Source: a bacterium
GTDB taxonomy: Bacteria; Patescibacteriota; Patescibacteriia; UBA9934; GWF2-40-263
Direction: 5' to 3'
NCBI GenBank assembly: GCA_020057555.1
Contig: JAGVFR010000026.1
Coordinates: 22,631 to 86,630 of the forward strand
DNA length: 64,000 nucleotides
Part shown: positions 1 through 64,000 of the stretch, in pieces
Numbering within the stretch: position 1 is the stretch's first letter
Layout of the letters: each line of letters begins with the position of its first letter
Position numbers and translations under genes: made by a program
The notes under the pieces: generated by a model
What the model saw: only the letters and a program-made list of their open reading frames with translations
Database searches by the model: none
What the model was told of the DNA's origin: nothing

Positions 1-963
1 CGAAAAATCGGCTTCAGCTTACCATGTATTCCGCCTTCGTGGAAGAGCAAAGCCGTGATATACTTTGTTGGTATGGTGGATCAGAGTTTTTTGCATGAAG
101 AAGAAAAAGAATTCAAACGTTTTTACAGCCTTTCAGTTTTTTGGGTTGAGAATCAAGTCCTCTTACGAAAAATAGGCTTTGGAATTTTTATTGCGTTTGA
201 TGGCTTTTTGTTGTTGTTTGTTTTTTGGACAATGATCGATTCGTTTGCATTAAGTTACGATAACGAAAACAGGGAAGTGGCTCAAATGGTCGCATACGGT
301 CAACAAGATTTGCGTTCGTACACAATAGCAAATTCCGCAGACCCAATTCTTCAAGAAGATGTTCGAGTGTTTCCAATCGGGAATTCTCGTTATGATTTTT
401 ATTCCCAACTTTCAAATCCTAATCCTGATTGGTGGGTTGAGTTTAAATATCAATTTTTGTTTGACGCAGGAGAGACAACACCTGAAAATGGGTTTTTACT
501 TCCTGGTCAAGAAAAGCCCGTGATTTCTCTCGCCGTTACTTCACAAGTTCCAGTGCAAGTAGCCGAGTTGAAATTAGCAGATATTGTTTGGCATAGAATA
601 AATAAAAAAGTTATTTCTGATTACGCAACTTGGCAAGACGATCGCCTTCGAATAGAAGTTAGCAACGCCACTTTTTCAAAAGAATCTGGAACAACGTTTA
701 CTGTTTTTAATAACACTGCATTTAGCTATTTTGATCCAGTTTTTTACGTGTTACTAAAACGTGGGTCATCAGTTGTCGGTGTGAGTCGCGCAACAGTTGC
801 TTCACTTAAGGCTGGTGAAAATCAGGAGATCTCGCTTTATTGGTTTGGAACACTTCCGTCAGTTGGAGAAGTTGAAGTAATTCCAGACATCCAACTTTTT
901 AATCCAGACGTTTATCAACGAGTTGAAGGAGAGCCGAGTATCGACATCCGCACTCTATTCTAG
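1..963 (+). CDS. hypothetical membrane protein (5' end lies outside window)
   Basis: Frame 1 is open from nt 1 to the stop at 961-963 (no stop before the first ATG at 55); hydrophobic segment near N-terminus; immediately upstream of SEDS gene. Confidence 0.55.
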   Translation, partial: RKIGFSLPCIPPSWKSKAVIYFVGMVDQSFLHEEEKEFKRFYSLSVFWVENQVLLRKIGFGIFIAFDGFLLLFVFWTMIDSFALSYDNENREVAQMVAYGQQDLRSYTIANSADPILQEDVRVFPIGNSRYDFYSQLSNPNPDWWVEFKYQFLFDAGETTPENGFLLPGQEKPVISLAVTSQVPVQVAELKLADIVWHRINKKVISDYATWQDDRLRIEVSNATFSKESGTTFTVFNNTAFSYFDPVFYVLLKRGSSVVGVSRATVASLKAGENQEISLYWFGTLPSVGEVEVIPDIQLFNPDVYQRVEGEPSIDIRTLF

Positions 964-979
964 TTAAGATGGCCAAGTT

Positions 980-2098
980 ATGATGTCTCTTTTTCGGCTC
1001 GCAAACTTGCGCGTTACTAAATTACGAGGCGCTGATTGGTTTATTGTACTTGCGGCGTTTGTTCTTATTTTGTTTGGACTAGCGGCTATTTATTCAGTTG
1101 ATCTTTCGCGTGGAACAGAACTTTTTAACATTAAGAAACAACTTTTAGCCATTGTTATCGCTGGAATTTTTGCTTTTTTTCTCGCAACTTCAAACTATAA
1201 ACTTCTCCGCAATTACAGTTTGATTCTTTACATTTTTGGAATAATGATTCTTGTTGCGGTTTTGTTTTTTGGAACAACCGTTCGTGGAGCGCGAGGTTGG
1301 TTTGTTTTTGATCTTGTTAGTCTTCAACCTGTTGAATACATGAAGTTTGTTTTGATACTCGCTTTGGCTTCATATTTCAGCCAGAGAGCACGCCCACTGT
1401 TTGGAATACGAGAATGTCTAGAAAGCGCTTTGATTTCTTTTCTTCCAATTATTTTGACATTACTTCAACCAGACTTTGGTTCAGCTATTATTTTGGCAGG
1501 TATATGGTTTTGTTTCGCATTGTTTGCTGGAATGCGTTTTAGGTTTATTGTTTCGCTTGCAGGAATTTTTTCAGCTCTGTTTCTATTTTCTTGGGAGTTT
1601 CTTTTTGTCGCATATCAAAAAGCTCGCATTCTAACTTTTTTTGATCCAACATTTGATCCGCTTGGACAGGGATATAATGTGAGTCAGGCAATGATCGCGA
1701 TCGGAGCTGGTGGTTGGCTTGGCCGTGGGCTTGGATTTGGATCACAAAGTCAATTGAAATTTCTTCCTGAAAGTCAGACTGATTTTATTTTCGCAGTTAT
1801 TGCTGAAGAATTGGGTTTTCTTGGAGTGGTGTTGGTGTTAGGAGCGTTTGCTTTGCTTTTTTTGAGATTCGCTTTTATTGTTCGAGCATCAAGAGATAAT
1901 TTTTCCGCATTTTTAGTGATTGGAATTGCGTGTGCTTTTTTTCTTCAAATACTTGTGAACATTGGAATGAACCTCGGTCTTTTTCCAGTGACTGGAATTG
2001 GTTTACCACTTGTGAGCTATGGTGGAAGTTCAGTTGCGTTGTTTTTGGTTTTGCTTGGGGTCATTCAAAGTGTTGTTATTCATGAAAAGAGAAGCTGA
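980..2098 (+). CDS. SEDS-family peptidoglycan glycosyltransferase (FtsW/RodA/SpoVE)
   Basis: Multi-TM protein with C-terminal motif GIGLPLVSYGGSS typical of FtsW/RodA; 372 aa. Confidence 0.85.
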   Translation: MMSLFRLANLRVTKLRGADWFIVLAAFVLILFGLAAIYSVDLSRGTELFNIKKQLLAIVIAGIFAFFLATSNYKLLRNYSLILYIFGIMILVAVLFFGTTVRGARGWFVFDLVSLQPVEYMKFVLILALASYFSQRARPLFGIRECLESALISFLPIILTLLQPDFGSAIILAGIWFCFALFAGMRFRFIVSLAGIFSALFLFSWEFLFVAYQKARILTFFDPTFDPLGQGYNVSQAMIAIGAGGWLGRGLGFGSQSQLKFLPESQTDFIFAVIAEELGFLGVVLVLGAFALLFLRFAFIVRASRDNFSAFLVIGIACAFFLQILVNIGMNLGLFPVTGIGLPLVSYGGSSVALFLVLLGVIQSVVIHEKRS

Positions 2099-2151
2099 AT
2101 AGGCTGAAGAAGCTGGAGAAGTTGAAGGGCGTGTGATAATGTAAAGCAACT

Positions 2152-2511
2152 ATGTCATCAACATCTTCTGAACAATGGAATGAAGGACTTCGTCTTGTTT
2201 CTTTTTGCCCGGTTTGTGAGACACGCTACAAGCCTTTGTCAGCAAAGACTCTTGATGAGGACAGTCAAACACGTTTGCTTCATGTTCAATGCGGTAAGTG
2301 CAGACATTCGGTTTTGGCTTTAGTTCTTGTAAATAAAGTTGGAGCAAGCTCGATTGGTCTTTTAACCGATCTTGTCTATGATGATGTGCTTAAATTCCGA
2401 GTAAATCAACATGTAACAGTGAATGATGTTATTGAAATATACACAGCACTCGAGACCGGAATAAGCGGGCTTGACCTTTTTTGCAAGGCAAGGCATAATG
2501 CGCGCGCATAA
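2152..2511 (+). CDS. hypothetical protein with CxxC...CxxC zinc-ribbon
   Basis: 119-aa ORF; CPVCETRY...CGKCRHS motif. Confidence 0.45.
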   Translation: MSSTSSEQWNEGLRLVSFCPVCETRYKPLSAKTLDEDSQTRLLHVQCGKCRHSVLALVLVNKVGASSIGLLTDLVYDDVLKFRVNQHVTVNDVIEIYTALETGISGLDLFCKARHNARA

Positions 2512-2516
2512 CATTT

Positions 2517-3221
2517 ATGTCAGAACACATCTTACAAGCCCAACATAGAAACCTTGTTGGCAGAAAATCTCGGCAATTGCGCGCAACAGGAGAAATCCCA
2601 GCGGTCGTTTATGGTTCAGGAATTCAACCATCATCGATAACGATAAATCGCAATGCTTTTTTAAAGACTTATAAACAAGCTGGAGAAAGCTCGATAGTTG
2701 AGCTTTCTGTTGGTGAGAATAAACCTCTCCATGTTTTGATACAGGATACTCAAATCGATCCACTGCTCAATGAAGTTACACATGTTGATTTCCGTTCGAT
2801 TGATATGAATAAGGAAATTGAAGCGTCAGTTCAACTTGAAGTGACTGGGGAATCTCCTGCTGTTAAGGCTCTTGGTGGAACACTTGTGCTTTCACGTAAT
2901 TACGTAACTGTTCGTTGTTTACCTGCAAAACTTGTTCGAAGCCTTGCAGTTGATATTTCTCAACTTGCAACATTTGAAGATTCAATTCGTGTTAAGGATC
3001 TAGTTATTCCTGAAGGCATGACAATAACTGACCAACCAACACTTTCCATAGCAGCTGTTGAGGCTCCTCGTTCAGAGGAAGAAATGGCAGCACTTGATAA
3101 GGCAGTTGAAGTTGATATTAGCACCGTTGAGGTAGCCGGAAAGAAAGAGGAAGAAGAAGCTGCAGCAGTTGAGGAAGGTGCTGAAAAACCAGCTGATGAA
3201 AAAGCTCAAGCTAAAGTTTAA
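2517..3221 (+). CDS. rplY: 50S ribosomal protein L25 / general stress protein Ctc
   Basis: N-terminal RNLVGRKSRQLRATGEIPAVVYG motif typical of L25/Ctc; acidic/Lys-rich C-terminal tail. Confidence 0.85.
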   Translation: MSEHILQAQHRNLVGRKSRQLRATGEIPAVVYGSGIQPSSITINRNAFLKTYKQAGESSIVELSVGENKPLHVLIQDTQIDPLLNEVTHVDFRSIDMNKEIEASVQLEVTGESPAVKALGGTLVLSRNYVTVRCLPAKLVRSLAVDISQLATFEDSIRVKDLVIPEGMTITDQPTLSIAAVEAPRSEEEMAALDKAVEVDISTVEVAGKKEEEEAAAVEEGAEKPADEKAQAKV

Positions 3222-4251
3222 TACAAGAACATATTACGCAATCGGGGCAATTGCCATCGCGATTGCGTTTTTGTTTGCGGCTTTGTTACCTGGGTTTTCA
3301 GGAAAAATTCGTCCTTTACTTACGTCTTCAGATGGCAGTTCTGACAAAGCGCCGGTTGGCCGTCATCCATTAACTGGTTTTCCTATTTATGAGCAAATGG
3401 AACTGCCACAGGTTTTTGGAGTCATGATAGATAATCATGTTGATGCTTGGCCACAAGCTGGAATTGATAGGGCATTTCTTGTGGTTGAGGCTCCTGTGGA
3501 AGCTGGAATTTCACGTTTTCTCGCGTTTTATTCAGATGATCAGGATGTGGATAAGATTGGTCCAGTTCGTTCAGCGCGTCCGTATTTTTTGGATTGGAAC
3601 AATGAACTGGATGGTTTATATGTTCATGTTGGAGGATCAGATTCAGTTCTTGATCAAATCTCCTCTGGCGGCACTTTTGATTTGAATCAGTATTGGTTTG
3701 ACTCCTATTTTTGGCGCGCGTTAAATCGTTATGCACCACATAACGTTTACACTTCTACAAAGTTGTTGAAGCGTTATGTTGGTTTTAAAGAACAAGCGGG
3801 AGTTGCGCTTAAACGATTGTATGATATCTGGAAATTTAAAGATGCTGATCTGTCTGGTGATGCAGAACTAAAAAATATTTCTGTTACGTTTGATGCGCCT
3901 TCTTATGTAACACAATGGATTTTTGATTTAGAAACACATCGGTATTTGCGTTCACAAAGCGGTTCTGTTCATTTGGTTGAAGACAAAACACAAATATCAT
4001 CTGACAACATTGTTGTAATTGTTACAGATGTTGAAATTTTGGATTCGGTTGGACGTCGGAGTATTCGAACAACAGGAGAAGGGAAGGTGTTCTTGTTTCG
4101 CGACGGAAAACAGTTTGAGGGGATTTGGAAAAAGGAATCGGAGAGTAACAGGCTTAAGTTTTACGATTCGAACGGTAATGAATTTGAATTGAATGCTGGA
4201 GTAACGTGGATTGAAGTGATTGCTGATGAATCGGATCTGGAAGTTGATTAA
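3196..4251 (+). CDS. DUF3048-domain (YerB-like) membrane-anchored protein
   Basis: Start chosen at ATG 3196 (in frame with ORF 3169, after rplY stop); N-terminal TM helix then DNHVDAWPQAGIDRAFLVVEAPVEAGISRFLAFY block resembling DUF3048. Confidence 0.55.
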   Translation: MKKLKLKFNTRTYYAIGAIAIAIAFLFAALLPGFSGKIRPLLTSSDGSSDKAPVGRHPLTGFPIYEQMELPQVFGVMIDNHVDAWPQAGIDRAFLVVEAPVEAGISRFLAFYSDDQDVDKIGPVRSARPYFLDWNNELDGLYVHVGGSDSVLDQISSGGTFDLNQYWFDSYFWRALNRYAPHNVYTSTKLLKRYVGFKEQAGVALKRLYDIWKFKDADLSGDAELKNISVTFDAPSYVTQWIFDLETHRYLRSQSGSVHLVEDKTQISSDNIVVIVTDVEILDSVGRRSIRTTGEGKVFLFRDGKQFEGIWKKESESNRLKFYDSNGNEFELNAGVTWIEVIADESDLEVD

Positions 4252-5159
4252 AGCTCACTGATTATTACCCGATCAAGACCTTGCAGGTCTTTTTTGATTT
4301 GGGTTTTTGCGCGTGGAAATTGGTGAGATATAAGTTCAACAGCACGAGTGGTTTGTGATGGGTCGATCTCTATGAGTGTGTAAATGTATCTAGGTAAAAT
4401 ATCCCGTTTTTTATTTATTTGCTTAAACAATCGCCAATACGCCTCAAGACCGTCAGGACCTGCTTGTAATGCGTCTTTTGGTTCGTAGCGAACATCTTTT
4501 TGAAGGGCATCCATCTGGTTGTTTGTGAGATATGGGAGATTGGCGCAAATTATTAGGTATTTGAACGGATAAATTGATGAAACTTGTTGTTTTGAAGACG
4601 CACGTATTGATTCGAATAAGTCAACGATTGGCATTAATAGGTCGCCTTCTCTGAAGTCAATAAGTTCTTCTACATTATGTTTGTGAGCGTTTGTTTTTGC
4701 TACTGAAAGTGCGCGAGGGTTTATATCTACAGCCACAACCGGAATTTTTGTTTCAGATGTAAGTGTGATCGCGATTGCTCCTGACCCAGTTCCTATATCA
4801 GTAAACAGTATGTGTTCTGGATCATTAATATTTGTTGATATATCTAATGCTTCTTGAACAAGCGTTTCAGTTGCTGGACGAGGAATAAGAACAAATGAGT
4901 TAACGAAGAAATTTCTATTGTAAAATTCTTTTTCTCCGATTATGTACGCAACAGGTTCAAATGAACAACGACGTTCGATGAGCGACAATAGTCGTTCCTG
5001 TTGATGTGGTTTTAGAATGTCATTTCCATGTGCAAACAGTCGAGCGCGTGATAAATCCAAAATATACGAAAGTATAACTTCCGCATCAAGCATTGACGAC
5101 TCAACGCCAGCTTTTTTGAGCTTGTTGTTTGCCCATTGAAGAGCTTCGAGGATGGACAT
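4248..5159 (-). CDS. prmC: release factor glutamine N5-methyltransferase PrmC/HemK
   Basis: SAM-binding DIGTGSGAIAI and catalytic NLPY (NPPY-class) motifs; near prfA. Confidence 0.9.
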   Translation of the reverse strand: MSILEALQWANNKLKKAGVESSMLDAEVILSYILDLSRARLFAHGNDILKPHQQERLLSLIERRCSFEPVAYIIGEKEFYNRNFFVNSFVLIPRPATETLVQEALDISTNINDPEHILFTDIGTGSGAIAITLTSETKIPVVAVDINPRALSVAKTNAHKHNVEELIDFREGDLLMPIVDLFESIRASSKQQVSSIYPFKYLIICANLPYLTNNQMDALQKDVRYEPKDALQAGPDGLEAYWRLFKQINKKRDILPRYIYTLIEIDPSQTTRAVELISHQFPRAKTQIKKDLQGLDRVIISEL

Positions 5160-6420
5160 AGTAGGGAAGGTCGAAGAGGGCCAAGAAGACCAAAAGGTCC
5201 GAGAAGTTTCAAATGACCGAAAGGTCAGAAAGGTCGAGACAAGTATAGCAGAGTGAAAAATTTATCCATAAAAAGAAAAGCGGCGCCGAACATAGTTCGA
5301 GCGCCGTAAGAAGAGAGAGGAGAGACCGAGTTCGGACTCTCAAGATGACGTGGTTTGCCCAGTGGTAGGGAGTGGGAACGACTCTTTGCGAAACGCTGTT
5401 CAGCATTCAGGATCTCCTTACGGAGCTCACTAAACACTTCACAATATCTCACTTTAAGTCAATTTCCACTCCCGAACCACTCCTTGTCGACATGCAACGC
5501 GCTTTCGTTTGTTGCTTCGTCTAGGGAACTGTTGCTTCCACAACTGGTTTTAAGGTGATGCCCCGAAGAGCTTCTCCAAAAAACTGGTTGTTTTAGCTTG
5601 AGTTTCAGGTTTTCACCTTGACTCCAGACCTTGTAACGGTTGTCGACTTGGCTCTGCAGAGCTATCAACGCCTTTGTCACTGCTCCCTGAAGCTTGCGCT
5701 TTTAGGTAGCGGTTTGGAAGGAGAAGAAAGTCTACAGATGGACTGATCAGTGGTGAGCTTAAGCTCGTGTTTTCACTCAGGTAGAGAGTTTATCCTTTTT
5801 ACAGGACTTATCTCTATTTATTCCTTCTCATTGGTTACCCTTTGAGAACACGATCATCGTTTCACTCAAACACAGAGGTAAACTGTGTCCAAGCTTGACA
5901 ACTTTCATGGACTGATATCCTCGAGGATTAATCGAGGACCACTGGTCTTTGCCGGTTTACACCGAGTCTCAAGTTTTTGAAGCCTGCTATGTGTTTTCGA
6001 TCAGCTATCACAGCTATTTGAACTCGAGTTACCCCAAGCTCACTTCGCTCTGGTGATAAACTAACCTTGCCAGCATTTTGGCTTCGCAACTTGTCCAGCT
6101 TTGTTTACTGATTCGTAGAGCACATTCTCTTGGGAGCCCTTTCGGGTTCTTCAGAAGACGTGTCTACGACACAGTTTCCGCTGGCATGATCCGGTTTTAG
6201 ACCGGCCGGCTTTTTTAAGCCGTTTGCTTGAAGGGTTTGACCAGTTTGCACCGGTACAGCCCTTTTCGCGACCCTCCCGAAGGAGAGTTCAGCCTTCCGA
6301 AGAAGGCCTTGTCTACCAGAGCAACTTACATTGCCTTGGCTGACGGTAATGTTTAATTTACTCTTGAAAGAAACGTGTGTCAAGAGCTGTAAAATCGCTG
6401 GTTTTTGAAAAACTTGTCTA

Positions 6421-6444
6421 TTTATCCACAAAGTTGTGGATAAA
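6421..6444. promoter_or_regulatory. perfect palindromic pair of DnaA-box consensus sequences (TTATCCACA / TGTGGATAA)
   Basis: TTTATCCACAAAGTTGTGGATAAA seen directly; 9/9 match to DnaA box consensus on both arms. Confidence 0.4.
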
Positions 6445-6452
6445 TTTAAAAA

Positions 6453-6525
6453 AGAGCGGTTGTGCTATGTCTCCGTGCCAGCGGACTCCTCGCCGCTGTT
6501 CACTTCGACATAGCACAACCGCTCT
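6453..6525 (-). repeat. conserved-core hairpin element, copy 1 (core on minus strand); terminator position downstream of prfA
   Basis: 19-bp perfect stem AGAGCGGTTGTGCTATGTC/GACATAGCACAACCGCTCT around a core that is the reverse complement of GAACAGCGGCGAGGAGTCCGCTGGCACGGAGACATAG; on the prfA strand it is followed by a T-tract. Confidence 0.7.
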
Positions 6526-6537
6526 AATTAACGATCT

Positions 6538-7605
6538 TTATTGATCTAATTGCTCCGCGATTTCAGCTTCTCTTAATGCGGAAAATAATTCATCGAGGCC
6601 GCCATTCATAAAAGTGGTGATATTGTGAAAGTTTTCATTTATACGATGGTCTGTGATTCGATCTTGCGGAAAATTGTATGTTCGAATCTTTTCTGATCTG
6701 TCTCCGGTTCCGATTTGTCCTTTTCGAGCATCACCACGTTCCTTGTGGGCTTTTTCTTGTTCAAAAGCAAACACACGCGCGCGAATAATCGAAAGAGCAC
6801 GTTCTTTGTTTTGTTTTTGTGAACGTTCTTCTTGGCAAGAAGCCATTATTCCAGTTGGAATGTGTGTGATGCGTATTGCCGAGTAGGTTGTGTTTACACT
6901 CTGTCCGCCATGGCCACCTGCTGTTGTTGCCTCGATGTTTAGATCTTCCGGTTTGATTTGCACATCAATTTCTTCAACTTCAGGCAAGATCGCGACTGTT
7001 ACAGTCGATGTATGCACACGACCTTGTTTTTCCGTTTCTGGCACGCGTTGAACTCTATGAACCCCGCTTTCGTATTTGAGTCGGCTATAAACATTATGGC
7101 CTTTGATTGTCAAAATAATTTCTTTGAATCCTCCGATTTCGTTTCTGTTGGATGAAATGAGTTCTGTTTTCCATGCATGTTGTTCTGCATAAAGCATGTA
7201 CATACGCATCAGTTCTGCGGCAAAAAGCGAGGCCTCGTCTCCTCCAGCGCCGGCTCGAATTTCAACGATTGTATTTTTTTTGTCCAGAGGATCAGATGGA
7301 ATAAGCGAATGCAAGAGTTCTTTTTCAAGTAACGGGAGCTTTGCTTCCAGAGTTTCAATTTCAGTTTGCGCAAGTTCATGCATTTGTTCGTCTGTTGATT
7401 CTTTGAGTGTTTCTTTTGCTCCGTTTAAATCTACCATGACTTTTTCATATCGTTTTGCAACGTCCATGACTTCTTTTAGATCTGAATATTCTTCACTTAC
7501 TTCACGCATTTTTTTTGGATTAGAAAGAACTTCGGGTGAAGATAACTTCAATTCGAGTTCTTGGAATCGGTTTTTTGTTGATTGTAGTTTATCGAGTAAA
7601 GACAT
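6538..7605 (-). CDS. prfA: peptide chain release factor 1
   Basis: GGQ motif (AGGHGGQSVNTT) and RF1 domain layout; 355 aa. Confidence 0.95.
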   Translation of the reverse strand: MSLLDKLQSTKNRFQELELKLSSPEVLSNPKKMREVSEEYSDLKEVMDVAKRYEKVMVDLNGAKETLKESTDEQMHELAQTEIETLEAKLPLLEKELLHSLIPSDPLDKKNTIVEIRAGAGGDEASLFAAELMRMYMLYAEQHAWKTELISSNRNEIGGFKEIILTIKGHNVYSRLKYESGVHRVQRVPETEKQGRVHTSTVTVAILPEVEEIDVQIKPEDLNIEATTAGGHGGQSVNTTYSAIRITHIPTGIMASCQEERSQKQNKERALSIIRARVFAFEQEKAHKERGDARKGQIGTGDRSEKIRTYNFPQDRITDHRINENFHNITTFMNGGLDELFSALREAEIAEQLDQ

Positions 7606-7686
7606 AATTTTTTAAGACAGTGGGCGAGTTTTTTAATCATAACATAAAAGCGCCTTCCACAAAGTGAGAGACGCTTTTTGTTTTTG

Positions 7687-7968
7687 TTAAGCTTCTTTTG
7701 CGCGTTTTGCTGTTTTTTGAGTTGCTCGTTTTTCACGCTTCACTTTCTTTCCAGTAGTTTTTGTTGTTTTTAGCGCTGAACGTGCTTTGTATTTCTCAAC
7801 ACGTCGAGCTGTGTCAATAATCTTTTGTTCTCCAGTGTAGAATGGATGGCAAGCCGCGCACAACTCAACGTCGATCTTTTGCTCTGTTGAGCCGACCTCG
7901 TAAGTGGTTCCGCATGCGCAAGTTATCTTCGCATCATCGTAAAATTCTGGGTGGATGGCTTTTTTCAT
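7687..7968 (-). CDS. rpmE: 50S ribosomal protein L31 with Lys-rich C-terminal extension
   Basis: MKKAIHPEFYDDAKITCACGTTYEVGST...CAACHPFYTG matches L31; internal start at 7968 preferred over the longer ORF to 8016. Confidence 0.85.
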   Translation of the reverse strand: MKKAIHPEFYDDAKITCACGTTYEVGSTEQKIDVELCAACHPFYTGEQKIIDTARRVEKYKARSALKTTKTTGKKVKREKRATQKTAKRAKEA

Positions 7969-8048
7969 AGGTTTTTGACACGCTTTCATACGTGCCATGC
8001 GTGCGAAGATTAACAAGCTGGGTTAACATTGTCAAGAGTTTGAGAAAA

Positions 8049-8084
8049 TAGTAGAAAAGTAGCAAAGTAGTAGAGTAGTAAAGG
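8049..8084 (+). repeat. GA-rich AGTAG-type leader repeat directly upstream of the queA start
   Basis: GTAGAAAAGTAGCAAAGTAGTAGAGTAGTAAAGGG; family also found at 16514, 18168, 27951, 34119. Confidence 0.6.
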
Positions 8085-8089
8085 GAATT

Positions 8090-9181
8090 ATGACACAAAT
8101 TACAGAATTCAATTATCATCTTCCAAGAGAGTTAATCGCACAATGCTCTGTCCAGCCTCGCGACCAATCACGGCTCATGGTTTTGGATAAACAAACAGGG
8201 AAGTTGAACCACAAGAAATTTTTTGAGATTGTTGATGAGTTGAAAACAGGTGATGTACTTGTATTTAATGATACAAAAGTTTTTAGAGCCCGGCTCAAGA
8301 CGCAAAATGGAATTGAGATATTTTTGTTGCGTGCGCGGGAAGACGATATTTGGGAAGTTTTGGCGCGTCCGGGAAAGAAGTTGCAGGTTGGACAAACACT
8401 TTGTATTGAACATGAAACAGAAAAACTTTGTGGAGAAGTGATGTCAAAACAATCAGACGGAACTGTTTTGATAAAATTTGATCGCGTACCAAATGACGTA
8501 ATCGCGTTTGCAAATATATACGGAGAGATTCCTATTCCTCCTTATGTGAAAAATATACCGGAGCGATTGGAAGATTATCAAACGATCTATGCAAAAGAGA
8601 CAGGTTCTGTTGCGGCGCCAACAGCCGGTTTTCACTTCACAGAAGATCTTATGGAAGAATTAAAATCAAAAGGCGTGCAATTCGAATTTGTAACACTTCA
8701 CGTTGGAATTGGAACTTTTCGTCCAATGAAAACAGAAACGATCGAGGAACATGAAATGCACAGCGAGTTTGTTTCTGTCTCAAAAGAGACAGCAGATCGG
8801 ATCAATCAAGCAAAAAAAGATGAGCGACGCGTGATCGCTGTTGGAACGACAACAGTTCGTACACTTGAAGGAGTCGCAAATTATCCCCTGAGCGAAGGTC
8901 AATTAGGCCTTCGACAGGCTCAGGCAATAATTGACCGAAGTCGAATGGGTAATTTTTATCTTCCAGATGGTTTTACAGGCGACGTTAATCTATTTATCAA
9001 ACCAGGCTTTGATTTCAAAATAATTGATGGGCTTATAACGAATTTTCATTTACCAAAATCAACATTACTGGTTTTGGTTTCGGCTTTTGCTGGAAGAGAA
9101 AATGTTTTGCGCGCGTATGAAGAAGCAGTTGCGCAACAGTATCGTTTTTTTTCCTTTGGCGACGCGATGTTTATTGCTTGA
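8090..9181 (+). CDS. queA: S-adenosylmethionine:tRNA ribosyltransferase-isomerase
   Basis: N-terminal FNYHLPRELIAQ and overall QueA layout; carries an in-frame insertion of the 25-nt dispersed repeat at 8908-8932. Confidence 0.9.
   Translation: MTQITEFNYHLPRELIAQCSVQPRDQSRLMVLDKQTGKLNHKKFFEIVDELKTGDVLVFNDTKVFRARLKTQNGIEIFLLRAREDDIWEVLARPGKKLQVGQTLCIEHETEKLCGEVMSKQSDGTVLIKFDRVPNDVIAFANIYGEIPIPPYVKNIPERLEDYQTIYAKETGSVAAPTAGFHFTEDLMEELKSKGVQFEFVTLHVGIGTFRPMKTETIEEHEMHSEFVSVSKETADRINQAKKDERRVIAVGTTTVRTLEGVANYPLSEGQLGLRQAQAIIDRSRMGNFYLPDGFTGDVNLFIKPGFDFKIIDGLITNFHLPKSTLLVLVSAFAGRENVLRAYEEAVAQQYRFFSFGDAMFIA
8908..8932 (+). repeat. dispersed 25-nt repeat CCTTCGACAGGCTCAGGCAATAATT (copy inside queA coding sequence)
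   Basis: Exact 25-mer also at 57313-57337; near-identical copies at 34817-34841 and 20178-20196; flanked here by the 9-bp inverted repeat GGTCAATTA/TAATTGACC. Confidence 0.8.
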
Positions 9182-9938
9182 TCGCGTAGCTGATGCTCAC
9201 GTGTATTGTGACTTTCTCCTGTCCTTCTTCAATCGTTGGTGCTGAGTCAGGAACACTTACCGCCTTTTCCATTGCGTAAAAGCTTACGCCACTTTCTTCT
9301 TTCCATTCAGTGTAACTTATCGGTGATCGTAGCTTGACGCCCAATTGTTCAGCAATTGTTTGAGCGCGTGATTTTGCGTCATCAAGCGCTGCGAGTCGAG
9401 CTTCATCAAGTGCAGTTTGGTCGTTTTCAATGGAAAAATTTGGTCCTGAGATATTTGTTGCGCCATTTTGTCCGATAGTTTCTAGAATCGAAGAAATTTT
9501 TTCAAGATCACGAATTGTTAAATCAATACTTTGACTAACAACCCAGCCAATTGTGTTTCCATACGTTCCTGTTTCAGGATCGTATTTTTTTTCTTCGTAA
9601 GCGTTGTAGTTGCTTGTTTGAATGTCTTTTTCATCAATATTGAGTGATTTTACTTTTTCAATCAGAGCGTTCATTTTTTCTGAATTGTTGTTTTGCGTTA
9701 GATCAAGAGTTTTTGCGCGTGACTCAACAGAGAATGTCACTTTTGCCATGTCCGGTTTTATCTCAGCTCTTCCAACACCTTCAACGCTGATTGTAAATTC
9801 ATAAGGCGTTGGTTTGCCAACCTGCATTGCCTCGCGCAATGTTTGCCAAGTTTTGAAACCAAGGAATAAAGCGAGCATGAGCAAAACTATCAGGCTCAAA
9901 ACATGGAGCCATTTATTTTCATGTATGTTTGTGATCAT
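9171..9938 (-). CDS. SIMPL/DUF541-like secreted or membrane-anchored protein
   Basis: N-terminal TM/signal anchor; length and C-terminal pattern compatible with the SIMPL family; weak assignment. Confidence 0.45.
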   Translation of the reverse strand: MITNIHENKWLHVLSLIVLLMLALFLGFKTWQTLREAMQVGKPTPYEFTISVEGVGRAEIKPDMAKVTFSVESRAKTLDLTQNNNSEKMNALIEKVKSLNIDEKDIQTSNYNAYEEKKYDPETGTYGNTIGWVVSQSIDLTIRDLEKISSILETIGQNGATNISGPNFSIENDQTALDEARLAALDDAKSRAQTIAEQLGVKLRSPISYTEWKEESGVSFYAMEKAVSVPDSAPTIEEGQEKVTIHVSISYAIKQ

Positions 9939-10088
9939 ATGGTGAAATTATATCAAATTCTTGACATATTTTGAACAAACCAATACACTATCGCCATTAT
10001 TAACCAAACAGGTGGAATAAATAGGCATGCCTCCTCCCGCAAACAACGGGCACATATCTATCCACCAGTGCTTAATAAGGAGATATTT

Positions 10089-10811
10089 ATGAACAAACCT
10101 TCCATAATCGACATGCTCAAAGCGGGCATGCACTTTGGTCACAGCACTTCACGTTGGCATCCGAAAATGAAACCGTTCATTTTTAGTGAACGCAGTGGTG
10201 TGCATATTATCAATCTTGAGGAAACACAGAAACTGCTCGATCAAGCGCTTAATCAGATTAAGCAAATTGTTTCCCGTGGTGGAATTCTTCTGTTTGTTGG
10301 AACAAAAACCCAAGCCGCTCCGATTGTTCGAAAATACGCCGAAGCTTGCGGTATGCCGTTTGTAACTGAACGATGGCTTGGCGGGACACTCACTAACTTT
10401 CGACAAATCAAGGAATCAATCAAGCGTTTTAAGATGCTCAAAGATCAACGCGACAAAGGTGAACTTAAAAAGTACACAAAGAAAGAACAACTCATGATTC
10501 AGTGGGAGATTCAAGATATGGAAAAGCGTCTTGGTGGAATTGAATCACTCACAAAAGTTCCTGAAGCATTATTTGTGATTGATATCCGTCATGAGCGTAC
10601 TTCGGTTCGAGAGGCAAATGATACAGGAGCAAGAGTGTTTGCTGTTTGCGATACAAATGTAAATCCAAAAGGCGTTGATTATATCATTCCAGCCAATGAT
10701 GATTCAGTGAAAGGAATTGAACTTTTGTGCAAAGCTGTGAGTGAGGCTGTAAAGGAAGGAAAAGCAACAACTACAGTCATAGCTCCAAAAGCACAACCAA
10801 CTGAAGTTTAA
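10089..10811 (+). CDS. rpsB: 30S ribosomal protein S2
   Basis: MLKAGMHFGHSTSRWHPKM motif; GGAG Shine-Dalgarno upstream of ATG 10089. Confidence 0.9.
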   Translation: MNKPSIIDMLKAGMHFGHSTSRWHPKMKPFIFSERSGVHIINLEETQKLLDQALNQIKQIVSRGGILLFVGTKTQAAPIVRKYAEACGMPFVTERWLGGTLTNFRQIKESIKRFKMLKDQRDKGELKKYTKKEQLMIQWEIQDMEKRLGGIESLTKVPEALFVIDIRHERTSVREANDTGARVFAVCDTNVNPKGVDYIIPANDDSVKGIELLCKAVSEAVKEGKATTTVIAPKAQPTEV

Positions 10812-10823
10812 TTTTTTATACTT

Positions 10824-10866
10824 CTGGGCCCTCTCGGCCCTCTTGGTCCTCTTAGACCTTTTCTTT
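10824..10866. repeat. period-9 pyrimidine-rich tandem repeat abutting the tsf start codon
   Basis: GGCCCTCTC GGCCCTCTT GGTCCTCTT AGACCTTTT CTTTTT then ATG. Confidence 0.6.
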
Positions 10867-10868
10867 TT

Positions 10869-11456
10869 ATGCAAATTGATGCCAAACTTGTTGCTCAACT
10901 TCGCGCGCAAACTGGTGCGGGTATGATGGATGCCAAGACTTCTCTTGAAGAGTCTGGTGGAGATTTAGAAAAAGCCGCGGAAATATTGCGCAAAAAAGGT
11001 GTTGTGAAAGCTGGGAAAAAATCTGATCGTGAAACTCACGAAGGACGTGTTCACGCTTACATTCATTCAAACGGGAAACTCGGCGCGCTTGTGGAAGTTT
11101 TGTGTGAAACGGATTTTGTTGCGCGTAATGAAGTGTTCGTTGATTTTTGCAATGATATTGCAATGCATGTTAGCGCTTGTGATCCATTGTATGTTTCGCG
11201 CGTTGATGTTCCAGTGGAAATGGTTGAAAAAGAAAAACAAATTTATCTTGAAGAAATGACAGGGCAGTCAAAGCCGGCTGATGTGATGGAAAAAATAATT
11301 GAAGGTAAATTGAACAAATGGTTTTCAGAAATTGTTCTTTTGGAACAGCAGTTTATAAAAGATGAGGACAAAACCATTGAAGAGTATTTGAAAGAAAAGA
11401 TTGTTTCGCTTGGGGAGAATATGCAGATAAAGCGGTTTTGCAGGTTAAGTATTTAA
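10869..11456 (+). CDS. tsf: elongation factor Ts (short form)
   Basis: LRAQTGAGMMDAKTSLEESGGDLEKAAEILRKKG UBA-like N-terminus characteristic of EF-Ts. Confidence 0.9.
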   Translation: MQIDAKLVAQLRAQTGAGMMDAKTSLEESGGDLEKAAEILRKKGVVKAGKKSDRETHEGRVHAYIHSNGKLGALVEVLCETDFVARNEVFVDFCNDIAMHVSACDPLYVSRVDVPVEMVEKEKQIYLEEMTGQSKPADVMEKIIEGKLNKWFSEIVLLEQQFIKDEDKTIEEYLKEKIVSLGENMQIKRFCRLSI

Positions 11457-11465
11457 GATATTGAA

Positions 11466-11498
11466 AGCCGGCTGTTGACAAAACAGTCGGCTTTTGTT
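11466..11498 (+). terminator. intrinsic terminator after tsf
   Basis: AGCCGGCTGTT-GACAA-AACAGTCGGCT hairpin followed by a T-run. Confidence 0.65.
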
Positions 11499-11736
11499 AT
11501 TTATAATCGTCGTTTGGCTTGGGTAATGTGCTCAAGCGTGCGGCATGTTCTTTGGTTGCTGGGATGGAAAGACGGCTGTTCATTCAGTTGTTAATCCAAA
11601 AATGACCGGCAATACGGAGGGTCGAAAATGACAAAGTACAGTTTTCCTGCATGGTTCAAGGATTTGCAGGAACGTTAACATTGATAAGACTCCAGGTGAC
11701 AAGATATTCCTTGTGAAGCATTTCAATAGGGAGATC

Positions 11737-11994
11737 ATGTCCGAAGACGTAATAGTCGAGATGGACAAGTTCGGCTATCGTCCAGCAACTCACATCGAAG
11801 CATACGAGTTCCAGAAGAAGAATCCTGATCTTCAGCGTCAGTTTCTGCTCATCGCTCTTGGTTCGTTCGTGGTGATCGACTGCGGCCGGTGCTTCACTGT
11901 GTTGGGCGGTAATTCCGGCAGGCGCGTCTTCGACAGCCTCTGGTTCGACCGCAGGTGGCTTGCCGACTGCCGCTTTCTGTTTGTCCGCAAGTAA
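11737..11994 (+). CDS. hypothetical small protein
   Basis: AGGGAG SD before ATG 11737; ends at a clear terminator; C-terminal third is GC-rich. Confidence 0.35.
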   Translation: MSEDVIVEMDKFGYRPATHIEAYEFQKKNPDLQRQFLLIALGSFVVIDCGRCFTVLGGNSGRRVFDSLWFDRRWLADCRFLFVRK

Positions 11995-12009
11995 GGCTCT
12001 TTGTTCTCT

Positions 12010-12032
12010 GACCCGATCTCGGGTCTTTTTTA
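12010..12032 (+). terminator. intrinsic terminator
   Basis: GACCCGATCTCGGGTC hairpin plus T6. Confidence 0.7.
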
Positions 12033-12103
12033 ATTCCTTGTGTTAAAATGTTATCAATGAAGAACCACGGCTAAAACCGTGGGCTACAATAATTTATTTT
12101 TTT

Positions 12104-13111
12104 ATGCTCCGCATTGCAATCAATGGCTTTGGCCGAATTGGCCGCACAACACTTAAAGTCGGTTGGAAACGAAAAAATGTTGAGTTTGTCGCGATCAATG
12201 ATTTAACAGAACCGAAAATTCTCGCGCATTTACTCAAATACGATTCAGTGTTTCGAGCGTGGACTGTTCCAGTCAAAGCAGGAAAAGATTTTTTGTTGAT
12301 TGATAAGAAAAAAATTCCAGTGTTTACGCAAACTGATCCTGCTAAAATTCCATGGGGTGCTCACAAAGTTGATGTTGTGATTGAATCAACAGGAAGATTT
12401 ACAAAAACAGAAGACGCGAAAAAACATTTGCAAGCCGGCGCAAAGCGAGTTGTCATAAGTGCGCCATCAGATGACGCGCCGACTTTTCTAATGGGCGTGA
12501 ATCACAAAGATTGTCGAAAAGATCAAACAATCATCAACAATGCTTCATGCACAACAAATTCTGTCGGACCAGTTGCCCAGATTTTGGTTGAAGCGTTTGG
12601 TGTGAAAAAAGCAATGCTTTCAACAATTCATTCTGTTACAGCAGAACAAAACATTGTTGACAGTATTCCTCCAAAACTTCATCTTGATTTGCGTAGAGCT
12701 CGAAGCGCGCTTGTTAATCTTGTTCCGACAAGCACTGGCGCGGCAAAAGCAACAACTCAAGCAATACCATCACTTAAAAATAAATTTGATGGAATAGCTA
12801 TTCGCGTTCCAACGATTGATGTTTCGCTTACGGATTTTACTTTTCTTCTTTCAAAACAAACAACCGTTGAGGAAGTGAATCAAGTATTTCGCGATGCGGC
12901 GCGCGATCAACGTTGGAAAAATATCGTCGGAGTTACAGACGAGCCTCTTGTTTCAACTGATTTCATTGGTTCAACATTTGGAACTGTTGTTGATCTTGGA
13001 ATGACACGTTTAGTTGATGGCGATCTTTTGAAAGTTCTCGCGTGGTATGACAATGAGTGGGGATATTCGGAGAGGTTGATGGATATGGTGCAGTATGTTG
13101 GGAAGTTATAA
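12104..13111 (+). CDS. gap: glyceraldehyde-3-phosphate dehydrogenase
   Basis: NGFGRIGR NAD-binding motif and catalytic ASCTTNS motif. Confidence 0.95.
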   Translation: MLRIAINGFGRIGRTTLKVGWKRKNVEFVAINDLTEPKILAHLLKYDSVFRAWTVPVKAGKDFLLIDKKKIPVFTQTDPAKIPWGAHKVDVVIESTGRFTKTEDAKKHLQAGAKRVVISAPSDDAPTFLMGVNHKDCRKDQTIINNASCTTNSVGPVAQILVEAFGVKKAMLSTIHSVTAEQNIVDSIPPKLHLDLRRARSALVNLVPTSTGAAKATTQAIPSLKNKFDGIAIRVPTIDVSLTDFTFLLSKQTTVEEVNQVFRDAARDQRWKNIVGVTDEPLVSTDFIGSTFGTVVDLGMTRLVDGDLLKVLAWYDNEWGYSERLMDMVQYVGKL

Positions 13112-13114
13112 ATT

Positions 13115-13990
13115 ATGGAGCTTGCTTTTGATTTCATAATTTTTTTCTATCTTATTACTGTTGGGATTTTTTTGTTACATGAGAGGCGTCATCGCGTGAT
13201 TTTTGTTTTGTTTATTTTATCTTGGATCACGATTTTTTACGGAAGTTTCATTGAGCCTCGTCTGTTGATCGTTAAGCAAACTTCAGTTGAACTTGTAGAT
13301 TCGCCAACACAAACTATTCGCGCGGTAGTTTTTTCTGATATTCACGTTGGTCCTTTTAAAAAAGCAGATTGGGTTTCACATGTTGTAAAACGCGTGCAAG
13401 AACTTCAACCCGATATCGTTTTTATTTTAGGTGATTTTGTTGTCAAATCAGCGGCTGATGTTCAATATCTTTCACCACTTTCTAAACTTAAAGCGCCATA
13501 CGGAGTTTATGCTGTAACTGGAAATCACGAATATCACGCGAACGCGTCAGACGAGGTGGTCACTGCGCTTGAATCTTATGGAATCGAAGTTATCGAAAAC
13601 GAGACGCTTAATCTCGAGATTGGAGATAAAACATTGCGTTTCGCAGGAGTATCTGATATTTGGTTTGAAGGAGACATCGGAAAAACAATGCAAAGTGTTG
13701 TTGATGAAGATACGACGATTATGTTAGCGCACAATCCAGATGTTGTTTTATATGACGCGACACGTTTGGCTGATCTTGTGCTTGCCGCTCACACACATGG
13801 AGGCCAGATTCGTCTTCCTTGGATTGGTCCAGTGCCATCACTTCCAACAAAACTCGGTCGTGCGTTTGATAAAGGTTGGTTTGAATATAATGATAAACCG
13901 CTTTTTATCACAAGCGGTGTTGGAGAAACAGGAACTCGCGCGCGATTGTTCAACTTGCCAGAGATTGTTGAAATGGAAATTGGGTTTTAA
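13115..13990 (+). CDS. membrane-anchored metallophosphoesterase (calcineurin-like)
   Basis: FSDIHVG...GNHEY...AHTHGG metallophosphatase motifs; N-terminal TM helices. Confidence 0.8.
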   Translation: MELAFDFIIFFYLITVGIFLLHERRHRVIFVLFILSWITIFYGSFIEPRLLIVKQTSVELVDSPTQTIRAVVFSDIHVGPFKKADWVSHVVKRVQELQPDIVFILGDFVVKSAADVQYLSPLSKLKAPYGVYAVTGNHEYHANASDEVVTALESYGIEVIENETLNLEIGDKTLRFAGVSDIWFEGDIGKTMQSVVDEDTTIMLAHNPDVVLYDATRLADLVLAAHTHGGQIRLPWIGPVPSLPTKLGRAFDKGWFEYNDKPLFITSGVGETGTRARLFNLPEIVEMEIGF

Positions 13991-14025
13991 TGAGAATCCG
14001 TTTTTGTGCTACCATAAGGCCAACT

Positions 14026-15222
14026 ATGTCCATTCGGTTGCGCAAAATTCCTCAAGATTTACCGCTTAAAGGTAAGCGTGTACTTATTCGTATTGATGGA
14101 AACGTGCCAATTGAGAAAGGGCGCGCTGTTGATGGTCCACATGGAAGAATCGCTCGCGCCGCAGTTGATATTGATTGGCTTTCTCAACACGGAGCTCGTG
14201 TTGTTGTGCTTACACATCTTGGGCGTCCAAACGGAAGACGAAAGGCAGCTTATTCTGTGGCTCCGATTGCAAAACGATTAGGGAGTTTGCTTGGAACAAA
14301 AATTGCAGTCTCACGTGATCTTTTCGGACCGCGAGCTGAACGAGCAGTTGCAAATTTGAAAGATGGCCAAGTTTTACTTTTGGAAAACATGCGTTTTGAT
14401 CCACGAGAAACAGAAAATGATTCAACTTTTGCAAAATCACTCGCACAGCTTGGCGATCTATATGTAAATGATGCTTTTTCTGTTTCGCATCGAGCACATG
14501 CATCTTTAAGCGCTCTTGCTCACGAGTTACCAGCTTTTGCAGGTCCACTTCTTGCGAATGAAATTAATGTTCTATCTCAACTTGAAAAAAATACAAAACG
14601 TCCTTTTGTTTTGTTGATGGGTGGATTGAAGATTGAAACAAAACTTCCTGTCATTGAACATCTTTCAAGTCAAACGGATTTTGTATTGTTGGGTGGAGCG
14701 CTTGCAACGACTTTTTTTGTTGCGCAAGGAAAATCTGTTGGTCGTTCAGTTTTTGATCAAGAAGGCGTTAAACTTGTTAATGCTTTGCCAAAACAACTTT
14801 TGAAAAAAATTATACTTCCTGAAGATGTTGTTGTTGCTTCCAGTTTCCGCAAAGACGCAAAAACAAAAATTGTTTTAGTCGCTGATATTGGTTCAAAAGA
14901 TCGCATTGTTGATATTGGACCAAAAACGCGTGAGCAATTTATAAAAATAATTTCACAAGCTAAAACGATTGTTTGGAACGGGCCGTTTGGATATTGTGAG
15001 ATTGGAAGTTTTTGCAGTGGAACAAGGACTGTTGCACAAGCAATCGCCAATCGTACTGGAGCCGCGATAACAATTGTCGGAGGAGGAGACACAGGCCCTG
15101 TACTTGAAAAAATGAAACTTTCTGATCAGTTTTCATTACAGTCAACTGGTGGTGGTGCGCTTCTTGAATTTTTGGCTGGCAAGACATTACCTGGTTTAGA
15201 ATACATAAGATCTCGTGATTAA
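14026..15222 (+). CDS. pgk: phosphoglycerate kinase
   Basis: LKGKRVLIRIDGNVP N-terminal motif and PGK layout; ORF is open from 13990, internal ATG 14026 preferred. Confidence 0.9.
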   Translation: MSIRLRKIPQDLPLKGKRVLIRIDGNVPIEKGRAVDGPHGRIARAAVDIDWLSQHGARVVVLTHLGRPNGRRKAAYSVAPIAKRLGSLLGTKIAVSRDLFGPRAERAVANLKDGQVLLLENMRFDPRETENDSTFAKSLAQLGDLYVNDAFSVSHRAHASLSALAHELPAFAGPLLANEINVLSQLEKNTKRPFVLLMGGLKIETKLPVIEHLSSQTDFVLLGGALATTFFVAQGKSVGRSVFDQEGVKLVNALPKQLLKKIILPEDVVVASSFRKDAKTKIVLVADIGSKDRIVDIGPKTREQFIKIISQAKTIVWNGPFGYCEIGSFCSGTRTVAQAIANRTGAAITIVGGGDTGPVLEKMKLSDQFSLQSTGGGALLEFLAGKTLPGLEYIRSRD

Positions 15223-15271
15223 AGTTATTTCATTATGCTTCCGATCGGAAGTGTAGCGAAATATGATTTTT

Positions 15272-16534
15272 ATGAAAAATTCTATTGAATCTATTCACGC
15301 TGACGAGATATTAGATTCACGCGGAAATCCAACTGTTCAAGTTTCGGTTTTGTTAAAAGATGGAACTGTTGGTTTAGCATCTGTGCCAAGCGGTGCTTCA
15401 ACAGGGTCACACGAAGCGCTCGAACTGCGAGACAATGATAAAAAAAGATACAAAGGAAAAGGTGTGTTGAAAGCAGTTCACAATGTCAATACGACGATTG
15501 CAAAAGCTCTGTACGGAATTGATGTTTCAAAACAACGACAGATCGATCAGATCATGATTGATCTTGATGGTACAAAAAACAAAAGTCGTCTTGGTGCAAA
15601 CGCAATTTTAGGTGTGTCGCTCGCGTGCGCTCATGTTGCGGCAAAAGCAAAAAAGATGCCGCTCTATTCGTATCTGCGTTTTGTGTTTGATATTTCACAT
15701 AAAAAATATCGTTTACCGATTCCAACAATGAACGTGCTAAACGGCGGTGCGCATGCAGGATGGATTTTGGATTTTCAGGAATTTATGATTGTTCCGGTTC
15801 AACATTCGTTTAAAGAGCGAATGCGTTGTGGCGCGGAAGTTTTTTATTCACTTGGAGAACTTTTGAAAAAGAAAGGTTTTACTACATTGAAAGGAGATGA
15901 GGGTGGCTACGCGGTGAAGCTGAAAAAAAATGAAGAAGCTTTGAAATTTATAATGAAAGCGATCAAGCAAGCTGGATATCAAGCTGGAAAAAATGTTTTT
16001 CTTGCGATCGATCCGGCAGTTTCAGAACTTTATAATAAAAAAGACAATCGTTATCATCTAAAAGTTGACAATAAGACTTTGACACAAAAGCAAGTGATTG
16101 CTTTGTGGAAGAGTTGGATTAAAAAATATCCGATTATTTCTTTGGAAGATGGATTGGATCAAGATGATTGGAATGGTTGGGTTGAAATGACAAAACAGAT
16201 CGGAAAGAAAGTCGCGCTTGTTGGCGATGATTTTTTTGTGACAGATGTTGAACGATTGCAAAAAGGAATAAAACTTGGCGCAGGAAATGCAATTTTAATC
16301 AAAGTGAATCAGATTGGAACTTTATCTGAAGCAATGGATGCGATTTTGCTTGCCCAACAGTTCGGGTATAAGGTTTCTGTCTCTCATCGTTCTGGAGAAA
16401 CAGAAGACACGACAATCGCTGATTTGGCTGTTGCTGTGAATGCGGATTTTATCAAAACAGGTTCTTTGTCGCGTTCAGAACGGCTTGCGAAATATAATAG
16501 GTTGTTGGAAATAGAGGAGGAAGTAGCAAAGTAG
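15272..16534 (+). CDS. eno: enolase
   Basis: ILDSRGNPTVQV and SGETED motifs. Confidence 0.95.
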   Translation: MKNSIESIHADEILDSRGNPTVQVSVLLKDGTVGLASVPSGASTGSHEALELRDNDKKRYKGKGVLKAVHNVNTTIAKALYGIDVSKQRQIDQIMIDLDGTKNKSRLGANAILGVSLACAHVAAKAKKMPLYSYLRFVFDISHKKYRLPIPTMNVLNGGAHAGWILDFQEFMIVPVQHSFKERMRCGAEVFYSLGELLKKKGFTTLKGDEGGYAVKLKKNEEALKFIMKAIKQAGYQAGKNVFLAIDPAVSELYNKKDNRYHLKVDNKTLTQKQVIALWKSWIKKYPIISLEDGLDQDDWNGWVEMTKQIGKKVALVGDDFFVTDVERLQKGIKLGAGNAILIKVNQIGTLSEAMDAILLAQQFGYKVSVSHRSGETEDTTIADLAVAVNADFIKTGSLSRSERLAKYNRLLEIEEEVAK

Positions 16535-16565
16535 AAAGGGGAAAGGGAGAAAAGGGGTGAGTGGT
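16514..16565 (+). repeat. GA-rich AGTAG / AAGGGGTGAGTGG repeat overlapping eno stop and forming the gpmI SD region
   Basis: AGTAGCAAAGTAGAAAGGGGAAAGGGAGAAAAGGGGTGAGTGG; related to 18168-18215 and reverse-complementary to the CT-rich arms at 18216-18272 and 37141-37189. Confidence 0.6.
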
Positions 16566-16571
16566 AATGAA

Positions 16572-18167
16572 ATGGAAAAGCAAAATATGAATGACAAAAT
16601 CAAAAAACCATACGTGTTAGTTGTCATTGATGGATTTGGAGTTGCTCCGGACAGTGAAGGAAATGCCATAACACGCGCGAACACTCCAAACTTTGATCGT
16701 TATATCCGAACATATCCAACAATGACTTTACGAGCTTCCGGAGAAGAGGTTGGTTTGTCTTGGGGTGAGATGGGAAATTCAGAAGTCGGTCATTTGGCAA
16801 TTGGGGCCGGTCGAGTATATTATCAAATGTTTCCTCGCATCAATCGCGCGATAGCGGACAAGTCTTTTTTTAAAAATGAGGCATTCCTTCATGCCATAGA
16901 TCATGTTAAAAAAAATAATAGTCGTTTGCATTTGATTGGAATGATTAGCGCCGGACGCGTTCATTCAATGGACGAACATTGTTTCGCTCTTCTTGAATTG
17001 GCAAAAAAGAACAGGATTAAAGAAGTATTTGTTCATGCTATTTTGGATGGTCGAGACACAATTTACAATTCAGGCATTGATTTTGTTTCAACACTCGAAA
17101 AGAAAATGAAAAAACTTGGTGTTGGAAAAATCGCATCTCTTTCCGGCCGGTATTACACAATGGATCGAGATAATCGGTGGGAACGAACAAAAAAAGCTTA
17201 TGATGCAATAGTTCGCGGCAAAGGTCCAACAACAAGTGATCCAATTGAAACATTGAAAGAGTCATACACAAAAGAAAAGTACGATGAAGAATTTATCCCT
17301 ACTGTTTTAGTTGACGATGGAAAACCTATTGGAACAGTTCAATCAAACGATGCGATAATTTTTTTCAACTTTCGTCCTGATCGCATGCGTCAAATCACAA
17401 AGTCTTTTGTTCTTCAGGATTTTGACAAGTTTGAACGCTCGAATCTCAATAATCTTTTTGTTACAACAATGGCTGAGTACGAAAAAGATTTACCTGTTGA
17501 GATTGCTTTTCCTCGCATGCAAGTTGAGCATTGTCTTGCGCAGGTAATTTCTGAAAATGGATTGCGGCAATTACATATTGCAGAAACAACAAAGTATGCG
17601 CACGTGACATTTTTCTTGAACGGCACAAAGGAAGAACCGTTTAAGGGCGAAGAGAGAATTATCGTTCCTTCGAAAAATGTTTCTTCGTATGATGAAGAGC
17701 CTGAAATGAGCGCTCGAGCAATCGCGGATAATGTTGTAAAAGAGATGCGAAAAAATGAGTACGATTTTATTGCTTTGAATTTCGCTAATCCGGACATGGT
17801 TGGACATACTGGAAATGTTGAAGCAACAATTAAAGCTGTTGAAGTTGTTGATGAATGTTTGGCAAAAATTGTTGATGAAACTCTCGCGCGTAATGGAGTT
17901 GTTTTTTTAACTGCAGATCATGGAAATGCGGAAGAACGAATCAATCTCCGAACAGGAGATTTGAATAAAGAACACGCAACAAATCCTGTTCCGTTTTGTA
18001 TTATTGGAAAAAAGTTTGAAGGTCAACCGTCAATTGCAGGTGAAGTTCCAGAAGGGGATTTGTCACTTATGTCACCAGTTGGAATGTTGGCGGATGTTGC
18101 GCCAACGATTTTGACTGTGATGGGAATTGAACAGCCAGTTGAAATGAATGGGCAGTCACTTATATAA
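16572..18167 (+). CDS. gpmI: 2,3-bisphosphoglycerate-independent phosphoglycerate mutase
   Basis: VIDGFGVAPDSEGNAI N-terminus and iPGM length; ORF opens with GTG at 16557, ATG 16572 preferred. Confidence 0.9.
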   Translation: MEKQNMNDKIKKPYVLVVIDGFGVAPDSEGNAITRANTPNFDRYIRTYPTMTLRASGEEVGLSWGEMGNSEVGHLAIGAGRVYYQMFPRINRAIADKSFFKNEAFLHAIDHVKKNNSRLHLIGMISAGRVHSMDEHCFALLELAKKNRIKEVFVHAILDGRDTIYNSGIDFVSTLEKKMKKLGVGKIASLSGRYYTMDRDNRWERTKKAYDAIVRGKGPTTSDPIETLKESYTKEKYDEEFIPTVLVDDGKPIGTVQSNDAIIFFNFRPDRMRQITKSFVLQDFDKFERSNLNNLFVTTMAEYEKDLPVEIAFPRMQVEHCLAQVISENGLRQLHIAETTKYAHVTFFLNGTKEEPFKGEERIIVPSKNVSSYDEEPEMSARAIADNVVKEMRKNEYDFIALNFANPDMVGHTGNVEATIKAVEVVDECLAKIVDETLARNGVVFLTADHGNAEERINLRTGDLNKEHATNPVPFCIIGKKFEGQPSIAGEVPEGDLSLMSPVGMLADVAPTILTVMGIEQPVEMNGQSLI

Positions 18168-18272
18168 AAAAGGGGGTGAGGGGGATAGGTGGAAAGTGTG
18201 AAAGGGAAGCACCCTTACCACTCGCCCCTTTTCTCCCTTACTCCCTTTCCAGTTTCCACTCACCTCATTTAA
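18168..18272. repeat. long imperfect inverted repeat (GA-rich arm + CT-rich arm) between gpmI and nth
   Basis: AAGGGGGTGAGGGGGATAGGTGGAAAGTGTGAAAGGGAAG ... CTTACCACTCGCCCCTTTTCTCCCTTACTCCCTTTCCAGTTTCCACTCACCTC; the CT-rich arm abuts the nth ATG. Confidence 0.6.
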
Positions 18273-18275
18273 TTT

Positions 18276-18992
18276 ATGCAATCGTCAATTTCGACAGTTT
18301 TCACTATTCTCTCAAAAGAGTTTCCAAATTCTGGAGCAATGGAAATTGGAAATCCATATCAAAATCTTGTTGCTGTAATATTGTCGGCACGCACGCGAGA
18401 TGAACAAGTTTTAAGATTGTTTCCAAAATTTTTGAATGCGTTTCCAACAATAAACAAACTTGCGAAATCAACTCCAAAGCGAATTGAGGGATATATTCGT
18501 TCGATTGGCATGTATAGACAAAAAGCGAAAAATTTACATAAGATGGCAGTTGAGGTTGAAAAAAGGTTTAACGGGAAGATTCCAAGCACAATGGAGGAAT
18601 TGATTATACTTCCTGGTGTTGGTCGAAAAACGGCTTCGGTTATTCTTGTAACATCATTTTCAAAACCAGCAATCGCTGTTGATACACATGTACATCGAGT
18701 TACAAACCGTCTTGTATGGGTGAAAACAAACACGCCAGAAAAAACTGAAAAGGCATTGTTGAAAATCATTCCAATATCTTCGCAACTGACAGTGAATCGA
18801 GTGTTTGTGAAATTTGGAAGATACATTTGCATCCCGGGGAAACCACGATGTTGGGCATGTCCAATACAAAAATATTGCGAATACAAAAATAAAAATTTAA
18901 TCAAACCAAAAAATTCCGAAATGATTTTGGTTGATATTGAGCGGAGAGAAAATGAACTTGAACTTCTTAGAAAGTCTGCTTGCAAAGTATGA
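18276..18992 (+). CDS. nth: endonuclease III
   Basis: HhH-GPD motif LPGVGRKTA and 4Fe-4S cluster C-x6-C-x2-C-x5-C. Confidence 0.9.
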   Translation: MQSSISTVFTILSKEFPNSGAMEIGNPYQNLVAVILSARTRDEQVLRLFPKFLNAFPTINKLAKSTPKRIEGYIRSIGMYRQKAKNLHKMAVEVEKRFNGKIPSTMEELIILPGVGRKTASVILVTSFSKPAIAVDTHVHRVTNRLVWVKTNTPEKTEKALLKIIPISSQLTVNRVFVKFGRYICIPGKPRCWACPIQKYCEYKNKNLIKPKNSEMILVDIERRENELELLRKSACKV

Positions 18993-19474
18993 ACAAAGAT
19001 GCAAAAATTTCTAGAGCACTGTTTAATACTACGCGCGTTTCTCAATTGAAAACGCAAATGGCAGTTTTTTGCGCATCGTATTTACTTTGGTTAATGGTCG
19101 GAGTTGCTTTTGGGCTTCTATTTCCAAATATTCAACCATTGATTCCAGTCTTGTTATTTCCACTCGGTGTTTCATTGTTGATCTCGGAGTTTGTGCGTCG
19201 CACACGTCCGTTTCACCCTGAAGGATATAAACCACTCATACATCTTCTTATTGAAACGCCGAGTTTTCCATCTTCACATAGTACAGTTGCGTTTGCTCTT
19301 GTTGCGGCATTTCTATACAACCCTGTGGTTTGGCCAATCATGTTGGTGTTTGCGATTTTAGTATCATTAGGTCGAGTCGCTGTTGGAGTTCATTATTTAA
19401 GTGATGTGATCGTTGGAGCGATTTTGGGTTTTGTTCTTGCGTACGCAATGAGCATTGCTATTTCACTATTTTGA
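18980..19474 (+). CDS. PAP2-family phosphatase (undecaprenyl-diphosphatase-like)
   Basis: PSSHS and SLGRVAVGVHYLSDV (SRxxxxxHxxxD) PAP2 motifs. Confidence 0.8.
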   Translation: MQSMNKDAKISRALFNTTRVSQLKTQMAVFCASYLLWLMVGVAFGLLFPNIQPLIPVLLFPLGVSLLISEFVRRTRPFHPEGYKPLIHLLIETPSFPSSHSTVAFALVAAFLYNPVVWPIMLVFAILVSLGRVAVGVHYLSDVIVGAILGFVLAYAMSIAISLF

Positions 19475-19487
19475 CTCTATTGACTTT
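19470..19487 (+). repeat. TTGACTCTATTGACTTTT direct-repeat motif upstream of the nucleotidyltransferase gene
   Basis: Same motif family (TTGACTCCATTGACTTTTTTGACTCCTTTGACT) at 21599-21635. Confidence 0.5.
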
Positions 19488-19495
19488 TGTTATTT

Positions 19496-20566
19496 ATGAA
19501 AGCAATCATTCTTGCAGGAGGAGTTGGCACAAGACTTTGGCCAATGTCTCGCCAGAAAAAACCAAAACAATTTTTTGAAATTGTAAATGATGTTCCTCTA
19601 ATAAAAGAAACTTACAATCGTCTTCTTAGATTGTTGCCGTCTGAAAAAATATTTTTTTCCATTTCTCCTTCGTTTGACAATCTTTTACACGAGATACTTC
19701 CAGAAATTTCAAACGATCATATTTTGATTGAACCTGAAAAACGAGACACCGGTCCTGCAATGGGTTACGTTGCCGCGTTAATGGAACTTTATGATTCTGA
19801 TGAACCGATAGTATTTATCCCATCCGATCATAATATTAAAGATGAAGAAATGTTTTTGCGTACACTTGAGGTAGGAGACATGCTTGTAAGAAAAACAGGA
19901 AAACTTCTTGACATAGCTGTGACTCCGACTTTTCCAAGCACTGTTCTTGGATACACTAGGATTGGTGAATTGTATGACACAATAAACGACGTCAAGGTTT
20001 ATCGTTTCGCTGGTCACACAGAAAAACCTCCATACGAAGTTGCAAAACAATATCTTGAAAAAGGATCATATTTGTGGCATGCAAATTATTACATGTGGAC
20101 ACCGCGCAAGTTTATGGAAGCGTTTGAAACATACGCGCCAGAGATTGGAAAAGTGTTGAGAGAAATTCAACATACAACCCTTCGACAGGCTCAGGGTATA
20201 GATGTTTTCTTCAGATCGCTTCCCAAAATATCTTTTGATTATTCTGTTACAGAAAAAATGGATCCACAAGAAGTTCTAATAATGAAAGGAAATTTTGGTT
20301 GGAGCGATATTGGTGCATGGGATACTTTGTGCGATCATCTTTCAGATAAAGGACAAAATGTTACAAAAGGAAAGTGTTTAATGATAGATACAAAAGGATC
20401 TTTGGTGTATGCGCCTGAAAATAAACTTGTTGCAGTATTAGGCATGGAAGATGTTATCATTGTTGATACTGGTGACGCCTTGCTTGTGTGTCCAAAATCA
20501 CGCGCACAAGAAGTTAAAAAAATTGTAGAAAAACTTCTGGAAAGTGGAGACGATAAACTAATATAA
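19496..20566 (+). CDS. sugar-1-phosphate nucleotidyltransferase (mannose-1-phosphate guanylyltransferase-like)
   Basis: MKAIILAGGVGTRLWPMSR motif; carries an in-frame copy of the dispersed repeat (encodes TLRQAQGI) at 20178-20196. Confidence 0.8.
   Translation: MKAIILAGGVGTRLWPMSRQKKPKQFFEIVNDVPLIKETYNRLLRLLPSEKIFFSISPSFDNLLHEILPEISNDHILIEPEKRDTGPAMGYVAALMELYDSDEPIVFIPSDHNIKDEEMFLRTLEVGDMLVRKTGKLLDIAVTPTFPSTVLGYTRIGELYDTINDVKVYRFAGHTEKPPYEVAKQYLEKGSYLWHANYYMWTPRKFMEAFETYAPEIGKVLREIQHTTLRQAQGIDVFFRSLPKISFDYSVTEKMDPQEVLIMKGNFGWSDIGAWDTLCDHLSDKGQNVTKGKCLMIDTKGSLVYAPENKLVAVLGMEDVIIVDTGDALLVCPKSRAQEVKKIVEKLLESGDDKLI
20178..20196 (+). repeat. dispersed repeat copy (CCCTTCGACAGGCTCAGGG) inside the nucleotidyltransferase CDS
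   Basis: Matches the first 17 nt of the 25-nt repeat core. Confidence 0.7.
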
Positions 20567-20568
20567 TT

Positions 20569-21594
20569 ATGCTTCGAATAATTGGGATAGTTATAGGAAT
20601 CGGAATTTTGGTCGGCATTGTGCTTTCTGGTTCTTATGTTTGGGATTCATACTTTCTATCTCCTGATCGCAACGCAAGTGAAGTGAGGATTGAAATTCCA
20701 GATGGTTCATCTTTAGATTCAATTTCTAAACTTTTGAAAGAGCAAGACGTTATTTCAAGTCGTTTCTTTTTTAAGATTTACAGCAAGTTTACGAACGCCC
20801 AATCTTCACTTCAAGCAGGAGTATTTGTGTTAAAGCCAAAAATGTCGTTTAGAACTATTGTGGCCGCACTCACCAATGCTCAAGCGCAAGAAATTCAAAT
20901 TACGATTCCAGAAGGATTTACACTTCAACAAACAGGCCAAGAGATTGCGAAAAATTTTTTACAAATTTCAGTAGCGGATTGGGATTCAGTTAATGGTTCT
21001 CCAAGTGATTTTACTGAACAGCAAGATATTCTTTCTGGAATTCCATCAGGTCAAGGTCTTGAAGGATATCTTTTTCCAGACACATATCGTTTTCGAAAAG
21101 ATGCTGATGCAAAAACAATTGCCGAAACAATGATCATAACTCTAAAGCGACGGTTGGCTGAAAATAATATCATTGTTCCAGATCATCTGATGATGCAAAA
21201 TGGGATGACATTTCATCAAGTGTTAACGCTAGCTTCGATTGTTGAGCGAGAAGTTAGATCAAAAGAAGACATGGCGCATGTTGCGGGAATTTTTCTAACT
21301 AGACTTAAGATTGGCATGGCACTTCAAGCAGACTCAACAGTAAATTTTGTAACTGGAAAACAAGAAGCCTCTGTTTCAATTACTGACAGTAAAGTTGATT
21401 CACCATATAACACGTACAAGTTTCTCGGCCTTCCGCCAGGACCAATCAGTAATCCTGGTATGAACGCGATTCAGGCAGTGCTCAATCCTGTTGCATCAAA
21501 TGACTTGTATTTTTTAACAACTCCAGCAGGACAGGTTATTTACTCAAAAACGTTTGATGATCATGTTGCAAATAAATATAAATATTTGAAATAA
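20569..21594 (+). CDS. mltG: endolytic murein transglycosylase MltG (YceG-like)
   Basis: N-terminal TM helix then YceG-like domain (ASIVEREV, YFLT motifs). Confidence 0.75.
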   Translation: MLRIIGIVIGIGILVGIVLSGSYVWDSYFLSPDRNASEVRIEIPDGSSLDSISKLLKEQDVISSRFFFKIYSKFTNAQSSLQAGVFVLKPKMSFRTIVAALTNAQAQEIQITIPEGFTLQQTGQEIAKNFLQISVADWDSVNGSPSDFTEQQDILSGIPSGQGLEGYLFPDTYRFRKDADAKTIAETMIITLKRRLAENNIIVPDHLMMQNGMTFHQVLTLASIVEREVRSKEDMAHVAGIFLTRLKIGMALQADSTVNFVTGKQEASVSITDSKVDSPYNTYKFLGLPPGPISNPGMNAIQAVLNPVASNDLYFLTTPAGQVIYSKTFDDHVANKYKYLK

Positions 21595-21598
21595 TAAA

Positions 21599-21635
21599 TT
21601 GACTCCATTGACTTTTTTGACTCCTTTGACTATGG
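21599..21635 (+). repeat. TTGACTCC direct repeats (x3) upstream of the orphan gene at 21675
   Basis: TTGACTCCATTGACTTTTTTGACTCCTTTGACTATGG. Confidence 0.5.
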
Positions 21636-21674
21636 TACTTTTACCGATCAATTTGGGATTCGTGTGAGGGAAAG

Positions 21675-22946
21675 ATGGATTATTTTGAAACAGGAGTTGC
21701 TTGGCCGGATGTGAAATGTCCGGTCATAGCAGAACGGCCGTTAAGAGTCGCAAACGGACGTTCAGATGGACACACAGTGATCTCATCTCTCAAAGTTGTC
21801 GTACTTGTTAATGGTTGTTTGTATGCCGTTCTTGAGGATGGTCATGGATTGCGAGCAGGTGACATACTTTCTCGCAACTTTGATCTAACTCGAAAAAAAG
21901 GATGTGATACAACAGAACCAACTGAGCAAGTTTTCGTTCGTTACAAGAGTATATTTGACGCACGTCGTGGAATAGGGCGCGTTTATGGCCGATATCGGGA
22001 AATCGAAATTCCTGAATTGGCTCGCTGGAAAATGGATACAGATTGGTTGTTTCGAACTTCGTGGACGCTACATCGCGCAACAAAGGAGCAAGAAGAGCAA
22101 TTCGTCTGGCAAGCCGAGCGTTGTATCAAGAAGCACGAGAAAGACACATCCGAAATCAAACTTGACGCGCTCCGTCGGTTATTAAAGATTCAGACAATGA
22201 CGGACTCACTCGGCCGACGAAACACAACTATGATTCCTATGTTGTGCTGTGCTATTGACCGATCACTTGAAGCTCGCACACAGCAAGTTCGCGGAATTGG
22301 AAGACGAATGGATTGGCGTGCAATGGTGCTTGAGCACGTCATTGATCAGATACAAGCCGAATGTCGGGCTATCCGTCGAGCCGCGTTGGACGTTCTTCAA
22401 GCAAATGATATCTTCGGAGAAGCGCGTACGCCAAGAACATTGCGCGGTCGCGCGAATCGAATAAGCGACTACGCGGAATTCCTCAAAATAGTTCAAGTTC
22501 GGACCTTCACACGCGTGTTTGCGCACGTTGTTAGTGAACTCAAAGAGGTCGCTGAACTTTTTCATGACGCGGCTAGTAAGCGTGACAGTGGACATCTTGA
22601 ACGTGCTCGTCTGCTTCTTGGCAAGATATATCGTTCAATGATTTTACTTGAACAGCACTGGCGGCTTGAAGAGGTTTTGGTAGTTGTCAGTTCACACGTT
22701 CACAACGGTGAAGTCCTATCTGCTTATCAGATTCGTCTTTTCACAGACGAACTTGATGAAGTGCATCGCACATTGACCAATCCAGACCCTGTTACTGGAG
22801 TCCACATTGATACGGACTTTGAGACAGATGTGTTGCCAATCGTTGTTGGCAATGTGCTTTCTTGTCTGACTAATCTTCGAGGTGAAGACGACGTATTTCT
22901 TCCGTCGTTGTATGACGACTTGAAGATCGCGTGCAAACCTCTCTGA
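21675..22946 (+). CDS. hypothetical Arg/Ala-rich cytoplasmic protein (orphan)
   Basis: 423-aa ORF with regional GC about 50%; third codon positions stay AT-rich (host-like) while GC1/GC2 are high from composition; no recognisable motif. Confidence 0.5.
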   Translation: MDYFETGVAWPDVKCPVIAERPLRVANGRSDGHTVISSLKVVVLVNGCLYAVLEDGHGLRAGDILSRNFDLTRKKGCDTTEPTEQVFVRYKSIFDARRGIGRVYGRYREIEIPELARWKMDTDWLFRTSWTLHRATKEQEEQFVWQAERCIKKHEKDTSEIKLDALRRLLKIQTMTDSLGRRNTTMIPMLCCAIDRSLEARTQQVRGIGRRMDWRAMVLEHVIDQIQAECRAIRRAALDVLQANDIFGEARTPRTLRGRANRISDYAEFLKIVQVRTFTRVFAHVVSELKEVAELFHDAASKRDSGHLERARLLLGKIYRSMILLEQHWRLEEVLVVVSSHVHNGEVLSAYQIRLFTDELDEVHRTLTNPDPVTGVHIDTDFETDVLPIVVGNVLSCLTNLRGEDDVFLPSLYDDLKIACKPL

Positions 22947-22993
22947 CCCCAAAAACGGGGTCTTTTTTTGATGTGATACAATGGCATTGCTTT

Positions 22994-24994
22994 ATGTCCG
23001 CGCTTATTGATTACGAAAAGGATTTAAATAAACATCAACTCGAGGTTGTACTTCATGGAGATGGGCCTGTTTTGGTTTTGGCAGGCGCTGGTTCTGGAAA
23101 AACTCGCACAATTACATATCGGGTTGCGTATTTACTTGAACAAGGAGTTTTGCCACAACAGATTTTGCTTTTAACTTTTACAAATAAGGCGGCACGCGAG
23201 ATGTTGTCTCGAGTTGCAAAATTGGCTGGGAAAGATTTGAGAGGTTTGTGGGGCGGAACTTTTCACTCGATCGCAAATCGGATGTTACGTTTATATGCGC
23301 ATAAAATTGGTTATACACAGAATTTTACGATTCTTGATCAAGAGGATACTAACTCGTTAATTAAAACGTGTTTGAAAGAAATGAATGTTGATACAAAGGA
23401 ACGACGTTTTCCATCACCCGCAAACATTGCGTCGATTTTAAGCTATGCGCGTAATGCGTCTGTTCCTGTGAGATCTGTTCTAGAAGATCGAAATTCCAAT
23501 TTTTTTTCTCTGTATTCTATTTTTGATCGGCTTGTTGAAGTTTACGCGCAACACAAACGCAATGCAGACGCAATGGATTTTGATGACTTGTTATTAAATC
23601 TCCAGAGACTACTTGTTGAAAACCCTGACATCTGTGAACAATTTTCTAATCAATTCAGATATGTGCTTGTTGATGAATATCAAGACACAAATGTAATTCA
23701 GGCTAATCTTGTGAGATTGTTAAGCGCGACACATAAAAATATTCTTGTTGTTGGAGATGACGCCCAATCAATATATTCTTTTCGCGCAGCATGTATTCGG
23801 AACATTTTGGATTTTTCAAAAATGTATCCCAGCGCGAAAACATTTCGTTTGACAACGAATTATCGTTCAACGCCTGAAATTTTGGATATCGCAAATTGTT
23901 CAATCGGAAATAATTACGATCAATTCAAAAAAGACCTCAAGTCATTTTGTCCATCACTTGAAAAACCTCGAGTTGCTGGGCTTGCAAATGGAACAAAAGA
24001 AGCTCAATACATAACAAAAGAAATTAGTAAGTTGATAAAAGACGGGATACCTTTAAGAGAGATTGCTGTGCTGTTTCGTGCCGCGTTTCACTCCCAGGCG
24101 CTTGAGTTTGAATTAATGAAGCGCTGTATTTCGTATGAGTATAGAGGAGGTCTAAGATTTTTTGCACGCGCTCATGTGAAAGATGTGCTCGCATATTTAC
24201 GTTTGAAAGCAAATCCAAAAGACGAGGCGGCATGGCTGCGTGTTCTTGGGCACCAACCAGGAATTGGGATCGTGACTGCGCAAAAGATAATTTTCAATAT
24301 TCAATCAGTTGGAGATCTTTCGCAGGTTTGTTCAATGGATATTTCACTTCCAAAAAGAGCTTTTTCAGCTTGGTCATCTTTGATTGGTATTTTGCGGAAA
24401 TTGATTTCACAATCACTTCCTTCAGATCTGATTCGTGTTGTTATGGAGGGCGATTATCGTTCTTACATAGAAACAGAATATCCTGATTTCAAAGAACGTT
24501 TAGATGATTTGGAACAGTTTGCATTGTTTGCTGAAGAGTCGTCCGAGTTAACAAAGTTTTTATCTGAATTATCATTGACTGATGAGTATGGAGTTTCAAA
24601 AAATGATTCCGGTAATACGAATCAAGAGCAGATTGTATTATCAACGATTCATCAAGCTAAAGGATTGGAGTGGGATGCCGTATTTGTAATTCATGTTGTT
24701 GATGGAAAATTTCCTAGTCCGCGTTCTATGAATGAGGACGGCGGCATTGAAGAAGAACGTCGTTTGTTTTATGTTGCGACAACGCGCGCGCGAAAAAAAC
24801 TTTATTATACTTATCCGATGACAAGTGGAGGTGAATCGTATTTTATTCAGCAACCATCGTTGTTTTTGCAAGAGTTACCCAAGAAATTGTTTGAGCAAGC
24901 AAACCAAATTCAGACTGAACCAGAAGAGGCGACAATCGTGTATGATGAAATTGGTGAGCGGAAAAGTTTTTTAAGAAGTGTTGATGAATTATGA
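22994..24994 (+). CDS. uvrD: ATP-dependent DNA helicase UvrD/PcrA
   Basis: Walker A GAGSGKTRT, UvrD-helicase motifs (TFTNKAA, DEYQDTN, HQAKGLEWD). Confidence 0.9.
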   Translation: MSALIDYEKDLNKHQLEVVLHGDGPVLVLAGAGSGKTRTITYRVAYLLEQGVLPQQILLLTFTNKAAREMLSRVAKLAGKDLRGLWGGTFHSIANRMLRLYAHKIGYTQNFTILDQEDTNSLIKTCLKEMNVDTKERRFPSPANIASILSYARNASVPVRSVLEDRNSNFFSLYSIFDRLVEVYAQHKRNADAMDFDDLLLNLQRLLVENPDICEQFSNQFRYVLVDEYQDTNVIQANLVRLLSATHKNILVVGDDAQSIYSFRAACIRNILDFSKMYPSAKTFRLTTNYRSTPEILDIANCSIGNNYDQFKKDLKSFCPSLEKPRVAGLANGTKEAQYITKEISKLIKDGIPLREIAVLFRAAFHSQALEFELMKRCISYEYRGGLRFFARAHVKDVLAYLRLKANPKDEAAWLRVLGHQPGIGIVTAQKIIFNIQSVGDLSQVCSMDISLPKRAFSAWSSLIGILRKLISQSLPSDLIRVVMEGDYRSYIETEYPDFKERLDDLEQFALFAEESSELTKFLSELSLTDEYGVSKNDSGNTNQEQIVLSTIHQAKGLEWDAVFVIHVVDGKFPSPRSMNEDGGIEEERRLFYVATTRARKKLYYTYPMTSGGESYFIQQPSLFLQELPKKLFEQANQIQTEPEEATIVYDEIGERKSFLRSVDEL

Positions 24995-25500
24995 AAACAG
25001 GAATTATAATTATTGCACTTGTAATTTTGTTTGTTGTTTCGGTTGTTTGGTTTAGACAGCCAAAAGAAACAGTCGAAAATCGGATAGATTCGATCGCTGA
25101 TGTATTAATACCCGATCCAATTTCTCAAGCTGTTATTAGCGGGGCCATTGATACGGAGTCCAAAACAGGACAACTATTTCTGGTTTCGACATCGGAGGAT
25201 GTTGGACAGGCACTAAGGGGTTTGAAGGATGATCGTTATTTTTTTGAAATAAAATCTCGGCTTCCGGAGATTGATCGTGAGGTATTTTATTATAATGTTT
25301 GGCTTGTACGGCAAATTCCATATGGTTATTTTTCTTTAGGTGAGATGATTACAAATGATGATGGTGATTTTGTTTTGGTTTGGGAGTCACAAGATAACAA
25401 TAATTATTTTGGTTATACAGAAATTGTAATTACGCGTCAGGAGTTTAGTGGGAGTAAAGATCCATCAATTCACATTGTTGAAGGGGAATTCGGAGAATGA
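24991..25500 (+). CDS. hypothetical membrane-anchored protein
   Basis: N-terminal TM helix; 169 aa; 3' end overlaps the dinB 3' end convergently. Confidence 0.45.
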   Translation: MKTGIIIIALVILFVVSVVWFRQPKETVENRIDSIADVLIPDPISQAVISGAIDTESKTGQLFLVSTSEDVGQALRGLKDDRYFFEIKSRLPEIDREVFYYNVWLVRQIPYGYFSLGEMITNDDGDFVLVWESQDNNNYFGYTEIVITRQEFSGSKDPSIHIVEGEFGE

Positions 25501-26687
25501 AATCCGCTTGATCTTTCTTTGAAATGGACATCAATTAATGATGCGCGAGTCCAAGCATTTGACCCGTATCGATTTTGAATTTCATCAAGTGTTTTTTGAA
25601 GTGAATGTACCTTACGTTCTTTTTTGAATAGTGATTGATGCTCATTTCCTCTTGAAAGGGTTGTAGCAGAAATACCTAACAAGCGTACTGGTTTTGATTC
25701 GTCCAACCATTGATCAATCATTTGCCACGCAATTTTAAAAAGCGTTAAGCCATTTGAAGTTGGTTCTGTAAATTTTTGCTGTTGCGTCATTTCATTGAAA
25801 TCTGCATATCGAACAACTACATGTACACATCTTGCGACAAGACATTCTTTTCGAAGACGCCCTGCAACACGGTCAGAAAGTCCGAGCAAACAATATTTCA
25901 TTTCTTTTTTATTATCTGTATTTTCCGAAAGCGTATATGAGTGACCAATTGATTTTGGTTCTTCATATGTATTTATCACTGGAGAATCATCGCGCCCATG
26001 AGCGGCTTCATACAACCAGTATCCGTACGATTTGAATTCATTTACAAGTTTTTCCAATGAAAATTTTCTTAATTGTTCAAATGTGTTTATTCCAAGAGCG
26101 TTGAGTCGGTTTTCTATCTTTGTTCCAATTCCACACAAGTCTTTTAATTTACAAGTATCAAGGAATTTTAATATATTTTGTTGATTGACTGTTGTGATAC
26201 CGTTTGGCTTTACTTGTTCTGAACACAACTTTGCCATTAGTTTATTTGGAGCGATTCCAATTGAACATGTAATTTGTTCCCCGCATGTTTCCTTGATGCG
26301 TTCTCTTATTATTTGCGCAAGAACAATTGCTTCGAGATAATCAGTAGCAGTTTTACTTACATCCAAAAAACATTCATCAATGCTAAATTGTTCAACACAA
26401 TCTGTATATTCATTAAATATAGAATTAAATTGACATGTAATGTAAGAATATTTTTCCGGGTCACCTGGATATAGAATCATTGACGGACAGATACGCTTTG
26501 CTTCCCATGTTGACATTGCTGTTTTTACACCGAGTTTTTTTGCCTCAATCGATGCTGTTGCAATAACTGAACGTTCTTGGTGTTTTCCGGTTATGCCAAT
26601 TGGTTTACCGCGCAAAAACGGGTTAGCTTGTTGTTCGACTGAAGCGAAATACGAATTCATGTCAATGTGAATAATAATTCTGGACAT
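25470..26687 (-). CDS. dinB: DNA polymerase IV (Y-family)
   Basis: IIHIDMNSYFASVE N-terminus and Y-family polymerase layout. Confidence 0.9.
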   Translation of the reverse strand: MSRIIIHIDMNSYFASVEQQANPFLRGKPIGITGKHQERSVIATASIEAKKLGVKTAMSTWEAKRICPSMILYPGDPEKYSYITCQFNSIFNEYTDCVEQFSIDECFLDVSKTATDYLEAIVLAQIIRERIKETCGEQITCSIGIAPNKLMAKLCSEQVKPNGITTVNQQNILKFLDTCKLKDLCGIGTKIENRLNALGINTFEQLRKFSLEKLVNEFKSYGYWLYEAAHGRDDSPVINTYEEPKSIGHSYTLSENTDNKKEMKYCLLGLSDRVAGRLRKECLVARCVHVVVRYADFNEMTQQQKFTEPTSNGLTLFKIAWQMIDQWLDESKPVRLLGISATTLSRGNEHQSLFKKERKVHSLQKTLDEIQNRYGSNAWTRASLIDVHFKERSSGFHSPNSPSTM

Positions 26688-26700
26688 GCGTGTTTAAGTT

Positions 26701-26943
26701 TTAGTTATATAGCTCTACTAAATGCCACTCAAGGTATTCAGGATCGAGTTTTAGTTTGAAGTAATTTGTATTATCAGAAACAGAGAAATAGAAAATTCGT
26801 TTTTGACCTTCTCTTGCAGTATGTACGAGATTTACATTTGAAATATCATAGTCACGTTCATTCCAACGGATTCGTTTTGGTATAACGCGGTTTTGGCAGA
26901 ATGAAGCGATTACATCAATTTGATCGTTTAGAAATTCATGCAT
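26701..26943 (-). CDS. small hypothetical protein co-oriented with and upstream of dinB
   Basis: 80-aa ORF 13 nt upstream of dinB; a candidate LexA box lies in its upstream region. Confidence 0.45.
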   Translation of the reverse strand: MHEFLNDQIDVIASFCQNRVIPKRIRWNERDYDISNVNLVHTAREGQKRIFYFSVSDNTNYFKLKLDPEYLEWHLVELYN

Positions 26944-26986
26944 AGGAGAGAAGTTGGAGAAGTTAGAGAAGCTGGAGAGGCTGAAG
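26944..26986. repeat. period-9 repeat AGAAGTTGG AGAAGTTAG AGAAGCTGG AGAGGCTGA abutting the start of the small ORF (CT-rich in gene sense)
   Basis: Seen directly; same period-9 family as 2101-2131, 5163-5240, 10824-10866. Confidence 0.6.
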
Positions 26987-27062
26987 TACGTGATGTCTTT
27001 AAGTTGAGATATAGTGACGTAATATCTGTTTCAAACGTCTTCGACTTGTTAGAATACGTATT

Positions 27063-27082
27063 GTTCTGACACAGTTCAGAAC
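27063..27082. promoter_or_regulatory. palindrome GTTCTGACACAGTTCAGAAC upstream of the small-ORF/dinB operon (candidate LexA box)
   Basis: 7-bp perfect inverted arms GTTCTGA/TCAGAAC; same GTTC-N12-GAAC architecture as the lexA upstream site. Confidence 0.45.
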
Positions 27083-27246
27083 TTTTCTGTCTCTACGTGT
27101 TGGAAGAAAAGACAGTGTTAGGTTATGGTACCGAAGAGTTGTGGCAGACATAGAGGTATGGTTTTTTATAAATTGATTAGCAATTCTAAAACTGTCACAC
27201 GTGAGGTAATTTTCCTGTTACGTGCCGAAAATGTTTATAGTGATTT

Positions 27247-27861
27247 TTATACTGGTCTAAATTGTCGGATAACTGCGCGAACTACGCCCTGAATAATACA
27301 ATCTTTTACGTATATAGGATTCATTGTGCTGTTTGCAGGTTGAAGACGTATACGCCTTTGCTCTCGATAAAATCGTTTCAATGTTGCATAAGCATTATCA
27401 AGCAAAGCAACAACCACTTCGCCGTTTTTTGGTGATGGATTGCGTTCAATGACAACATAATCACCATCTAGAATTCCGTCTTCAATCATTGAACGTCCTT
27501 TTACACGAAGAACAAATGAATTTGCTCCATCAAGCACGAAAGTTGCTGGCACAGCCATTGTTTCTCGATCTTCAACAGCCTCGATTGGCTCTCCTGCCGT
27601 GATCAAACCAAGCATTGGCAGAAGAACTGAAGGTTCATCCTGTTCCGACGATACAAGTTCGATTGATCTTGCTTCTCCTTCATCACCGACTGTTATTTCT
27701 CCTTTTTCAACAAGAGTTTGAATATGAGTATAAACAGTGGCAGGGGATGAAAGTCCAAAGTGTTCACCGATCTCTCTGTATGATGGTGCGTAACCTCGAT
27801 TTTTTATGTGTGTACGAATGTGGGCGAGAATTTCTGCTTGTTTTTTTGTAAGAGGAGGCAT
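27247..27861 (-). CDS. lexA: LexA repressor
   Basis: wHTH N-terminus and S24 peptidase domain with Ser (GRSM) / Lys catalytic context. Confidence 0.9.
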   Translation of the reverse strand: MPPLTKKQAEILAHIRTHIKNRGYAPSYREIGEHFGLSSPATVYTHIQTLVEKGEITVGDEGEARSIELVSSEQDEPSVLLPMLGLITAGEPIEAVEDRETMAVPATFVLDGANSFVLRVKGRSMIEDGILDGDYVVIERNPSPKNGEVVVALLDNAYATLKRFYREQRRIRLQPANSTMNPIYVKDCIIQGVVRAVIRQFRPV

Positions 27862-27890
27862 ATTTTGAAAGTTTTAGTTGTTCGTCTTAT

Positions 27891-27910
27891 GTTCGTATGA
27901 TATATCGAAC
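27891..27910. promoter_or_regulatory. palindrome GTTCGTATGATATATCGAAC 30 nt upstream of the lexA start (candidate autoregulatory LexA box); CGAAC-N6-CGAAC direct repeat follows
   Basis: GTTCG...CGAAC ends with AT-rich centre; position typical of an autoregulatory operator. Confidence 0.45.
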
Positions 27911-27950
27911 AAAAAACGAACGCAAGAGGCAGATTGTGGATAAGTATGGG

Positions 27951-28066
27951 AGAGTAGATAAGTAGTAGAGTAGCAAAGTAGAAAAGGGAATTGATTGGTG
28001 ATTTTACTGCAAATTTTTCAACCCTCTGCTACTATGCTACTCTTCTACTCTGCTACTTTTTTATCC
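27951..28066. repeat. AGTAG-family inverted repeat pair (GA-rich arm, CT-rich arm) in the lexA/metK divergent intergenic region
   Basis: GATAAGTAGTAGAGTAGCAAAGTAGAAAAGGG ... CTCTGCTACTATGCTACTCTTCTACTCTGCTACTTTTTT; CT arm ends 5 nt before the metK ATG. Confidence 0.6.
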
Positions 28067-28067
28067 T

Positions 28068-29117
28068 ATGTTCAAAACAGTTGAATCAGTAACAATGGGC
28101 CAACCTGACAAAGTCTGCGATCAAATCGCTGAAGCTATTGTTGATGAGTATTTACGTCGTGATACACATGCAAATGTTGATATTCATGTTTTTGGAGCAC
28201 ACGGAATGTTAATGGTCGGTGGCGAGGTAAATTCAAGCGCTGATTTTGATATTGGAGCGCTTGCCAAAAAAGTCTATCAGGAAATTGGTTATCCAGATGA
28301 CATTGAAGTTTTTGTGAATATAGAAACACCATCTGAAGAAATGAAGCATGTTAAAAACGGTGTGCGCGATACAATTGTAATAAACGGATACGCAACAAAT
28401 GAAACACGCGAACGTTTACCAAGAGCTGTTGTTTTCGCACATACGCTAGCGCGAAGACTTGATGATTTGCGCAAAACCGATCCTAAGTTTTCATGGATGA
28501 AACCAGATGGAAAAGTTCAAATTTCAATGCAAGGCGATCGTGTGCAAGCCGTAACAGTTTTAGCCTCGCATCACGTCAGCATTGAAGCGAGAGATGTAAA
28601 AACAGCATTGCTTGAACGTCTTGTCATGCCAGCGATTGGCGAAGACGCTGTGCAGATTTTTATCAATCCTATTGGGGAATTTACTGTTGCAGGATTTCGA
28701 GGTGATTCAGGCGCGAGCGGTAGGAAAATTTGTGTTGATACATACGGCGGTCTTATTCCTCATGGCGACAAGTCGTTTGTTGGAAAAGATCCATTGCGCG
28801 CAGAACGAGCCGGCTCATTCATGGCAAGATATGTTGCTCGTGATCTTGTTGAGCAAGGATTGGCCGCTTCAGTTTTGGTGAACGTTGTTTATACGATCGG
28901 AAAAGCAGAGCCGATTTATATCAACGCAACAGGTGTGTGTGGAAAATCTCAAGGCGGAAAAATTGATTTGACTGATGTTGTAAAACAGAAATTCGATTTT
29001 CGTCCTGAAGCAATTGTTGAACGTTTGCAACTTTGTCAGCCAATATATCAGAGAATGGCAGTGTATGGATATTTTGGTCGAGAAGGTGCACCTTGGGAAT
29101 TAAAAGTGATACAATAG
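28068..29117 (+). CDS. metK: S-adenosylmethionine synthetase (bacterial type)
   Basis: ESVTMGQPDKVCDQIAEAIVDEY N-terminus and GRKICVDTYGG / GKDPLRAERAGSFMARYVA motifs align with bacterial MetK. Confidence 0.9.
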   Translation: MFKTVESVTMGQPDKVCDQIAEAIVDEYLRRDTHANVDIHVFGAHGMLMVGGEVNSSADFDIGALAKKVYQEIGYPDDIEVFVNIETPSEEMKHVKNGVRDTIVINGYATNETRERLPRAVVFAHTLARRLDDLRKTDPKFSWMKPDGKVQISMQGDRVQAVTVLASHHVSIEARDVKTALLERLVMPAIGEDAVQIFINPIGEFTVAGFRGDSGASGRKICVDTYGGLIPHGDKSFVGKDPLRAERAGSFMARYVARDLVEQGLAASVLVNVVYTIGKAEPIYINATGVCGKSQGGKIDLTDVVKQKFDFRPEAIVERLQLCQPIYQRMAVYGYFGREGAPWELKVIQ

Positions 29118-29123
29118 ACAAAT

Positions 29124-29555
29124 ATGCTTCGTGTACTTGTTATCATTCTTGTTTTTGTTGGCGCGTTTTTTGTTTTTGTTTCAAGACAACCAGAGCAAGT
29201 TTTCACAAAATCATCAGACGGAGTTGTTGAGGTGAAAGGTCTTTCACGCAGTGTTCGTTCTGTAACAATAGAGCCAACAAAAGAATTTGGTTCGATTTTA
29301 GAAAAACGCGTGAGTTCTTATTATTTGTTGGTTCCAAATCCAGCCGGAGTTCCGTTTTCTGCTGACGTGAGTATCAAAGTGTTAGAACAATGGAAACAAA
29401 TTCAGCCAGATTTGACTGAACTGGCAATTTATAAATGGAATGAGTTCAATTCAAAGTGGGAAGTTCTTCCAACAGTAATAGACTTATCAAATGAAACTCT
29501 TGAAGTTAGAACTGAATTGCAGGAGCCGACTTGGATAGCTGTTGGTGTGTTATAA
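29124..29555 (+). CDS. hypothetical membrane-anchored protein
   Basis: N-terminal TM helix, 143 aa. Confidence 0.45.
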   Translation: MLRVLVIILVFVGAFFVFVSRQPEQVFTKSSDGVVEVKGLSRSVRSVTIEPTKEFGSILEKRVSSYYLLVPNPAGVPFSADVSIKVLEQWKQIQPDLTELAIYKWNEFNSKWEVLPTVIDLSNETLEVRTELQEPTWIAVGVL

Positions 29556-29584
29556 TAGTTTCAATAATTTTTAAGTTCTTATGT

Positions 29585-30178
29585 ATGCGAAAGTATTTCT
29601 TTGTCATTGCTGGATTATTGATTCTACTTGGCGCCGGATGCGCGTCTAAACCATCTGAAGAAAATTTAAATATAACTTTTGACGAACCTGTGACAGACAC
29701 AAAAACACAAATATGGGAATTTCCCGGCGTGCTTTCTTCAGAAGAAATTTCAAATAAATTAATTCGCATTAAGACCGCAAAGGGCGATATTGTGTTTGAA
29801 TTGTTTGCCGATACCGCGCCAAAGACTGTTTCGAATTTTGTGTATTTAACAAAAGGTGGATATTTCAATGGACTTACATTTCATCGTCGTGAAGAAGGGT
29901 TTGTCATTCAGGGTGGCGACCCAAGTGGAAACGGAACAGGCGGCCCTGGTTATGAATTTGAAGATGAAGTTACTGACTCGTATCAGTACGAACGCGGAAT
30001 TGTTGCAATGGCAAATCGCGGTCCAAACACAAACGGTTCACAGTTTTTTGTAATGTTGGGTGATGTTCCACTTCCAAAAGCTTATTCAATTTTTGGACGC
30101 GTGATCGAAGGAATGGAAGTTGTGGATCAAATCCAAGTTGGAGATGTGATGGAATCAGTCGCGGTTGAAGCAAAATAA
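29585..30178 (+). CDS. cyclophilin-type peptidyl-prolyl cis-trans isomerase, lipoprotein
   Basis: Lipobox LLGAGC at N-terminus; FHRREEGFVIQGGDPSGNGTGG cyclophilin motif. Confidence 0.85.
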   Translation: MRKYFFVIAGLLILLGAGCASKPSEENLNITFDEPVTDTKTQIWEFPGVLSSEEISNKLIRIKTAKGDIVFELFADTAPKTVSNFVYLTKGGYFNGLTFHRREEGFVIQGGDPSGNGTGGPGYEFEDEVTDSYQYERGIVAMANRGPNTNGSQFFVMLGDVPLPKAYSIFGRVIEGMEVVDQIQVGDVMESVAVEAK

Positions 30179-31334
30179 TATGTCAAAGAAACACTGGCTG
30201 ATTATTTTATCGCTCGTGTTTTTGATTGGAATCATTATCATTCTGAAGCCGTCCTTTTGGACGGATGAAGAATCTCGCGGGATCCTTCGTTTAACTCAAG
30301 ATGACAAAGGAGGACAGAGGACGACAGAGAATGAGGTGGTCGCACACATTCCTCTTCCAGACGAAGTTCGTGGATTATATTGGACAGCTTCAACTGCCGG
30401 TTCTGAACGATCTGACGAGTTGCTTTCATATATGAATGATCATGGACTCAATGCAGTTGTGATTGATCTTAAGATGGATAATGGTCAAATTGCGTTTATT
30501 ACAAAAGATGAAGCATTGAGTGTTTATCAACAAACAGAATCAGCGATTGGTGATTTAGATGGTCTTCTCACGAAACTTTATGATAGTGGAATTTATAGGA
30601 TTGCTCGTATTGCTATTATGCGCGACAAAAAGTTTGGAGAAATACATCCTGAATTTGCGATGAAACAATCAAATGGCAATTTTTGGACAGATAAAATTGG
30701 TTCAGTTTGGGTTGATCCTGCCGCCCCAGAAGTCGCGCAATATGCGATTGCGCTTGCGCGTGAAGCTTATGCACGTGGGTTTGATGAAGTTCAATTTGAT
30801 TATGTTCGTTTTGCTTCAGATGGATCAATAAACTCGATCGTCTATCCTGTTTATAGTGGAGAAAAAAGTAAGGTTGAAGTAATGCAGAGTTTTTTCAAAA
30901 CAGTTGGAGAAACAATGCAGAAAGAAAAAATTCCTGTTTCGTTTGACGTTTTTGGTATGACTTTTTGGTCGTTTGATGATTTCAACATTGGCCAGCGACT
31001 TATTGATGTGTTGCCTTATGCTGACTTTGTTTCACCAATGGTTTATCCGTCTCATTATGTTGACGGGTTTGAAGGTTTTGCGAACCCGGCTGAATTTCCG
31101 TATGAGATAGTTAAGCGTTCGCTTAATGAAGGAACGAGAATAATTCACGGTTTTTACGCTGATTCAGATGTTGAACTTCGCGCGCATTGGAGGCCGTGGC
31201 TTCAGGATTTTGATATTGGCGCAGTGTATACATCTGATTTGGTTGAAGCGCAGATAAAAGCGACTCGCGATGCTGGCGCTTCTGGTTGGATACTTTGGAA
31301 CGCTCGCAATGTGTACGAACCCGCGGATTATTAA
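30165..31334 (+). CDS. putative TIM-barrel glycoside-hydrolase-like protein (GHL/DUF4015-like)
   Basis: N-terminal TM; LNAVVIDLK block resembling COG1306-type predicted glycosidases; weak. Confidence 0.45.
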   Translation: MKQNNMSKKHWLIILSLVFLIGIIIILKPSFWTDEESRGILRLTQDDKGGQRTTENEVVAHIPLPDEVRGLYWTASTAGSERSDELLSYMNDHGLNAVVIDLKMDNGQIAFITKDEALSVYQQTESAIGDLDGLLTKLYDSGIYRIARIAIMRDKKFGEIHPEFAMKQSNGNFWTDKIGSVWVDPAAPEVAQYAIALAREAYARGFDEVQFDYVRFASDGSINSIVYPVYSGEKSKVEVMQSFFKTVGETMQKEKIPVSFDVFGMTFWSFDDFNIGQRLIDVLPYADFVSPMVYPSHYVDGFEGFANPAEFPYEIVKRSLNEGTRIIHGFYADSDVELRAHWRPWLQDFDIGAVYTSDLVEAQIKATRDAGASGWILWNARNVYEPADY

Positions 31335-31335
31335 A

Positions 31336-31405
31336 GGAGCGTGGAGCTGTGTCGCAGGGAACAGCGGCGAAGAGTCCGCTGGCCCGGAGACATAGCTCCA
31401 CGCTC
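31336..31405 (+). repeat. conserved-core hairpin element, copy 2; terminator position after the GH-like gene
   Basis: Stem GAGCGTGGAGCTGTGTC/GACATAGCTCCACGCTC around core GCAGGGAACAGCGGCGAAGAGTCCGCTGGCCCGGA; followed by ATTTAATTTATTTTTT. Confidence 0.7.
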
Positions 31406-31423
31406 ATTTAATTTATTTTTTGT

Positions 31424-32359
31424 CTACTCTCCAACCTCTTCCACTTCTTCAGCCTCTTCAGTTTCACCTGCTTCTTCAGCCGCCGCTCTTCGTCGTTTTT
31501 CAAGTTCAATCTTATCTTCCAATTCTTTTTGCATCATTTCTCTTCGTCTTTTAATCAACTCTTTTGCTTCCTCAACTTTTTGCTTAACCATTTCGCGTCG
31601 TCTTTCTTCAAGCTGTTTTAATTCCTCTTCTGCTTTTTCTTCTCCTTGCGCAACACGCTCGCGAAGAGCTTTAGCCGCTTCAATGTGTTCACGGATCTCC
31701 AGCGCATGAGCTTCGATTCTGTCTTTTACGTCTTGAAGATGGTCTCGGATTTCTTCTGGAATTTTTTCATTATTGATTGCGTTTTCAAGTCTTCTGGCTC
31801 GGAGTGCCATTTCTTCTCTTAACTCGAGAATCTCATTTTTTGTTTCGTCTGTTGCTTTTTCTTCCAACCGATCCATAATGCGGCGATGTCGTTCTAATTG
31901 TTTTGCGCGATTTCTCAACAAGCGTTCTGTTTCTTCATTTGGGTTTTCAAGCGCGGCATCTTCTTTGTTTTCAGATTCGTCCATCATGTTATTTGCAATC
32001 TCGAGCATTCGTCTGGCTCGTAGTCGCAATTTTTCTCCATCACTTTTTTCGTACATTTTTTCTGCAATAAGCATTCGTTCTTCCGCGTATTTTATTGCGC
32101 GTTCTGCTTTGAGATTATTATTAAATGTCAAAGCAAGTGCCAAGCGTTCTCGAATGGATCTTATAAAAAGTCCAAACTCTGAAGGAAGTTCAGTCTGTTC
32201 ATCAACAACAATTCCCTCATATTCTGTGTCTTCTGTGGCGATTGATGTATCATTTACACTGGTCGTGTTGCTTATACTATCTGTTTGAGCCAAGGCTGGC
32301 GTTACGAAAAGAAAGAGCGATGTGACTAAAATTGGAAACATGTAATGTTTATTGCGCAT
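31424..32359 (-). CDS. secreted coiled-coil protein, Glu/Arg/Lys-rich
   Basis: Signal peptide then highly charged helical repeats; plus-strand Ser-rich ORFs here are antisense artefacts. Confidence 0.6.
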   Translation of the reverse strand: MRNKHYMFPILVTSLFLFVTPALAQTDSISNTTSVNDTSIATEDTEYEGIVVDEQTELPSEFGLFIRSIRERLALALTFNNNLKAERAIKYAEERMLIAEKMYEKSDGEKLRLRARRMLEIANNMMDESENKEDAALENPNEETERLLRNRAKQLERHRRIMDRLEEKATDETKNEILELREEMALRARRLENAINNEKIPEEIRDHLQDVKDRIEAHALEIREHIEAAKALRERVAQGEEKAEEELKQLEERRREMVKQKVEEAKELIKRRREMMQKELEDKIELEKRRRAAAEEAGETEEAEEVEEVGE

Positions 32360-32378
32360 ATACTATAATAGTATCACT

Positions 32379-33056
32379 ATGTGGAAAATTCCGAAACTCG
32401 TGCTTTTGGATTTTGACGGAGTTGTTGTAAAAGGTTCAAATGAAGCCTATTTTGATTGTTATCATAAAGCGCTTGAGTCTGTTGATGCAAAGCTTGCACC
32501 AGAGATCGAACACGAACGTATTTTGGAAGGATGGGGAAGCGGGCATGTTGAACAGTTGACAATTTTATTACGTGAACGTCAAGAGCTTGTTAATCAAGCT
32601 GGAAAAACTTGGGTTGCGTGTGTTGACGAACCAAAGTTTTGGGAAAATATTGAACTTGTCCCAAATGCGGACAAGGCGATCCATCTGATAGAACAAAAGA
32701 TGAGCGTCGCGATTGTGAGTGGTTCACGAAAAGATCACATCGAAAAATTGTTAAGTCGTTTTGGAATTGATGGCGAGCGGATGATTTTTTCATCATACGA
32801 TGTTGCTGATCCGTCTTTGCGAAAACCAAATCCATACACACTTCGACTTGCGCTTGAACGCTTTAATTGTTCTTCAAGTGAAGCAATTTATGTTGGTGAC
32901 ATGCCAAACGATATTGTGATGGCGCGAGCGGCAGGAATCGAACCAGTTGTTGTGCTTACAGGCGAACTTGATGAAAAGCGCGCGAAAGAATTTGGGGTTT
33001 CGCGGATTGAACAAGATCTGTATTCACTTGCCAAAAAATATGTTAAATCAACTTAA
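32379..33056 (+). CDS. HAD-superfamily hydrolase
   Basis: LLDFDGVVV (DxDG) and YVGDMPNDIVMARAAG motifs. Confidence 0.8.
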   Translation: MWKIPKLVLLDFDGVVVKGSNEAYFDCYHKALESVDAKLAPEIEHERILEGWGSGHVEQLTILLRERQELVNQAGKTWVACVDEPKFWENIELVPNADKAIHLIEQKMSVAIVSGSRKDHIEKLLSRFGIDGERMIFSSYDVADPSLRKPNPYTLRLALERFNCSSSEAIYVGDMPNDIVMARAAGIEPVVVLTGELDEKRAKEFGVSRIEQDLYSLAKKYVKST

Positions 33057-33618
33057 ATATCTCAACAACGTTTCTTGGCAAGAAGTTTTTGATGTTTGGA
33101 AAGAAAATGAAGGCTCTGATCCTGTTTGGCAGACGTTTGCGAAAACCGAAAAAGGTTGGGATACATGGGAACAGTGGCGCGGATATCAATCTTCGATTTT
33201 GGGAGCGGATGAACGAGAGTGGAAATTGTATGAGATACCTGATCCAAACCAAACAGTGCCCAAGTTTTTGATTGGTCCGTTTCCTGGTTGGCAAAAACTT
33301 TTTGAAGAAAAGAACGTGCACACGTTTGAAGATATAGTTCGCGATAAAACAGAATGGGTAAAAGAAAACATTGGAATCAAAACAAGACGCGAGAATTTTC
33401 CACAATCAACGCAATTCATTGGTTTGTATCTTGAAGATAAACAAAAGATTGTTATGTATGAAGGGCATCATCGCTCGGCCGCGATTTCACTGGCTGTTTT
33501 TGAAAACTATCCGATTGTTTTTACATCAAGCCCGACGATTGCTCTTACAACTATTACTGGTGATTCGTCTAAACTTTTAGATCATTTGCTTGCAACAAAA
33601 GCAAACAAACCCGTTTAA
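33040..33618 (+). CDS. hypothetical protein
   Basis: Start at ATG 33040 overlapping the HAD gene 3' end; Trp-rich, no recognisable motif. Confidence 0.45.
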   Translation: MLNQLKYLNNVSWQEVFDVWKENEGSDPVWQTFAKTEKGWDTWEQWRGYQSSILGADEREWKLYEIPDPNQTVPKFLIGPFPGWQKLFEEKNVHTFEDIVRDKTEWVKENIGIKTRRENFPQSTQFIGLYLEDKQKIVMYEGHHRSAAISLAVFENYPIVFTSSPTIALTTITGDSSKLLDHLLATKANKPV

Positions 33619-34118
33619 CTTATTTTTGAAATAGTATAGATCACATCTCCTTGGAGTGTTTTTACAGTAACAGCGTCGCCGACAGTTTTGTTCATAAGTG
33701 CTGATCCGAGTGGTGAAACATTTGAGATTCTTCCGTGTACAGGATTTGCTTCATGCTGACCAACGATTTCGAATGTCTTTTTATTTTTTTCAACTTCAAC
33801 AACAACTGTTGAACCAAGCTGAACTGTTTGTACTTGGCTTTTTTCAATGAGTACAGAGCGTTTGATTTGTTCTTCAAGTTTCATTACACGATTGTGTAAT
33901 CGTCGCATTCGTCCTTTTGCTTCTTGATATTCTGCATTTTCTGAAAAATCTCCAAACTCGGCTGTACGTTTAACATCCTCAATTGCTTGGGGGAGTTGAC
34001 GCGATTTTATATCGGCAAGTTCGTCTTTGATTTTTTGAAGGCCGACCGGTGTTATGTGCAAAGGCCCCTCATCTTGGTGGATTTTTAGTCGTTCTGATTT
34101 TCGAATAGGTAGACGCAT
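33615..34118 (-). CDS. greA: transcription elongation factor GreA
   Basis: GDFSENAEYQEAKGRMRRL motif and GreA C-terminal FKBP-like domain. Confidence 0.9.
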   Translation of the reverse strand: MRLPIRKSERLKIHQDEGPLHITPVGLQKIKDELADIKSRQLPQAIEDVKRTAEFGDFSENAEYQEAKGRMRRLHNRVMKLEEQIKRSVLIEKSQVQTVQLGSTVVVEVEKNKKTFEIVGQHEANPVHGRISNVSPLGSALMNKTVGDAVTVKTLQGDVIYTISKIS

Positions 34119-34165
34119 AGGTGGAGATAGTAGTTAGTAGCAGAGTAGCATAGTAGCGGAAGGTT
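34119..34165. repeat. AGTAG-family repeat abutting the greA start (CT-rich in gene sense)
   Basis: GGTGGAGATAGTAGTTAGTAGCAGAGTAGCATAGTAGCGGAAGG. Confidence 0.6.
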
Positions 34166-34219
34166 GAAAAATTAAACAAAAAACCACCCAGCTTTACGAG
34201 GAGGGTGGCAGATGAGAGA

Positions 34220-34807
34220 TCAAGCAATGCCTGGCAAAGGATCGCGTTTTTCAACTCCAGAGCATGCGACCAGAAGATCCCAGGAAGGACAGTCGCGCGT
34301 TGTGCACCAATCTCGGTCTGATGAAATTCTTTCTCCACATTCTGGACATTGCCAGCATGAGGAAGTCTTTTTAGTGCTTTGCTTTTTTCGAGCGCGAGCA
34401 ACAGTGAGAATGTACAAGTACTCGATCCACCAGAGCGTTAGTTCAAGACTCTCTTGGTGCGCGATTGAGTTTCGCGTTCGAAACACATGTAGACTCTCTT
34501 TTGGTTGCACGACTTTCAGTTCGTGCGGGTCCATTAGATCGAAGAGCGCTCGTGGAATATTGCATTTGCGCAATACTCCAACAAGTGGCGATAAGCGACG
34601 GCGTAGTGGTTGTGGAAGATCTTGCAGAGTGAAGGTAGCACGAATCGTGTGCAGATGTGCCCATGACACATTGACCCGATCAGGAACGATGATCAACCGT
34701 TGTGGAGGTTTTTGGTGGTCCTCCTCAATATCAGGTCCAACGGCTGACTGTTGCGAAGCACCATGAAAAAAGTCTTCCATGTTTCCCTCCGAAGATAAAC
34801 ATATCAT
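34220..34807 (-). CDS. hypothetical protein with C-terminal zinc-ribbon (orphan)
   Basis: Minus ORF (alternative start 34780); CWQCPECG...C..RDC motif; the overlapping plus-strand ORF is Ser/Arg/Cys-rich junk; regional GC about 50%. Confidence 0.45.
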   Translation of the reverse strand: MICLSSEGNMEDFFHGASQQSAVGPDIEEDHQKPPQRLIIVPDRVNVSWAHLHTIRATFTLQDLPQPLRRRLSPLVGVLRKCNIPRALFDLMDPHELKVVQPKESLHVFRTRNSIAHQESLELTLWWIEYLYILTVARARKKQSTKKTSSCWQCPECGERISSDRDWCTTRDCPSWDLLVACSGVEKRDPLPGIA

Positions 34808-34816
34808 TGTAGTTTG

Positions 34817-34841
34817 CCTTCGACAAGCTCAGGCAATAATT
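34817..34841 (+). repeat. dispersed 25-nt repeat copy (CCTTCGACAAGCTCAGGCAATAATT) in the divergent promoter region
   Basis: 1 mismatch to the 8908 copy; flanked by CATTGTAG/CTATAATG inverted repeat. Confidence 0.8.
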
Positions 34842-34854
34842 CTATAATGTCTTC

Positions 34855-36252
34855 ATGCTTTCTCGAATTACTGAAAAAACTTTCTATCAATACATCAAAT
34901 GCCCGAATTGGGTTTACTTTGATGTGCATGCATTTGAAAAACGAGTTCGTGATCCTCTTATGGATCGCTTGATTGATGATGGGCTTCTTGATGAAAAACA
35001 GCGTGAGATCATTTCTGATCGCACTGACATGGTAGAAGTTACATCTGAAGATCCTGATGAAGCGTTTCGACAAACACTTGAGTTTATGCGCGAAGGTCGT
35101 CAAACGATTTTTCACTCTGTACTCATTGATAAAAATTTTGTTGGACATCCTGATGTGCTTGAAAAAGTTGAAGGGCGTTCGAAGCTTGGTGATTTTTATT
35201 ATGTTGCGGTTGATCTTAAACGTTCACGTTTTTTACGCGACGATCATAAATTTCAAGGATGTTTTTATGCTGAACTTCTTGAACGAATTCAAGATGTGAA
35301 GCCTGTTCAAGGTTACATCATCACACCTGACAAAATTGTTTTGCCATATTTGATTAGTGAGTTTGAAGGAGAATTCACTCTTACACTTTCAGAGATTGAA
35401 AAGATTATTGTTGGCACACAGCCAGTTCATTTTGTAACTTCAGGATGTAAACAATCACCATGGTTCAAAGAATGTCGTGGTGAATCCGAAACGTGCGATG
35501 ATTTGTCGTTATTGAATCGAGTTTGGCGTCAAGAAGTTGCTCGTTTGTTAAAAGCAGGAGTCAACACAATATCGGAACTTTCGCTAAAATCTTTGGTTGA
35601 TCTTGAGCGTTTGGCTCCTGATGTTAGTTCATCTCGGCTTGAGATTATGCGCGATCAAGCAATTGCGATAAAGGAGCATCGGCATATTTTTCGTGGAACG
35701 GTTGAACTTCCTGTTGCAAAGATCGAAGTTTTTTTTGATATTGAAAGTGATCCGCTTCGAGATTTTGATTATCTTTTTGGAGTGCTTGTAGTTGAAAATC
35801 GCAGTGAATCGTATCAATCGTTTTTTGCGGTAACTCCAGCGCAAGAAAAAGACGCGTGGGATGAGTTTGTCGCTTTTGTTGAAGGACATTTGGACGCGCC
35901 GATTTATCACTTTGGTCAGTTTGAAGTTGAAGTTGTTAATCGTTTTAGCGCGCGATATGGGATTTCTGCGATTGCGCGAGAAGCGCTTGAACGTAACATG
36001 ATTGATTTGCTTGAAGTGATTCGTCCTGCTGTAATTTTTCCTTTGTCATTTTATTCGCTCAAAGATATTGCCGCTTATTTGGGTTTTGAGTGGCGTGCTT
36101 CTGACGCATCTGGTGCGAATTCTGTTTTGTGGTTTGAAGAATGGTTGAAGAAAAAAAATCAAAAGTTGTTGCAAAAAATTCTTGAGTATAATGAAGATGA
36201 CGTGCGCGCAACTGCTCATGTAAAAAAATGGTTATGTGAAAATGCAATATGA
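34855..36252 (+). CDS. RecB-family (PD-(D/E)XK) nuclease with C-terminal RNase-H-like domain, TM0106-type
   Basis: N-terminal Cys-containing nuclease domain (YQYIKCPNWVYFD); C-terminal EVFFDIESDPL exonuclease-like motif. Confidence 0.6.
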   Translation: MLSRITEKTFYQYIKCPNWVYFDVHAFEKRVRDPLMDRLIDDGLLDEKQREIISDRTDMVEVTSEDPDEAFRQTLEFMREGRQTIFHSVLIDKNFVGHPDVLEKVEGRSKLGDFYYVAVDLKRSRFLRDDHKFQGCFYAELLERIQDVKPVQGYIITPDKIVLPYLISEFEGEFTLTLSEIEKIIVGTQPVHFVTSGCKQSPWFKECRGESETCDDLSLLNRVWRQEVARLLKAGVNTISELSLKSLVDLERLAPDVSSSRLEIMRDQAIAIKEHRHIFRGTVELPVAKIEVFFDIESDPLRDFDYLFGVLVVENRSESYQSFFAVTPAQEKDAWDEFVAFVEGHLDAPIYHFGQFEVEVVNRFSARYGISAIAREALERNMIDLLEVIRPAVIFPLSFYSLKDIAAYLGFEWRASDASGANSVLWFEEWLKKKNQKLLQKILEYNEDDVRATAHVKKWLCENAI

Positions 36253-37139
36253 AAACAAGTTGGTTTCGAAATTGTGCGGAGTTAATTATCTTGATCGCTA
36301 TCATTGCCACGGTTTACACACAACGCGTGGGGATTTCGCAGTGGTTTCGAGAAATGATGGAGCCGTCTGTGCCAGAGGCAGTGGAGTTTGAAAAAATAAC
36401 AGAGGAAAAGGAAGAAGGTAGTCGCGGGCTTCAGCCCGCGCAAGCGCCAGTCATCCCGAGTGCCGTCGATGGATCTGAAGAAAAAATATTGCCTGAACCT
36501 GTTGAAGGCAGTATAGATGATGTAGTTGTCACTTCGACAAGCTCAGTGGATAAAATTTTGCCTGTTGAAATCAATCTCGCTGTTCCTTTTACATCTCAAG
36601 CTCCGCACGCGAATTGGGATTTACCATATAAAGAAACATGCGAAGAAGCATCGCTCTATATGGTTGATGTTTATTATAAAGGAGTAAAAGCGGGGAAGAT
36701 TGCGGCTGATACTGCGGACGAGGAGATTAAAAAAATTATAGAATTTGAAAAAGAAATTTTTGGATATTATGAAGACACAACCGCAGAACAAGTTGGAATT
36801 CTTGCGGAAATGATGTATGGTCACGAAAAAATTGAACTGATCGAAAATCCAACTGTTGAACAAATTAAAAAACATGTTGCTGAAGGACATCCGGTTATTG
36901 TTCCTGCGGCAGGACGAGAACTTGGTAATCCGAATTTCACAGCGCCTGGTCCGATATATCACATGTTAGTGATTCGCGGATACACAAAAGATGGTAAATT
37001 CATCACAAATGATCCGGGCACAAAAAACGGCGAAGCATATGTTTACGATTTTGACACAGTTATGAACGCGATGCATGATTGGAACAATGGTGACGAGATC
37101 ACGGAAGGAAAAAAGGTAGTACTAATTGTTTATCCATAA
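36249..37139 (+). CDS. peptidase C39-like domain protein (YvpB-like), membrane-anchored
   Basis: N-terminal TM; FTSQAPHANWDLPYKETCEEAS Cys-containing block resembling C39-like domains. Confidence 0.45.
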   Translation: MKTSWFRNCAELIILIAIIATVYTQRVGISQWFREMMEPSVPEAVEFEKITEEKEEGSRGLQPAQAPVIPSAVDGSEEKILPEPVEGSIDDVVVTSTSSVDKILPVEINLAVPFTSQAPHANWDLPYKETCEEASLYMVDVYYKGVKAGKIAADTADEEIKKIIEFEKEIFGYYEDTTAEQVGILAEMMYGHEKIELIENPTVEQIKKHVAEGHPVIVPAAGRELGNPNFTAPGPIYHMLVIRGYTKDGKFITNDPGTKNGEAYVYDFDTVMNAMHDWNNGDEITEGKKVVLIVYP

Positions 37140-37140
37140 T

Positions 37141-37189
37141 TCCAATCTTCCTTTCCCTTACCACTCGCCCCTTATCCCCCTTTCTCTAT
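37141..37189 (+). repeat. CT-rich arm (CTTACCACTCGCCCCTT family) abutting the start of the gene at 37190
   Basis: TCCAATCTTCCTTTCCCTTACCACTCGCCCCTTATCCCCCTTTCTCTAT then ATG; shares CTTACCACTCGCCCCTT with 18216-18232. Confidence 0.6.
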
Positions 37190-37663
37190 ATGGACTACAT
37201 TCTTGGTGGATCACTTGGTGCAATTGTCGCTTTCATTTTCGCAATTCCCGCGATCGTTCTTGAGATCAAGCAAAAAGGTGAAGCGACTGATGCTCCGCTA
37301 ATTGTTGATGCGCGAAAAATTTTCGGTCGTCGTCTAAAAAAGCAAGAAGCATTTTTGGTTGGCTTGCTCATCCATATTATTTTTGGATTCTTGTTTGGAT
37401 TGATTTACGTTTTATTTGTTTTGCAAGGATGGCTGTTTGTCACGCACGCGCCATACACATTTTTGTCTTTAATTGTTTATGCGTTATTAAGTTGGATTGT
37501 CGCAGGAGTTGTTATTTATCCCGCGCTTGGTATGGGATTGTTTGCACGTCGTGAAGGAAAACACGTTTGGATTGAAACTCTCACGTCGCATTTGATTCTT
37601 GGAATTTGTTTGTGGCTTCTTGTTCAATATTATCAGCCACAGTTTTTTATTATTCCAATTTAA
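37190..37663 (+). CDS. hypothetical integral membrane protein (4 TM)
   Basis: Hydrophobic helices throughout; 157 aa. Confidence 0.5.
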   Translation: MDYILGGSLGAIVAFIFAIPAIVLEIKQKGEATDAPLIVDARKIFGRRLKKQEAFLVGLLIHIIFGFLFGLIYVLFVLQGWLFVTHAPYTFLSLIVYALLSWIVAGVVIYPALGMGLFARREGKHVWIETLTSHLILGICLWLLVQYYQPQFFIIPI

Positions 37664-37667
37664 ACTA

Positions 37668-37840
37668 GTCGTTGCGAAGCCGAACCATGTCTCCGGGCCA
37701 ACGGACTTTTCGCCGTTTGTGTTGTCCGGTCTGGCTTTCAGACAGACATCGGCCAACCCGTTTCGGAGGTACGAAGCCAAGCAGTTGGCTTCTTTACTCC
37801 TCCTCTACTCCCTTCGACATGGTTCGAGCTTCGCAACGAC
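37668..37840 (-). repeat. conserved-core hairpin element, copy 3 (expanded, core on minus strand) filling the whole intergenic gap before xseA
   Basis: 24-bp stems GTCGTTGCGAAGCCGAACCATGTC / GACATGGTTCGAGCTTCGCAACGAC; core is the reverse complement of CACAAACGGCGAAAAGTCCGTTGGCCCGGAGACATG plus about 85 extra structured nt. Confidence 0.7.
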
Positions 37841-37846
37841 AGAAAT

Positions 37847-39040
37847 GTGAATACTCTCCGCACAATTTCAGTTGCAGAATTTATCAAGCTTGTAAACGAA
37901 ACTCTGCGACTTATTCCGTCGCAGGAGTTTGTTGTTGAAGGTGAAATTTCCGATTTTCGAATTGCGCAAGATAAGTGGATCAGCTTTGATTTGAAAGATG
38001 AAAATGGAGAAGCAGTGCTTAAGTGTTTCATGACAACTTGGCAATTGCGTGTACAGATAGAAGATGGAATGCGTGTGCAAGTCCGTGGAACTCCAAAAGT
38101 TTATGAGCGATACGGGCAGTTCAAAATGAATGTTCAGGAAGTCGAGCCTGTTGGAGAAGGAGCTCTTAAACGCGCGTACGAACTTTTGAAAAAGAAACTT
38201 GAGCAAGAAGGTTTGTTTGATGTTTCGCGCAAACGTTCTTTGCCGCGTTTTCCAAAACGAATCGGTCTTATCACTTCTCGCGATGCGGCCGCGTACGGCG
38301 ACTTTCTTCAAATTCTAAACAACCGTTGGGGAGGCGTTTCAGTTTTTCATTTGAATGTTCATGTTCAAGGCAGGGAAGCAGTATCAGATTTACTCGGAGC
38401 GTTTGAGTATTTCAATGAGTTGTCTGATACAGAGCGTCCCGATGTCTTGGTTCTTACTCGTGGTGGTGGAGGGTTGGAAGATTTACACGCATTTAACGAC
38501 GAGAGTGTTGCGCGCGCAGTATTCGGTTCAAAAATTCCAGTTGTGTGTGGAGTCGGACATGAACGTGACGAATCGCTTTGTGATTTTGTTGCTGATGTTC
38601 GCGCGTCAACTCCATCAAACGCGGCAGAAAGAGTTGTTCCAAACAGAGAAGAAGTTCGTTATGAAATTGAGATGATGTGTCAACATTCTGAAGAGCGTTT
38701 GCTTAACCAGTTGAGTCAGAAATCATTGATTGTTGAACGCGCAACAAATGTGATAGGGCGAATCATTAGTCAACAAAATGAACGGCTGAAGCATTTGCGT
38801 CAGAGATTTTTTGACGTGACTCATGTTTGGGCGCCAGCGCTTTTTGATCAAATAGATGGATTTGAAAAGATTTTGCGACAACTTGATCCAAAACGTGTGC
38901 TTGCTCGCGGCTACGGAATTGTTACGATAAACGGCCAAGTCTTAAAGGATGTTTCATCACTTGAAATCGGAGCTTCTGTTGGAGTACAATTGGCAAAAGG
39001 CTCATTTGAATCTTATGTCACAAAAAAAGAAAACAATTGA
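37847..39040 (+). CDS. xseA: exodeoxyribonuclease VII large subunit
   Basis: OB-fold N-terminus plus ExoVII large-subunit catalytic domain. Confidence 0.9.
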   Translation: MNTLRTISVAEFIKLVNETLRLIPSQEFVVEGEISDFRIAQDKWISFDLKDENGEAVLKCFMTTWQLRVQIEDGMRVQVRGTPKVYERYGQFKMNVQEVEPVGEGALKRAYELLKKKLEQEGLFDVSRKRSLPRFPKRIGLITSRDAAAYGDFLQILNNRWGGVSVFHLNVHVQGREAVSDLLGAFEYFNELSDTERPDVLVLTRGGGGLEDLHAFNDESVARAVFGSKIPVVCGVGHERDESLCDFVADVRASTPSNAAERVVPNREEVRYEIEMMCQHSEERLLNQLSQKSLIVERATNVIGRIISQQNERLKHLRQRFFDVTHVWAPALFDQIDGFEKILRQLDPKRVLARGYGIVTINGQVLKDVSSLEIGASVGVQLAKGSFESYVTKKENN

Positions 39041-39221
39041 TTTTGCGTCATCTTTTGAAGAGTTGGAAAAGATTACACAATGGTTTGATTCTGAAGAGAA
39101 TGTTGATGTTGAAGTTGGTTTGAAAAAGTTTGAGCGCGGGCTTGAACTCGCGAGCGAGCTCAAAAAGAAATTGTCTGAAGTTGAAAATAAAGTCGAAGAG
39201 ATAAAGAAAAAATTTACTTAA
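39015..39221 (+). CDS. xseB: exodeoxyribonuclease VII small subunit
   Basis: MSQKKKTIDFASSFEELEKITQWFDSEE...KKFERGLELASELKKKL matches XseB; overlaps the xseA 3' end by 26 nt. Confidence 0.8.
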   Translation: MSQKKKTIDFASSFEELEKITQWFDSEENVDVEVGLKKFERGLELASELKKKLSEVENKVEEIKKKFT

Positions 39222-39222
39222 T

Positions 39223-39576
39223 ATGTCTTATCTAATTTTTCGCTGGATTATCAATGCGATCGCGCTTTTGCTTGTTGCGTATTTGGTTCCGGGTTTTGTT
39301 GTTGTTAGTTTGTACAACGCGCTGATAGCCGCATTAGTGCTTGGACTTGTGAACGCGCTCATTCGTCCTCTGTTGTTCATCTTGACGCTTCCGATAACGA
39401 TTCTTACACTTGGACTTTTCACTTTTGTCATCAACGCGCTCATGATTTGGTTTGTCTCAACAGTTGTTGATGGATTTGATGTCGCAGGTTTCACTCCGGC
39501 TTTGCTCGCGGCAATTATTTTGTGGGTGATAAGTATGGTGACGAATTGGATGATAGATCAAGCAAAGGAAACGTAA
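39223..39576 (+). CDS. DUF360 / phage-holin-4-like small membrane protein (YvlD-like)
   Basis: 117 aa, 4 TM helices, family-typical layout. Confidence 0.5.
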   Translation: MSYLIFRWIINAIALLLVAYLVPGFVVVSLYNALIAALVLGLVNALIRPLLFILTLPITILTLGLFTFVINALMIWFVSTVVDGFDVAGFTPALLAAIILWVISMVTNWMIDQAKET

Positions 39577-39606
39577 CCGCTCCAAAACTCGCGATCTTTA
39601 GTTTTA

Positions 39607-39667
39607 CGGGCACCCAGGCGTCTCTTCGACGTACGTTTCAGTACGTCTTCAGAGTCGCCAGCCCGTT
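39607..39667 (+). other. compound hairpin element upstream of pyrH
   Basis: ACGGGC...GCCCGT outer stem and GACGTAC-GTTTCA-GTACGTC inner hairpin with flanking imperfect complementary arms. Confidence 0.4.
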
Positions 39668-39687
39668 CAACTAAATCTCATCGAGTT

Positions 39688-40431
39688 TTGAAACGGTTTG
39701 CCAACTATTTTATGCTACACAAAAATTCTCTCGAACCTTCAACGCTCGTCATTTCAGTTGGCGGATCACTTGTTGTTCCAAACGGCGGAATCGACACAGT
39801 GTTTCTCAAAGATTTCAAAAAATTAATTTCCAATCACATCAAAAGTGGTTGGCGTTTTGTAATTGTTGTTGGTGGGGGTGGAACCGCTCGGCAGTATCAA
39901 TCCGCGGCTCGCGCGATTGGAAAGATCACACCGGAAGATATTGATTGGATCGGTATTCATTCAACAAGATTGAACGGCCATCTAATGCGTACAATTTTTC
40001 GAGACATCGCGCATCCTGTTATGATCAAAGACCCAACTCGTCCTTTATCAAAATGGACCGGACCTGTTTTAATAGCGGCCGGATGGAAACCCGGATGGTC
40101 AACCGATTATGTTGCAACGCGTTTGGCAAAACGTTTCAAAGCAAAAGTCGTTGTGAATTTGTCCAACGTTGATTATGTGTATGACAAAGATCCAAACAAA
40201 CATTCTGATGCAACAGCGATTTGTGAAATGAGTTGGAAGGATTTTCGAAAAATAGTCGGCAACAAATGGGATCCCGGAATGAATGTTCCGTTTGATCCAA
40301 TCGCGTCACGCTTAGCGCATCAATCCGGAATTTCTGTGGCGCTTCTTAATGGAAAAAACATCAAAAATTTGAATGACTTTTTGTCTGGCCGAAAGTTTAT
40401 TGGAAGTGTAATCGGCGGTCACAGCGCTTGA
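39688..40431 (+). CDS. pyrH: UMP kinase, archaeal type (amino-acid kinase fold)
   Basis: VGGSLVVP, VVGGGGTARQY and NVDYVYDKDPNKHSDA blocks align with archaeal-type UMPK rather than bacterial PyrH. Confidence 0.75.
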   Translation: MKRFANYFMLHKNSLEPSTLVISVGGSLVVPNGGIDTVFLKDFKKLISNHIKSGWRFVIVVGGGGTARQYQSAARAIGKITPEDIDWIGIHSTRLNGHLMRTIFRDIAHPVMIKDPTRPLSKWTGPVLIAAGWKPGWSTDYVATRLAKRFKAKVVVNLSNVDYVYDKDPNKHSDATAICEMSWKDFRKIVGNKWDPGMNVPFDPIASRLAHQSGISVALLNGKNIKNLNDFLSGRKFIGSVIGGHSA

Positions 40432-40496
40432 CTTTTTGTTGTTAAAATGATGAAATAGGTCGTCCATGCATGAAATGCATAGGAAAGGAGAAAGGG

Positions 40497-41057
40497 ATGA
40501 GGTTTTTCGTTGTAGTTCTGTTCGTTCTCACAGGGTTCGTTCCGATGGCCTATGCGCAAGAGGAATGTCCTGAAAGTCAGATCATTTCTGATAGTGTCGA
40601 AGCCGAGGTCTGCAAGCTCGATCCAAAAGACAGAGCAGTCGTTGACAAGATCAAGGACGTTCTCTCGCGAGCGAACGAGAAGGAACTCGACAGACTTCGA
40701 ACAAAGATCAAGAACGATCCTGCGTGGAAGATCGCGAACGAAACGCAGAGAGCGTTTTGGCAAGAAGTTATCAACATCGCTTTCATCCATCTCTGGCAAG
40801 ACGACTGTCTTACTCTCTATCTCATGCTCGGTTATTACAGTCGCGCGAATCATACGAAGGTGGATGAGGAATGTGCACGGAACATAGAAAGGCTTGTGTC
40901 AACACTTATAGACACGAAGTCGCCGTTTCCTTCTCCGCACGAAGATTGCCGCAAGGATGATCCAGTGGCTGTTGCGCGGTTCGATCAAGCGCTGGCTTAT
41001 TTTTACATAGTGTATCGCGTGAAGTACAAGTGTCATTGCGATACGGAAGGATACTGA
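40497..41057 (+). CDS. hypothetical secreted Cys-containing protein
   Basis: Strong SD AGGAAAGGAGAAAGGG; signal peptide; GC about 50% with GC3 about 60%, clearly above host genes. Confidence 0.5.
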   Translation: MRFFVVVLFVLTGFVPMAYAQEECPESQIISDSVEAEVCKLDPKDRAVVDKIKDVLSRANEKELDRLRTKIKNDPAWKIANETQRAFWQEVINIAFIHLWQDDCLTLYLMLGYYSRANHTKVDEECARNIERLVSTLIDTKSPFPSPHEDCRKDDPVAVARFDQALAYFYIVYRVKYKCHCDTEGY

Positions 41058-41189
41058 CGTGGTTTACATTTTCATTTCTTTGTTCGTCGTGTTCATCGCG
41101 TCAATGGTGATGAAAATGGCAATACTCTGATCATGTCTATGCCTGTTCGCAACTCGCGAGCAGGTTTTTTTGTACCGTTACCTTGACAC

Positions 41190-41428
41190 TTGTTTCCAGA
41201 TTTATTAGTATATCTTCGAACTAGAGATTCGCCGTAGAAAACGGGTTCCGAAAGGATAAATCCCGTCGAGGTGAAAGAAAAACGTTTGGCGTTTTTCGAT
41301 CAACTTGCGGTGTGAATCGCAGGTTCTTTTATTAAAGGTCGAAAAATAAATAGCCATTAGCCGTTAGCCACTAGCCTTTAGGAAGGCAGTTAATCGAGCT
41401 AATAGCTAAAGGCTAACAGCTTTCCCTT
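41190..41428 (+). promoter_or_regulatory. rplJ upstream leader (candidate L10 autoregulatory leader) with terminator/promoter and TAGCC-repeat palindrome
   Basis: Terminator-like CCTGTTCGCAACTCGCGAGCAGG plus T7 at about 41142-41170, then TTGACA...TATATC, then a structured leader; L10-leader identity is from general operon knowledge, not verified. Confidence 0.35.
41348..41420. repeat. TAGCC-repeat inverted pair immediately upstream of rplJ
   Basis: TAGCCATTAGCCGTTAGCCACTAGCC ... GCTAATAGCTAAAGGCTAACAGC; the same family sits upstream of mreB (52088-52155). Confidence 0.65.
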
Positions 41429-41956
41429 ATGCCAAAAACACGTTCACAAAAAGAAACAATAGTCGCGGAGCTTGCAGATAAACTCTCGCGCATCAAATCA
41501 GCAGTTTTTACATCCATTTCAGGATACACAATGGATGATGCAAACGCTTTGCGCTCGAAAGGTCGTGCACAAGGTGTTGAAGCAGTAGTTGCAAAAAAAA
41601 CTTTGCTTGTCAAAGCGCTTGAGAAAAGTAATTTATCAGTTATTGCTGATGAACTTCAAGGAAGCATTTTGACAACAATGGGATATAACGACGAAGTCTC
41701 GGCCGTCAAACTCATCGCTGGTCTTATCAAAGATCGCGAAGGCATCAAGATTATTGGCGGGATTCTAGAAGGACGTTATGTAAACGCTGATGCAATCAAA
41801 CAACTTGCCACTTTGCCAAGCAAAGAAGAGTTGTACGCGAAAGTTGTTGGATCGATCAACGCGCCAATTTCTGGATTCGTCAATGCACTTGCAGGCAATT
41901 TGCGAAATCTCGTTTACGTTTTGAATGCAGTTAAAGATTCAAAACCTAACTCATAA
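41429..41956 (+). CDS. rplJ: 50S ribosomal protein L10
   Basis: L10 family layout, 175 aa, precedes rplL. Confidence 0.9.
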
Positions 41957-41997
41957 TTCATTCAGATGGAACGCTAAAGCGTTCCGCTACAATTACT

Positions 41998-42402
41998 ATG
42001 TCAGATGAAACAACAGTGGTCGAGGTTCCTGCAAAGTTTCAGGATCTCGTTACAAAGATCGAGCAAATGTCCGTTTTAGACCTTGCAGAACTTGTAAAAA
42101 TTCTTGAAAAGAAATTCGGCGTGAGTGCCGCGGCTCCAGCAATGATGATGGCAGGAGGCGCAGGAGCAGGTGCGGCAGTAGTTGAAGAGAAAACATCATT
42201 CGATGTTGAATTCACAGCCGCCGGCGAAAACAAGATCGGTTCGATCAAAGTTGTCCGCGCGATCACAGGCCTTGGACTTAAAGAGGCAAAGGATCTCGTT
42301 GACGGAGCTCCAAAGATGGTGAAGGAAGGAGTCACAAAAGAGCAAGCAGAAGATATGAAGAAACAGCTCGAGGAAGCTGGAGCAAAAGTCACAATCAAGT
42401 AA
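41998..42402 (+). CDS. rplL: 50S ribosomal protein L7/L12
   Basis: Ala/Gly hinge and C-terminal [23 protein letters not shown] domain. Confidence 0.95.
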
Positions 42403-42405
42403 TTC

Positions 42406-42431
42406 AAAAACAGGCGCAAGCCTGTTTTTTC
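42406..42431 (+). terminator. intrinsic terminator after rplL
   Basis: CAGGCGCAAGCCTG hairpin followed by T6. Confidence 0.75.
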
Positions 42432-42730
42432 TTACTCTTTTTTCTAGTTTGTTGTGCAAGTATTTAGATCGTCCGTATCCTCTGTTCTTGATCGTTGTCG
42501 TGAGTCGAAGAGGATAACCAACGTAAGTGGCGGTGGCTTATTTCTCGACGGCGTGGATCGACGTAGATGACCAAACGATTTTACTTTTAGTCTCAATACA
42601 TTCAATAAACTACACAAGAGACAGTTACGGGACATTTTTTCTGCCGTTGGTTCTGTATGAAGGCCAAGAAAAAGGAGTTCCGTCTGTCTCCACTGGAACA
42701 AACGATGGTTGAAGGTGGATAAAAAACAGA

Positions 42731-44881
42731 CTATCTCGCAACATGACTCGGGGCGATGGAGTAAAGTTTTGAGCCGGAGAGAAGATAGATTGTGTATCCC
42801 GATTCATCAACAATTACATCTGTCATGTTTTGGAATGCGTCGGAATGATACTGCACAACAAACGCTCCTGTCTCTTTGTTGAAAACAACCAAACGTTTTG
42901 TGTCCGGTTCAAGTACATACAAATACGCGCTGTCAGTGTCAGTCCAGATGTCGGTTGCGTTTGTGATCGGTGGATCAACAACTCCTGTTTCCCATCCGAC
43001 TTCGCTTCCACTTACAAATCGCGTGATTTTTCCATTTTTCATTAAGACAAAAACCGTTCCATCAATAGTGAATGAACGTGCGTCTTTAAGCGCTGTTGTT
43101 TTTGAAGCAATCCATTTTGCAGGCGCGCCAAATCCATCTCCACTTCTACCATAGCGATAAACTTGTCCGTCAGTTTCTGTTTGCGTCAAAATGTATAGTC
43201 GGTTTGCATACGCAAGCAGATCAATCCATTTTCCTTCTATCTGTTCTAGGCTGATTGGTTTTTGTGCTGACTCATCTTTTATGAATTGAGAAACAACGTT
43301 GTTGTCGGTTAATGAGTAGACCTTATCTTTGTCAGCGCTTGCTGAAAGTGAAACTCGCGCGTTTGTTTCTTGAACACTTGCTGGTTTGAATACTTTTTGT
43401 GTTCGATCAAGTTGGTATACACGACCGTCTGTTGCAAAGACATAAATATCAGAACCGACTTTCACAAATGATTGTCCAAACACTCCATCAGTCACAGATG
43501 CCAGATCTCCGAGCAATGCTGGATTTGGAACGTTCACCAAATGTCGAATATCATCCATTGATTTTTGCATTTCAAGTCTTAGATCTTCTGTCTTTTGAAT
43601 TCGCTCCTCTGTATTTGTCGGAAGTTGATCGATAAGGTTTGCAGCATTCACAAATAAACTTCGAGCTTGATTTTCGTCCTTGTAAATAATTGCTCCTGTT
43701 GCGCGCTCCATTAGATCTGTGATCGCATCGATTTTTTGTTGATAGGCTTGTTCATCTTGTGATCGCGCTCGGCTTGATGAGAAAAGTGAAATGCTTACAA
43801 TCAAAACTACAACAACAGCGGCAATGCCACCTAAAAGATATTTCTTGGATCGATCCATGTGTGTGAACGATCTAACAAGCCTTTGGAAGTTTCCTTGAAA
43901 TTCCAGTCGTCCCTCTTTTGTCATTAAGTGTTGTGTAGTTTTAACGGATTTTCTGGTTGCACGTCGAATCCAACGCCAAATAAGCTTCCAAATCTCCTTT
44001 TCAACAAATTTTTTAGTGCGAACTTTAAGTGTTTCAATTAAGGTATTAAGCTTCGGTGTTTGATCAGCAAGTAATTCTTGTGTTTCATCTTCTTGGTTTT
44101 TGAAATGCTGAACCGAGACATTTGTTTTAAGAGTTGCGTGTTGTTCACCCTTATTTTGAGCTGATATGTCTTGAGCTTTAATGACCACCAACAACAGAGC
44201 GGTTTTAAGTGGAAAATATTGTCGAATTTTTTCCGTGGCTCCAGAAGGCGGAAGTGTTGTGAGAACAGTGTTGAGTTCATCAGCAGCCAAAGCTCTTTGT
44301 AAGTCAACGTTTGAAATTGTAAAAACATCACCCTCGTGCAAGTCACCATCAAGAACAACAGCAAATGCTTTTTCCCAAGTTGGAAATGATTGTTCTGATT
44401 GAATGCTGTGAAACAGATTGAAGACTTGATAGCGCTGTGAAGGTCTGCGGTGAAGAAACAGTGCAGTTAAATCTCCAGTTCCTGACAAAAACATTTGATG
44501 TTCACATGCAATACCAAGCACTGCGTCAAATTGTTCAATTGGAACATTCCATCGCCCGTCTCTAACATTTTGCGCGAGTGTTTCGTTTAGTGCACCAAGA
44601 AATTGTTCAAAGCGATGCTGTGCGTTTGCTTCAGAGCCGAAAGAGTCTGCAAGCCTGTGGATTTGATCTGACAAAAGTTGGGAAAGCATTTCAGCATCCT
44701 GGGTTTGTTTCTGGCATCGAGCAACCAAAAATACCCAACCACTTCTTTCTTGTAGCGGTAAAAGCACGCAAATGCCTTCAATTCGTTCTTCTGGGGATCG
44801 TGGGCAGTATTCAGCTGCCTTAAGGTTTAGAGTCATACTTTTGATGTTTCCATTTGCCCTCCTGTTACCATTTGTGTACAT
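42731..44881 (-). CDS. large single-pass membrane protein: cytoplasmic degenerate PP2C-like domain + TM + extracellular beta-propeller-like domain
   Basis: TM helix YLLGGIAAVVVVLIVSISLF mid-protein; N-terminal region has PP2C-like block order but lacks the metal-binding Asp motifs; C-terminal repeated YxxDGxVY-like strands; true start may be 44836. Confidence 0.55.
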   Translation of the reverse strand: MYTNGNRRANGNIKSMTLNLKAAEYCPRSPEERIEGICVLLPLQERSGWVFLVARCQKQTQDAEMLSQLLSDQIHRLADSFGSEANAQHRFEQFLGALNETLAQNVRDGRWNVPIEQFDAVLGIACEHQMFLSGTGDLTALFLHRRPSQRYQVFNLFHSIQSEQSFPTWEKAFAVVLDGDLHEGDVFTISNVDLQRALAADELNTVLTTLPPSGATEKIRQYFPLKTALLLVVIKAQDISAQNKGEQHATLKTNVSVQHFKNQEDETQELLADQTPKLNTLIETLKVRTKKFVEKEIWKLIWRWIRRATRKSVKTTQHLMTKEGRLEFQGNFQRLVRSFTHMDRSKKYLLGGIAAVVVVLIVSISLFSSSRARSQDEQAYQQKIDAITDLMERATGAIIYKDENQARSLFVNAANLIDQLPTNTEERIQKTEDLRLEMQKSMDDIRHLVNVPNPALLGDLASVTDGVFGQSFVKVGSDIYVFATDGRVYQLDRTQKVFKPASVQETNARVSLSASADKDKVYSLTDNNVVSQFIKDESAQKPISLEQIEGKWIDLLAYANRLYILTQTETDGQVYRYGRSGDGFGAPAKWIASKTTALKDARSFTIDGTVFVLMKNGKITRFVSGSEVGWETGVVDPPITNATDIWTDTDSAYLYVLEPDTKRLVVFNKETGAFVVQYHSDAFQNMTDVIVDESGYTIYLLSGSKLYSIAPSHVAR

Positions 44882-44915
44882 TATACCTGTACAGATTCTT
44901 GACGCAAACGTCAGT

Positions 44916-45524
44916 ATGATGACAAAAGGTTTTCAGCTTGAACAGATGTTTGGTTCAAAGACACGAGCAAGGCTCATGGCTCTTTTTTTACAATATCCAA
45001 AGGAAGCTTTTTTTGTCCGTGAGCTTACGAGAAGAATCGATGCGCAACTAAATTCCGTGCGTCGTGAACTCAAAAATCTCATTGAACTTGGTCTTATTGT
45101 TGAGAAGCAAGCAGAAAATAGAAAGAAAGGGAAGTCTCTTGCGGAAAAGAAAAAGTATTATATTGCGAACTCAAATTTTATTTTATTTGATGATCTTCGA
45201 GGTGTTTTTCAAAAAGTTCAGATTCTCTTGAAACAAAATTTTGTGCAAGAGATGGATGCGAACGGTGAAATTTTATATCTTGCGTTCACAGGGCGATTTG
45301 TTGACGCAAAAGATATTCCAACTGATTTGTTTATTGTTGGATCAATTAAACAAGCGGCTTTAGAAAAATTGATTGCAAAGTTTGAGCATGAATTGTCCTA
45401 TGAGGTGAATTACACTCTAATGCCAAAGGATGAATTTTTGGATCGCAAGCAAATCGCGGATCGTTTTCTTCTTACAATTTTGAATGGAGATAAGATTGTG
45501 ATGATAAACCGACTTTCAGTATGA
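44916..45524 (+). CDS. winged-helix DNA-binding protein (putative transcriptional regulator)
   Basis: Start at ATG 44916 preferred over ORF start 44772; FVRELTRRIDAQLNSVRRELKNLIELGLIV wHTH-like segment. Confidence 0.5.
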   Translation: MMTKGFQLEQMFGSKTRARLMALFLQYPKEAFFVRELTRRIDAQLNSVRRELKNLIELGLIVEKQAENRKKGKSLAEKKKYYIANSNFILFDDLRGVFQKVQILLKQNFVQEMDANGEILYLAFTGRFVDAKDIPTDLFIVGSIKQAALEKLIAKFEHELSYEVNYTLMPKDEFLDRKQIADRFLLTILNGDKIVMINRLSV

Positions 45525-45910
45525 TTGTGTTTATATGCGCTCAAGACCTTGGTTTTTTTTGGCTGGGTTTGATTCAAGACCAATCGTTTATTACATTGGA
45601 AAAAATTGATGGTTCGCCAGAAGATATTCTAAAAGAGCTTGATGACTTTATAATCACTAACAAAATTGACTGCAATAAACTTGACGGAATCTCAATTGTC
45701 AGTGGACCAGGGTCGTTTACAGCCAGCCGTTTGAGTCTGATGATCGCAAATGGGCTTTATTTCACAAAATCAATCCCAATTTTTGTACTGGAAAATCCAT
45801 CCAAACTCGAGCCGGAAGTGCTTATCAAAGAAAATGGCATAGGAAAATTAGCGCTCGGTTATGTTGTTCCAGCTTATGATCGACCTCCGCACATAACAGC
45901 CAAACATTGA
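45521..45910 (+). CDS. truncated TsaB/YeaZ-like protein (inactive Kae1/TsaD paralog)
   Basis: GPGSFTASRLSLMIANGL matches the TsaB GPGSFTGxRIG block; only 129 aa versus about 230 typical. Confidence 0.45.
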   Translation: MIVFICAQDLGFFWLGLIQDQSFITLEKIDGSPEDILKELDDFIITNKIDCNKLDGISIVSGPGSFTASRLSLMIANGLYFTKSIPIFVLENPSKLEPEVLIKENGIGKLALGYVVPAYDRPPHITAKH

Positions 45911-45982
45911 ATAGTTTTGATAAAAATGTTAAGTTTTAATTAAGTTCATCTAACTACTAATCTAATTATTTAATTATTCCTT

Positions 45983-46660
45983 ATGGATTTTACCAATGTT
46001 CTTCAAGGACCAGTCCTTGAAATGTGGGACATTGTTTTGGCTTATTTGCCAAATCTATTGGGTGCAGTCATCGTGTTTTTGATTGGCGTTATCGTGGCTC
46101 TTGTTCTAAGAAGCGTTGTCGAGCAAGTGATCAAGCTTTTGCGCATTGATGATCTTGCGCAGAAACTTGAGATCCGATCGCAGTTTGAGCGTTTCGGAGT
46201 AAGTCTTCACATTGGTCACCTTTTGGGTTGGATTGTGAAGTGGTTCTTCGTTATCGTTGCTTTGATCGCGGCAACAGACATCTTGGGCTGGGAACAGTTG
46301 ACATCCTATCTTCAAGAGATCGTTCTATTTATTCCAAACGTAGTAATTGCTGTTATCATTTTGCTTGCAGGAATTTTGCTTGCTAACTTTGTACAGCGCG
46401 TTGTGAAGTCTGCAGTTGAAGCCGCGAAACTTACGTCAGCAAGTTTTCTATCAGGAGTTGCAAAATGGGCAATCTTGATTTTCAGCTTTATGGCAGCGTT
46501 AGTGCAGTTGGAAATCGCACCAGATTTGATCCGTGTTCTGTTTACAGGTCTTGTATTTATGATTGCACTTGCAGGCGGACTTGCATTTGGTCTTGGTGGA
46601 CGCGAACAAGCAGGGAAACTTCTTGAACGTCTTCGCAAAGATATTTCTTCAGACAGATAA
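45983..46660 (+). CDS. TM-helix-repeat membrane protein (mechanosensitive-channel-associated family-like)
   Basis: Repeated TM helices with internally similar segments. Confidence 0.45.
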   Translation: MDFTNVLQGPVLEMWDIVLAYLPNLLGAVIVFLIGVIVALVLRSVVEQVIKLLRIDDLAQKLEIRSQFERFGVSLHIGHLLGWIVKWFFVIVALIAATDILGWEQLTSYLQEIVLFIPNVVIAVIILLAGILLANFVQRVVKSAVEAAKLTSASFLSGVAKWAILIFSFMAALVQLEIAPDLIRVLFTGLVFMIALAGGLAFGLGGREQAGKLLERLRKDISSDR

Positions 46661-48144
46661 TGGTTACTTATAAGTACGGTAAAATGAGATTTTGGGAAAT
46701 GTTCCCCGGCCTTCTGGTTTGGGGAACTTTTTCACTTGCAATTGTTTTTTCATTTTTTCAACCGCTTTGGGTTATCATCGTAATTATTGTTTTTGATCTT
46801 TTGTGGTTGTTTAGGGTTATATATTTCAACATTTTCATTATTGCCGCATGGGTAAAATATCGTCGCACAAAAAAAATTGATTGGGCTAAACAGTTAGAGA
46901 CGCTTCCGTGCCCAAACGAAACATATCATTTGATTTTTCTTCCAACATATCAGGAAGAATATGACATTATTCATGGTACGCTTCGATCTTTGGGTGAAAA
47001 TACGTACGACAATAAGCGAATGATTATTGTGCTTTGTGGTGAAGAGGCTGATCGTGTTCGGTTTGAAAATGTGAGTGCACAAGCTTTGACAGAGTTTGGT
47101 TCAGTGTTTAAAAAACTCTATACAACAATTCATCCACGCGGTTTATTTGATGAAATTCCTGGTAAAGGTTCAAATTTACATTTTGCTGGAAACGAGATTG
47201 CTAAACGTTTAGCAATAGATTTTTCTGAAATTAAAGACGAGCATATTGTTGTCTCCGCGTTTGACATTGATACGATCGCTCATCCTCAATATTTTTCATT
47301 ACTCACATATCTTTATTGTACTATTGAAAATCCTACACATTCGTCATATCAACCAGTAACGCTTTTTTCAAATAACATTTGGACAGCTTCAGCTCCTGTT
47401 CGAATTGGTGCTTTTGGAACAACGTTTTGGTTGTTTGCAGAATTGGCTCGTCCAGAGCGACTTTGGACTTTCTCGTCTCATTCAATGCCGTGGAAGATGC
47501 TGAAAGATGTTGGATTTTGGCAAAAAGATATTGTTAGTGAAGATTCACGAATTTTTATGCAAGCATTCATGCATTACCACGGCGACTATCGTGTGACACC
47601 AGTTTTTTTACCGGTTTCAATGGATGCGGTTTTTGGAAAAACTTATTTTGAATCATTAAAAGCTCTTTACGTTCAAATGCGGAGATGGGCTTGGGGGATT
47701 GAGCATCTTCCGTATCTCATAGATGGTTTTCGAAATGATCCGCTCATTCCACTTCGCACAAAAATAAAATATGTGTTCAACCATATAGAAGGGATGTTCA
47801 CATGGGCGACAGCACCTCTTATCATGTTTGTTTTGGGATGGCTTCCGCTTTGGCTTGCAAAAGGAGAGTCAAATGCAATTGTCCAAGCGGCTCCGTTTAC
47901 ACTTGAACAGCTTATGCAATCTGCAATGATTGGAGTGCTTGTTTCTGCGGCCCTTGCTTTAACATTGTTGCCACGCCGTCCAGATAGTGTTCATAAACAC
48001 ACATGGATCGTAATGATATTACAGTGGATTCTTCTCCCGATCACTTTTATTTTATTTGGATCAATTCCAGCGATCGACGCACAAACGCGGTTGATGTTGG
48101 GAAAGTATTTAGGGTTTAAGGTTACGAAAAAAGTTCGCGCATAA
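46660..48144 (+). CDS. processive family-2 glycosyltransferase (cellulose/chitin-synthase-like) integral membrane protein
   Basis: QxxRW motif (VQMRRWAWG), DxD-type motif (SAFDIDT), multiple TM helices. Confidence 0.75.
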   Translation: MVTYKYGKMRFWEMFPGLLVWGTFSLAIVFSFFQPLWVIIVIIVFDLLWLFRVIYFNIFIIAAWVKYRRTKKIDWAKQLETLPCPNETYHLIFLPTYQEEYDIIHGTLRSLGENTYDNKRMIIVLCGEEADRVRFENVSAQALTEFGSVFKKLYTTIHPRGLFDEIPGKGSNLHFAGNEIAKRLAIDFSEIKDEHIVVSAFDIDTIAHPQYFSLLTYLYCTIENPTHSSYQPVTLFSNNIWTASAPVRIGAFGTTFWLFAELARPERLWTFSSHSMPWKMLKDVGFWQKDIVSEDSRIFMQAFMHYHGDYRVTPVFLPVSMDAVFGKTYFESLKALYVQMRRWAWGIEHLPYLIDGFRNDPLIPLRTKIKYVFNHIEGMFTWATAPLIMFVLGWLPLWLAKGESNAIVQAAPFTLEQLMQSAMIGVLVSAALALTLLPRRPDSVHKHTWIVMILQWILLPITFILFGSIPAIDAQTRLMLGKYLGFKVTKKVRA

Positions 48145-48233
48145 AATCACTTTCATAGGATGGTTGTTTTCTTGTGGCGTATTGCTTAACATACTCGATA
48201 GCGTGATCTATCCGCACTAACATAGTTAACCGA

Positions 48234-48308
48234 GGATCAGTTTGCATCATGTCGTAAGGAACAACGGCGAAGAGTCCGTTGGCCCGGAGATATGGTGCAA
48301 ACTGATCC
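48234..48308 (+). repeat. conserved-core hairpin element, copy 4
   Basis: Stem GGATCAGTTTGCATCAT / ATGGTGCAAACTGATCC around core GTCGTAAGGAACAACGGCGAAGAGTCCGTTGGCCCGGAGAT. Confidence 0.7.
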
Positions 48309-48314
48309 TAGATT

Positions 48315-49364
48315 ATGTACCCACCTCTTTCAATTCACATAGTTGCATGGAACTCCATGCGTTTTCTGCCTGATTTATTTAAAAGTTTGTCTAATCAGAC
48401 ATACCGAGATTTCAATATTCTTGTAATTGATAATGGTTCAACCGATGGCGTGGAAGCTTACATACGTGAACATTATCCGGAAATTACAATTTTACGCAAT
48501 GCCCGCAATCTAGGTTTTTCAGGTGCACACAATCAGGGAATTCGTTACGCACTCGAACATTGGGAACCGTCTAGCTATAAAGATAATTTTGTTTTGGTTA
48601 CAAATCCGGATTTGATTTTACCACCTAATTTTGTTGAAACGCTCATGCGTGATGTTTCATCTCATCCAACAGTTGGAGCATTTGGTGGAAAATTGCGCCG
48701 CGCGTTTGGTGAGAATCTTACTGACGAAGCGCTTCAGGAAACAATTCAATCTGATCTAATTGATTCAACAGGTTTGCATGCTCACAAAAATAGATCATTT
48801 ACGGATCGTGGAGCAGGTGAAATGGACAAAGGTCAATACGACGAGTCGCGTGATGTGTTTGGAATTTCAGGAGCGCTTGTTTTGTATCGTGCCGCGGCAC
48901 TTGACGATATTCGTTTCGAAGATGAATTTTTTGATGAAGATTTTTTTGCGTACAAAGAAGATGTTGATCTTGCTTGGCGGCTTCAGCGATTTGGATGGGA
49001 TGCACGTTTTGTGTCAGAAGCGGTTGCATTTCATTATCGCGGAATGTACGCGCCTGAAAAAATTGGCATTGTTGCGCGAATCAAAAATCGTCGAAACAAG
49101 TCAAAGCTACGCAGTTATTATTCAAACCGAAATCAATGGTTGCTTCTCGCGAAAGATCTTCCATTTATTGATTTTCTGTTCGCTTGCGTTTGGATAGTTC
49201 CATCGGAAATTGGAAGATTCATTTTTACTTTATTGTTTGAGACGAGGAATACACTAGCTTTCATTGATGCTGTCAAACTTTTTCCGCGTATGTTTAGGAA
49301 ACGTTTATGGATTAAGAAACATCAAAAGCGATCTTCAAAAGAACTTCGTCGATGGTTCAAATAG
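48315..49364 (+). CDS. family-2 glycosyltransferase
   Basis: ILVIDNGSTDG GT2 motif; 349 aa. Confidence 0.8.
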   Translation: MYPPLSIHIVAWNSMRFLPDLFKSLSNQTYRDFNILVIDNGSTDGVEAYIREHYPEITILRNARNLGFSGAHNQGIRYALEHWEPSSYKDNFVLVTNPDLILPPNFVETLMRDVSSHPTVGAFGGKLRRAFGENLTDEALQETIQSDLIDSTGLHAHKNRSFTDRGAGEMDKGQYDESRDVFGISGALVLYRAAALDDIRFEDEFFDEDFFAYKEDVDLAWRLQRFGWDARFVSEAVAFHYRGMYAPEKIGIVARIKNRRNKSKLRSYYSNRNQWLLLAKDLPFIDFLFACVWIVPSEIGRFIFTLLFETRNTLAFIDAVKLFPRMFRKRLWIKKHQKRSSKELRRWFK

Positions 49365-50209
49365 AATATATGAAAAAAGATTTGTCAATTTTGATCGTGC
49401 ATTACAATACTCCTGGACTTTTGCGTCAAACGCTCAAGGGAATTTTTACTTCAAAAATAAATATCAGCTTTGAAGTTATTGTTGTTGATAATAATCCAAA
49501 AATTCGTGTGCGCGACTGGGTGCAAAAAGAATTTCCATTTGTGAATGTTGTGATGAGTGATAAAAACATCGGCTTTGGAAATGGAATGAATTTAGCAATG
49601 CAACATACTAATGCGCGATACTATCTTGTGTTTAATCCTGACATTGCGGTTTTTGATGGAGTGTTTGATTCAATGGTTGCATACATGGACGCGCATCCTG
49701 ATATTGGAATGTTAGGACCAAAACTTTTGAACCCGGATCGTACACTACAATACAGTTGTTACAGATTTATGGGACCGTCGATTATTTTATATAGAAGAAT
49801 TCCGATTTTGCGTTCGCTCGGTTTTGCAAAACGCGCTGACAGTGAATATCAAATGAAGGATTGGGATCATAACCAAGTTCAAGACGTTGATTATCTTCTT
49901 GGCGCGGCAATGCTTGTTAGAAAAGAAGCGGTTGATAAAGTTGGAGGATTTGATCCTGAATATTTTATTTATTTTGAAGATCAAGATTGGTGTCGCAGAT
50001 TTTGGCTTGCTGAATGGCGAGTTGTTTATAATCCAAACATTCAATTTGTGCACTATCATCGTCGCGAAACAGCTGAAGGATCGTTCTTGGAGCAAATTCG
50101 AAATCCACTTACACGCCTTCAAGCAAAAAGTGCGATATACTATTATCAGAAATATAAAGGTTCGATAAATCCAAGACATGCATACTCCGTCAGCAATTCA
50201 TCAAAGTGA
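49352..50209 (+). CDS. family-2 glycosyltransferase
   Basis: LSILIVHYNTP...VVDNNP GT2 N-terminal motifs. Confidence 0.8.
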   Translation: MVQIEYMKKDLSILIVHYNTPGLLRQTLKGIFTSKINISFEVIVVDNNPKIRVRDWVQKEFPFVNVVMSDKNIGFGNGMNLAMQHTNARYYLVFNPDIAVFDGVFDSMVAYMDAHPDIGMLGPKLLNPDRTLQYSCYRFMGPSIILYRRIPILRSLGFAKRADSEYQMKDWDHNQVQDVDYLLGAAMLVRKEAVDKVGGFDPEYFIYFEDQDWCRRFWLAEWRVVYNPNIQFVHYHRRETAEGSFLEQIRNPLTRLQAKSAIYYYQKYKGSINPRHAYSVSNSSK

Positions 50210-52091
50210 ACCTTCGATCATTCACCGTCGCCATCGTCGTCGGCAATTTTTTCGTGCATTCATTGTTGTACTTGTGGTTTTGTTGGCAGGTTGGTTTATT
50301 ATGCTTCTTCTTGTACTGGGTCAAGCCGCGGCGGCAACTCTTGATACTCGCGATGCGATTTCTGATACTGCAAAAAACGTTAAGTCACTTCATTTTTCAG
50401 AAGCACAAAAAAATCTTGCACGAGCGGCTCAATCAATCAAAGAAGCAGAACAAAGTGTATTTTTGCTTGAGCGTGTTTGGTTTCTTCCAGGTCTCAAAGA
50501 TGAGTTTTCAAATTTGAAAGGAACTTTTATTTCAAGCGGGCAATTGGTTGACTCATTATCAAATGTTATTTCGTTAGGACAAGATGTAACTCAATTAGCA
50601 GGACTTGGAAACACATCAGTAACTTTTGATGCCCTTTCTCCATCTACAAAACTTGTTATTCTTGAAAGATTAAGCACAGCATCAAATGACTTTGATCTTC
50701 TATCATCAAGACTTCAAATTACAAAAGAAGAATTGACTTTACTAAAAGACAGTCGTTTTGCTTCTCCATTTCTTGGAGTTCTAAATCCAGTTGTTGATCA
50801 GATGGATCAAGTTGAAGATCAACTTAAAGTTGCGTCTGTTCTGGCGCATTTGTTGCCTGAATTTTCTGGTTTTGGAAAACAAAAAAATCATTTGTTGTTG
50901 TTTTTGAATAATGATGAGCTCCGTCCGGGTGGTGGATTTATTGGAACGTATGGTGTGATGAATGTTTCAAACGGAGAAGTTTTGCAAACAAAAACAGCAG
51001 ATGTTTACGCGCTTGATGATTCGTCTAAAAATTTTGTAACTGCTGTTCCGCCAGTTCCTTTGCAAAAATATAACGCAACTTCAAAATGGTATTTTAGAGA
51101 TTCAAATTGGAGTCCTGATTTTGCTGTTAGCTCAAAAGAATCAATCAAGGCTTTTGAATATGAATCAAACATCAACATTGATTCCGTAATTGGATTTACT
51201 CCAACGTTTGCTTCAGCGCTTTTAGGCGAGCTTGGACCAATTGAAGTTGATGGTCAAACTTTTACATCAAAAAATGTTCCTGATTTGATTGAGTTTCAAG
51301 TTGAGAAAGGTTTTTGGGAAAGCGGTATTCCAGTTGATCAACGAAAGGAAGTATTGGCTGATTTAGTTAAGGAAGTTCAGTCGCGTTTAATAGCTTTGCC
51401 GTTTTCTAAATGGGGCAATATTTTCACAATTGTTGATGAAGAATTGAAATCAAAACAGCTTGCAGTATTCAGCGAAAACGAGCAGGTTCAACAAACGCTT
51501 GTTAATGTTGGTTGGGCTGGAGTTTCCTCATTTTCAACACCAGATGTTCAATGGTTTGTTGATGCGAATCTTGCGAGTTTGAAATCAGATCCAGTTGTAA
51601 ATCGTTCGATTCGATATTCGTTTTTTAGAAATGAAAGTGGTTCATGGATTGGTCGAACATCAGTAACATATGACCATGTTGGACAATTTGATTGGCGAAC
51701 AACCCGCTATCGAAGTTACACACGGCTTTTTGTGCCACTTGGAACAACTTTTATTCGTGCGCAAGGTCTAAATGAAGGTCCGGAAGTTTTTGAAGAACTT
51801 GGAATGAGTGTGTTTGGTGGTTTTGTTTCAGTTGAACCTGGAGAAGAGAAAACGATTACATACGAATATGAACTTTCTGATACAGTTGTAAAAGCAATCG
51901 CGCAACAGACGTACAGCCTAACCGTTTTAAAACAGATGGGCGCTCGTGACTATGCATTGACGCTTGATCTAGATTTTGATAAGAATATCTTGCACGCGGT
52001 TCCAGCAGAGAATCGAAACGAGTGGGGGGATGATCGCTATCGTTTGAATACAAAATTGAGTCAGGATGTTGATATAGCCGTCAGCCTCTAG
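50178..52091 (+). CDS. hypothetical membrane-anchored extracellular protein (possibly DUF4012-like)
   Basis: N-terminal Arg-rich stretch plus TM; 637 aa; sits inside the glycosyltransferase cluster. Confidence 0.55.
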   Translation: MHTPSAIHQSEPSIIHRRHRRRQFFRAFIVVLVVLLAGWFIMLLLVLGQAAAATLDTRDAISDTAKNVKSLHFSEAQKNLARAAQSIKEAEQSVFLLERVWFLPGLKDEFSNLKGTFISSGQLVDSLSNVISLGQDVTQLAGLGNTSVTFDALSPSTKLVILERLSTASNDFDLLSSRLQITKEELTLLKDSRFASPFLGVLNPVVDQMDQVEDQLKVASVLAHLLPEFSGFGKQKNHLLLFLNNDELRPGGGFIGTYGVMNVSNGEVLQTKTADVYALDDSSKNFVTAVPPVPLQKYNATSKWYFRDSNWSPDFAVSSKESIKAFEYESNINIDSVIGFTPTFASALLGELGPIEVDGQTFTSKNVPDLIEFQVEKGFWESGIPVDQRKEVLADLVKEVQSRLIALPFSKWGNIFTIVDEELKSKQLAVFSENEQVQQTLVNVGWAGVSSFSTPDVQWFVDANLASLKSDPVVNRSIRYSFFRNESGSWIGRTSVTYDHVGQFDWRTTRYRSYTRLFVPLGTTFIRAQGLNEGPEVFEELGMSVFGGFVSVEPGEEKTITYEYELSDTVVKAIAQQTYSLTVLKQMGARDYALTLDLDFDKNILHAVPAENRNEWGDDRYRLNTKLSQDVDIAVSL

Positions 52092-52155
52092 CTATTAGCC
52101 GTTAGTATAAATAAGTGAAGCCAAAGCCTAAAGGCTAATGGCTAACAGCTAATGG
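52088..52155. repeat. TAGCC-repeat inverted pair immediately upstream of mreB
   Basis: CTAGCTATTAGCCGTTAG ... CCTAAAGGCTAATGGCTAACAGCTAATGGCC; overlaps the stop of the upstream gene. Confidence 0.65.
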
Positions 52156-52165
52156 CCACGCTCCT

Positions 52166-53170
52166 ATGTTTCAAAAAAAAATTGGAATTGATCTTGGAAC
52201 AACCACTGTCCTCGTTTATGTTCCTAAACGAGGCATTATTATAAATGAGCCATCTGTTGTTGCTGTTTCATATATTGATAAAAAAGTTTTGGCTGTTGGA
52301 AAAGAAGCAAAGGACATGCTTGGACGAACACCAGATACGATTGTCGCGCGACGTCCACTTAAAGATGGAGTGATTGCCGACTATCGAACAACCGAAGCAA
52401 TGCTTCGATATTTTATAAACAAAGCTCTTGGTGGTTTTCGTTTATTTCGTCCAGAAGTTATGGTTGCTGTTCCAGGAGGAATTACTTCAACAGAACGTCG
52501 TGCTGTTATTGACGCGACTCTCGCGGCAGGAGCAAAAGCGGCATACATCATCAAAGAACCGATCGTTGCCGCGATTGGCGCAAACATTCCAATTGGTTCT
52601 CCATCTGGTCATATGATAATTGATATTGGAGGAGGAACTTCGGAAATGGCCGTGATTTCACTTGGAGGAATTGTTGCTTCAGAGTCAGTTCGAATTGGTG
52701 GAGTGAAGTTTGACCTTGCGATTTCGGAATATATTCGCCGAAAGTATGGTCTTGCAATTGGTGAACGAACTTCCGAAGACATCAAGATTCAGATTGGCGC
52801 GGCAATGTATCTTCCTGATAAATTATCAATGGAAGTAAAAGGACGCGACATGATCACAGGACTTCCTAAAATAATTGAAGTTACTTCTGATGATGTTACA
52901 GTTGCTATTCAAAGTGAGCTTGAAGGAATCATCTCGACAGTTAAAGAAGTTTTACACAAAACACCTCCTGAACTTTCAGCTGATGTGATGGACAAAGGGA
53001 TTATGCTTTCTGGCGGATCCGCGCAACTTCGCAGTTTAGACACTCTTATCGCTGAAGCAACCGGTGTTCCAACTTTTGTGGCAGAAGATCCACAGCAATG
53101 TGTTGCCAAAGGAACAGGAATCGCGCTTGAAAATCTTGATGCTTATAAGCGAAGTATTTTTACGAGTTAA
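52166..53170 (+). CDS. mreB: rod-shape-determining protein MreB
   Basis: IGIDLGTTTVLVY actin-fold N-terminus and MreB layout. Confidence 0.95.
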   Translation: MFQKKIGIDLGTTTVLVYVPKRGIIINEPSVVAVSYIDKKVLAVGKEAKDMLGRTPDTIVARRPLKDGVIADYRTTEAMLRYFINKALGGFRLFRPEVMVAVPGGITSTERRAVIDATLAAGAKAAYIIKEPIVAAIGANIPIGSPSGHMIIDIGGGTSEMAVISLGGIVASESVRIGGVKFDLAISEYIRRKYGLAIGERTSEDIKIQIGAAMYLPDKLSMEVKGRDMITGLPKIIEVTSDDVTVAIQSELEGIISTVKEVLHKTPPELSADVMDKGIMLSGGSAQLRSLDTLIAEATGVPTFVAEDPQQCVAKGTGIALENLDAYKRSIFTS

Positions 53171-53174
53171 AATT

Positions 53175-54341
53175 ATGGAAAAGGAGGTTAACTTTTTACA
53201 CGATTCTCATTCAGCAATTTTTGCGATTGATGCTTCTTCGGCTAATAAAGATAAACGAACAGGAGTTGAGAATTACGCGTTTCATTTGATTGAAGCAATG
53301 AAAAAAGAACCGCTCAAGGTGGGAGAGCGTGTTGTTTTATTTTCACCAACTCCTTTGCAAGGAACACTTGCACAAATGCCAAGCAGTTGGGAATCACGTG
53401 TTCTTGGTTGGAAATTGAAGCGCGGATGGATGCAATTGCGTGTGAGCTGGGAATTGCTACGACGTCGGTCGTCAGTTTTTTTTGTACCGGCGCAAGGAAT
53501 TCCAAATTTTTCATTTCGTGTTTTAATTGTCACAACGATTCATGACATTGCTTTTCGTCGTATTGGAAATTTATATAGTTCGTCAGTTCGAAAACGTGTC
53601 GCGTCTGCAACATCACGCGCAATAAAAAAAGCAGAGCATCTTATTAGTGTTTCTCAATTTACAAAAGAAGAATTGAAAACCGTTTACAATGTTTCTGAAA
53701 CAAAAATTACAGTCACTCCACTTTCTGCGGCAACAGAAATATACAAACGTTTAGACGCGAAAGCGATCGAATTGGTTTTACAAAAATACCGTTTGGGTCA
53801 TAATTTTTTCTTGTTTGTCGGACGATTGGAAAAAAAGAAAAGCGTTTCAACAATTATTCGAGCGTTTGAGTTGTTCAAACAGAATCGCGGAATGGGAGAT
53901 CCCTTTGAGCTTGTGCTTGTTGGTGAGCAAGGATTTGGGTATGAGGAAATTAGAACGTGCGTTGAACGTTCACCACAACGAACACTGATTCGCGAAGTCG
54001 GTTATCTTTCTGATCAAGAAGTTTCTGCACTGATGAATGTCTCGACCGCATTATTGTTTCCATCATTATATGAAGGATTTGGAATTCCAAACCTTGAAGC
54101 AATGGCTTGCGGAACAGTTTTGTTAACATCGGATATTCCAGTTCATCACGAAGTCGCAGGCCCTGCCGCGATTTATATTTCACCCAAAGACCCAGAGTTG
54201 TGGGCAAAGCAAATGACTCGACTGGTAGCTGATCCACTGCTCCGCGAACGATTGATTGAAAATGGAAGTATTCGTGTTGCAGAATTTTCTTGGGAGAAAA
54301 CCGCAAAACAGACATGGGAAGTTCTGCGTAGTTTGGTATAA
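53175..54341 (+). CDS. family-1 (GT4-like) glycosyltransferase
   Basis: EGFGIPNLEAMACGTVLLTSD GT1 C-terminal motif; start at ATG 53175 after the mreB stop (ORF opens at 53064). Confidence 0.85.
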   Translation: MEKEVNFLHDSHSAIFAIDASSANKDKRTGVENYAFHLIEAMKKEPLKVGERVVLFSPTPLQGTLAQMPSSWESRVLGWKLKRGWMQLRVSWELLRRRSSVFFVPAQGIPNFSFRVLIVTTIHDIAFRRIGNLYSSSVRKRVASATSRAIKKAEHLISVSQFTKEELKTVYNVSETKITVTPLSAATEIYKRLDAKAIELVLQKYRLGHNFFLFVGRLEKKKSVSTIIRAFELFKQNRGMGDPFELVLVGEQGFGYEEIRTCVERSPQRTLIREVGYLSDQEVSALMNVSTALLFPSLYEGFGIPNLEAMACGTVLLTSDIPVHHEVAGPAAIYISPKDPELWAKQMTRLVADPLLRERLIENGSIRVAEFSWEKTAKQTWEVLRSLV

Positions 54342-54371
54342 TCACTCCATTACTCCATCACTTTTTAATCT

Positions 54372-55148
54372 ATGGACGAATTAATGAACGAACTCAAGCA
54401 TTTAGGTTTATCTGACAAAGAGGCGTCTGTTTATCTTGCATCGCTTGAACTTGGCCCAGCTTCTGTGCAAGACATATCGCACAAAGCAAAAATAAATCGC
54501 GCGACAACATACGTGATGATAGAGGTATTGTCAGGACGTGGACTTCTTTCAACTTTTGTAAAAGGGAAGAAACGTTTTTACGCGCCAGAAAGTCCTGATC
54601 GATTGATTTCCATTTTACGCGTGCAACAGAAAGAACTTGAAGAAAAAGAAAAAGAGTTTGCAAAGTCGCTTCCATTGTTGCTCGCGCTTTATAATGCTGA
54701 AGGAGCAAAGCCGCAGATTCGATATTTGGAAGGGCCAGAAGGATTGCGATCTTTGCGTCAGACTTTTGAAAAATTGAATGGGGAATTTGTTCAGATTCTT
54801 TCGATTGACGATGCGTTGGCAACAAGAGAACTAATGGAAGAAAGTCCGAAACATGTTTCCGCTCTTCGACAAGCAAGCACTTCTTATAGAATTTTGGCAG
54901 TTTTAGATAAGAAGGAACCAAAAGATATTCCGGAGATGGGAACAGGCGAAATTAGAATGGTTCCGTTTTTGGAGTTTCCAATGCACGGTGAGATTACCGT
55001 GCGAGGAAATCATGTGTTTTTGTTTTCATATCGTTCAGCAGTTTTGGCTGTTGTGATTGTAAGTAAAGAGGTCGCTGATGCGGCTCGGGCATTGTTTGAG
55101 CTTGCTTGGAAAGGAGCAAAAGATTTTCAATCAAGAATGGATAAATAA
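54372..55148 (+). CDS. TrmB-family transcriptional regulator
   Basis: N-terminal LGLSDKEASVYLASLELGPASVQDISHKAKINRATTYVMIEVL wHTH typical of TrmB-like regulators. Confidence 0.7.
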   Translation: MDELMNELKHLGLSDKEASVYLASLELGPASVQDISHKAKINRATTYVMIEVLSGRGLLSTFVKGKKRFYAPESPDRLISILRVQQKELEEKEKEFAKSLPLLLALYNAEGAKPQIRYLEGPEGLRSLRQTFEKLNGEFVQILSIDDALATRELMEESPKHVSALRQASTSYRILAVLDKKEPKDIPEMGTGEIRMVPFLEFPMHGEITVRGNHVFLFSYRSAVLAVVIVSKEVADAARALFELAWKGAKDFQSRMDK

Positions 55149-55677
55149 CAAAATAGGACCGAGTGTGGTCCGTTGTTGAGAGAGATAAGATATGAGAGAA
55201 GCGCAACAATGTGCGCGAGAGCTTTTTTATGTGAAGCTAGAAAAGGAGCTACGATCCGAGAGCACAATGCATGTGCGGTTGGAGAAACGCCGGATTGAAC
55301 CGACGCGGGTTGAGTTCGTTTGCGTACGTTTTGAGAACCATTCCTGCTTCCATTTTATTACCTCGGACTTTGCCGGCTTGGCCTGCCGGCCAGGCATCTC
55401 ATCCAAAACTTTTAGGATGAGAATATACTCTAGCAATTTTTGTTGATTTTGTCAAGCCAATTGGACTGACTAAGAAGAATTTGGAGAATTTGTTGATATT
55501 TATTAACATATTTTGTCCTGTGACCATTGACAAGCAAAAGATTATTTGATAGTTTGGTCGGTTCACTCAAGAAGTGGGCAATGAGGAAGAGAGGACATAA
55601 AACCGACCAACTCCCAATGGCCGGTTTTATCTTAGTCGAAACATGGTACATGGGTTCATGTGTGTGATAAACAAAAA

Positions 55678-55708
55678 GACGTCCTGTAAACAGGGCGTCT
55701 TTTTTTTG
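55678..55708 (+). terminator. intrinsic terminator with no upstream CDS (possible sRNA 3' end)
   Basis: GACCGTCCTG-TAAA-CAGGGCGTC hairpin followed by T8; TTGACA at 55527 and the hairpin 55554-55610 lie upstream. Confidence 0.55.
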
Positions 55709-55718
55709 GGAAAGAGCT

Positions 55719-55838
55719 ATAGCCATCACATTATAAAATGGGACTTTAGACGACTTACCTGTGGATGGGATGCGAAGGACAAGCAGACCGCCACAGGAAA
55801 GGATGGATAAATCCTATTTCATAATGTGATGGCTATAC
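55719..55838. repeat. 120-nt element bounded by perfect 17-bp terminal inverted repeats
   Basis: TATAGCCATCACATTAT ... ATAATGTGATGGCTATA; internal CCTGTGG...CCACAGG and GGAT..ATCC sub-hairpins. Confidence 0.6.
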
Positions 55839-56186
55839 AGTCTTGCGACCGCGCGGTCGTTGGACATTACATTATGATTCCGTACTTATAAAGATGAAAA
55901 ACAAGCAGGTTGCCATTTTTAATTTTTTATGGAGTATGGAACCATAATGTAATGTCCACATTCCTCTCACAGGTCTTCATTGCAAGCATGGAGCAATGGA
56001 AAACTGTGATTGGAGGGCGACGTTGGAAAGATATCCTTCGTCGCCCAAGAGTTTGCCTTCTCGGCTGGAGGCTCTGCTTCCTCTTGGCTCACCGTTTTAG
56101 GAAGGTGACTCCTTTTTGTCGCGTGTTTCAGATTGTAGTGGAATGTGTTAACTCACTTTGCCCTCCTAAATGTTTGGTTTTTTTGG

Positions 56187-57197
56187 CTACGAGAGCATGG
56201 CCTGGAGCTTGAGCTCGGCCATACGGATCACGCCAGGAACCGTCCAGTTCTTGATCGCACGGACGTCCGCGGCGGTCAGACCAGAGTTGCGAATTTTGAT
56301 AGCCGCGCGACCGAGTTGACGGTACTCGTCCTTGCTCACGCCCGGGACGATCTTGCCCTGAACGCGGCGTGGCGGACGAACCAGACCTAGACCGCATGCG
56401 AGCAAACTTCCGTCGCGCAGGGTTTCGACGTGCGAGCGAGTTTCGGCGATTCTTGCGTCAACGCGTTCTTCGGCCTCGCGCTGAAGCCGTGCTTCCTCGG
56501 TCGCTCTCTCGTCCGCGAACATATTCTCGATTGCCGCCATTGCCTCGGGCACGGTCTGCGATCCGAGCGGCAGAACGGTCTGTGCGCACTTGGGGCAGAA
56601 CGACTTCTGAAGGAGACCATGAACGGTCACCTCCTCGAGCCTCTTGACCCCGATAGCGCGCATGATTGTGCTGAACACGACCGCGACCCTTGCCTCGTTC
56701 ATCGGAACGAGTCGCAGACACTGTCCGAACTTTCCCTGACAGACCACGTGGTCCACGCCGTCCTTCGCAATGACGAGTCCCGGGGTGAACCTGACCTCGG
56801 GCTCGAGAACGGGCTCGGGCGCTGGAGCGGGTGCGGCGGGAGCCTTCTTGGTCTCGGCCTTGTGGACCTTGACCTTCGCCGGCTTCGGTGTCTCGACCTT
56901 CGGAGCCGGGGACGGGTTGGCCTCGGTCTTGGGCGAGACGATCTCCTTGGCCATGATTTCGACAGCCTCGATCGAGGAGCAATCCCTCCAGTTCTGGCCC
57001 GTGACCTCGATGATGTGCATGGCGCGACCGAGCTCGACGTGGGATGCGAGGAAGTTGATCGAGCCCTCGAAGTGACGCTCAACCACACGGCCGAGCTCTT
57101 CGAGTTCGCCAGGGAGACCGGGGCGGGAGTCGTCCTGCGGGATGATCTGAAGTCCGGGAGCCATCTGCGCGACCATGCGTAACCTCCAAAAAAGCAT
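56187..57197 (-). CDS. hypothetical protein on high-GC island (orphan, Pro/Ala/Lys-rich linker)
   Basis: Minus-frame codon positions sampled at 56761-56820: GC1 75%, GC2 40%, GC3 85%; GC switches to host-like at the stop codon; other overlapping ORFs are GC artefacts. Confidence 0.6.
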   Translation of the reverse strand: MLFWRLRMVAQMAPGLQIIPQDDSRPGLPGELEELGRVVERHFEGSINFLASHVELGRAMHIIEVTGQNWRDCSSIEAVEIMAKEIVSPKTEANPSPAPKVETPKPAKVKVHKAETKKAPAAPAPAPEPVLEPEVRFTPGLVIAKDGVDHVVCQGKFGQCLRLVPMNEARVAVVFSTIMRAIGVKRLEEVTVHGLLQKSFCPKCAQTVLPLGSQTVPEAMAAIENMFADERATEEARLQREAEERVDARIAETRSHVETLRDGSLLACGLGLVRPPRRVQGKIVPGVSKDEYRQLGRAAIKIRNSGLTAADVRAIKNWTVPGVIRMAELKLQAMLS

Positions 57198-57312
57198 GTG
57201 TCCTGGGTCCCGAACCTACACCACGTAGGAACGGATCAATTTATAGAACCTATCGGTCCTACGACCTTAGCAGTTTGGAAATTGTTATACCTTGAGCGAA
57301 GGAAAATTACTG

Positions 57313-57337
57313 CCTTCGACAGGCTCAGGCAATAATT
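57313..57337 (+). repeat. dispersed 25-nt repeat copy between the two high-GC genes
   Basis: Exact match to 8908-8932; flanked by AAATTACTG/CAATAATTT. Confidence 0.8.
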
Positions 57338-57463
57338 TGCCGGAGTCGGAGGGTTAGATTCAATTTCTAAACTATTAAGATCGTTCCGGGTGGCGTGTTC
57401 AGGGAAAGAAATCCCTTTACACACCACCCGGAAGATATAGAGCGGAGAGAGCGGAAAGAACTA

Positions 57464-58003
57464 CTAGCCGTTGGCGACCTTGCGGGCCTTGCCCTTGACG
57501 GTCACGATCGGCGTCTCGACGGCGGCGGGAGCCTCGGCGGGCGTGGAGACCGGAGCCGGTGTCACGGCGACCGCGGCCTTGAGCTCGGCCACAACCTGCG
57601 GGCCGACCTGCTCACCGATCGGGGTCGAGGCGAGAGCAGGCTTGGCGGGTGCGGAAGCGGCGGGCTTGGGCGTGAGCTTCGGCGCGGGCTTCTCGGACTT
57701 GGACTTCGGGAAGTAGGACATCGTGTTGACCATGTCCTTGAAGTCCAGGAGCGGTGCGAGGGCCGAGTTCTGCCCCATGCCGTGCTCGATGTTGTCGATG
57801 GCCTTCGTGAGAAGGGCCTTTCCGACGTCTTCGATGCAGCGCATGGTGTAGTACTCGGTGCCGACGTAGTCGTCGCGCTTCTCCGGGTCGAGGCCGAGCA
57901 CCTCGCACGCCTTCGCGAAGATCTTGTCGCGCAACTCCCTTTCGAAGATGCGTCCGTAGAGCGGGGAGGGATCGGTCGAGGGGGCCTGGAAGCTGGTCTT
58001 CAT
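57464..58003 (-). CDS. hypothetical protein on high-GC island (orphan, Pro/Ala/Lys-rich tail)
   Basis: GC3 20/20 in a sampled 60-nt stretch; N-terminal globular part then KPAPKLTPKPAASAPAKPALAST linker and a Lys-rich C-terminus. Confidence 0.6.
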   Translation of the reverse strand: MKTSFQAPSTDPSPLYGRIFERELRDKIFAKACEVLGLDPEKRDDYVGTEYYTMRCIEDVGKALLTKAIDNIEHGMGQNSALAPLLDFKDMVNTMSYFPKSKSEKPAPKLTPKPAASAPAKPALASTPIGEQVGPQVVAELKAAVAVTPAPVSTPAEAPAAVETPIVTVKGKARKVANG

Positions 58004-58573
58004 TGAAATTCTCCTTTTCGATGGCCTGCCTCCAGCCGAACCTGACCCCTGTGGTCAAATCCGCTTTCAGCTCGATGACGGCAAATGTTGTCACCATTGA
58101 GCTGAATCGGATTTTCCCAGAAATACGGAGGTAAAGTGTGACCCATTGACCTGCCCGAAGGCTGGTGTAGATCGTGAGTCTCTTGCGTATGAATTCAGTC
58201 AGCCTAGGCCGAATGAACACATTTGAGACTCTCTGCCAATGTCGTCTTGTAAGACTCGATTGGACAGCTTTACTCTCTCCTCCGTGTTTCTGGGTCGGTT
58301 TTTAACAAAAAACCGGTTGTCGTATATATCTGATCTTTTTGGCAAGAGTCAGACGTACACAACAACCGGTTCTTTTATTCAAAGAATGGCTATTGACTAC
58401 CTTTATACCGTGGGTAGTGCACGGACTCTCTCCCAAAAGTCCTATTTGTAAGAATCATCTTAACGGTCATACTATATCATATTCTGTCAAAACTGTCAAG
58501 ACCCGTATGTCGGTGAGGTTAGAATTTTAGCTAAAATTAGACAAAAGCTACTGTCAGGATTTTTTAGACTTAT

Positions 58574-58620
58574 CACTCCGTCACTTCTTCACTCCGTCAC
58601 TTCTTCACTCCGTCACTTTG
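58574..58620 (+). repeat. tandem 16-mer CACTCCGTCACTTCTT x3 directly upstream of holB
   Basis: Seen directly; related CACTCCATTACTCCATCACT at 54340-54366 upstream of the TrmB-like gene. Confidence 0.7.
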
Positions 58621-58639
58621 TGTTACACTAAAATCTGTT

Positions 58640-59563
58640 ATGGAACCTTTTTCTAAGACGATCGGCCACAAAACGGCACGACAAGTGTTTTTGCGCATGA
58701 TAGAAAACAACCAGCTTCCGCATGCGATTCTTTTTGTTGGTCCAAAACATGTTGGGAAAACTCATCTTGTCACAGAATTGATCCAGCATCTTTTTCATAC
58801 AATACGTCATCCATCGCTCATTTCCGATGTTAGTCTTTTAGCAAGAGAAGTTGATCCAAAAACAGGCAAGAAAAAATTCGCTATTTCTGTTAAACAAGTT
58901 CGTGCTCTTGTTGAACGTCTTTCAATGACTCCAATGGAAGGAAATTGGAAAATCGCGTTCATTCAAGAAGCTGATCGGCTTTCGATCGGAGCCGCGAATG
59001 CGCTTCTCAAAACACTTGAAGAACCAAAAGGAAACGCTCTTATAATTTTACGCGCGCCAAGTGTTGAATCTGTTTTGCAAACAATCGCGTCTCGTTGTCA
59101 GATTTTTCGACTGTCGCCTGTTGCCAAATCAGAAATTATTCCAGCGCTTCAAAAACGTGGGCTTTCAAAAACAGAAGCAGATGAAATTTCAGAGCGATCT
59201 TTTGGTTGTCCGGGAATTGCGATTCGATATATTCAAGATAGTGAAATGCGCGCGCGCAAAGAAACAGCGATCGCGCAAGTCGAAACTTTAATGAACGCGT
59301 CGCTTCCAGAGCAATTTAGATTAGTTTTTGATCTCATTCCAAAAACAGAAATTGACAAGTCTATTGCACTTTCTCATTTGCTCGATGATTGGTCAGAAGT
59401 GTTGCGCGCGAATTTATTAAAAACAGTCGCTGAAAAGCAAACAGCAACCGTGAATAAAACCGCTCGCGTTCTAAATTGTATTCAAACTGTTCGTAGCGCG
59501 ATTTCTCACAACATAAATCCTCATTTATCTTTAGAACATATTTTTTTATCAACACATGTATGA
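58640..59563 (+). CDS. holB: DNA polymerase III delta' subunit
   Basis: AAA+ Walker A GPKHVGKT and delta-prime layout. Confidence 0.8.
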   Translation: MEPFSKTIGHKTARQVFLRMIENNQLPHAILFVGPKHVGKTHLVTELIQHLFHTIRHPSLISDVSLLAREVDPKTGKKKFAISVKQVRALVERLSMTPMEGNWKIAFIQEADRLSIGAANALLKTLEEPKGNALIILRAPSVESVLQTIASRCQIFRLSPVAKSEIIPALQKRGLSKTEADEISERSFGCPGIAIRYIQDSEMRARKETAIAQVETLMNASLPEQFRLVFDLIPKTEIDKSIALSHLLDDWSEVLRANLLKTVAEKQTATVNKTARVLNCIQTVRSAISHNINPHLSLEHIFLSTHV

Positions 59564-60627
59564 AAAAATCTTTTTACCCAATTCTTTCAGTTGTACTTTT
59601 ACTTATTCTTCTTGGCGCTGGTTGTTCTGGGATTGGCGGAAAAGGAAGTAAAGCTCCAGACGGCGGTGTGTTCAAAACATCAGACGCTGGAAAAACTTGG
59701 GTTACAGCAAACATTGTTCCGACTGCTCAAGGAATTGGAACACTTGCCACAACAAATGTTATTAGCATGGAAGTAGACCCACAAGATAACGGTGTATTTT
59801 TTCTTGGTTCTCGCGAAAGCGGAGTGTTGTACAGTGATGATGCAACAGCTTCATGGAAACTTCCTCGTCAAGCAGTTTTGAAAGAAGGCTCTGTTTACGC
59901 GGTTGAAGTTGATCCATTTGACCGTTGCACTGTTTACATTGCTAAAGGTTCGCGACTTTATAAATCAACGGATTGTTTGCGAACGATTGATGATGAAACT
60001 TATGTTGAAACACGTTCTGGAGTTTCAGTTGTCAGACTTGCGCTTGATTGGTACACACAAGGAACGATTTGGATTGGTTTGAACAATGGTGATGTGCTTA
60101 AAAGCACTGATGCTGGAAAAACTTGGAAATCTGTGTTGAAGCTTGGAAAGGAAGTTTCTCAAATCATCATTAGCAACAAAGACAGTCGACAAATAATTAT
60201 TACGTCGTACGCACTTGGATTTCAACGCACATCAGATGGTGGAGACAACTGGGAAAAAGTCGGTGGCGATGCAATAAAATTGAATGGCGCACAGCAAGTT
60301 TATTCACTTATACAAAATTCGGATGCATCTGTTGTGTTGGCCGCGACAAAGTATGGAATTTTGCGCAGTAAGGATTTTGGTTTGAATTGGGAAGCGCTTA
60401 AACTTCTGACATCGCCAGGACAAGTTGTAATTCGCGCTTTAGGAATTTCACCAAAAGATGCAAACACAATTTATTACGCTGTTAATTCAACATTCTTTCA
60501 TTCAACAGATGGAGGGCAAACATGGCAAACACAAAAATTTCCGAGTTTGCGTGTGCCGCGAACTCTGATAATTGATCCTAAAGATTCTGCGGTGGTATAT
60601 GTGGGAGTCGCGGAGGCAACCGAATAA
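59560..60627 (+). CDS. BNR/Asp-box repeat beta-propeller lipoprotein (Ycf48-like)
   Basis: Lipobox LLGAGCSG; repeated S-x-D-x-G-x-T-W motifs (TSDAGKTW, STDAGKTW, TSDGGDNW, STDGGQTW). Confidence 0.7.
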   Translation: MKKSFYPILSVVLLLILLGAGCSGIGGKGSKAPDGGVFKTSDAGKTWVTANIVPTAQGIGTLATTNVISMEVDPQDNGVFFLGSRESGVLYSDDATASWKLPRQAVLKEGSVYAVEVDPFDRCTVYIAKGSRLYKSTDCLRTIDDETYVETRSGVSVVRLALDWYTQGTIWIGLNNGDVLKSTDAGKTWKSVLKLGKEVSQIIISNKDSRQIIITSYALGFQRTSDGGDNWEKVGGDAIKLNGAQQVYSLIQNSDASVVLAATKYGILRSKDFGLNWEALKLLTSPGQVVIRALGISPKDANTIYYAVNSTFFHSTDGGQTWQTQKFPSLRVPRTLIIDPKDSAVVYVGVAEATE

Positions 60628-60628
60628 T

Positions 60629-61183
60629 ATGCATGCGTATCTAAATTCAAAAAAACCAGAGTTTCAAATCACGATCGAACATTTGCAAAAGGAGCTAGGG
60701 TCTTTGCGCACTGGTCGCGCAACTCCTGCGCTTGTTGAAGATATAAAAGTGAGCGCTTATGGATCGATTATGGAAATTCGCGGTCTCGCCTCACTTAATG
60801 TTCCAGATTCAAAAACAGTTGTGATTGATCCGTGGGACAAAAGCTTAATTCAAAACATTGAAAAAGGAATTCGAGACGCCGGTGTTGGTTTGAGTCCGGT
60901 CGTTGATGGAAATGTTTTGCGCATCATGGTTCCACAAATGACTGAAGAAAATCGAAAGCAAATTGTAAAAATCATGAAAGAAAAACTCGAAGAGTCACGA
61001 ATTCGCACGCGTGGAATTCGCGAGGAAATTCGTGAAGAAATAATGAAGAAGGAAAAAGAAAAAGAATTTTCTGAAGATGAAAAGTTCAAGCTGTTTGATG
61101 AATTGGAAAAGCTAACAAAAGATTATAACGAGCAGGTCACACAAATGGGAGAAAATAAAGAGGAAGAAATAATGACTGTATGA
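60629..61183 (+). CDS. frr: ribosome recycling factor
   Basis: RRF layout with Arg-rich C-terminal helix; start at ATG 60629. Confidence 0.85.
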   Translation: MHAYLNSKKPEFQITIEHLQKELGSLRTGRATPALVEDIKVSAYGSIMEIRGLASLNVPDSKTVVIDPWDKSLIQNIEKGIRDAGVGLSPVVDGNVLRIMVPQMTEENRKQIVKIMKEKLEESRIRTRGIREEIREEIMKKEKEKEFSEDEKFKLFDELEKLTKDYNEQVTQMGENKEEEIMTV

Positions 61184-62505
61184 GCAATAACGTGACAATG
61201 GAAAAATTAACTGCGCTTGCGAAGTCGCGAGGGTTTGTGTATCCGGGTTCGGAAATCTATGGAGGACTTGCGAATTCTTGGGATTATGGTCCGCTTGGAG
61301 TTGAGTTAAAACGAAATATCGTTGAAGCATGGTGGAAAAGATTTGTAACATCGCGCAAAGACATGGTTGGAATTGATGCGGCGATTATCATGAATCCAAA
61401 AGTTTGGGATGCGTCAGGTCACACATCTGAATTCACAGATCCACTTGTTGAGTGCAAAAAATGTCACACGCGTTTTCGTGCTGATCAAATTGATATTGCT
61501 TCAACATGTACGAATTGTGGCGCAAAGGATGAATTTACTCAATCCAAAAATTTTAATCTGATGTTCAAAACATTCTTGGGTTCAACAGAAGACGATTCAT
61601 CTGTTGCGTATTTGCGCGGTGAGCTCGCTCAAGGAATGTTTGTTGATTTTCCACTTGTTGTTCAAACTTCTCGCAAACGTGTTCCATTTGGAATCGCGCA
61701 AATTGGAAAATGTTTTCGAAACGAGATCACGCCTGGAAATTTTATTTTTCGCACGCGCGAATTTAATTTGATGGAGTTTGAATATTTTGTGAATCCATCA
61801 GAATGGGAAAAATGGTTTGAGTATTGGCTTAATGAAATGAAATCATGGCTTTTATTTTTAGGTGTGAAGGAAGATCAATTTGTTCTGACTGAAATTCCAG
61901 ATGGTGAACGCGCGCATTATTCAAAACGAACTGTTGATATCGAATATCATTATCCATTTGGACAAAAAGAATTATACGGAATCGCTTATCGAACAGATTT
62001 TGATTTGAAAAATCACATGGAAAAATCCGGAAAAGACATGCGATATATGGATCCGATGAATAACGAAAAATATATTCCGCATGTGATTGAACCAACATTT
62101 GGAATTGATCGATCAGTGCTTGTCACGCTTTTGTCAGCTTACACCGAAGAGGAAGCTCCGACTGCGGAAGAAGGTGAAACTGATAGCCGAATAGTTTTGA
62201 AACTTCCAAAAGCGCTTGCGCCGTTCAAGATCGCGATTCTTCCTCTTTCCAAAAAACCAGAATTGAATGCTGTTGCGGAGCCGATCGCTGAAAAGTTGCG
62301 TGCAAGATGGTCGGTTGATTATGACGAAACACAGTCGATCGGGAAACGATATCGTCGACAAGATGAAATCGGGACGCCGTATTGTGTGACAGTTGATTTT
62401 GATTCGCTTAACGATCACGCTGTCACGATTCGCGATCGTGATTCAATGAAACAAGTTCGGATAAAAATTGACGAGTTGGAACAGTGGTTTGGAGCGAATT
62501 TATAA
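61180..62505 (+). CDS. glyQS: glycine--tRNA ligase (dimeric alpha2 type)
   Basis: N-terminal KSRGFVYPGSEIYGGLANSWDYGPLG motif of GlyRS. Confidence 0.9.
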   Translation: MSNNVTMEKLTALAKSRGFVYPGSEIYGGLANSWDYGPLGVELKRNIVEAWWKRFVTSRKDMVGIDAAIIMNPKVWDASGHTSEFTDPLVECKKCHTRFRADQIDIASTCTNCGAKDEFTQSKNFNLMFKTFLGSTEDDSSVAYLRGELAQGMFVDFPLVVQTSRKRVPFGIAQIGKCFRNEITPGNFIFRTREFNLMEFEYFVNPSEWEKWFEYWLNEMKSWLLFLGVKEDQFVLTEIPDGERAHYSKRTVDIEYHYPFGQKELYGIAYRTDFDLKNHMEKSGKDMRYMDPMNNEKYIPHVIEPTFGIDRSVLVTLLSAYTEEEAPTAEEGETDSRIVLKLPKALAPFKIAILPLSKKPELNAVAEPIAEKLRARWSVDYDETQSIGKRYRRQDEIGTPYCVTVDFDSLNDHAVTIRDRDSMKQVRIKIDELEQWFGANL

Positions 62506-62508
62506 ATT

Positions 62509-63783
62509 ATGAGATCCATCATTCTTAAAAATGGTTTACGTGTTTTGTTGAACCCGATCAAAGGCACAGACACCGTGACTGCTCTTATTTTTGTTCGCAT
62601 CGGATCGCGTTATGAGCCGCCTTCAATGAATGGTGTTTCGCATTTTGTAGAGCACCTCATGTTCAAAGGAACACAACGTCGTCCGAACACACAAAAAATT
62701 ACACGCGCTCTTGATGCGATTGGCGCAGAGTTCAACGCGTTCACTTCAAAATGCGTTACTGGTTATTACGTAAAATCCGATCGCAAAGCCCTTCCACTTT
62801 CACTTGATATTTTGTCAGACATGCTTTTTAATTCGAAATTTGATGAAAAAGAAATCAATCGTGAGCGAGGAGTTGTGAGTGAGGAGATTAACTTGTATCG
62901 AGAGAATCCAATACATCATGTTGAGGATTTGATTGAGGAGGCGCTTTTTGACGGTCATGTTCTTGGAAGAAATGTTGTTGGAACGCACAAAACAATTACA
63001 GAAATGTCACGTGAAGAAATTTATAAATACTATAAAACAAATTATTCTCCTTCAAACATGATTTTGGTTGTGTCAGGAAATATAGATTCTCACGCGCGAG
63101 CATTGATTGACAAATGTTTTGGGAGAAAAAAGTCAGAGAAAGATCGTCAAGCAAAGTTTGAGCCGTTTGTTGATCGCAAAGATTCAAAATTAGCTCCACA
63201 CGTTAGCTTGCAAAACAAAAAAACAAAACAGATTCAAATTACAATTGGTTTTTCGTCGTATGGAATTGATGATGATCGCAACACTGCATTAAGCTTGCTT
63301 TCGATTGTTCTTGGTGGAAATATGAGTTCGAGATTATTCATTCAAGTTCGCGAACGAAGAGGGTTGGCGTATCGAGTTGGAACAGATATGGAAGCTTATG
63401 AAGATGTTGGGTATTTTATTGTGCGAGCCGGACTTGATCAAAAACGTCTTCCACTTGCAATGAAAACAATCATGAACGAATTGCGTTCAGTCGCACGATT
63501 GGGAATTACAAACGAAGAATTGAAAGATGCAAAAACATTTTTGCACGGGCAAGTCGCGATTCAGATGGAGGATTCATTTCATCAAGCTGAATGGTATGCA
63601 AAACAACAGATGTTTCATCGTCGCATGAAATCTCCACACGCGTTTTTGAAACAGATCGATTCGCAAACAGCTTCGGATATAAAACGTGTTGCAAAAGAAG
63701 TGATAAATTTTTCGAGAATGGGAATTGGTGTTGTAGGTCCGTATAAAAATCGAGAGGATTTTTTGAAACAAGCAGGAATATGA
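62509..63783 (+). CDS. M16-family zinc peptidase (pitrilysin-like)
   Basis: Inverted zinc motif HFVEHLMFKGT (HxxEH). Confidence 0.85.
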   Translation: MRSIILKNGLRVLLNPIKGTDTVTALIFVRIGSRYEPPSMNGVSHFVEHLMFKGTQRRPNTQKITRALDAIGAEFNAFTSKCVTGYYVKSDRKALPLSLDILSDMLFNSKFDEKEINRERGVVSEEINLYRENPIHHVEDLIEEALFDGHVLGRNVVGTHKTITEMSREEIYKYYKTNYSPSNMILVVSGNIDSHARALIDKCFGRKKSEKDRQAKFEPFVDRKDSKLAPHVSLQNKKTKQIQITIGFSSYGIDDDRNTALSLLSIVLGGNMSSRLFIQVRERRGLAYRVGTDMEAYEDVGYFIVRAGLDQKRLPLAMKTIMNELRSVARLGITNEELKDAKTFLHGQVAIQMEDSFHQAEWYAKQQMFHRRMKSPHAFLKQIDSQTASDIKRVAKEVINFSRMGIGVVGPYKNREDFLKQAGI

Positions 63784-64000
63784 AAACCATCATCGCAAAT
63801 TGGAAAATGAATGTTGGAGTTCGAGAAAGTGTTGCGCTCGCGCGCGGCACGCTTTTGGCTTTGCGTGGACGCAGGATATTGCCTGAAGTTGTAATTTGTC
63901 CTCCGTTTATCGCTTTGTCAGAAGTTCACAAAGTTGTCGCGCGAAGCGTTGTTTTTTTAGGTGCGCAAAATTTGTTTTGGGAAGATCATGGAGCATACAC
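63780..64000 (+). CDS. tpiA: triosephosphate isomerase (3' partial, continues past window)
   Basis: MKTIIANWKMN canonical TIM N-terminus; ATG overlaps the M16 stop (ATGA). Confidence 0.8.
   Translation, partial: MKTIIANWKMNVGVRESVALARGTLLALRGRRILPEVVICPPFIALSEVHKVVARSVVFLGAQNLFWEDHGAY

Follow-up and report, generated by a model that had tools for sequence, protein, structure and literature searches.

A predicted RNA-framed transcription unit with G/C-rich coding sequences at the trmB-holB site of Candidatus Uhrbacteria

The G/C-rich codon usage of two adjacent genes in this DNA is an equilibrium state that is confined to their ORFs; it is actively held, and is not the remnant of a recent transfer. 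The genes, A and B, lie on the minus strand within an island at 56187-58003 of the window (i.e. the whole stretch of 64,000 nt that was analyzed), and they are the protein-coding cargo of a predicted transcription unit of ~2.8 kb, running from 58499 to 55672 on the minus strand. It is restricted to Candidatus Uhrbacteria and relatives, where it has a fixed place between holB and trmB. The overall explanation that we propose, to which we give an even chance of being correct, is a lineage-specific and hypervariable operon framed by RNA, in which the G/C-rich coding composition is held by selection restricted to the ORFs. In the following the locus in the window is called W and related loci are numbered L001, L002 etc.

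Coding composition and its upkeep

The initial annotation described a GC-rich island of 1.8 kb in a low-GC genome, and the contrast is very marked. The GC content is 0.613 over 56187-58003 and 0.404 in the window outside the trmB-holB interval, so that the island has a z-score of 10.8 relative to 569 windows of equal size elsewhere (mean 0.404, s.d. 0.019, maximum 0.453). The individual values are 0.663 for gene A, 0.628 for gene B and 0.463 for the spacer between them. The periodicity of high-GC coding sequence noted for both genes was also found, with GC1/2/3 of 0.61/0.47/0.91 in gene A and 0.68/0.44/0.77 in gene B; the GC3 of 54 other long ORFs in the window is 0.31 ± 0.053, with a maximum of 0.54. 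GC1 and GC2 are raised as well as GC3. At the third positions of the island ORFs C (0.46) is more frequent than G (0.36), and codons ending in C are strongly preferred over those ending in G (CTC 25 vs CTG 6, and GGC 14 vs GGG 2). We note that the codon usage of the island genes resembles that of a generic high-GC organism. All the ORFs at the locus are GC-rich whichever family they belong to; one B homologue, that of L018, has a GC3 of just 0.52.

GC content had also been said to fall to the host level at the borders. The switch is indeed sharply bound to the ORFs, but the fall reaches only 0.43-0.50, the GC content of the UTRs, which remains above the genome mean because the flanks are conserved structured RNA. 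In 17 ORFs from 10 loci (the window plus nine related contigs) the in-frame third-position GC rises from 0.52 upstream of the start to 0.88 in the first 10 codons, and falls from 0.91 in the last 10 codons to 0.53 downstream of the stop.

Overlapping antisense genes were considered and rejected. GC3-rich codons automatically give rise to long antisense ORFs, and in A and B it is the sense frame that has the extreme of GC3 and encodes the conserved motifs. Antisense ORFs are mis-called at this locus, in the annotation of L001 and also by the ORF filter of the present analysis.

The ORFs evolve rapidly. Flanking proteins are 91-98% identical between the genomes whereas A and B are just 57-77% identical, and dN/dS is 0.2-0.95 for the island ORFs compared with 0.02-0.18 for the flanks; island and flank dS are comparable. 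The island was already present before the divergence of genomes in which the dS of flanking genes reaches 1.45. Genes A and B are recombination mosaics, in which an identical tract of 120 nt (p ~1e-13) lies beside windows of 49-80% identity. Synonymous turnover amounts to 53-99% of saturation in the island and 39-69% in the flanks; this saturation-relative measure replaces JC-corrected dS, which understates divergence at a GC3 near 0.9. In deep comparisons the codons at conserved residues are fully randomized (ratio 0.9-1.1), with GC3 of 0.70-0.98 in both lineages.

Synonymous changes were polarized by parsimony on three to four taxa, with only 45 AT-ending ancestral sites in the island. There W>S changes occurred at 28 of 45 sites and S>W changes at 65 of 237, compared with 175 of 799 and 125 of 303 in the flanks (Fisher p = 2e-8 and 1e-3). 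At equilibrium these changes would give a GC3 of ~0.69 in the island and 0.35 in the flanks, and GC3 is kept through saturation; the composition is thus not decaying to that of the host. The non-coding DNA of the unit is stationary (implied equilibrium GC 0.46, current value 0.45), with 0.159 W>S changes per site compared with 0.62 in the ORFs (p = 2e-11). These control sites are themselves under structural constraint, so their lack of GC bias excludes GC-biased gene conversion (gBGC) incompletely.

Ordinary codon optimization was rejected, as GC3 in the window is lowest (0.22-0.23) in the genes for ribosomal protein L25 and PGK. Additional mRNA structure beyond that due to composition is not consistent between the genes. 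Relative to composition-matched shuffles the gene A mRNA folds modestly better (z = -3.0) and that of gene B no better (z = -0.15). Selection would thus act on composition rather than on a specific fold.

A predicted transcription unit framed by structured RNA

The predicted unit begins with a promoter and a leader, in which a hairpin resembling a terminator is followed by a four-way-junction RNA. Next come gene A, a conserved spacer with hairpins, and gene B; a post-ORF element and a 3′ module then lead to an intrinsic terminator (Table 1). Its RNA parts are far more conserved than its ORFs.

Table 1. Features of the predicted unit in window coordinates.
Feature	Position	Strand	Description
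Predicted promoter P1	58471..58499	-	TTGACA, 17 nt, TATAGT, TG extension; near-consensus sigma-70
Leader segment 1	58306..58470	-	purine motif and terminator-like hairpin
Leader segment 2	58116..58294	-	putative structured RNA of ~180 nt, four-way junction
Leader segment 3	58004..58071	-	carries gene A Shine-Dalgarno AAGGAG
Gene A	57464..58003	-	179 aa; ORF and SD
Post-A element	57383..57454	-	pyrimidine motif CCGCTCTCTCCGCTCT, then conserved 52-nt imperfect hairpin
Dispersed host repeat copy, REP/MITE-like	57285..57356		in variable middle of A-B spacer
Pre-B block	57174..57268	-	GGUCGUAGGACC hairpin, CCUACGUGGUGUAGG hairpin, gene B SD GGAGG; invariant columns in alignment A1
Gene B	56187..57176	-	329 aa; JGI call P0001 100% identical
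Mini-ORF after gene B stop	56148..56167	-	SD, start codon, one sense codon, TAA
Post-ORF element (PE)	56051..56113	-	contains GGTGAGCCAAGAGGAAGCAGAGCCTCCAGCCGAGAAGGCA; recurs after ORFs at other loci
3′ module	55961..56047	-	variable-sequence hairpin, then helix CCAAUCACAG/CUGUGAGAGG around CCAUUGC-loop-GCAAUG
Two palindromic MITE-like insertions	55716..55960		55859-55960 and 55716-55839; inverted repeats I1, I2
Predicted intrinsic terminator T1	55672..55707	-	GACGCCCUG-UUUA-CAGGACGUC, then U-run

P1 agrees with the consensus at 11 of 12 positions and is conserved in W, L001, L006, L008, L009 and L013. Below it, leader segment 1 has an invariant purine motif ACTTTTGGGAGAGAGTCC at 58423-58440 and a G+C-containing hairpin of ~20 bp followed by a run of five to six U nucleotides (58306-58371, inverted repeat I3). 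Placed between promoter and ORF, this hairpin looks like an attenuator or terminator. The segment is ~100% identical among close genomes whose neighboring genes have dS of 0.3-0.7, and wobble-compatible changes preserve the hairpin in L009 and L017, which are distant loci. The sequence of its 5′ arm, CCGGUUGUUGUGUACG, stays constant also in loci with a changed 3′ arm, which is compatible with a second pairing partner.

Leader segment 2 is closed by a helix in which ACACGGAGG pairs with CCUCCGUAU. Over 10 loci (alignment A9) the proposed fold has 60 base pairs that are 99% paired, and 20 of these exhibit compensatory double changes, compared with 6.4 ± 1.8 in shuffled alignments (none of 500 reached the observed value) and 0-4 in slid-alignment controls. 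Leader segment 3 does not differ between W, L001 and L006, and is conserved in L008 too.

The post-A element is nearly invariant in four loci, while the adjacent coding DNA is ~78% identical. It contains the spacer hairpin of the initial annotation, at 57384-57433 (inverted repeat I4). The exact host-type repeat of 25 nt reported in the spacer proves to be an exact 26-nt copy (57312-57337) of 8907-8932, extending to 72 nt at 83% identity (8881-8951), with further copies at 20179, about 34815 and about 36483-36531. This repeat is absent from the L002 spacer and present in that of L006, and in L001 a different insert takes its place.

The mini-ORF reads GTG AGT TAA in W, ATG CGC TAA in L001, ATG CGT TAA in L006 and ATG CTC TAA in L002. 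In L019 the PE follows both ORFs as a repeat of 171 nt with 87% identity; it also lies upstream of the B-like gene in L020 and L010, in L020 after the preceding ORF. The 3′ module (alignment A10; eight loci including L009, L011 and L020) has 25 base pairs, seven of them with compensatory changes, and in L008 and L012 it directly follows gene A. The 3′ UTR in the window is broken by the two MITE-like insertions, which flank a conserved GACCGCGCGGUC hairpin. A comparison of the loci in alignment A3, and of L008, shows which have these insertions; that at 55859-55960 is found in the window alone. T1 is conserved at every locus, and in L009, L011 and L020 it has undergone compensatory changes.

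Scanning the 64-kb window with Rfam 15 gave no match at the gathering threshold, and at E <= 10 the region 55100-58700 gave sub-threshold noise only. The predicted RNAs are previously undescribed, and at least two of the structures are supported by covariation. The unit resembles operons controlled by riboswitches or attenuators in having a strong promoter, a conserved multi-helix leader of ~350 nt with a terminator-like hairpin, and covariation-supported helices. It differs from them in that no Rfam family matches, the terminator hairpin lies ahead of the largest structured domain rather than after it, and there are in addition a structured 3′ module and post-ORF hairpins.

The encoded proteins and their distribution

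Gene A is predicted to encode a four-helix N-terminal domain (residues 20-100; AF2 pLDDT 85-93) followed by a disordered tail rich in Pro, Ala and Lys. Its orthologues are 49-72% identical, with GC3 of 0.87-0.96 in all of them, and pN/pS is 0.63 in the N-terminal domain and 1.16 in the tail.

The start of gene B had been placed at 57197, giving 336 aa, and this is unlikely. The ATG at 57176 is most likely the start; it has GGAGG 6 nt ahead, and agrees with the JGI call and with all the orthologues. The protein is arranged as an N-terminal helical domain with an RPGLPG..LGR motif, a PAPK linker, a Cys4 core (HVVCxGxxGxC...SFCxxCA), a coiled coil and an HTH-like C-terminal domain, of which AF2 is confident for residues 250-329 only. 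Orthologues are 62-79% identical, C146, C153 and C194 are invariant among 13 distant representatives, and pN/pS ranges from 0.27 to 0.62 by domain. There are B-family proteins with basic tails.

The Pro/Ala/Lys linkers or tails previously noted in both proteins are thus present, and the description of both as orphans lacking recognized motifs remains apt. Scans of A, B and related cargo proteins against Pfam, PHROGs, PADLOC and NCBIfam gave nothing above noise. The best PHROGs E-value for the island proteins was 0.09, and the anti-phage defence models of PADLOC gave no match for A, B or five related cargo proteins. Sequence-profile searches of the PDB gave no match for either protein; B matched no fold and A no specific fold. 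From the Cys4 core of B with its HTH-like domain or basic tail, and from the lysine-rich tail of A, we infer that both proteins bind nucleic acid. The evolutionary rate of the ORFs suggests that this symbiont uses them in conflict or in interaction with a partner.

The island occupies the same trmB-holB site in at least eight independent assemblies of Candidatus Uhrbacteria. It lies between the two genes in L001, L002, L006, L008, L011, L013 and L016, and is found in every related contig that spans the site. In six or more independent assemblies, made in different projects, it is joined to the same host genes on both sides (a JGI contig of 98.5 kb, an NCBI MAG contig of 234 kb, ENA contigs of 21 and 15 kb, and JGI contigs of 10 and 50 kb), so the view that the segment resides in this genome and is not chimeric was well founded. 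Chimeric assembly or contaminating high-GC DNA has a negligible probability. Many homologue contigs are short (0.9-3.5 kb), so that assemblers often break near the island, and this would fit a chimera, but the shared synteny already refutes it; moreover host-type dispersed repeats lie inside the unit and the flanking RNA blocks run continuously into the ORFs.

ORF content varies by lineage. It may be A alone, A with B, small peptides with a 146-aa ORF and a B-like gene, or a 239-aa ORF with a duplicated B-like gene. The first ORF of L019 only seems different; hhalign relates it to A, as a divergent homologue, with a probability of 91%, so in situ divergence explains much of this variety. All homologues that were traced to DNA adjoin trmB or holB or carry the Uhrbacteria leader or 3′ RNA, save those of L010, L018 and L019, three distant B-family contigs that are unanchored to the locus or its RNAs. 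A literature search on GC-rich genes in Uhrbacteria, GC3 in CPR and structured RNA in Parcubacteria found nothing relevant.

An extrachromosomal circular element was rejected, since contigs of ~3 kb have neither terminal repeats nor circularity and L011 includes trmB. So was a diversity-generating retroelement. Blastn of the island against the whole window found the dispersed REP-like repeat alone and no template repeat, and there is no RT among the Pfam-annotated neighbors within ±10 kb in L001 and L006.

Origin of the composition and its significance

An older acquisition from a high-GC bacterium or virus, followed by slow amelioration, is improbable in our judgment, and the more recent transfer from an actinobacterium or its phage suggested initially is not sustained, as no donor homologue was found, inheritance is old and GC3 has outlived synonymous turnover. 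The high-GC type of codon usage, the lack of a function linking A and B to core CPR biology and a small net loss of GC3 (S>W 65 vs W>S 28) do favor acquisition, and in its sharp local deviation and ORFan genes the locus is like a genomic island obtained by horizontal transfer. However, a search of 5.8 billion proteins and 1.84 billion cluster representatives found no homologue in a plausible donor lineage, the matches being locus-linked CPR alone apart from the three unanchored contigs, and tblastn of the island proteins against 50,697 phage records (INPHARED) and 72,556 plasmids gave no match. At flank rates GC3 would by calculation have fallen from 0.95 to ~0.7 since the split from L008, while 0.87-0.96 is observed, and GC3 is retained in all lineages despite synonymous saturation between them. 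Unlike a genomic island the locus has the same site in all relatives and is co-inherited with its flanks; its composition is at equilibrium and its deviation confined to the ORFs, and the lineage-conserved non-coding flanks are its most conserved sequence. The island has no flanking direct or att repeats and the window has no tRNA gene; the neighbors encode a GT4 glycosyltransferase, TrmB, HolB and a BNR protein, in keeping with the earlier remark that no integrase or transposase accompanies the segment. Only marginally less improbable is an array of cassettes, or else a selfish element that has integrated, for example one like an integron or one left by a degraded virus or satellite; its ORFs would be swapped at the conserved structured sites that follow them. 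The single upstream promoter, the variable ORFan content, the structured element repeated after ORFs (twice in L019) and the basic tails of B-family proteins are what it would predict, and the first three recall integrons with their Pc promoter, promoterless cassettes and attC sites. Yet the position in the chromosome does not vary, genes for an integrase, replication or capsid are absent, PHROGs gave no match, and a scan of viral contigs with a 20-mer of the leader gave no match. The Pfam lists of the contigs show no IntI tyrosine recombinase beside the locus, there is no attI, and by inspection the hairpins appear to lack the R''/R' consensus of attC, with no GTTRRRY/RYYYAAC cores seen. The cargo is orthologous across lineages rather than shuffled, and divergence in situ accounts for much of its variety.

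The main rival is gBGC at a recombination hot spot, to which we would give something over one chance in five. Heteroduplex mismatches, arising from frequent exchange of alleles in the hypervariable ORFs, would be repaired to G/C at weakly constrained third positions, while structural selection held the RNA blocks. In its favor are clear mosaicism, in which identical 120-nt tracts adjoin segments of 42-61% identity, together with raised GC3 and, at synonymous sites, increased W>S and decreased S>W fixation; every ORF family at the locus is GC-rich, and the UTRs exceed the genome mean. Against this, the shift from 0.31 to 0.75-0.96 is several-fold larger than the GC3 shifts of a few percent reportedly found in recombining bacterial genes and attributed to gBGC. 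The step is codon-sharp at start and stop, the adjacent non-coding substitutions are unbiased, though structurally constrained, and a preference for C-ending over G-ending codons is not predicted by a strand-symmetric repair bias. Quite another idea is that the RNA of the unit, or an RNA-protein particle, works outside the encoding cell, the ORFs having the codon usage of a higher-GC partner that translates them, much as T-DNA genes have expression signals of the recipient type. The 5′ and 3′ modules, possible 5′-3′ cyclization motifs (UUUUGGGAGAGAGU, GCUCUUUCCCAAAA) and the basic-tailed Cys4 protein would then package or stabilize the transcript. We regard this as very improbable.

In the RNA-framed operon that we propose, selection on the translated part of the mRNA would hold the G/C-rich composition, and the structured UTRs and post-ORF hairpins would protect the untranslated parts. 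With A and U purged from the part exposed to ribosomes, the whole transcript may resist AU-directed decay, or translation may otherwise be set by the composition, and the leader hairpin would gate expression.

Antigenic-variation or contingency loci such as Borrelia vls are also hypervariable with locally raised GC. The present locus, like them, is richer in GC than its genome and recombines in segments; its proteins diverge rapidly and its flanks are conserved. It differs in lacking a silent cassette array, direct repeats, signal peptides and lipoboxes; recombination is between lineages rather than programmed within a cell, and the proteins are predicted to be cytoplasmic and nucleic-acid-binding.

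A compositional island is usually read as foreign. Here such a signature is at equilibrium and belongs to an operon that is inherited vertically, so that detection of horizontal transfer or contamination by GC content or codon usage would mislabel the locus, where gene callers also mis-call and assemblers often break. This raises the question of what can maintain 75-96% G/C at the synonymous positions of two genes when the genome as a whole is biased to AT. Selection on mRNA composition and gBGC can be compared directly here, since the difference is very great and recurs across lineages. Two protein families and at least two RNA structures with covariation support, all without a match to anything described, are added by the locus for the CPR bacteria, about whose regulation and interaction with hosts almost nothing is known. 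The hypervariable ORFs within an ultra-conserved expression frame mark the operon as a candidate factor in the interaction of symbiont with host or symbiont with phage.

A vertically inherited G/C-rich transcription unit

The segment 56187-58003 has a GC content of 0.613 vs 0.404 outside the trmB-holB interval (z = 10.8), and other 1.8-kb stretches in the window reach 0.453 at most, so that the high-GC island of the initial annotation is confirmed. It is occupied by two minus-strand ORFs, genes A and B, which belong to a unit of ~2.8 kb running from promoter P1 to an intrinsic terminator. Gene B had been started at 57197, but the ATG at 57176 is the most likely start, in agreement with the GGAGG upstream of it, the JGI call P0001 and all orthologues. 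GC at the three codon positions is 0.61, 0.47 and 0.91 in gene A and 0.68, 0.44 and 0.77 in gene B; GC3 is 0.31 ± 0.05 (maximum 0.54) in the 54 other long ORFs of the window.

The next-highest GC3 values in the window are those of the ORFs at 40470-41057 (+; 0.54), 34220-34807 (-; 0.42) and 21675-22946 (+; 0.40). These gave no Pfam matches; they might have been acquired earlier, or show the same phenomenon in weaker form. Because GC3 is high, the codon-aligned antisense frame of an island gene stays open; an antisense ORF was chosen instead of gene A by the public call in the related locus L001 (9088-9681, -) and by a longest-ORF filter in the window (57395-58006, +). The ORF opposite gene A is an annotation trap.

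Homologues are scarce: in 5.8 billion sequences each protein has 5-6, and one of these is annotated Candidatus Uhrbacteria. In their contigs trmB is followed by ~1 kb of non-coding DNA, then by genes B and A with the spacer between them, and non-coding DNA of ~0.7 kb separates gene A from holB. This order recurs in independent ENA, JGI and NCBI assemblies (up to 234 kb), in all of which island GC is 58-70% and genome GC ~42%. In locus L008 the flanking proteins are 78-86% identical to those of the window (flank dS 0.54-1.45), and the cargo is an A homologue only (49% identical, GC3 0.94), with the 3′ module immediately behind it; L012 is arranged in the same way. Inheritance is vertical, and the transcription unit is lineage-specific.

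Thirteen distant relatives of B came out of a profile search covering 1.84 billion representatives. They have a common N-terminal RPGLPG..LGR motif and Cys4 core and, in most cases, very basic tails. Most of those traced to DNA are of this locus type. The B relative of L011 (36% identical, GC3 0.96) adjoins trmB in a host of ~55% GC, and in L009 and L020 a B-like gene lies downstream of the same leader RNA, with differing first ORFs. L010 and L019 have only short stretches of the post-ORF element in common with the window and are therefore less securely placed, as is the B relative of L018. By hhalign (probability 91%), the first ORF of L019 is homologous to A but divergent; no demonstrable relationship was found for the two remaining 'other' first ORFs. 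GC3 is 0.83-0.96 in every ORF of the locus, with L018 (0.52) as the exception.

Contigs with distant units (L009, L011, L014, L019 and L020) are repeatedly ~3.0-3.5 kb long and have no terminal repeats. The assemblies probably break where coverage shifts with GC or at the hairpin repeats on either side, and unit-carrying pieces of ~3 kb could drop out of genome bins. We also note that a 23S-rRNA-IVP/bAvd-like four-helix-bundle gene and a GIY-YIG gene sit around trmB/GT4/mreB in relatives (L001 13262-13618; L006 13751-14107 and 15327-15629; L002 4230-4496). The window has neither in this interval, indicating a flux of small genes there.

A conserved RNA frame

The RNA frame of the unit is under strong structural constraint. 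The hairpin of leader segment 1 is retained in distant loci through wobble-compatible changes. Segment 2, aligned for ten loci, has 60 pairs with 99% of cells paired; 20 of these pairs have compensatory double changes vs 6.4 ± 1.8 in shuffles (0/500), and slid controls gave 0-4. Across eight loci the 3′ module has 25 pairs, seven of them compensatory. No RNA of the unit has a match in Rfam. Under the model proposed here, transcription would start near 58464 and yield, besides the full ~2.8-kb RNA that stops near 55672, a short attenuated product of ~160 nt with its 3′ end at 58306.

Features of the transcription unit and of its surroundings
Feature	Position	Strand	Description
Tandem repeat GTGACGGAGTGAAGAA	58573-58620	-	16 nt, ~2.8 copies, between holB start and P1
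P1 promoter	58499-58471	-	TTGACA, 17 nt, TATAGT, TG extension; 11/12 consensus matches
Purine motif GGGAGAGAG	58423-58440	-	leader
Leader segment 1	58470-58306	-	hairpin of ~20 bp and U-run at 58371-58306; segment also carries invariant purine motif
Leader segment 2	58294-58116	-	four-way junction
Purine motif GGAGGAGAGAG	58270-58285	-	leader
Leader segment 3	upstream of gene A	-	contains gene A SD
Gene A	57464-58003	-	179 aa, downstream of AAGGAG
Post-A spacer	3′ of gene A	-	pyrimidine motif, conserved 52-nt hairpin, variable stretch, conserved block
Pyrimidine motif CUCUCUCC	57439-57454	-	after gene A
Gene B	56187-57176	-	329 aa
Mini-ORF	56148-56167	-	conserved; follows gene B directly; SD and start codon, then a single sense codon and TAA
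Palindromic MITE-like insertions	55859-55960; 55716-55839		3′ UTR; inverted arms of 26-29 nt
Pyrimidine motif GCUCUUUCCCAAAA	~55705-55720	-	before final terminator
Intrinsic terminator	55707-55672	-	end of unit
Second promoter	within 55149-55455	-	just downstream of unit; TTGACA, 17 nt, TAGAGT, TG extension; 10/12 consensus matches
REP/MITE-like hairpin repeat, core GCCTTCGACAGGCTCAGGCAATAATT	8881-8951; 20179-20200; 34815-34841; 36483-36552; 57285-57356		dispersed
Hairpin element, core GGGAACAGCGGCGAAGAGTCCGCTGGCCCGGA	31350-31393; 48250-48293		dispersed; long inverted arms

The A-B spacer has a GC content of 0.46, and its conserved block before gene B comprises two small hairpins and the gene B SD. 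Both elements previously read in this spacer are present: the hairpin is found as an inverted repeat, and the host-type repeat as an exact 26-nt copy, extending to 72 nt at 83% identity. The variable stretch has taken up host REP/MITE-like insertions in some lineages. The mini-ORF occurs in four genomes with differing codons, and may be a ribosome-loading or termination-reinitiation device. The post-ORF element, which in the unit lies between the mini-ORF and the 3′ module, recurs 3′ of ORFs in other loci, twice in L019 as a 171-nt repeat. Of the palindromic insertions, the one nearer gene B is found only in the window, and the other is common to close relatives and absent from L008. The leader purine motifs are complementary to both pyrimidine motifs, making a 5′-3′ pairing of 14 bp between leader and downstream motifs possible; all of these motifs are invariant, and so give no covariation signal either way.

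The predicted product of the second promoter is a conserved ~270-nt non-coding transcript. A CUCAUCC...GGAUGAG hairpin would form its 5′ end, and its terminator (55149-55171) abuts the trmB stop. The core CACAUGCAUUGUG can still be recognised in L019, a distant locus; the transcript has no Rfam match, and may contain a 34-codon ORF. The GCCTTCGACAGGCTCAGGCAATAATT-core repeat is inserted in variable loops of the unit (spacer and leader) in the window and L006 and not in L002, and since the insertions differ in this way it is mobile within these genomes. The GGGAACAGCGGCGAAGAGTCCGCTGGCCCGGA-core element also occurs in L001, L002, L006 and L008, at a variable position in the trmB-proximal non-coding region; at the locus in the window only a remnant is left, near 55640-55670. 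The tandem repeat upstream of P1 is absent from L001 and L006.

Divergence and base composition of the ORFs

The two orphan genes diverge and recombine fast, and are held G/C-rich by a force that ends at the ORF boundaries. For the same genome pairs TrmB, HolB and BNR are 91-98% identical and A and B 57-77%, with dN/dS of 0.47-0.83 for A, 0.21-0.33 for B and 0.02-0.15 for the flanking genes. Within gene A, pN/pS is 0.63 in the N-domain and 1.16 in the tail; in gene B it is lowest in the Cys4 core (0.27) and highest in the linker (0.62). The alleles are mosaics. Codons 141-180 of gene A are 100% identical in nucleotide sequence between the window and L013 or L014, beside windows of 49-80% (p ~1e-13), and gene B alternates between segments of 94-96% and of 47-61% identity. 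Non-coding DNA flanking and between the ORFs contains blocks near 100% identical in comparisons where the neighbouring genes differ at 30-50% of their synonymous sites.

Third-position synonymous changes were polarised by parsimony in the window, L001 and L006. In the island, GC-to-AT changes were found at 65/237 GC sites and AT-to-GC changes at 28/45 AT sites; the flanking genes gave 125/303 and 175/799. The implied equilibrium GC3 is 0.69 vs 0.35 (Fisher p = 1e-3 and 2e-8), a difference to which the parsimony bias runs counter. Since fewer synonymous differences are attainable under strong codon bias, divergence was expressed relative to saturation, giving 53-99% for the island and 39-69% for the flanks. 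At conserved residues, the deepest comparisons show full randomisation of codons (ratio 0.9-1.1), with GC3 at these codons of 0.70-0.98 in both lineages.

Taken over 17 ORFs, in-frame third-position GC changes within ten codons at both ends: at the start it rises from 0.52 to 0.88, and at the stop it falls from 0.91 to 0.53. AT-to-GC changes per site number 0.62 in the ORFs vs 0.159 in the non-coding DNA of the unit (p = 2e-11), where the GC-to-AT value is 0.184 and the implied equilibrium 0.46, close to the current 0.45. GC1 and GC2 are elevated too in the island genes. Ordinary translational selection for G/C was rejected, with GC3 of 0.22-0.23 for ribosomal protein L25 and PGK, as was extra mRNA structure in the ORFs, for which comparison with composition-matched shuffles was inconsistent (A z = -3.0, B z = -0.15).

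The main rival explanation is that GC-biased gene conversion drives the GC3 of the island. In its favour are the clear recombination at the locus and the constraint on the non-coding controls themselves; against it are the magnitude of the effect, the sharpness of its boundaries and the preference for C- over G-ending codons (CTC 25 vs CTG 6; GGC 14 vs GGG 2). We infer instead that selection acts on the part of the mRNA that is translated.

Explanations that bring the island in from elsewhere are disfavoured, each being countered by specific tests. The recent transfer proposed initially does not stand, given the shared site in relatives and a GC3 kept through synonymous turnover. There is no mobility gene near the island, as first reported, neither a tRNA gene in the window nor a flanking direct repeat at the island was found, and tblastn against phage and plasmid collections gave zero matches. 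Nor would ancient transfer with slow amelioration account for the island, since a donor signature cannot survive complete synonymous turnover; its G/C-rich composition is therefore an equilibrium. A cassette or selfish element is likewise disfavoured. An assembly chimera is countered by the same arrangement in independent assemblies, in keeping with the earlier view that the segment resides in the host genome.

Proteins and possible role

A confident prediction gives protein A a four-helix N-domain, followed by a disordered Pro/Ala/Lys tail; for B it is limited to the C-terminal 80 residues, an HTH-like helical domain. Fold searches with both returned non-specific matches only. Features suggestive of nucleic-acid binding are the Cys4 core, the lysine-rich linkers and, in distant members, the basic tails.

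No description of the locus, its RNAs or its proteins was found in Rfam, protein libraries or the searchable literature. On computational evidence, the combination of ORF-bound, equilibrium anti-genomic codon usage with a hypervariable operon framed by new structured RNAs matches no known system that we could name. If selection does act on the translated mRNA, the untranslated parts would be shielded by conserved structure, with a hairpin after each ORF, and the leader hairpin would act as the gate to the ORFs. The ribosome-exposed part would be purged of A and U, and so might resist AU-directed decay or set translation.

Follow-up and report, generated by a model that had tools for sequence, protein, structure and literature searches.

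A structured spacer between two GC-rich orphan genes of a CPR bacterium, probably native to its operon and carrying a 72-nt mobile repeat in a hairpin loop

The window, i.e. the whole 64,000-nt stretch of Patescibacteria DNA that was analysed, has a GC content of about 41% and includes a GC-rich block (approximately 56100-58200) made up of two ORFs on the minus strand, gene B and, downstream of it, gene A (Table 1). The start codon of gene A is the ATG at 57176, the listed ORF start at 57197 being a mechanical extension, and the true spacer between the two genes covers 57177-57463 (287 nt, 46.3% GC). Total GC content is 62.8% for gene A and 66.3% for gene B. An earlier note on this DNA had described a spacer of about 42% GC between genes of about 65%; the spacer does lie below both of its neighbours, but its GC content over 57198-57463 was measured at 46.6%. 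At codon positions 1, 2 and 3 the GC fractions are 0.68, 0.44 and 0.77 in gene A and 0.61, 0.47 and 0.91 in gene B, versus third-position values (GC3) of 0.25-0.33 in host genes.

Table 1. Positions of the genes, signals, predicted RNA structures and repeat copies in the window
Feature	Coordinates	Strand	Remarks
Promoter, TTGACA-17-TATAGT with TG	58471-58499	-	Near-consensus, 11/12 matches
Long hairpin with U-run (terminator or attenuator), end of leader block 1	58307-58371	-	Also in L048 and L115, with altered sequence
Leader block 2, 179-nt predicted multi-helix RNA	58116-58294	-	Closing stem of about 19 bp
Gene B, 179-aa orphan	57464-58003	-	ORF with AAGGAG ribosome-binding site; stop codon TAG at 57464-57466
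Hairpin H1	57384-57433	-	Arms 57384-57405 and 57412-57433, 22 nt each, 86% complementary
Stem H2, 5′ strand	57363-57384	-	ACGAUCUUAAUAGUUUAGAAAU
72-nt short palindromic (MITE/REP-like) repeat	57285-57356	+	In the H2 apical loop, antisense to the operon
Stem H2, 3′ strand	57261-57282	-	AUUUCCAAACUGCUAAGGUCGU
Hairpin H3, gene A leader	57210-57234	-	CCG..CCUAC GUGGU GUAGG..CGG; invariant in five close alleles
Gene A ribosome-binding site, GGAGG	57183-57187	-	In all alleles, including those with an empty site
Gene A, 329-aa orphan	56187-57176	-	ATG at 57176-57174, GGAGG ribosome-binding site 6 nt 5′
Second full copy of the 72-nt repeat	8881-8952	+	In frame within queA (8090-9181)

Gene A and gene B are real, fast-evolving orphan genes. 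Neither has a significant family match in Pfam or PHROGs, and only about 5-6 close relatives of gene A and gene B were found among 5.8e9 proteins, one of them annotated as Candidatus Uhrbacteria. The dN/dS ratio is 0.36-0.94 for gene B and 0.21-0.32 for gene A, the latter range indicating that gene A is under purifying selection. The possibility that the GC-rich 'genes' are in fact a giant non-coding RNA was ruled out by their codon periodicity, with GC3 far above GC2, and by the dN/dS of about 0.25 of gene A. The gene B protein consists of an N-terminal helical domain followed by a predicted, low-confidence Pro/Ala-rich tail; in its AF2 model four helices reach a pLDDT of about 88, and the tail stays below 50. 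The gene A protein is laid out as an N-terminal helical domain, a Pro/Ala/Lys linker, four invariant cysteines (C146, C153, C194 and C197), a coiled coil and a C-terminal helical domain. The four cysteines suggest a zinc ribbon; the AlphaFold model of this protein was poor (pLDDT 49). In distant relatives of gene A the protein terminates in a basic tail with a YLAKKAAKA…GGGGKKK-like motif, a hint at possible nucleic-acid binding.

The spacer was compared with its counterparts in loci from other genomes (numbered with L), where five distinct alleles were found among the window and its close relatives, with lengths of 293 nt in the window, 307 nt in L005, 337 nt in L001 and 217 nt in both L002 and L006. 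Common to all five are a short tract rich in C and U behind the gene B stop codon, hairpin H1, a second stem (H2) that directly abuts H1 with no gap, hairpin H3 and the ribosome-binding site of gene A. As RNA, H1 forms a 15-bp stem with a 5-bp tip; it begins 30 nt past the gene B stop codon, and its far end is 208 nt upstream of the gene A start codon. That is, the 15-bp hairpin that the earlier note had placed immediately upstream of the second gene, in minus sense, does exist, but it lies just past the 3′ end of gene B. H1 is conserved in L001, L002 and L005. It is also kept in L116 and L117, where compensatory changes have occurred, and the prediction for L120 contains a similar hairpin. 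H2 is a 22-bp helix, with 91% of the cells paired across six sequences and four pairs altered on both sides. When H1 and H2 were taken together in one alignment of six sequences, four of which come from close relatives (A7), 93% of the cells were paired and seven pairs had changed on both sides, whereas slid-partner controls gave 34-46% pairing and at most one pair changed on both sides. Furthermore, H1 and H2 were predicted independently in the distant loci L116 and L117. The G-U pairs in both helices fit a transcript of the sense strand, since the opposite strand would give A-C mismatches. Folding energies relative to shuffled sequences corresponded to z-scores of -6.5 for the window with its insert and -6.8 for an empty allele without it. 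At the position equivalent to H3, a CCCC/GGGG-type hairpin was seen in L115, L116 and L117, as judged by eye. H2 is not clearly kept in L119 and L120, and the spacer module is therefore not universal.

The core of the spacer is 77-90% identical. Judging by the 25-45% difference at synonymous sites of host genes, unconstrained sites would be about 55-75% identical, less than the spacer core. Judged from these comparisons, the spacer is the operon's own conserved, structured intercistronic RNA, ordinary in kind. Conservation and covariation of the spacer are shown, as is the variable presence of the insertion described below, and they form the basis for the broader reading that 57177-57463 is, in all probability, the native intercistronic region of a two-gene minus-strand operon with a 72-nt mobile repeat in the H2 loop, and not a later patch.

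Under this reading, gene B and then gene A would most probably be transcribed from the promoter at 58499-58471, with a structured leader of about 470 nt ahead of them. This site, which is probably the promoter of both genes, is the only strong minus-strand promoter upstream of them; it is identical in L001 and L005, and similar sites are found in L048, L115, L117, L120 and L122. The spacer transcript would then fold serially into H1 after the stop codon of gene B, H2 and H3, followed by GGAGG, and gene A would be translated from this conserved ribosome-binding site of its own. Our best guess is that H1 and H2 act as mRNA processing or stability elements, e.g. as a site for a double-strand-specific nuclease and a 3′-end protector for the gene B segment, which would uncouple the amounts of B and A. 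Intercistronic stem-loops set differential mRNA stability in other operons, such as the REP sequences of malE-malF and the hairpins of the puf operon. As in those cases, stable hairpins directly follow the upstream cistron here and the next cistron has its own ribosome-binding site; in contrast, H1 and H2 are not generic repeats but conserved, lineage-specific sequences, and their function is putative.

Alternatively, H1 could be a terminator or attenuator that ends the gene B transcript, with gene A being expressed from an unrecognised promoter of its own within the spacer. A GC-rich hairpin of 15+5 bp at this distance from the stop codon would be suited to such a role, and CPR promoters are poorly known. 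However, H1 has no U-tract (its tail is ACGAUCUUAAUAG) and was not called by the terminator scan, whereas neighbouring terminators have clear U-runs (58307-58371); a promoter scan of the spacer gave no sigma-70-like site, and H2 follows H1 without any gap. H1 could still be a U-less terminator, but we consider this scheme unlikely, and the properties of H1 argue for an mRNA structural element more than for a terminator.

The repeat occupying the H2 loop contains a 25-mer, CCTTCGACAGGCTCAGGCAATAATT, at 57313-57337 on the plus strand, and an identical copy of the 25-mer lies at 8908-8932 within queA. The identity of the spacer repeat with the queA copy had been recognised in the earlier note, and the shared element turns out to be 72 nt long, with 83% identity between the two copies over this length. 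In the close relatives the content of the loop differs. The loop is empty, with CAAAAA only, in L002/L003/L007 and in L006; it holds a member of the same repeat family in the opposite (sense) orientation in L005, and an unrelated element (GTCATTCTGAGC...) in L001/L008. Such empty and differently filled loops in orthologous spacers indicate that the 72-nt repeat arrived secondarily and that this loop has taken up insertions more than once, and the intact H2 helix beneath the insert indicates that the insertion is tolerated. The opposite orientation of the two copies could in principle reflect an inversion instead of independent insertions. Comparison of filled and empty sites revealed no unambiguous target-site duplication, the loop being A/T-rich, and clear terminal inverted repeats could not be defined for the window copy, the ends of which are degenerate (TTATACCT...GGAGGGTTA). 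The native operon would thus have received this copy, antisense to its transcript, in the apical loop of H2 with the helix below remaining intact, and the repeat is probably neutral cargo there.

Another way to look at the same hairpins is that they act as DNA, either as attC-like recombination or cassette-boundary sites or as landing pads for hairpin-seeking elements. The three different contents of the H2 loop would fit this idea, as would the presence of the same leader in front of an unrelated first ORF in L048 and L115. Nevertheless, there is no integrase (IntI) nearby and no tRNA gene in the window, the attC core sites GTTRRRY/RYYYAAC are by eye absent from H2 (GTTTAGA and GTTTGGA fail at position 4), the G-U pairs favour an RNA helix, and gene content is stable within the close clade. 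A role at the DNA level is thus very improbable compared with the RNA structure of a native operon.

The 72-nt repeat belongs to a family that is common in this bacterium and beyond. Four core matches occur in the 64-kb window versus none expected in shuffles, corresponding to two full and two partial copies. The partial, degenerate copies lie at 36484-36508 on the minus strand, in the linker region of a 296-aa ORF (36249-37139), and at 34817-34841, in a short intergenic gap. The second full copy is inserted in an ORF that was identified as QueA by its match to T. maritima QueA (1vky; E 9e-102). There the reading frame is kept over 24 codons, yielding some 20-24 extra residues (…GQLGLRQAQAIIDRSRMGNF…) that are absent from T. 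maritima QueA. The 23-nt core CCTTCRACARGYTCAGRCAATAA, whose reverse complement (CCTGAGCNTGTCGAAGG) is a second common module, was found in more than 106 stretches of a species-representative genome collection. Nearly all of these records are labelled Patescibacteria/CPR (Uhrbacteria, Parcubacteria, Saccharibacteria, Kazan, Portnoybacteria and Sungiibacteriota), a few bins bearing other labels. The closest public MAG (GCA_016188475.1) has at least 29 core matches among the loci listed. The spread of the core across CPR genomes makes the label 'host-type', given to the repeat in the earlier note, a fair one. The 72-nt composite form is also present in other loci, with a consensus that starts with TTATTCCC and ends with GGGaTAA. 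In L014, from the closest public Uhrbacteria MAG, a perfect 43-nt tandem array (3770-3921) holds four copies of the core. A limited literature collection contained nothing relevant on CPR MITE/REP elements or on the repeat sequence.

The repeat resembles MITEs and REP/BIME elements (e.g. Correia elements, ERIC and REP) in that it is short, non-coding and strongly self-complementary, has many copies per genome and shows presence/absence polymorphism at orthologous sites; like them, it lands in intergenic RNA structures with which it would be co-transcribed. It seems to differ in that no target-site duplication is evident and the terminal inverted repeat of its consensus (TTATYCCC...GGGRTAA) is weak, at 7-8 nt, and it does differ in that its 23-nt core is near-invariant across several CPR phyla and occurs in modular combinations and in 43-nt tandem arrays. 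Moreover, REP/BIME elements are extragenic, whereas copies of this repeat are also found inside ORFs (in queA and in the 296-aa ORF). Rickettsia palindromic elements, by comparison, reportedly occur in coding genes, and the copy that sits in frame inside the housekeeping gene queA is similar in this respect; the host phylum is a different one, though, and the copy between gene B and gene A is intergenic. The family documented here is thus one of short repeats common to CPR phyla that insert both in RNA hairpin loops and in frame in housekeeping genes.

The two genes have a fixed place in the genome. Contigs with close relatives (L001/L008, L002/L003/L007, L005 and L006) show the same neighbourhood as far as they reach, in the order BNR-repeat protein, holB, gene B, gene A, trmB, glycosyltransferase, mreB and DUF4012. 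The arrangement of gene B, spacer and gene A between holB and trmB is found in L001, L005 and L006-L008, as far as each contig extends, and L002 covers the 3′ end of gene B, the spacer, gene A and trmB. When 1.84e9 representatives were searched with a profile, 13 further, distant clusters of gene A came to light. Five of the seven distant loci examined adjoin holB or trmB (L115, L116, L117, L120 and, for its first ORF only, L048); L119 and L122 are short contigs on which only the arrangement of a first ORF, a spacer and an A-family gene is visible. This order is thus found at the holB...trmB position in more distant lineages too, and the placement is identical wherever flanks can be seen (L001, L002, L005, L008, L115-L117 and L120). 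Relative to the window, amino-acid identity is 82-100% for flanking host proteins (mostly at least 90%), 62-79% for gene A and 59-72% for gene B, with dN values of 0.001-0.05, 0.13-0.25 and 0.15-0.39 and dS values of 0.3-0.7, 0.5-1.0 and 0.3-0.5, respectively. The dS of the gene pair (0.3-1.0) is comparable to that of the flanking host genes, which suggests that the pair has co-diverged with the genomes.

The high GC3 is shared as well. It amounts to 0.83-0.97 in all seven distant loci and in the close relatives, where host GC3 ranges from 0.31 to 0.66, and to 0.77-0.97 overall for the operon ORFs of the window, L048, L115-L117, L119, L120 and L122; the exception is an eighth distant locus (L121, P0019), which has a GC3 of 0.52 and no flanks for comparison. 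High GC3 in nearly every lineage examined makes the foreign nature of gene A and gene B supposed in the earlier note, and their recent acquisition, doubtful. It points to a long-standing property of the operon and not to a mark of recent import; selection, codon adaptation or biased gene conversion may lie behind it. No tblastn match to gene A was obtained in phage and plasmid collections, a viral contig collection contained neither a gene A relative nor an exact leader or spacer motif, and no donor of the two genes emerged from these collections or from the profile search. All homologues with examinable flanks sit in the same CPR locus. The earlier note had taken donors with the same low-GC spacer as evidence against itself; no donor is known, and every relative has the same lower-GC spacer, which in spirit amounts to that finding. 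With a horizontally acquired island the unit shares the sharp compositional contrast to its flanks (63-66% versus 41% GC) and the orphan status of its genes. It differs from one in being present and syntenic in all relatives and in that its high GC is limited to synonymous sites and kept across differing host GC; in addition, no integrase-like ORF lies between holB and trmB and no flanking direct repeats were found. A link to a diversity-generating retroelement (DGR), through a bAvd-like gene of L001 and L005, was ruled out by the absence of this gene from the window and of any reverse transcriptase.

It had also been proposed that the host repeat and a low-GC leader were inserted after acquisition of foreign genes and gave the downstream gene a promoter or ribosome-binding site. 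The GC content of the spacer, lower than that of the ORFs, and the host-type nature of the repeat are what one would expect in such a case. Of this proposal the later arrival of the repeat stands, given the empty sites, but H1, H2, H3 and the ribosome-binding site are conserved, and the spacer core with its GGAGG is present in all alleles, including the repeat-free ones. Since GGAGG occurs without the repeat and the spacer has no promoter-like hexamers, the repeat supplies neither signal. Furthermore, the GC contrast originates from synonymous sites (GC3 0.77-0.91, GC2 about 0.45), and the spacer, being non-coding, cannot share this bias. Addition of the whole spacer after a transfer is therefore very improbable. 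Less credible still is an island assembled from two separately acquired genes with the spacer as their junction, which the two orphans with their somewhat different GC3 (0.91 and 0.77) might suggest, but against which stand the same gene order and spacer modules in the close relatives checked, the same order of first ORF, spacer and A-family gene in distant lineages, and a synonymous divergence of both genes within the range of the host flanks, indicating co-divergence. A note of caution follows for similar cases: a compositional dip together with a host repeat between GC-rich genes mimics 'domestication' after transfer, whereas the comparative data show an old, conserved and structured spacer in which a mobile repeat has settled in a hairpin loop that tolerates it.

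More unusual than the spacer is the locus around it. Conservation extends to the 5′ leader of gene B (58004-58470), where three-way identity between the window, L001 and L005 is 88-100% over most conserved blocks and 98-100% over several, in contrast to the host synonymous-site differences given above. The blocks are broken only at two insertion hot spots (58085-58115 and approximately 58296-58306). At the matching sites of L001, L005, L006, L048 and L115, members of the family of the 72-nt repeat are found in L005, L048 and L115, and unrelated short elements in the other genomes. Of the 61 pairs predicted for leader block 2, 17 show compensatory double changes across eight lineages. A covariance model of this block (R1) detected one copy per sampled genome and, in about 0.79 Mb of CPR DNA, none beyond these. 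Rfam gave no match at the gathering score in the whole window, and in 55050-58800 only chance-level matches at E≤1. From this conservation and covariation, the leader is a candidate for a new cis-regulatory RNA. Going further, and only tentatively, the holB-trmB locus of this Uhrbacteria-related CPR clade could be an undescribed RNA-controlled expression module composed of the promoter, the leader of about 470 nt and two fast-evolving, GC3-rich orphans, a proposal that we regard as possible rather than probable. If true, it would represent a new class of cis-regulatory RNA, and selection or biased gene conversion, not foreign origin, would keep the genes GC-rich. In either case, non-coding conservation, covariation-supported RNA structure and a persistently extreme GC3 coincide at this locus, and the locus thus lends itself to testing what keeps GC-rich genes in place in reduced, AT-rich genomes.

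The same promoter and leader precede an unrelated GC-rich first ORF of 314 aa (P0025/P0026), which replaces gene B, in L048 (7288-8000) and L115 (3656-4600). The second ORF of L115 is a 493-aa relative of gene A. The first ORF of L048 has no Pfam match, and the possibility that the first ORF of the two loci is a diverged gene B was not supported by hhalign.

Several other non-coding features were observed around the operon. Downstream of gene A there are two palindromic elements (55861-55958 and 55718-55837) with arms of 26-29 nt that are 90-92% complementary. The element at 55861-55958 is absent from L001 and L005 and is therefore probably another lineage-specific mobile insertion; a related sequence is found in L065. 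A conserved block just downstream of gene A (55960-56100, minus strand; …GAGCCAAGAGGAAGCAGAGCC…CGTCGCCCTCCAATCACAG…) shows 58-70% three-way identity. The minus strand also has a conserved non-coding unit at 55156-55455, beside trmB, which could be a small RNA gene; its three-way identity is 70-86%, it has no counterpart in Rfam, and it includes its own promoter-like site at 55455-55427 (TTGACA-17-TAGAGT) and a terminator-like hairpin at 55171-55156. Finally, three tandem 16-nt units (TCACTCCGTCACTTCT) lie at 58573-58620 between the start of holB and the leader promoter, and L001 and L115 have different short tandem units at the equivalent place.
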